NCBI GenBank assembly: GCA_964016885.1
Contig: CAXHJY010000736.1
Coordinates: 62,001 to 126,000 of the forward strand
DNA: 64,000 nucleotides
From: Eledone cirrhosa
Lineage: Eukaryota
Direction: 5' to 3'
Positions 1-64,000 of the stretch are shown one piece after another (within the stretch, counting starts at the first letter, position 1; every line of letters starts with the position of its first letter). The notes below the pieces were generated by a model, which did no database searches, had not been told where the DNA came from, and was given only the letters and a program-made list of their open reading frames with translations. The position numbers and the translations under genes were made by a program.

Positions 1-14980: not shown

Positions 14981-17407
14981 GTCCATTTAGCTTGGGTTGG
15001 AATTTATCAATAAAATTATTTTCTTTGATTTTTCTCTTGATTTCACTTGGACTGTGTAATTTGTAGAATGGAAATATAAATATTCTCTGACCACATGTTG
15101 CTAGATGGTTACTCAGGGGTATCTGACGGACATTTGGGTCTCTGATTTGCTATCGGTGCACCCGTGCACGTTCCGATAGTGCATTTCCAGTTTGACCGAC
15201 ATATAGTTCTTCACAATTCGGGCATTTAATGCAGTAAATTAGATTTATGCTTTTGCAGTTCATATTTGCATTTGGGAATATTTTTCCAGTTTTTGTGTTC
15301 ATATATTGACCGGTGTGTATGGATTGACATGTGCCGCATCGACTATCATTGCATTTAGATATAGTGAATGATTTGTCTTTGTTGTTAAGGTCAAACTTTG
15401 CTTTTGTTAGTAATTGCTTCAAATTTTTCGGCTGTCTTTTACTAAGATTCAAAGCTCGGTCTGTGATTAAGCCTTTTAATTCATTACTTTGAGCAATGAT
15501 CGGTAGGTTTGCTTTGGCAGTGTTGAAGATATTCTGGTGACATGGGTTGTGTGTCATTATAAATGGTATGACCAGTTCTTGGTTTTTTTCTTCCTTGGGT
15601 TGTCCTAAGTTGTTGTATAGGTATTTTTATAGCCCGCTGTATGCCATTTTCTATAAGTAGAGATGGGTAGTTTTGTTTGAGCAAAAATTCTCTTAGTTCT
15701 GTTAGGCGTTTGTTCCTGGTATTCGTATCTTCTAAAATGGTACAAATTCTTCTGGCTAGGCAGTATGGGATGTTGCGTTTTGTATGAGGTGGATGGCACG
15801 ACTTAAAATTCAGATATTGATGGGTGTCTGTGTGTTTATAATATATATCCGTGGTAATGGTGGTGTCGTTTTTGATTACCATTATATCTAGGAATCGTAA
15901 TTTGGTAATACTCATCTCTTTTGTGAATTGGAGAGATGGGTGTAGGTTATTCAGGAAGATATTGAACTCATCCAGAGTACCTAGAGATTCTGTCCAGATG
16001 TTGAAACAGTCATCAAGGTATCTCTTCCAAGATTTTTCAATGTACTTTCTAAAGTCAGTGCTATATTTTTCCTCTATTTCTTGGTAGAGTTGTTGTTCTA
16101 AGTATCCCATTACAGAGTTCGTGTAAACGGGAGCAAACTTCGTTCCCATCACTGTGCCTCTAATTTGGATGTAATTCTTTCCATTGAAGAAGAAAGTGTT
16201 GTTTTCCAGAATAAGTTTGACTGCGTCTAATATAAATGGTGCTGTGAATCTGGTGGGAATCACTTCTCTATGTTTTTCCACCCAGTATTTAACCGCCTTT
16301 ATTCCTAAATCATGTGCAATGTTGGTGTAAAGGCTTACCACATCAAAACTAAGTAGAAGTGAATTCGTTTCCGTGGTTTTGGGAAGATGGGACAGGAAGT
16401 CGATATCATCCCGGATGAAACTGGGTATGTGAATATATAGTGGTTTCAAAATAATGTCAACAAAATTGCTTAGACGGTGGGTAGGGCATGTTGGACCAGC
16501 TATAATAGGTCTAAGTTTTAAGTCTTTTGGGTGTAGTAATTTAATGTACTCACTGTTTTGTTCTTTTACTGCCAGTTGGATTTCTTTTGACTTATGAACT
16601 TTCGGTAGGCCATACAGGTTGCTGGGTTTCGGCTCAAAATTGGTGATGTAGTCTCTTTCCTTATCAGTAAGTGAGTTGTGGTATTTTGAAGCCAGGTTGT
16701 TGATCTTCTTCATGATGTTGTGGTCTATATTTGACGGTATTTCATGATAGAATGTTGTGTCTTTCAGTTGTTCCTCAACCAAATCTTTGTAGTATTCAGC
16801 ATCCATTATAAAAATTGCACCCCCTTTATCTGCTTGTTTAATTATTATTGTTTTATCATTTTGTATACATTTCAGTGCAGACATTTCTGATTTGTTAATG
16901 TTTGGCCTAACATTAGTATTACGTCTAAGAGGAAATTTAGACAGGATGTCAATGTATTGGTTGAGATAGATATTTCTTCCTTTTGGCGGAGTGAAATTTG
17001 ATTTATTCTTTACTAGTGATTCATCACTCTCATTACTTTTATCAGCAAAGAATTCTACAAGTCGTAATTTTTAACAGAATTCTTGGGTATCCTCCTTCAG
17101 TTCTTGGTGGTTGACTGTTGGAGTCGGTGTGAATTTCAGTCTTTTTGACAGGATTTGCATTTCATCATTGGCAAGATCTCTTTTGGATAAATTAATTATT
17201 TTAGGATCTATGTGTACAGTTGTTTTGGGTATGTTTCCTCCTGGAGTTTTTCTTTTTCCGGTTTTTGTTGTCCTGACGTTAAAAAATAGATTTTTCTCTG
17301 TCCAGGATTTATATTCCTGTTGGTGTTTGTTTGATGAACTTTTGGTCGTGATATTATATTTGGTTTTGTTATGTTTTTTGTCCGATTTTTGGTATTTCCA
17401 TTATATA

Positions 17408-17456
<49 letters not shown>

Positions 17457-17480
17457 GTATGTATATATATATATATGTAT

Positions 17481-17518
<38 letters not shown>

Positions 17519-17569
17519 GTATATGTATATGTATATGTATGTATATGTATATATATGTATGAATATGTA

Positions 17570-17910
17570 GGCACATGGCGTAGTGATTAGAGCATTGGCC
17601 TTGCAATCGAAAGGTTGTAAGTTCAATTCTCAGACCGGGTGATGTGTTGTTTCCTTGAGCAAGACACTTTATTTCACATTGCTCCAGTTTACTCAGCTGT
17701 AGAAATGAGATGATAGACTGGAGTCCCTATCATTCCACTGCAAAGTGGTCGTGGAGGTGCCACGGCAAAAAAGCACCCAGCACTCACTGTAAATGAGGTT
17801 GGTGTTAGGAAGGGCATCCAGCTGTAGAAATCAAGCCAGAATCAGTTCCCGTCCCACCCTTGCAAGCCGGGAAAAGCGGACGTAAAATGATGATGATGAT
17901 GATGATGATG
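17570..17910 (+). mobile_element. tRNA-derived SINE with V-domain-like body and RTE-type tail
   Basis: A box tggcgtagtgatt, B box gttcaattc, aggaagggcatccagctgta, tail cccacccttgcaagc..aaaagcggacgtaaaa(tga)n shared with the LINE end at 23208-23260. Confidence 0.85.
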
Positions 17911-17933
17911 TATATATATGTATATGTATATAT

Positions 17934-17965
<32 letters not shown>

Positions 17966-17987
17966 GTATATACATATATATATATAT

Positions 17988-19568
17988 ATCATCATCATCA
18001 TCATCAACGTTTAACGTCCGTGTTCCACGCTTGCATGGGTTTGGACGGGGGTTTTCCCACTTGAGGCAAGAGTGATTGTCTTGCTCGCATAGGACTGTCT
18101 GGCAGGTTTTCTACAGTTGGATGCCCTTCCTAACACCAACCACATTTACAGTGTGGGTCTGGGAGGTTTTTACCGTGTTGCCTACACGGTCACATTACAG
18201 CGTGGACTGTGTGTTTTTTTGTCGTGACACCTACACGATCTCATTTGTTTCGGCTTGGATGGTGTGGCACCAACATAACTTTACATAGAAGGGGGCGGTG
18301 TATTTTGTTAGAGATGCCTACTGACTGTAGTAGGTTTTACTTTGTATTTAGGTAAGGCGGGTCTTCTCTATTACTGAGTACCGCCAAAGGTCTCGGTCCA
18401 GTGACATTGTCTTGGTGAGGTGTAAGTGTGTGAGGTCGGAGTTTATCAGCTCGTCCCAGGTTTTTCTGGGTCTGCCTATTCCGTGGCTACCGTCTATCTT
18501 TATTGCCCTGCACTTTGTTATACAGCTATCGTCCTTCATGCGCATCACGTGACCATACCAACGTAGCCTTCTCTCTAGTAAACAACATCTGATCCCTCTT
18601 ATTTCTAATTTTTTCCTTAGTTCGTTTATGCTTTGTCGTTCACGTATATTACTATTACACATCCAGCGGAGCATGCAAGCTTCGTTTCTCTCTAGTCTGC
18701 GTATATCCTCTGCACACAATGCCCAGGTCTCACTGCCATGCAACATTGCTGTTCGTATGCAGGCATCGTACAGCCTGCCTTTCATTTTTAGGGAGAACCC
18801 TTTAGCGGCTAATAGTGGTATAAGCTCTCTGAACTTTTTCCACCCAGTTCTGACTCTAGCTACTGTACTTTCAGAGCACCCTCCCCCACTGCTGATTTTG
18901 TCACCCAGGTAACGGAAGCTGTCCACTATTTCTATAGAACCCTCTGCGCAATTGAAAGAGCTAGTATTTTGTGGGCACTTGCTGCTACTTATTTCCCCAG
19001 AACACCGGCCACATGTAAAATCTATGTTCTTAGTTAGCTTACCTGTGATCCCACTACATCTTTTATGCACCCAAACTTTGCATTTGGGACACAAAATGGA
19101 ATTTCTACCTACGCCTTTCCTACACTCTGCGCATGGCCACTTCCCGGAGGGGACCGCCGCCTTATTTTCTTTCTTAAAAACTAGAACTTTAGTCTTAGCC
19201 AGGTTAATTTTAAGGCCTTTTGATTCTAGGCCGTGCTTCCATGTTTGGAATTTCTTCTGTAGCTCGGCCATTGATTCAGCTATGAGCGTTAGATCATCTG
19301 CATATAGGAGTTCCCATGGGCAGCCGGTCTTGAACTCCACTGTTATAGCCTGGAGGGCAATAATAAATAGTAGGGGGCTAAGAACAGAGCCCTGATGAAC
19401 ACCAACTTTTACACTAAACTCTTCACTATATTCGTTGTTAATTCTAACCTTGCTGACTGTTTCTTTATACATGGCTTGTATAGCTCTCACAAGCCATTCA
19501 TCAACACCTAGTTTTCTAAGAGCCCACCAGATAATGGAACGGGGGACTCTGTCGACGAAAGCTAAGTA
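17988..19568 (-). mobile_element. RTE-type LINE 3' fragment with PHD finger
   Basis: [39 protein letters not shown]; 3' module ending in (tga)n. Confidence 0.9.
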
Positions 19569-19749
19569 TGTATATATATACATATATATATATGTATATA
19601 TATATATATGTATATACATATATATATATATATGTATATATATACATATATATATATATATATTTATATATATGTATATATATATATTTATATATATACA
19701 TATATATATGTATATATATATATATTTATATATATACATATATATATGT

Positions 19750-19795
<46 letters not shown>

Positions 19796-20059
19796 GTATA
19801 TATATATATTTATATGTATACATATATATATGTATATATATATATTTATATATATACGTATATATATGTATATATATATATATGTATATATATGTATATA
19901 TATATATGTATATATATGTATATATATATATGTATATATATATATATGTATATATATGTATATATATGTATATATATGTATATGTATAATAATATATATT
20001 TTTTTTGTTTTGTTATGACCATGCTGTAAAATGGAGGGGTAGAGAGAGCCCATGAGTCC

Positions 20060-23000
20060 AGTAAGACATCCTTTAGAGTGCTGGTGGCACAAATAAAAGC
20101 ACCCAGTCCATGATGTAAAGTAGCACTGGGGTTAGGAAGGGCATCCGACCAGTGTATCAATGCCAAAACAATTATGAGCACAACAAGTATATAGGAACAA
20201 CAAAATATGAAGACGTCGCATCTCAGAGTTGCAACACTTAATGTTAGCACTCTCAGAGGTAGATCTGGTGAAATAGTGGAGATGCTGGAGAGAAGGCATG
20301 TGGATGTGCGCTGCATGCAAGAGCTGAGATGGAGAGGTGCCTCTGCGAGACTAGTCGCAGGAAAACATCTTAGCTATATGCTTTTCTGGGGAGGTAAGTA
20401 TGATGGTTTAGGGGGAGTAGGCATTTTCGTAGCTGAGAGATGGATCAATAAGACAATAGAGGTAGTTCGAGTTAATAATCGAATAATTAAGCTTAGATTA
20501 GTTGTAGGCAGGAGACTACTAACAATCATCTCTGCCTATGCTCCCCAAGCAGGCCTAGGCAAAGAAGAGAAAGACTGCTTTTACGAGCAACTTTTACAAA
20601 CAACCGCAATGACAAAGGACGGAGACATTGTTATGCTAGCAGGGGACTTCAATGGTCATGTTGGACAGCTCTAGGATGGTTACACTGGGGTACATGATGG
20701 GCACGGTTATGGCTCAAGAAATGATGAAGGAGTGAGACTTCTTGAATTTTGTGATGCAAGTACACGGACTATTTGCAACACTAACTTCCAGAAACCTGCC
20801 AACCACCTAATAACCTACAAATTAGGCAAGCACATAAGCTAGATTGTCTTCTTACTAGTTAGGCAGTGGAACAGGCAGATGGTGTCAAATACCAAGGCAT
20901 ACCCTGAGGAAGAATGTACCCCCACAGCATAGGTTAGTCGTTAGTGATATCTCAGTAAGCAAGAGATGGAATGAGACATACAGGAAGGTGTGGAGAAGAA
21001 AGGACTGGAAGCTAAAAGACCTTTCACTAAAATACAAATTTAGGAAAGCCCTTCAAGTTGTGTATGACAAAAAAGAAGACGATTTAGAGTCGTATGACAT
21101 AGATAATAACTGGAATTTCTTACGTGACAACTTACTGCAGGCTACTGATGAAATTTGTGGCTGGAGCAGAGAGTGACCTGGTGGTGGAACAGCACAGTAG
21201 ATAAGGCCATTAGAGACAAAATACTAGCATGGAAGGCTTGGAAAAGGGGTGGGAGTAGAGAAGGATATACAGCCACTAAGAGAGAAGCTAGATGTCAGGT
21301 GTACTTAGCATGCAGAGAGGCTGAGAGTAGGAGGTTTGCCAATGTTCTACGACGGGAAGATCAGAGGTGTGCAGTGTTCCACATTGCAAATCAGGATGTT
21401 GTTGGAGATAAATGTATCCGGAATGATGCCGGTGTACTTAGTGTGATCAGAAAAAGGAGGCCTGGAAATGTCATTATGAGAGACTGATGAATGTGGAGAA
21501 CGAATGGGAGAGAGAGAAATTACCCTTAGTAGATCCGACAGAGGGACCAGCTATTAAGATTGACGAATATAGGGTCCAAGAGGTGATTAAGGAAATGAAA
21601 AAGGGTAAGGCTGCTGGACCGTCGGGAATAGTTGCTGAGATGCTGAAGGCATCAGGGGACATAGGCACTAAACTGGTTGCACTCATCATCAATCAGGCTA
21701 TATATGCAGTGGCATACCCAAAGACTGGTGCAGCAGTATTCTCATAAATTGCTACAAAGGTAAAGGGGATGCTCTGGAGAGGAGCAATTATAGGGGTATA
21801 AAACTAATGGATCAGGTTATGAAAGTGGCAGAAAGGATATTAGCACAACTAATTAGAGAAAGGGTCAAACCAGATGAGATGCAGTTTGGTTTTGTGTCTG
21901 GGAAAAGTACAACAGATGCCCTCTTCTTGGTGAGACAATTACAAGAGAGGTTCTTAGAGAAGAATAAGCCACTATACTTAGCCTTTGTTTACCTAGAGAA
22001 GGCCTTTGATAGGGTACCCCGATCTGTCATCTGGTGGTCCCTAAGGAAACTAGGTGTTGAGGACAGTGCTGAAACTAGCTTGTGAGGACAGTGCAAACTC
22101 TGTACAGAGGTGCTGTCAGTAAAGTCAGGGTAGGAATGGAGTTTAGTGAGGAATTCCAGATACAAGTAGGAGTACATCAGGATTCGGTCCTCAGCCTGCT
22201 CTTGTTCATTATAGTCCTCCAAGCCATAACAGAGGAGTTTAAGACTGGCTGTCCATGGGAACTTCTCTATGATGACGATCTGGTTCTTATAACAGTACCA
22301 GTAGGAGAGCTAGAGAATAAATTCTGGCTATGGAAACAGCAGTTGGAAGCAAGTGGACTGACAGTGAACCTAGCTAAGACAAAAGTGTTGATGAGTAGAA
22401 AAGAGGACAAAACTCTGATTCCGTCCGGGAAATGGCCATGTTCGATATGCAGAAAAGGAACTGGGATAAATTCTATAAAATGCACACAATGCAGATCCTG
22501 GGTACACAAGAGATGTAGTGGGATAGCAGGCAAACTAATAGGTAGGGAGAAATAAGTATGAGTAGATGTACTGAGAAATTAGACAGTAGAAGTTGCATTG
22601 ATAGATACATTTTTCAAATGCAGGCAGGTGCTATAGAAGTGTTGGATAGCTTCCGGTACGTAGGAGATCAGATTAGCATTGGAGGGGTGTGTTCCGAGGC
22701 CATAGTATCTAGAATAAGGACGGGTTGGAAGAAGTTTATGGAGCTGCTTCCTCTGCTGACGAAGAGCGTTTCTCCCTGCAACGAAAGGCCGGTTATATGA
22801 TGCCTTTGTGAGGAGCGCGATGCTGCATGGTAGTGAGACATGGGCAGAAACTTCAGAGGATATGCGATGGCTGGAGAGAAATGAGGCAAGCATGCTCCAT
22901 TGGATGTGCATTGTCAATGTGCGTGAACGACCTAGCATTGATGTGTTGAGAGAGAAACTGTGTCTGAGAGGGATAGAATGTAGTGTGCGAGAGAGGAGAC

Positions 23001-23262
23001 TGCGGTGGTATGGACATGTGATGTGCATGGAGGATGACTGATGGGTGAAGAAGTGCCAGGAAATGCCAGTTGAAGGAAAACGTGGTAGAGGTAGACCACA
23101 AAAAACATGGGCGGAGGTGGTGAGAACAGACCTCAGATCGCTGAAGCTCATGGTGGAAATGACGAAGGACCGTGACAAGTGGAGAGATGCTGTGCTGAAT
23201 AAGACCCGTCCCACCCTTGCAAGCAGGGAAAAGCGGACGTAAAATGATGATGATGATGATAA
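20060..23262 (+). mobile_element. Near full-length decayed RTE-type LINE (APE-RT-PHD)
   Basis: TLNVSTL, MQELRW, ISAYAPQ, AGDFNGHVG; RT motifs over several frames; ends ...KRT* followed by (tga)n. Confidence 0.92.
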
Positions 23263-23264
23263 TG

Positions 23265-23284
<20 letters not shown>

Positions 23285-23298
<14 letters not shown>

Positions 23299-23740
23299 CA
23301 TCATCATCAGCGTTTCACGTCTGTTTTACGTCCGTTCTTCAATGCTAGCATGGGTTAGACAAGTTATCCTCTTGTGGGCAGTGTCCAGTCGGCTGACCTT
23401 GTCTTACTCAAGCGGGAACTGATTCTGGCTTGATTTCTACAGCTGGATGCCCTTCCTAACACCAACCTCATTTACAGTGAGTGGTGGGTGCTTTTTTTTT
23501 CCCCGGCACCTACACGTCCACTTTACAGTGTGGGCTTTGTGCTTTTTTGCCGTGGCACCTCCATGACCACATTGCAGTGGAATGATATGGACACAGTCCA
23601 ATCATCTCATTTCTACAGCTGAGTAAACTGGAGCAATGTGAAATAAAGTGTCTTGCTCAAGGAAACATCACCCAGTCCGAGAATTGAACTCACAACCTTT
23701 TGATTGCAAGCCCAATGCTCTAACCACTAAGCCATGTGCC
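23285..23740 (-). mobile_element. tRNA-derived SINE, same family as 17570
   Basis: Reverse complement of the 17570 head and body, with an internal duplication. Confidence 0.85.
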
Positions 23741-23864
23741 TACATACATACATACATACATGCATGCATGCATGCATGCATGCATGCATGCATGCATGCA
23801 TACATACATACATACATACATACATGATGGCTGCCCCCTCGTTATCGAGTATGGCCATTGCACA

Positions 23865-23946
<82 letters not shown>

Positions 23947-24057
23947 TAATAATAATAATAAGAAGAAGAATAATAATAGCAATAATAATAATAACGACAA
24001 CAACAATAATAATATACATATTCATATATATATACACACACACGCACGCACATAAGC

Positions 24058-24095
<38 letters not shown>

Positions 24096-27000
24096 GATAG
24101 CAACTAACAGTGCTGCGATCGAATGTGGCTTTTTAGCCCAGCCAATGATCCAAAATGTCTTGCACAGAGTCGGCAACCAAAACATTTACTGGGAATAGTC
24201 GGCTGTGGTTGGAGTTCGTGTACTTTTGCATGTCGCTTGAGTCCTCCTGCTGATTTACATTCTCTACCACATGTTTGGCAAGCATGATGAGTAGCATCTC
24301 CAACAGCAGCCTGGTAGTCAACCACTGGTCTTACTTTATGACTGCGAAGATGACTTTCGAGTCCAGCTTTGCTTAGGCAGAGTCTCGCACAGACGCTGCA
24401 TGTCAGAAACATAGGAGGACCCTCGCCGTCTGGAAGTGCAACAGCAATACCCTTCCTCACGTCCCGCTTTACTTTCTCGTGTGCGATTCGAGATGCCTCA
24501 AAGGCAACTTTTCCCTCATATACAGTCTTTCTCCATTTATTACGATCAGCAGCAATATTTTCCCATGTATCAGCAGAGATGTTAGCGTCTTTCAGAGAGG
24601 CCTTCAAGGAATCCTTATACCTCTTTTTTGGTTTATGTGGCGGTCGTTTTCCTTTAACCAACTCTCCATAGAAGAGTTGTTTTGGTATTCTAGAATCCTT
24701 CATCCTGGCAAGGTGACCACTCCAACGGAGTCGCTGCTTAAGCACAAGAGCTTCTATACTGTCACACATAGAGCTTTCCAAAATCTCGACATCACTGATG
24801 TGGTCCCTCCAGCGAACGCCATGTATCCGTCTGAGACACATCTGATGGAAACGCTCCAATTGCTTAAGGTGGCGTCGATATGTGACCCAGGTCTCGCAGG
24901 CATAAAGAAGACAAGAGAGTACACATGCCCTGTACACCCTTACCTTTGTCCTCCTGCATATGTCTCGCCGACCCCAGAGTCGCCTTTCTAGCTTTCCGAA
25001 AGCATCACTTGCTTTCCTAATCCTAAGTGAGATTTCACTGTCAAGGTTGCCGTATCGATTGACAGTGCTTCCCAGGTAGACAAACTGATCAACCACTCCA
25101 AGTCGTTTGCCATACACATAGATGTTTGGTTCAGTGTACTGCCCACCAGGTGCAGGTTGGTACATGACGACGGTTTTCTTGAGACTGACAGTCAAACCCA
25201 GGGCAGTGCAAGCGTCAGAAAATACATTCAAAATGTGCTGCACATCACTCTCTGTGTGCGCTACAAGATCGCAATCATCTGCATACAAGAGGTCTCTTAT
25301 GACTGATGTAAATACTTTTGTCTTCGCAGCAAAGCGCCTGATGTTAAATATGCTGCCTGAGGTTCGATATCGGATGTAAACACCATGCTCGCAATTCCTG
25401 AATGCAACACAGAAAACCATTGCAAAGTATATGGCAAACAGGGTCGGTGCTGGAATATCCCCCTGTTTCACTCCATTTTTTACTGAGATAGGCTCCGACA
25501 TGTTACCTCCGACATTAACCCAAGCCTTCATGTCGTCATGGAAAGACCTAACTAAAGCAAGGAACTTATCAGGGCAACCAAGTTTCTGGAGAACCTTCCA
25601 TAATGCATCTCTGTTGACAGTATCGAAAGCCTTTGTCAGATCGATAAAAACCTGATACAGATCCAAGCCCTGTTCAATGCACTTCTCCTGGAGCTGTCTA
25701 GCTGAGAAGATCATATCAGTAGTGCCGCGTCCAACACGAAAACCAGATTGACTTTCAGGAAGGACACAATCTGCAATGTGTGTCAGCAGACGGTCCAGAA
25801 GCACCCTACATAAAACTTTCCCCACGACAGAAAGCAATGATATACCTCTGTAGTTCCCACAATCATTCCTGTTACCCTTTCCCTTGTACAAGACCACCAT
25901 TACTGCATCTCTCCAGTCCTCAGGCACGGATTCATTAGCCCATATCCTTCCAAACAGAGAGTGAAGATGTTGCAGGAGTCTCTCACCACCATATTGTAGG
26001 AGCTCAGCATGTATGCCATCCATACCTGGAGATCTTCCACTGTTCAGCTTCGAAATAGCCACTGCAACCTCCACAAGTGTCGGAGGCTCTGCGAGAGCTA
26101 CTTTCACAGGACTTTCCGGAATGAGATTGAGGAAATCTTCACTGACGACAGACGGCTGATTCAAAAGATCATCAAAGTGCTCCCGCCACCTTCGTAGAAT
26201 TCCCTGTGAGTCACGAAGAAGTTCTTTGCCATCCCTGCTGCGAATCGGTGTCACCAGAGAAGAAGACGGTCCATAAACCTCACGCAAGAGACTGTACAAC
26301 AGCTTTGTGTTATTGCAATCAGACGCAGTTTGTATCTCACCAGCCTTCTCACTCCACCACTGATCCTTCATCTGAGAAAGACTCCGCCTAACACGTGATT
26401 TTACATCCCTGAGCTCCTCATGCAACGTATTCCTCTCCTGTGGTCTTGCCGTCAAGTAGCGTGACAGAGCGCGCCTCTTATCAGCCAACAAGTCATCTAT
26501 ATGCACATCTTTCTCATTAAACCAGTCCTGATGTTTTCTCTGCACCAATCCCAGAACACGTCTGCCTACATCATAAACCGACTTTTTAAGGGTCGGCCAA
26601 TCCTCACCAAGATCTGCAGCCTGCATCTCTTCTTCCAATGTCCTCTTCACATTTTTATCCTTAAGACGAGCAGCATTCAATCTTTTGGGCAGGGTAACAC
26701 CAGGAGCCCGGATTTTACGTTTGGTGATTAGATTCACTTTTGCGCGTACCAGGCGGTGGTCCGTCCAGCACTCAGCTCCACGAAGAACACGAACACACCG
26801 CACATCCTGTCTGTCACGCATCCTGACTAGGACGTAGTCCAAAAGATGCCATTCCTTAGATGCAGGATGCATCCATGTGGTCTTGAATTTGTTCTTTTGT
26901 TGGAACATGGTGTTGGTAACACACAGATCCAGCTCCTCACACATCTGCAGCAAGAGCATACCATTGCTGTTACACTTTCCCACCCCATGCCTTCCGATTA

Positions 27001-27658
27001 CATTCCATGTGTTAAAATCCCTACCCACTCTAGCATTAAAGTCACCAAGCACGATGACTTTGTCTGCCTGAGGGATATTTCTTAAAACACCTTTCAAGGC
27101 ATGGTAAAAGGACAGTTTTTCTTCATCGACAGAATTCATAGTTGGAGCATACACACTCACCAGGGTAGCATATCTTCCCTTGTCCAGCGGAACTCTCATG
27201 GACATAAGACGCTCACTAATCCCCACTGGGAATTCTTCCAATTTATTCACCAGTGCAGTCTTAACAGCAAATCCTACCCCAGCCTCTCTTCTGGTTCCTT
27301 CATCTCTTCCTTTCCAGAAGAATGTATATTCTCCACAAAATTCCGTAAGATGACCATCTCCAGCTAACCTCGTCTCAGACAAAGCCACGATGTCAAGATC
27401 GTAACGTCGAAGCTCCTTCGCAACAAGAGCGGTCCTTCGTTCAGGACGCTCCAAAGAATCCCTGTCAAGCAGCGTCCGTACGTTCCAGCAGCCAAGACTA
27501 AATGCCCTGTTTGGCTCTATTACAATGGCACGATGACGGGCGGGCCCAGGTTGTGATAACTTGGGGCCCCTGCCCTTATTGCCAATGATCCTTTTTGTTC
27601 CAGAACCCAAATTGGCAATTATCTCGTTTACATTGTTCTGGAACATCATTGAATTGGG

Positions 27659-27698
<40 letters not shown>

Positions 27699-27703
27699 TA
27701 ATA

Positions 27704-27738
<35 letters not shown>

Positions 27739-28041
27739 ACACTATTAATAATTATTAATGCACTCGTGCAATGCCTGTGCGTGACGAATATTTTTAAAGT
27801 GAGGAAAGACTGTGCACTGAACCAATCCCACTCTCTGAGCGACAGTAGCTATAACCCGAAAAGAAGAAAAGATCAACATCATCGGTAACTACTGAGCCGC
27901 AGGTTTTATATCGGAGTTAACCCAGTTTCCTGAGATGCCTTCTCCTAGAAGAATACCCTGACATGGGCTAGGGGTTCTTCACTCCCAGTGGTTTAACTGC
28001 GCGATCGGGCATCCAGCCCGATTATTTCTATGTCCCCGCGC

Positions 28042-28043
<2 letters not shown>
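23741..28043 (-). mobile_element. RTE LINE including UTRs and (ATGT)n tail
   Basis: 5'UTR 27650-28043 and 3'UTR 23825-24103, both interrupted by microsatellites; tail abuts the SINE head at 23740. Confidence 0.85.
24104..27649 (-). CDS. Intact RTE-clade ORF: AP endonuclease, reverse transcriptase, three C-terminal C2H2 zinc fingers
   Basis: WNVRTL, ALSETRL, VYAPT, LGDFNARVG, LDYVL, TDHRLV; NYRGISLL, QSGFR, FIDLTKAFD, GVKQG, LYADD; CxxC-12-HxxxH type motif three times; 1181 codons without a stop (true start uncertain). Confidence 0.93.
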   Translation of the reverse strand: MMFQNNVNEIIANLGSGTKRIIGNKGRGPKLSQPGPARHRAIVIEPNRAFSLGCWNVRTLLDRDSLERPERRTALVAKELRRYDLDIVALSETRLAGDGHLTEFCGEYTFFWKGRDEGTRREAGVGFAVKTALVNKLEEFPVGISERLMSMRVPLDKGRYATLVSVYAPTMNSVDEEKLSFYHALKGVLRNIPQADKVIVLGDFNARVGRDFNTWNVIGRHGVGKCNSNGMLLLQMCEELDLCVTNTMFQQKNKFKTTWMHPASKEWHLLDYVLVRMRDRQDVRCVRVLRGAECWTDHRLVRAKVNLITKRKIRAPGVTLPKRLNAARLKDKNVKRTLEEEMQAADLGEDWPTLKKSVYDVGRRVLGLVQRKHQDWFNEKDVHIDDLLADKRRALSRYLTARPQERNTLHEELRDVKSRVRRSLSQMKDQWWSEKAGEIQTASDCNNTKLLYSLLREVYGPSSSLVTPIRSRDGKELLRDSQGILRRWREHFDDLLNQPSVVSEDFLNLIPESPVKVALAEPPTLVEVAVAISKLNSGRSPGMDGIHAELLQYGGERLLQHLHSLFGRIWANESVPEDWRDAVMVVLYKGKGNRNDCGNYRGISLLSVVGKVLCRVLLDRLLTHIADCVLPESQSGFRVGRGTTDMIFSARQLQEKCIEQGLDLYQVFIDLTKAFDTVNRDALWKVLQKLGCPDKFLALVRSFHDDMKAWVNVGGNMSEPISVKNGVKQGDIPAPTLFAIYFAMVFCVAFRNCEHGVYIRYRTSGSIFNIRRFAAKTKVFTSVIRDLLYADDCDLVAHTESDVQHILNVFSDACTALGLTVSLKKTVVMYQPAPGGQYTEPNIYVYGKRLGVVDQFVYLGSTVNRYGNLDSEISLRIRKASDAFGKLERRLWGRRDICRRTKVRVYRACVLSCLLYACETWVTYRRHLKQLERFHQMCLRRIHGVRWRDHISDVEILESSMCDSIEALVLKQRLRWSGHLARMKDSRIPKQLFYGELVKGKRPPHKPKKRYKDSLKASLKDANISADTWENIAADRNKWRKTVYEGKVAFEASRIAHEKVKRDVRKGIAVALPDGEGPPMFLTCSVCARLCLSKAGLESHLRSHKVRPVVDYQAAVGDATHHACQTCGRECKSAGGLKRHAKVHELQPQPTIPSKCFGCRLCARHFGSLAGLKSHIRSQHC

Positions 28044-28077
<34 letters not shown>

Positions 28078-28619
28078 ACTTATTGACACTTATACGTACG
28101 ACATACACACACACGCATACATATGCGTGCACACAGCAACACTCACACACACAACAAACACACACACACGCTACTCTACTCACTTACACGCACACACACA
28201 CATATATATATATATATTACCGTCATTACTGATACAAGATTACCAGATTATGTCAACTGTTGACTTTCAAGAGTTTGTATAGTTGAAGCCGATCGTATTA
28301 CAGTCCAGTATTACTATAATTGCTTTACAGCATAGAGTTATGGCTCTCCACGGAGTCAACAAAAGAGAGTACCAGTGATGCGCTGGCCAGTCGCTGGATC
28401 CGTGCCAAAAGCAGAAAAATTATTATTAAAGTTGTTCTTAAGGCCAGGTCGCTGGTGATGGTGATGGCGACGGCGGTGGCGGTGGTGGTGGTGGTGGCAG
28501 TTGATGTTGTTGTTCTGTTGTGTGTGTGTGTGTGTGTGTGTGTTTTGTTATTTTGAGTTTTTATACATACATACATACATACATACATACATACATACAT
28601 ACATACATACATACATTCA

Positions 28620-29105
<486 letters not shown>

Positions 29106-44148: not shown

Positions 44149-44561
44149 ATCAAAAGATGGTTAAAGGAGTTCCATGTATTTTATTATGCGCATTTCAAAA
44201 ACAAACATCATCATGCAATAATATTTGTGTTTTCATCAGATAAAACAGGAGAACATGATATGAAGGCTAAAAAACACTTGTGGATAGTGCAGTTTTAAAT
44301 CAACATATATGTTGATTTAAAACTGCACTATCCACAAGTGTTTTTTAGCCTTCATATCATGTTCTCCTGTTTTATCTGATGAAAACACAAATATTATTGC
44401 ATGATGATGTTTGGTTTTGAAATGCGCATAATAAAATACATGGAACACCTTTAACCATCTTTTGATCTTATATATTATGTATATTCCAGTCCTACAAACT
44501 GTAGAGTGCTTCTTATCCGATATCTGCATTGCTTTATTGTACTACAATAAAACTCACCTCC

Positions 44562-44563
<2 letters not shown>
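44146..44563. mobile_element. Near-perfect ~330-bp spacerless palindrome with two HHRs (family H)
   Basis: Axis at 44307/44308; HHR 44368-44438 (+) TGTTTTAT-CTGATGA-AAAC..GTTTT-GAAA-TGCGCA-TA-ATAAAATA; mirror 44177-44247. Confidence 0.85.
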
Positions 44564-44617
<54 letters not shown>

Positions 44618-44627
44618 TATAAATATT

Positions 44628-44683
<56 letters not shown>

Positions 44684-44693
44684 TATAAATATT

Positions 44694-44796
<103 letters not shown>

Positions 44797-44899
44797 GTTA
44801 TCATATACATAAGATTAAATTAAAGATATATATATGTTGCAACTGTTCACTTTTAAGCTCAATGAAGAATTAATAAATTAAAATCAAAAAATCAGACCA

Positions 44900-45553
44900 T
44901 TATATCATAAATCATGCCTATAGAATCAATCAGATATTAAAATATATACTATTTCTTCTTCTAATCAGCATAATTAACCATATACAAAATCAAATCTAGC
45001 AAGCTTTAAGAATAAATTTTCTTACGGGGAAATCTCTGACAAACAATTGATCGTAGCCTCTTCGCGGCAGCCCCGTTCCATTATTTATCAAACATTTCGG
45101 CAGCATGCAGAATCCGATCAAATGTACCGTCAACCACACACAATTAGTAGTAAAATTAAACTTAGAAGAAATGCGCACATACCGTAATTCTATCTCTACC
45201 ATGGTTTCTTCCTTATTTAGGACATCCAAATAATATGGAATTGTCCTGAGTTAGGATCATCAGGAGACAAACTAAAAAACAGACATTTAGTCTTCTAACC
45301 GATCGCGCCAAATTTAGATTCAAAAATGGTATATTTGATCGGATTCTGCATGCTGCCGAAATGTTTGATAAATAATCGAACGGGGCTGCCGCGAAGAGGC
45401 TACGATCAATTGTTTGTCAGAGATTTCCCCGTAAGAAAATTTATTCTTAAAGCTTGCTAGATTTGATTTTGTATATGGTTAAATATGCTAATTAGAAGAA
45501 GAAATAGTATATATTTTAATATCTGATTGATTCTATAGACATGATTTATGATA
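44900..45553. mobile_element. Inverted-repeat element with an HHR in the spacer (family I)
   Basis: Arms ~44902-45129 and ~45328-45553; minus strand 45190-45270 TTGTCTC-CTGATGA-TCCT..AGGA-A-GAAA-CCATGG-TA-GAGATAG. Confidence 0.8.
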
Positions 45554-45639
45554 TATATATATATATATATATATTATTCTCCTAGATTTAATAGTTAACT
45601 AATTAATTTAATTAGACAATTTCGTTGATTGGTTAATTA

Positions 45640-48310
45640 AACAACATCTGATCCCTCTTATTTCTAATTTTTCCCCTTAGTTCGTTTATGCTTTGCCGTT
45701 CACGTATATTACTATTAGACATCCAGTAGAGCATGCAAGCTTCGTTCCTCTCTAGTCTGCGTATATCCTCTGCACACAATGCCCAGGTCTCACTGCCATG
45801 CAACATTTCTGTTCGTATGCAGGCATCATACAGCCTGCCTTTCATTTTTAGGGAGAACCCTTTAGCGGCTAATAGTGGTATAAGCTCTCTGAACTTTTTC
45901 CATCCAGTTCTGACTCTAGCTACGGTACTTTCAGAGCACCCTCCCCCACTGCTGATTTTGTTACCCAGGTAACGGAAGCTGTCCACTATTTCTATAGAAC
46001 CCTCTTCGCAATTGAAAGAGCTAGTATTTTGTGGGCACTTGCTGCTACTTATTGCACCAGAGCACCGGCCACATGTAAAATCTATGTTCTTAGTTAGCTT
46101 ACCTGTGATCCCACTACATCTTTTATGCACCCATACTTTGCATTTGGGACATAAAATGGAGTTTCTACCTACGCCTTTCCTACACACTGAGCATGGCCAT
46201 TTCCCGGAAGGGACCGGCGCCTTATTTTCTTTCCTACAAACTAGAACTTTAGTCTTAGCCAGGTTAATTTTAAGGCCTTTTGATTCTAGGCCGTGCTTCC
46301 ATGTTTGGAATTTCTTCTCTAGCTCGGCCATTGATTCAGCTATGAGCGTTAGATCATCTGCGTATAGGAGTTCCCATGGGCAGCCGGTCTTGAACTCCAC
46401 TGTTATAACCTGAAGGGCAATAATAAATAGTAGGGGGCTAAGAACAGAGCCCTGATGAACACCAACTTTTACGCTAAACTCTTCACTATATTCGTTGTTA
46501 ATTCTAACCTTGCTGACTGTTTCCTTATACATGGCTTGTATAGCTCTCACAAGCCATTCATCAACACCTAGTTTTCTAAGAGCCCACCAGATAATGGAAC
46601 GGGGGACTCTGTCGAAGTCTTTCTCCAAGTCGACAAAAGCTAAGTATAGGGCTTTACTTTTAGCTAGGTACTTCTCCTGTAGTTGTCAAACAATGAAAAG
46701 AGCGTCTGTGGTACTTTTGCCTGACACAAACCCGAACTGCATTTCATCTAGATTAATTCTCTCTCTGATTAGTTGCGCTATTACTTTTTCCGTGACCTTC
46801 ATGACCTGGTCGATTAATTTAATGCTTCTATAGTTACACCTATCTAGGGCATCTCCTTTACCCTTGTAATAGTTAATGATGATGCTGCTACGCCAGTCTT
46901 TCGGAACAACCCCATTCTGTATGACTTGGTTTACTATCCGGGTGACCATAGTGTGTCCCACCGATCCAGAGGCTTTCAGCATCGCAGCAACTATTTCCGA
47001 AGGCCCAGCCGCCTTACCCGTCTTCATATCTTTGATTGCCTTACTTATTATACTACCTTCGACTAACACTGCTGGTCCCTCTATTGGGTCGATGTGGGGG
47101 AGACTGTCTTTCTCCCATTTATTCTCCTCATTTAGTAGCCTTTCGTAGTGACACTTCCAAGCTACCTTCTTATCAGCGTCAGTGATGGCAAGTACGCCAT
47201 CATCATTAAGTACACACTTCTCCCTGATAATATCACGGTTTTCCTTGACACATTGCCTAGCAATCCTGAACACCTCACGTTTTTGGTCCTCGCGTTGTAG
47301 AACATGCTTGAACTTTCTTTCCTCTGCTTCCCTTCTTGCGAAGTACACTTGTCTCCTAGCTTCCCTCCTGGCCACTTGATAGTCTTCTCTACTTCCCCCA
47401 TCCCACCATACTTTCCAAGCCTGCTTTTTGGCCTTAATTGACTCCTCCACCTTACTGTTCAACCACCATGTTACTCTCCTCCTGCCTACAGGCCTGCTCC
47501 AGCCACAGACTTCGTCTGCCGCCATCAGCAGGTTTGCTTTCAGGAATTCCCACTGTTCCTCTATATTGTACGACTCTAATTGCTCTTCCTTACCGTCGAA
47601 ATTATCAAGTAATATGCTTTGAAATTTATTTCTGGCTGTGGGGTCCTTTAGCTTCCATATTTTTCTCCTGAGGATAGTCCTCTTCTGCTGCCTAGTACGT
47701 CTCGTCCTGACTATGAGGTCGCTAATTATCAGTCTATGTTGGGAGGTGCATTCTTCATGGGGGAGGGATTAAGTGTTTACAACAGACACTCTGTCACATC
47801 TTATGGTAAGCATATAATCTACTTGGCTGGTATGTTCCCCTTATCTGTAGGTGATCAAGTGATTGTCTCGTTTTTTGAAGTTAGTGTTACAGATAGTTAG
47901 GTTATTTGCATCACAGAATTCCAGGATTCTGGAGCCTTCCTCGTTTCTAGTACCAAACCCATAGCCTCCGTGGATTCCGTCATAGCCGTCACAATGTTGT
48001 CCAACGTGGCCATTTAGGTCGCCAGCAATAATTATATAGTAACTGTCGGTTATTTGGGAGGTGGTGAGCATCAGTGTCTCATAGAATCTGTCTTTTATAG
48101 TGCCAGGCAGTCCGGATTGGGGCGCGTATGCAGATATTACTGTCACAGTAGTTCTATTTAGAACAAGTCTTATTTTAATTATTCTGTCACTCACTCTATT
48201 TACATCTATTATCTTATCCACCCATTTTTCTGCTAACATGATTCCTACTCCACCTATCCCATTGTCATTTCCCACCCAGAAAAGTTTATAGCAACGTTTT
48301 TTACCCACAA
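45640..48310 (-). mobile_element. RTE-type LINE internal fragment (APE-RT-PHD), truncated at both ends
   Basis: ISAYAPQ, AGDLNGHVG, RT motifs, LLYADD, PHD; near identical to 18580-19568 where they overlap. Confidence 0.9.
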
Positions 48311-48398
48311 ATAGTATCCTTAATACTATATTTATATATTTATATATTTATATATTTATATATTTATATATATATATTTATATATATATTTATATATT

Positions 48399-48453
<55 letters not shown>

Positions 48454-48489
48454 TAGGTATAGGATTATCCAAGATGCAGTGATGGTTAA

Positions 48490-50640
48490 TTACTACACTA
48501 GAAATTAATATTATTCTCGAGGCTAGAAAAACCATTATTAAGTTCGATAACTGCTACTGGGAACGTAAGGACAGACCCACAAATTTCGATATTACCATGG
48601 GTTCCAACGACTCGGCGGAGGTCACGGATCTCGTGGGAATTTACATAGCCCACATATTACATAGTAGATTTAATAATCTACAGGGGGGGATATATAGAGA
48701 TGACGGGCTCTTATTAGTTAATAACTTGAATAACCAAAATCTTGAAAGGCTACGGAAAAATATTAGAAAATCTTTTAGTGAACTGGGCCTAAAAATAACA
48801 TACGAATACAATCTTAAGGTAGTAAACTTTCTGGACGTAACTCTTAATTTAAATACCGGACAGATACGACCCTTCCACAAGGTAAATGAGAACCTTACGT
48901 ATATTGACTTTAACTCTAACCACCCACTCTCCATGATCAAATCAGTTCCCCGGAGTATTTCTCTTAGAATCTCTCGCCTATCGTCTAACTCTGATATTTT
49001 TAGCGAACATGCTGAATACTACAATAATGCATTAAGGAATGCTGACCACCGGGATACAATAGAATACATCGATAGTAATTTCCACAACACACATAGCTCT
49101 ACACGTAATCAAGGGATACGTAACAGGGGGACTAAAACACAAGCACACACACACTATACTACCAGACATACTAATAATAGAAGTTCACCACCAAATAAAT
49201 CACGTTGTAGAAAGTATATCTGGTATAATCCTATTTTTAATGCCTCGATTAGTACAAAACTATCTCTTTCATTCTTTAAATTAATCAATAAACACTTCCC
49301 TAGTTCCCATAAGTACAGCAAAATTCTGAACTCCAAAACTATTAGACTATCATACTCCACGGCACCAAACCTTGAAGCATACATAAAAAAACTTAACTTA
49401 AGGCAATTAAACAACTCTACAAAACAAAACATTTTAGTAACAGGTGGGCAGAACGCAATATCTGCCTCCCAACCACTAAATGGGAGACGGATATTGCACA
49501 ACCCACCTGTACCGCTATCACAACCTATCCATGGTATACCCGCTACCCACAACAAAGCATGTAACTGCCATCTACCTGAAAGATGTCCATTGCAGAATGA
49601 ATGCCTAAAGTCCAACATTGTTTACCAATGCACGGTTGAATCGGACGACCAGAAATGGTATTATATCGGATCTACCACCACATCGTTTAAATCTCGCTGG
49701 TACCGTCATCGATTCTCAATCAAACATCAGAATCACCGTTTTGTGACCACGCTCGCCAACAAGACCTGGCAACTCCGTGAACACAACCAACAGTTCACCT
49801 TAAAATGGGATATACTTTCCAGCGCAAATGCATATCGGAGTGGTTTGAAGTACTGCAGGTTATGTAACCTTGAGCTATTTTACATACTAAAATCCAAAAA
49901 CAAACTACTTAACGATAGAATTGAACGATCATTATACTGCAACCACAAACTAAAAGCTAAATTCTCTCACTATAAAATAACTTAACATTCGAACCCGTAA
50001 CTATAACACCACTTTCTAGCTAACAACCTTCTCTTCTCCCCCACACTACAAGACAATACACTGCTTATCACTATACATGGTAACTCAGTACAATTCCTAG
50101 ATTACTACTACAAAACCAAAAGTTCACTCACCACATATACTTTATCTGTCCCCTCTCTACCTATATATCTCTCTCCACATCCATTACACTCTCTCTCTCT
50201 CACCTTTGACCTACCTCCCTCTCAACATCTATGAACTTGACCTCTGGGGCAATAAATAATTCCGACCTCAACTATCTACGCATCTCTCCAAAAGTAACTA
50301 ATAAAACCCCTACCATAACATTTTGATTAAGATATCTACAAGCCACTCTCTCCTACTTCTCCAACCCCTGCATATCTTTCCTTCTCTCTCCATCTTCTCT
50401 ACTTTTCTCTCTTCCTGTTCCACTCTATCTTCCCCAACAACCCCACTTAAGGGTTTTTACATTGTATATTTACCATTCTGCTCTGAGGAAACAGTGGTCA
50501 CAGCATTGGATATTCGAGTTCTGCAAATACTTGTGAATTTGCACGTAGCGGAACTAGGCTGCAGTACCACCGTGGAAACACTTGTAAGCACACGGAATAA
50601 ACTACCTTTTTAAGATGTCTACCTGTTATTATTCATTCTT
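48490..50640 (+). mobile_element. 5'-truncated Penelope-like element (Naiad-like) with uninterrupted RT-GIY-YIG frame
   Basis: FDITMGSNDSAE, GIYRDDGL, FLDVTL, CNC..CPL..C, IVYQC..YYIGST, CRLCxxE; stop at 49985; HHR in 3' region. Confidence 0.9.
50479..50590 (+). ncRNA. Hammerhead motif with long branched stem II
   Basis: TGCT-CTGAGGA-A-ACAGTGGT...ACCACCGT-G-GAAA-CACTTG-TA-AGCA. Confidence 0.65.
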
Positions 50641-50678
50641 TATATTTATATATATATATATTTATATATATATATATT

Positions 50679-50713
<35 letters not shown>

Positions 50714-50717
50714 ATAA

Positions 50718-50819
<102 letters not shown>

Positions 50820-50823
50820 ATAA

Positions 50824-50918
<95 letters not shown>

Positions 50919-50937
50919 AATATAAAAATATATATAT

Positions 50938-50968
<31 letters not shown>

Positions 50969-51037
50969 AATATATATATATAAATATATATATATATAAA
51001 TATATATATAAATATATATATATATATAAATATATAA

Positions 51038-51070
<33 letters not shown>

Positions 51071-51131
51071 AATATATAAATATATATATAAATATATATA
51101 TATAAATATATAAATATATAAATATATAAAT

Positions 51132-51168
<37 letters not shown>

Positions 51169-51792
51169 GTATTAAGGATACTATTTATGGTTATGTATAT
51201 ACTAAAACCTTTTATAGTTATATATATTTTAAACCCTAAATAGTGAAAGACCGTAATTTATTACTACCTTATTACCAGTAAGATAAATAGCAGTTATATA
51301 GAAATCTATATATTGCGTTTCCTGGATTGTGATAATGGTGGTATATGCGAGGACCGTGGCGTTGTTTTGCTGCTCATTTTTAATATTTTTGATATTTCTC
51401 TACACACAGGCTCTATATCATACATATATAAAAAATACTTTACCAATACAACCCCCATAATACTCTTGATTGCCCGCTTAAAGTGCTTGTATTACATATA
51501 ACACCCTGCCGCACTATAATCTTATATAAATAATACACGCGTGCATGCCCCACGTGTAACTATTGCATACACTAACTACTTCAAACTATTCTCTTGCTTT
51601 ATCTTCGTAAGCTGCCAATGTTGTATTTTAACTTTAATTTTGTTCTTTAATATGACTTTAATCTTTGAATGTAAATTGCCATGCTATAATATTATAATGG
51701 ATGTCAACCCACTGTGCATCATTATATACATATGTTTCTGTATATCTCTTGTGTTGGAAAGGAGGTCAAGTATGTAAAAAATCATTGAAAAA

Positions 51793-51841
51793 TTGCTCTG
51801 AAGACACCAAACCTCGGTTTGGAAGAAACAATTGTAAGCGA
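51793..51841 (+). ncRNA. Type I hammerhead motif (family K) within non-coding insert 51168-51880
   Basis: TTGCT-CTGAAGA-ca-CCAAACC-tc-GGTTTGG-aa-GAAA-CAATTG-TA-AGCGA. Confidence 0.75.
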
Positions 51842-51879
51842 ACAAATGGTTTAAACAGAACTTTGATTCATGTATTTTC

Positions 51880-51933
<54 letters not shown>

Positions 51934-52020
51934 TATAAATAAATATATATATATAAATACATATATATATATATGTATATATATATATAAATATATAAAT
52001 ATATATATATATATATATAA

Positions 52021-52067
<47 letters not shown>

Positions 52068-52446
52068 TGGCCTCCAAAAGCAACGGTCACTTTTTAAAAG
52101 GGTACGTCAATGTCTATTTATAAAACTGTTATATATTGTATTTTGTCTGATGAAGGCATACCATAATTTAACTTGGTATCCTTGAAATATATATAATGAA
52201 ATAAATATGGTTTTATAAATATATATATATATATTTATATATATATATATATATATAAATTTATATATATATATATATGCAAAAGTTTTATTTAAAATTG
52301 TTGGGTTACAACGAGTAAATATTTTATAACTGATATAAAAGCACTCAACAGTTTCTGGAGTAGGTTTACGATATTAAACAAATGGAAACTATATTTATAA
52401 AACCATATTTATTTCGTTATATATATTTCTGGTATATCATATTAAA

Positions 52447-52543
<97 letters not shown>

Positions 52544-52569
52544 TAAATATATATATAAATATATATATA

Positions 52570-54158
<1,589 letters not shown>

Positions 54159-54162
54159 TATA

Positions 54163-54270
<108 letters not shown>

Positions 54271-54360
54271 TATATATTTATATATATATATATATATATA
54301 TAAATATATATATTTATATATATATATTTATATAAATATATATATTTATATATATATATT

Positions 54361-54509
<149 letters not shown>

Positions 54510-54535
54510 AAATATTATATATATATATATATTAA

Positions 54536-54645
<110 letters not shown>

Positions 54646-54714
54646 AAATATTTATATATATATATATTTATATATATATATAAATATATATATATAAATA
54701 TATATTTATATATG

Positions 54715-55008
<294 letters not shown>

Positions 55009-55016
55009 AATATATA

Positions 55017-57783
55017 GTATACTAGGGAGAGGATCAGGGGTGTATAACACTCCACTTATCCAGCAGGCAGTATAAGGTTAGCTCGATGTCTGAGCCGTGA
55101 TATAATAAATAACAAAGAACGCCTATAGCATATGCATATCTTTACTTGCTAACATTGTTTCATCCGCACTATAAGTGGGACTCATCAGAGCATAAAGGTT
55201 AATTACATACCGCACAAGCAATAACAAATCCAAGACATTGAAGAATGAAAAATAATAAAAGATAAAGGATATTAAGGAAGTAAAAGTAAAAATAAAAATA
55301 AAAATAAAAATAAAAATAAAAATAAAAATAAAAATAAAAATAAAAATAAAAATAAAAATAAAAATAAAAATAAAAATAAAAATAATAAAATAAACAATGA
55401 AAAATAAAAAATAATTGAAAAATAAGGGGTGCTATCAGTCACAGTTGGGCGGGGTGCAGTCAACATATAGTTACATACAAGCATACACATGGATAAGAGA
55501 ACAGACAAGAGTAGATAAGATAGATAGGATTAGGTAAGAGTAGGTAAAAAATAGGTGAAAAATAGGTAAAAAATAGACTTATAATATATATAAGAAAATA
55601 TAAAAAAATATAAAAAACATACATATAAAATATAAAATATACAGATAATAGTGATACAGGGTAAGGAATGAAATAAAATAATATAAAATTAAAATTAAAA
55701 TTATATAAAATAGAACATAATATAATATAATCATAAAATAAGATAAAATAAGGTAAACTAAAATAAAATAAAATAGACTAAAATAAAATAATATAATATA
55801 AGATATAATTAAATATAATTAAATAAATAAATAAATAAAATTAAATAAATAAATAAAATTAAAATTAAATAAATAAATAAATAAATAAATAAGTAAATAA
55901 ATAAATGAAATTAAATAAATAAATAAATAAAATTAAATAAAATGAAATGAAATAAAATAAAATAAAATAAAGTAAATTGAGATAAGATATATATTTTTTT
56001 AGAATATATTTCTTGAATATATCAGGGGCCCACGAAGGCACTAAGTGTCACAGTTATCAGTATCACTTGACCATTTTTTAAAAATATATTTCTTGAATAT
56101 ATCAGGGGCCCACGAAGGCACTAAGTGTCACAGTTATCAGTATCACTTGACCATTTTTTTAAAATATATTTCTTGAATATATCAGGGGCCCACGAAGGCA
56201 CTAAGTGTCACAGTTATCAGTATCACTTGACCATTGCGAGGCAATGGAGGCGTCCCAGGTTGGGCAGTCTCAAAAGTTCACTCGAAAGTCACGGGTGTGC
56301 ATTCACACAGTTGAGCGGTGGGGTAATCACAAACCGGTTCACACCCGGGCAGGAGTCCAATGGTTAAACAGAGGTACATCGAAGGAAGGTAGGAGAATTC
56401 ACGTGCAGTAGCAAGAGGCAGACAATTGGGCCGAAAGCAAGCAGGTGCAGGCGGGTTAGCCAAAGCAAGCAGACACAGTTGGAGCGCATACAAAAGATAT
56501 ATAAAAAAACAAAAGATATATAAAAAATAGCTTCAAGAGCCAATATCATGAAGTCACCGCATTGGGACATCACAAGATTATACACACCAATATGTTCAGC
56601 ACGTATATGCACATATACACACCACATGCATATGCAGAGACAGTATACATATATATATTTTTTTTTATATACAGACATATACAACCACCTACACCCATAC
56701 ACATATAAATGTATACACAGACACACACGCACACACACACAGCGTAGGACACCCGGGTCAAAGCTGATATTAATCACAGAAATACCACATTAGGCAAGAC
56801 CCACCACCACGGATAATACATTCAAAATAAATACATACGATGAGATGTAGTAAAATAAAATTGAATTCCTACGGAGATAATCATGTCCGCACGTGCCATT
56901 GCCCGATTTATGTGTACACAGACCGTTAGTAACTACGGAGGGCTATCGGGGCCAAAACGTTACTTTCGGGATCATAACAACGACCGTCAATATATGGAAG
57001 GCCGATCGTGCTAGAAAGACTACAACCCCGGGCAAGAGCTCCCAGAAGTCAGCCTGTAGATCTTAAACCACAGAATAGGAGGGCAACACGTAACTGCGCC
57101 ACGTATCTACTGCTTACGGCGAGATGGCACAGGTCCGCCCACAGTTACAGGCTAAATTTCTATTTGTGCAGCCTATATCACAGTACACGCTCTACATAGA
57201 TACATTACATCATAACTCATGCGCATACAGAGGTACAGATCCGCAAGATACACGTCAGGATAGACCCACCAATGCACCAATGGTGGGTAGGCGAGCGTGG
57301 ATGGGTTACATCCGCTGTGCCAAACAGGGGTGCTTATTAACATACACACCCACTCACCTGTACACCCCAATATCCAGATCAATATCCTCCCGCAGGCATA
57401 CGTATACACTCACCGACTCATATACATAGAAGACAAACAATAGGATACAGTTACACACAATAAGAGACAGTTACACAAGATAGCCCAACTGGAGAAATAA
57501 GGAAGTGCTAGCTAATAGGTTTAAAGTAGAAGAAAGAGCTTAATATTCGGTGGGGGTAAGAGGAAAATATTTCTGACTTTCTGTTTAGTAGAGGGCATTT
57601 AGCAAATATAATAGAGTGGGATTCGGCAAGGCATAGGTTACATACTCTATTATGAGTCTATTATTATTGCTTGTGCGGTATGTAATTAACCTTTATGCTC
57701 TGATGAGTCCCACTTATAGTGCGGATGAAACAATGTTAGCAAGTAAAGATATGCATATGCTATAGGCGTTCTTTGTTATTTAT

Positions 57784-57785
<2 letters not shown>
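55017..57785. mobile_element. 2.8-kb non-coding element bounded by inverted HHR-bearing repeats (family M)
   Basis: 55102-55224 is inverted at 57664-57785; HHR 57696-57741 (+) TGCT-CTGATGA-GTCCCACT-tat-AGTGcGGAT-GAAA-CAATG-TT-AGCA; mirror 55147-55192. Confidence 0.75.
55992..56235. repeat. 80/81-bp tandem triplication
   Basis: tcttgaatatatcaggggcccacg at 56011, 56091 and 56172. Confidence 0.9.
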
Positions 57786-57815
<30 letters not shown>

Positions 57816-57913
57816 AATATATATATATATAAATATATATATATATAAATATATAAATATATATATATATAAATATATATATATATATTATATATAAATA
57901 TATATATATATAT

Positions 57914-59852
<1,939 letters not shown>

Positions 59853-59908
59853 CTATATATATATATACATATATACACATATATATATGTACATATATAT
59901 ATATATAT

Positions 59909-60019
<111 letters not shown>

Positions 60020-60102
60020 CATATATATATACACATATATATATATACATATATAAATATATATATACATATATATATACATATATATACATATACATAT
60101 AC

Positions 60103-60228
<126 letters not shown>

Positions 60229-60246
60229 ATATATATATATATATAT

Positions 60247-63200
60247 AAAAACAAATAACGAAACGAAATTAAATTTCGTTTCGCTTCTAACTCACTTTTG
60301 TATGACTGACGCTTAAACAATTAAGTTAAAGTGTACATCTACATATGTATACGGAAGTATTAGTATGCATATAAATACACACATGTATACATATGAATAC
60401 ACACATGTATACATATGTACATGTACTCAGCTTTTCACTAGACACTTTACAGTGAGTGTCAGCTAGTCTGTATGTAACCACACAGACGGACCGGGTTTTA
60501 GAGTCATACGGGTTTTCAAGGAAACACATTTCCTCTATTCTCCAGAGGGCCAGACAGGAACATTGGACTAGTTTCGATGTTATTACATCTCATCAGCAAT
60601 ATTTACCCATCTTCCGGCTTCTCTGGAGAATTGTAAAAGCACATATCGTTATATGCTTTTTCTATGAAAATTAGTAGTGGGTAGACCAATTTGCATAGAA
60701 CGTGAGTCATTGTACGCACCGGTTCAGCGGAAACGATAAAAACAAATAACGAAACGAAATTAAATTTCGTTTCGCTTCTAACTCACTTTTGTATGACTGA
60801 CGCTTAAACAATTAAGTTAAAGTGTACATCTACATATGTATACGGAAGTATTAGCATGCATATAAATACACACATGTATACATATGTACATGTACTCAGC
60901 TTTTCACTAGACACTTTACAGTGAGTGTCAGCTAGTCTGTATCTAACCACACAGACGGACCGGGTTTTAGAGTCATACGGGTTTTCAAGGAAACACATTT
61001 CCTCAATTCTCCAGAGGGCCAGACAGGAACATTGGACTAGTTTCGATGTTATTACATCTCATCAGCAATATTTACCCATCTTCCGGCTTCTCTGTAGAAT
61101 TGTAAAAGCACATATCGTTATATGCTTTTTCTATGAAATTTGAAAATTAGTAGTGGGTAGACCAATTTGCATAGAACGTGAGTCATTGTACGCACCGGTT
61201 CAGCGGAAACGATAAAAACAAATAACGAAACGAAATTAAATTTCGTTTCGCATCTAACTCACTTTTGTATGACTGACGCTTAAACAATTAAGTTAAAGTG
61301 TACATCTACATATGTATACGGAAGTATTAGTATGCATATAAATACACACATGTATACATATGTACATGTACTCAGCTTTTCACTAGACACTTTACAGTGA
61401 GTGTCAGCTAGTCTGTATGTAACCATTTTCATAGAAAAAGCATATAACGATATGTGCTTTTACAATTCTCCAGAGAAGCCGGAAGATGGGTAAATATTGC
61501 TGATGAGATGTAATAACATCGAAACTAGTCCATTGTTCCTGTCTGGCCCTCTGGAGAATAGAGGAAATGTGTTTCCTTGAAAACCCGTATGACTCTAAAA
61601 CCCGGTCCGTCTGTATGGTTACATACAGACTAGCTGACACTCACTGTAAAGTGTCTAGTGAAAAGCTGAGTACATGTACATATGTATACATGTGTGTATT
61701 TATATGCATACTAATACTTCCGTATACATATGTAGATGTACACTTTAACTTAATTGTTTAAGCGTCAGTCATACAAAAGTGAGTTAGAAGCGAAACGAAA
61801 TTTAATTTCGTTTCGTTATTTGTTTTTATCGTTTCCGCTGAACCGGTGCGTACAATGACTCACGTTCTATGCAAATTGGTCTACCCACTACTAATTTTCA
61901 TAGAAAAAGCATATAACGATATGTGCTTTTACAATTCTCCAGAGAAGCCGGAAGATGGGTAAATATTGCTGATGAGATGTAATAACATCGAAACTAGTCC
62001 AATGTTCCTGTCTGGCCCTCTGGAGAATAGAGGAAATGTGTTTCCTTGAAAACCCGTATGACTCTAAAACCCGGTCCGTCTGTGTGGTTACATACAGACT
62101 AGCTGACACTCACTGTAAAGTGTCTAGTGAAAAGCTGAGTACATGTACATATGTATACATGTGTGTATTTATATGCATACTAATACTTCCGTATACATAT
62201 GTAGATGTACACTTTAACTTAATTGTTTAAGCGTCAGTCATACAAAAGTGAGTTAGAAGCGAAACGAAATTTAATTTCGTTTCGTTATTTGTTTTTATCG
62301 TTTCCGCTGAACCGGTGCGTACAATGACTCACGTTCTATGCAAATTGGTCTACCCACTACTAATTTTCATAGAAAAAGCATATAACGATATGTGCTTTTA
62401 CAATTCTCCAGAGAAGCCGGATGATGGGTAAATATTGCTGATGAGATGTAATAACATCGAAACTAGTCCAATGTTCCTGTCTGGCCCTCTGGAGAATTGA
62501 GGAAATGTGTTTCCTTGAAAACCCGTATGACTCTAAAACCCGGTCCGTCTGTGTGGTTACATACAGACAAGCTGACACTCACTGTAAAGTGTCTAGTGAA
62601 AAGCTGAGTACATGTACATATGTATACATGTGTGTATTTATATGCATACTAATACTTCCGTATACATATGTAGATGTACACTTTAACTTAATTGTTTAAG
62701 CGTCAGTCATACAAAAGTGAATTAGAAGCGAAACGAAATTTAATTTCGTTTCGTTATTTGTTTTTATCGTTTCCGCTGAACCGGTGCGTACAATGAACTC
62801 ACGTTCTATGCAAATTGGTCTATCCACTACTAATTTTCATAGAAAAAGCATATAACGATATGTGCTTTTACAATTCTCCAGAGAAGCCGGAAGATGGGTA
62901 AATATTGCTGATGAGATGTAATAACATCGAAACTAGTCCAATGTTCCTGTCTGGCCCTCTGTAGAATTGAGGAAATGTGTTTCCTTGAAAACCCGTATGA
63001 CTCTAAAACCCGGTCCGTCTGTGTGGTTACATACAGACTAGCTGACACTCACTGTAAAGTGTCTAGTGAAAAGCTGAGTACATGTACATATGTATACATG
63101 TGTGTATTTATATGCATACTAATACTTCCGTATACATATGTAGATGTACACTTTAACTTAATTGTTTAAGCGTCAGTCATACAAAAGTGAGTTAGAAGCG

Positions 63201-64000
63201 AAACGAAATTTAATTTCGTTTCGTTATTTGTTTTTATCTTTTCCGCTGAACCGGTGCGTACAATGACTCACGTTCTATGCAAATTGGTCTACCCACTACT
63301 AATTTTCATAGAAAAAGCATATAACGATATGTGCTTTTACAATTCTCCAGAGAAGCCGGAAGATGGGTAAATATTGCTGATGAGATGTAATAACATCGAA
63401 ACTAGTCCAATGTTCCTGTCTGGCCCTCTGGAGAATAGAGGAAATGTGTTTCCTTGAAAACCCGTATGACTCTAAAACCCGGTCCGTCTGTGTGGTTACA
63501 TACAGACTAGCTGACACTCACTATAAAGTGTCTAGTGAAAAGCTAAGTACATGTACATATGTATACATGTGTGTATTTATATGCATACTAATACTTCCGT
63601 ATACATATGTAGATGTACACTTTAACTTAATTGTTTAAGCGTCAGTAATACAAAAGTGAGTTAGAAGCGAAACGAAATTTAATTTTGTTTCGTTATTTGT
63701 TTTTATCGTTTCCGCTGAACCGGTGCGTACAATGAACTCACGTTCTATGCAAATTGGTCTACCCACTACTAATTTTCATAGAAAAAGCATATAACGATAT
63801 GTGCTTTTACAATTCTCCAGAGAAGCCGGAAGATGGGTAAATATTGCTGATGAGATGTAATAACATCGAAACTAGTCCAATGTTCCTGTCTGGCCCTCTG
63901 GAGAATAGAGGAAATGTGTTTCCTTGAAAACCCGTATGACTCTAAAACCCGGTCCGTCTGTGTGGTTACATACAGACTAGCTGACACTCACTGTAAAGTG
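60247..64000. repeat. 469/470-bp hammerhead-ribozyme satellite (retrozyme-like array) with internal inversion
   Basis: About 2.5 units in one orientation (60247-61425), then more than 5 units reversed to the window end; units differ by only a few bases; one HHR per unit. Confidence 0.95.
61962..62006 (+). ncRNA. Canonical type I hammerhead ribozyme (representative of 8 copies)
   Basis: AATATTG-CTGATGA-GATGT-aata-ACATC-GAAA-CTAG-TC-CAATGTT; predicted cleavage after 61530, 61999, 62468, 62938, 63407, 63877 (+); minus-strand copies 60559-60603 and 61028-61072. Confidence 0.93.

What the first reader, a model, noticed from the sequence alone, without database searches (positions are those of the whole stretch)
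60247..64000. 469-bp satellite carrying one canonical hammerhead ribozyme per monomer: candidate retrozyme / circular-RNA system
Seen: every unit has the full core CUGAUGA / G10.1-C11.1 5-bp stem II / GAAA / GUC. Stem I (AAUAUUG/CAAUGUU) extends past internal loops into AGAUGGG/CCUGUCU and a 10-bp UUCUCCAGAG/CUCUGGAGAA helix. Stem III is the palindrome ACUAGU. Core, stem II and stem III are invariant in all 8 copies. The rest of the unit has further hairpins (CGAAACGAAAU/AUUUCGUUUCG, AAAAGCAUAUA/UAUGUGCUUUU) and no credible ORF. Known: tandem HHR repeats (newt satellite 2, Schistosoma SM-alpha, Dolichopoda pDo500, metazoan non-LTR retrozymes) self-cleave to monomers, some circular; a palindromic short stem III allows dimeric cleavage. 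Inference: a young non-autonomous retrozyme family producing ~469-nt RNAs. I am not aware of it being described in this lineage but cannot search.
Basis: partly seen in the sequence, partly recalled or inferred. Interest (0 to 1): 0.95.

Follow-up and report, generated by a model that had tools for sequence, protein, structure and literature searches.

The report
Octopod retrozyme carrying Penelope insertion marks
This is a mobile 469-base repeat with a self-cutting RNA motif, of a kind already known in animals, and the way its copies sit in the genome points to Penelope-like retrotransposons as the machinery that pastes it in, probably by copying a small RNA circle round and round.

Summary
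The hammerhead in each ~469-bp unit is real: 8 exact cores in the window, compensatory changes in stems I and II. The array is one mobile insertion, not a plain satellite: 2.5 units on the minus strand joined to 6.7 forward units, (TA)n on both sides. The family has about 10,000 units genome-wide and fits the known non-LTR retrozymes. New here is the insertion anatomy. Outer ends fall at two fixed sites about 70 nt apart, neither at the cleavage site. Of 59 two-armed insertions with both ends visible, 54 carry one of each and none has two alike. Duplicated targets are 12-16 bp. A young Penelope-like element in this genome has the same layout (8 of 9), and it matches the published two-site, two-strand priming of a Penelope protein. 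Two insertions share runs of A>G in all units covering those sites, as one edited circle copied repeatedly would give; a family-wide A>G bias was not shown. Cleavage, expression, circularity and the partner element remain untested or unfound.

The parts
60245..61425 (-). Inverted (left) arm, about 2.5 units. Outer end is the long end A (q299; q1 = first base after the GUC cleavage site), inner end q86.
61425..64000 (+). Forward (right) arm from q364. It runs 576 bases past the window to G000:C763:126576 and stops at the short end B (q230) in a TA run; about 6.7 units.
61425..61425 (.). Inversion junction between the arms, 1-nt overlap
60245..60318 (-). 74-nt tail (q226-299), reached by only one arm; holds the CGAAACGAAAU/AUUUCGUUUCG hairpin; most conserved part of the unit
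   Evidence: 3 of 74 positions with inherited variants against 54 of 323; p 0.003
59854..60244 (.). (TA)n target run on the left
60566..60596 (-). Hammerhead core, copy 1
61035..61065 (-). Hammerhead core, copy 2
61500..61530 (+). Hammerhead core, copy 3 (one mismatch in stem I)
61969..61999 (+). Hammerhead core, copy 4; predicted cleavage after 61999
62438..62468 (+). Hammerhead core, copy 5
62908..62938 (+). Hammerhead core, copy 6
63377..63407 (+). Hammerhead core, copy 7
63847..63877 (+). Hammerhead core, copy 8
62939..63407 (+). One cleavage-to-cleavage monomer (469 nt), the predicted circular RNA
63078..63150 (+). Long AU-rich hairpin (q140-212) just before the short end; the sister family has one in the same place
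58039..59853 (.). Neighbouring truncated Penelope-like element with inverted arms, one long and one short end. The retrozyme sits in its flanking TA run. Context, not part of the retrozyme.

Best explanation
A non-autonomous non-LTR retrozyme mobilised in trans by a Penelope-like element (PLE). SHOWN in sequence: tandem ~469-bp units with a type I hammerhead; dispersed insertions at (TA)n; two fixed outer ends (q299 and q225-230); one of each on two-armed copies; scattered inner junctions; 12-16-bp target duplications. INFERRED: (1) tandem copies are transcribed on the hammerhead strand and cut at GUC/GUU, probably as a double hammerhead through the palindromic ACUAGU, then ligated to a circle; (2) a PLE RT/GIY-YIG protein binds the conserved tail and nicks both strands of AT-rich DNA 12-16 nt apart; (3) each 3' overhang primes cDNA at one of the two sites using 2-5 nt of AU pairing; (4) RT runs back across the ligation junction for less than one to about 18 turns; (5) the two cDNAs are joined by short-homology or nearly blunt end joining; (6) a few arrays later expand at DNA level. 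Odds: PLE-driven mobilisation about 0.85; a circle as the usual template about 0.6; protein-free cleavage in vitro about 0.6.
For: Ends: 54 of 59 two-armed insertions with both ends in view are A+B, 0 A+A, 0 B+B, 5 with one non-standard end; 132 of 143 standard ends abut (TA)3+ against 13% of window positions. The ends hold across subfamilies 86-100% alike and in a homologous sister family with a 56-nt tail. Duplicated flanks of 12-16 bp at 9 of 10 sites examined; these were hand-picked for readable flanks. A young PLE here (150 hits at 99-100% identity, frames to 1,280 aa) has the same layout with a 60-nt tail, 8 of 9 two-armed copies short+long. A purified anole PLE protein cuts and extends both strands of AT-rich DNA and starts RT at two internal sites that define the tail (PMC11167929). 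Inverted 5'-truncated copy, one-sided tail and (TA)n bias are PLE hallmarks (PMC8557442). Template: 96 of 110 arms exceed 299 nt, the most a cleaved linear monomer could give, and inner stops are spread over the unit. L043 has 9 rare A>G and no other rare fixed change, shared by its units, and its marker pattern occurs only there (3 hits). L174 has A>G at 5 sites in all 14-15 units. One haplotype gives about 57-60 identical full units in 6 insertions, with arms up to 18 units.
Against: No autonomous PLE with sequence similarity to the unit or tail was found in 39 GIY-YIG loci plus the rest of the window, and the young PLE's tail folds differently. Tails are 56-74 nt against 30-40 bp in the literature. 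The A>G excess is not family-wide: 14 vs 4 T>C with L043, 5 vs 4 without it. A>G in A-U pairs is also structurally tolerated. L043 units 2 and 3 share a mutation absent from unit 1, so part of its repetition is later duplication. L018 has the same rare base in the outermost unit of both arms only, which suits a mixed multimer template. Only 10 of 44 two-armed insertions had a rare variant fixed on both arms. Loci were mostly chosen by an intact core, which favours arms that cross the cleavage site. One of 9 PLE copies had two long ends. In the anole PLE, cleavage was not needed for insertion, and 8 of 9 Xenopus retrozyme dimers did not cleave in vitro.
Confidence: 0.8

Rival explanations
1. 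Same PLE machinery, but the template is an uncleaved linear multimer from a source array. Circles are absent or a by-product, and the ribozyme matters little for insertion.
For: Hammerhead mutants of the anole PLE still insert. L018 shows register-matched variants at both outer units. Identical long arms could come from a homogeneous source array. Recurrent A>G sites could be inherited.
Against: In L043 the innermost partial unit and the next full unit share 7 A>G sites between q339 and q435, the first about 5 nt from the junction, in a haplotype marker found nowhere else. Independent editing of two units of a linear RNA would not give that. Stems I and II covary across families, so the ribozyme fold is kept.
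Confidence: 0.3
2. The unit is an orphan pseudo-LTR of a PLE that became a tandem repeat and spreads mainly by DNA-level duplication, as a satellite.
For: One array (L063-L065, L170) exceeds 30 kb and shows a roughly 7-unit higher-order pattern in part of it. Li et al. propose birth from PLE termini.
Against: Most insertions are 1-5 units with their own flanks, fixed ends and target duplications. No PLE ORF adjoins the unit in the loci translated.
Confidence: 0.06
3. Mobilised by an abundant LINE (RTE-like) through L1-style twin priming.
For: LINE frames are common in the window and loci. Twin priming makes 5' inversions (recalled, not from a call).
Against: The second priming site is fixed, arms overlap in unit coordinates and can each be many units long, there is no poly(A) signal, and local PLE copies share the layout.
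Confidence: 0.05
4. A Helitron-type (rolling-circle DNA) non-autonomous element, or fold-back assembly artefacts.
For: End A lies 13 nt after a hairpin in a T-rich stretch. A Helitron-like frame is in the window (label recalled). Inverted duplications are a known long-read artefact (recalled).
Against: 12-16-bp target duplications, asymmetric fixed ends, short non-template bases at some junctions and a covarying ribozyme fit neither.
Confidence: 0.03

Closest known systems
Metazoan non-LTR retrozymes (coral, mussel, axolotl; Cervera and de la Pena 2020, PMC7229834)
   Same: Tandem units with one type I hammerhead, GC below 50%, no ORF or LTR features, highly paired predicted circle, short palindromic helix III as in axolotl, PLEs in the same genome.
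   Different: Unit 465-471 bp against 150-450 bp there. RNA is unproven here. Its main text has no hit for 'inverted', 'target site', 'microsatellite' or 'octopus' and names PLEs only as a strong candidate. Its supplement could not be read.
Vertebrate non-LTR retrozymes as PLE derivatives (Li, Clavereau, Pollet 2026, bioRxiv 10.64898/2026.07.22.740005)
   Same: Concludes that retrozymes are non-autonomous PLE derivatives; consensus lengths 51-972 bp.
   Different: Rests on co-occurrence and pLTR homology in 35 species with no mollusc. No hit for 'tail' or 'junction'. Here the link is the junction signature, and no pLTR homology was found.
Penelope-like elements: anole Poseidon PAc (PMC11167929); Neptune, Naiad, Hydra structure (PMC8557442)
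   Same: Partial tandems, inverted 5'-truncated copy, tail at one end from two RT start sites, AT-rich or (TA)n targets.
   Different: No RT or GIY-YIG ORF; tail 69-74 nt; arms are multiples of one 469-nt unit; 2-5 nt of target/RNA pairing is seen at the start sites.
MRC1 and other non-autonomous Chlamys PLEs of Chlamydomonas (PMC8557442)
   Same: Non-coding PLE-dependent elements, often multicopy head-to-tail.
   Different: They resemble their autonomous partner at the 3' end, and most Chlamys elements lack hammerheads. No such partner was found here.
Newt satellite 2 (PMC2114352, search listing only)
   Same: Dispersed tandem repeat; per PMC7229834 it carries a hammerhead with a weak helix III that cleaves as a dimer.
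   Different: 330-bp unit in amphibians; sequences were not compared here.

Membership tests
Non-LTR retrozyme | Short tandem repeats, each with a type I hammerhead | tested here: met
   unit 465-471 bp
Non-LTR retrozyme | GC below 50% and no protein coding | tested here: met
   36.9% GC, longest Met-ORF 64 aa
Non-LTR retrozyme | No LTR; target duplication longer than 4 bp | tested here: met
   12-16 bp at 9 of 10 hand-picked readable sites; no LTR layout in 90 insertions. PBS and PPT were not searched for.
Non-LTR retrozyme | Highly self-paired predicted circle with the hammerhead free to fold | tested here: met
   z -9.3; stems I and II in the minimum-energy fold
Non-LTR retrozyme | Self-cleavage in vitro | not testable with these tools
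   needs transcription assay
Non-LTR retrozyme | Expressed as linear and circular monomers | not tested
   no reads were laid on the unit; only indirect A>G evidence
Non-LTR retrozyme | Co-occurrence with PLEs | tested here: met
Type I hammerhead ribozyme | Core C3-A9, G12-A14, A15.1-U16.1, NUH site | tested here: met
   invariant in 23 sequences of two families, chosen by core pattern; GUC, GUU or GUA triplets
Type I hammerhead ribozyme | Stems I and II supported by covariation | tested here: met
   6 pairs with changes on both sides; 91.7% paired against 34-50% when slid; the sequences are related, so these are few events
Type I hammerhead ribozyme | Stem III able to form (monomer or dimer) | tested here: inconclusive
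   ACUAGU never varies; the co-fold of two copies did not form the ACUAGU duplex
Type I hammerhead ribozyme | Rfam gathering score | tested here: not met
   HH9 24.7-28.2 bits against 52
Type I hammerhead ribozyme | Loop 1-loop 2 tertiary contact | not tested
   no modelling done
PLE-dependent non-autonomous element | Inverted 5'-truncated copy next to the main copy | tested here: met
   62 of 90 insertions two-armed
PLE-dependent non-autonomous element | Tail at only one end (two RT start sites) | tested here: met
   54 of 59 A+B, none alike; longer than the published 30-40 bp
PLE-dependent non-autonomous element | Microsatellite or AT-rich target | tested here: met
   132 of 143 ends
PLE-dependent non-autonomous element | 3'-end similarity to an autonomous PLE family | tested here: inconclusive
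   none in 39 GIY-YIG loci of 10,597 first-look candidates; the 17 loci of the young PLE were compared by eye and fold only
Autonomous PLE | RT plus GIY-YIG ORF | tested here: not met
Classical satellite DNA | Few long clustered arrays grown by DNA-level exchange | tested here: not met
   mostly 1-5 units at dispersed loci; one array over 30 kb fits as a secondary state

The most novel reading that the evidence does not exclude
These insertions record rolling-circle target-primed reverse transcription in an animal genome. A PLE protein primes from both strands of a staggered (TA)n cut at two fixed sites on one ribozyme-made circular RNA, sometimes an ADAR-edited one, and copies it for up to about 18 turns. 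That would give the missing integration step of animal retrozymes and define a ~75-nt protein-recognition element that loads a circle onto a PLE.
Probability: 0.5. Interest if true: 0.8.

Novelty: new member of a known kind. Interest (0 to 1): 0.58.

Why it matters
A 2020 review says animal retrozymes show no conserved motif that reveals which retrotransposon moves them (PMC7761336), and the PLE link has rested on co-occurrence and homology. This family gives a junction signature, a conserved tail and two predicted RT start sites, next to young PLEs with long open frames. The circle-plus-PLE model can therefore be tested with the existing in vitro PLE assay. With the sister family (27,121 core hits), these elements make up roughly half a percent of the genome (my estimate from hit counts times unit length).

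Tried and rejected
Expression: no RNA holder listed; seven runs hold part of the unit, one guessed as RNA at share 0.05; this is no evidence either way. No reads were laid, so expression, strand, cleavage ends and presence in related species stay open. Partner search: BLAST of the unit against 39 GIY-YIG loci, L125 and the first 60 kb of the window found only retrozyme copies and the sister family; 20 sister-family loci had no adjoining PLE frame; a DNA search with the tail region returned nothing because common words are skipped. Family-wide ADAR bias: suggested (20 A>G vs 6 T>C), not upheld by the stricter once L043 is removed (5 vs 4; insertion sign test 5 vs 4). A339G was chosen after seeing it twice, so (126 units against 4 for the T340C control) are only partly independent. 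Core purifying selection within the family was not significant. The dimer co-fold did not show the ACUAGU duplex. Rfam microRNA hits are the AU-rich hairpin and TA runs, all below gathering. No Pol III A or B box consensus was found (consensus recalled). One search misclassified L017 and L028 through low-complexity hits; one search corrects them but files L044 as one-armed. Dropped before the count of 90: L029 and L041 (duplicates of L028 and L040) and the L063 array (far end not reached). Three look-ups of earlier findings returned nothing.

Full report
OBSERVATION. The stretch holds eight exact hammerhead cores, six on the plus strand and two on the minus strand. Tandem Repeats Finder splits it into 60385-61425 and 61425-64000, and BLAST shows the strand flip at 61425. 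I number the unit from the base after the GUC site (q1). The left arm starts in a TA run at q299 and reads inward to q86. The right arm starts at q364 and ends 576 bases past the window at q230 in another TA run. Rfam's HH9 model finds all eight copies below its gathering score. The circular fold is far more stable than shuffles and contains stems I and II. Across 22 distinct sequences of this and a sister family, six stem pairs change on both sides; sliding the partners drops pairing from 92% to 34-50%. Stem III (ACUAGU) never varies, so it is untested by covariation.

LINEAGE AND ABUNDANCE. The genome is 3.0 Gb. The best homolog of a local PLE protein is from Octopus vulgaris at 69% identity, so I infer an octopod. 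The exact core occurs 1,463 times, a relaxed core 9,501 times and a tail 25-mer 10,692 times, with 0 control hits each. About 25 loci account for the first 100 relaxed hits, which extrapolates to roughly 2,400 loci (inference). Subfamilies are 86-100% alike. A homologous sister family with 422-502-bp units has 27,121 core hits.

INSERTION ANATOMY. I analysed 90 insertions, drawn from top BLAST hits, the first hits on contig C1, haplotype lists and one met by chance (L121). Two duplicates and one array with an unreached end were dropped. Sixty-two are two-armed. Of the 59 with both ends in view, 54 have one end at q297-303 (A) and one at q222-235 (B), none has two alike, and 5 have one odd end. 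Of the other 28, 27 have a standard A or B end and a truncated 5' side, and one is cut off. Of 143 standard ends, 132 abut (TA)3 or longer, against 13% of window positions. Where flanks are readable, 12-16 bp are duplicated, short homologies included (9 of 10 hand-picked sites). Inner junctions fall all over the unit, mostly with a few bases of overlap or small inserts. Only one junction string (L048) starts cleanly at the cleavage site. The tail between the two ends is the most conserved region. The sister family has the same two ends 56 nt apart (for example L134, L141, L144), so the sites follow sequence or structure, not a fixed distance.

WHAT MAKES SUCH INSERTIONS. PLE copies in this genome look the same. 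A young family, present in the window at 4030-4521 and from 41044, has 150 hits at 99-100% protein identity. It ends in (TA)n with a 60-nt tail on one arm in 8 of 9 two-armed copies. Its endonuclease region has the CX4CxxC linker that Craig et al. tie to (TA)n targeting (sequence; PMC8557442, passages). That paper lists the inverted 5' copy and the one-sided tail as PLE hallmarks. Frangieh et al. (PMC11167929, main text parts 1-2 of 4 plus a term search) show that a PLE protein cuts and extends both strands of AT-rich DNA and starts RT at two internal sites that bound the tail. The retrozyme's layout is what this predicts. I did not find the partner family by sequence, so which PLE acts is open.

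TEMPLATE. A cleaved linear monomer could give at most 299 nt; 96 of 110 arms are longer (with a selection bias toward arms that hold a core). The template is therefore a circle or an uncleaved multimer. For a circle: L043's units share nine rare A>G changes and no other rare fixed change, its marker occurs only at that locus, and the innermost partial unit shares the changes to within about 5 nt of the junction. L174 has five A>G sites in all 14-15 units. One haplotype gives about 57-60 identical full units (two fetched stretches overlap) and 6 length variants in six insertions. Heavy A-to-I editing in coleoid cephalopods is recalled, not from a call. Against: the bias vanishes without L043; G-U tolerance also favours A>G; L043 shows one later duplication; L018 looks like a mixed multimer. 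I put the circle at about 0.6.

COMPARISON WITH WHAT IS KNOWN. The element meets the sequence-level features of non-LTR retrozymes (PMC7229834: parts 2-4 of 6 and a term search; supplement unreadable). PLE mobilisation was proposed there and in PMC7761336 (passages) and PMC4209133 (passages). It was argued from co-occurrence and pLTR homology in a 2026 preprint (parts 1-3 of 5 and a term search; supplements not seen). I found no cephalopod retrozyme and no junction analysis of animal retrozymes in the searches retrozyme+octopus, non-LTR retrozymes+hammerhead+Penelope (11), hammerhead ribozyme+cephalopod+tandem (49), retrozyme+target-primed+Penelope+microsatellite (50), octopus+Penelope+ribozyme (63) and retrozyme+editing+circular+genomic (87); most results were seen as listings only. 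The giant squid genome paper only counts 235 hammerhead hits (PMC6962438, passage). The library lacks most subscription journals, and Repbase and Dfam were not available.

VERDICT. A real, young retrozyme family: a new member of a known kind. Its value lies in the clear PLE junction signature and the tentative traces of a circular, edited template. Nothing here shows RNA or cleavage directly. Interest 0.58.

Noticed in passing
window 4532-5488: A second hammerhead tandem family with a 310-bp unit (CUGAAGA core, palindromic ACGCGU, predicted cut after UA), with inverted arms and a TA run after the right arm.
   Followed up: partly
L110, L122, L126-L145: Sister retrozyme family, 422-502-bp units, 27,121 core hits, U-U at the base of stem II and a GUA site; same two-end layout.
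   Followed up: partly
window 4030-4521 and from 41044; L146-L162: Very young PLE family with frames up to 1,280 aa and a 60-nt tail; a candidate for in vitro work.
   Followed up: partly
window, elements around 40435/40518, 44239/44376, 55188/57700: Further short inverted-arm elements with hammerhead-like cores ending in TA, with one long and one short end about 85-96 nt apart.
   Followed up: no
unit q339-346 (window 63277-63284): An ATGCAAAT motif, the octamer of snRNA-type promoters (label recalled), also in one sister subfamily. The youngest haplotype (L084 group) has lost it through three A>G changes and still spread, so it is probably not required.
   Followed up: partly
multi-unit insertions of the family: Variants within insertions show T>C 57 against A>G 28 on the hammerhead strand; 24 against 16 without the L063 array. 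Unexplained.
   Followed up: no
L063-L065, L170 (G000:C1:95620986-95655000 and beyond): Array over 30 kb with a roughly 7-unit higher-order pattern in part; looks like a retrozyme insertion turning into a satellite.
   Followed up: partly
L066: An insertion split by a later ~4.7-kb LINE block.
   Followed up: no
L059, L063, L048, L121, L122: Retrozymes often sit in the TA runs flanking PLE copies or other retrozymes, giving nested stacks.
   Followed up: no
window 7668-11872, 15150-17070, 24104-27736, 48483-49985: Helitron-like helicase frames, two other PLE families and a 1,210-aa LINE frame (labels from motif recall, Pfam support only weak for the RT at 15487-17070).
   Followed up: no
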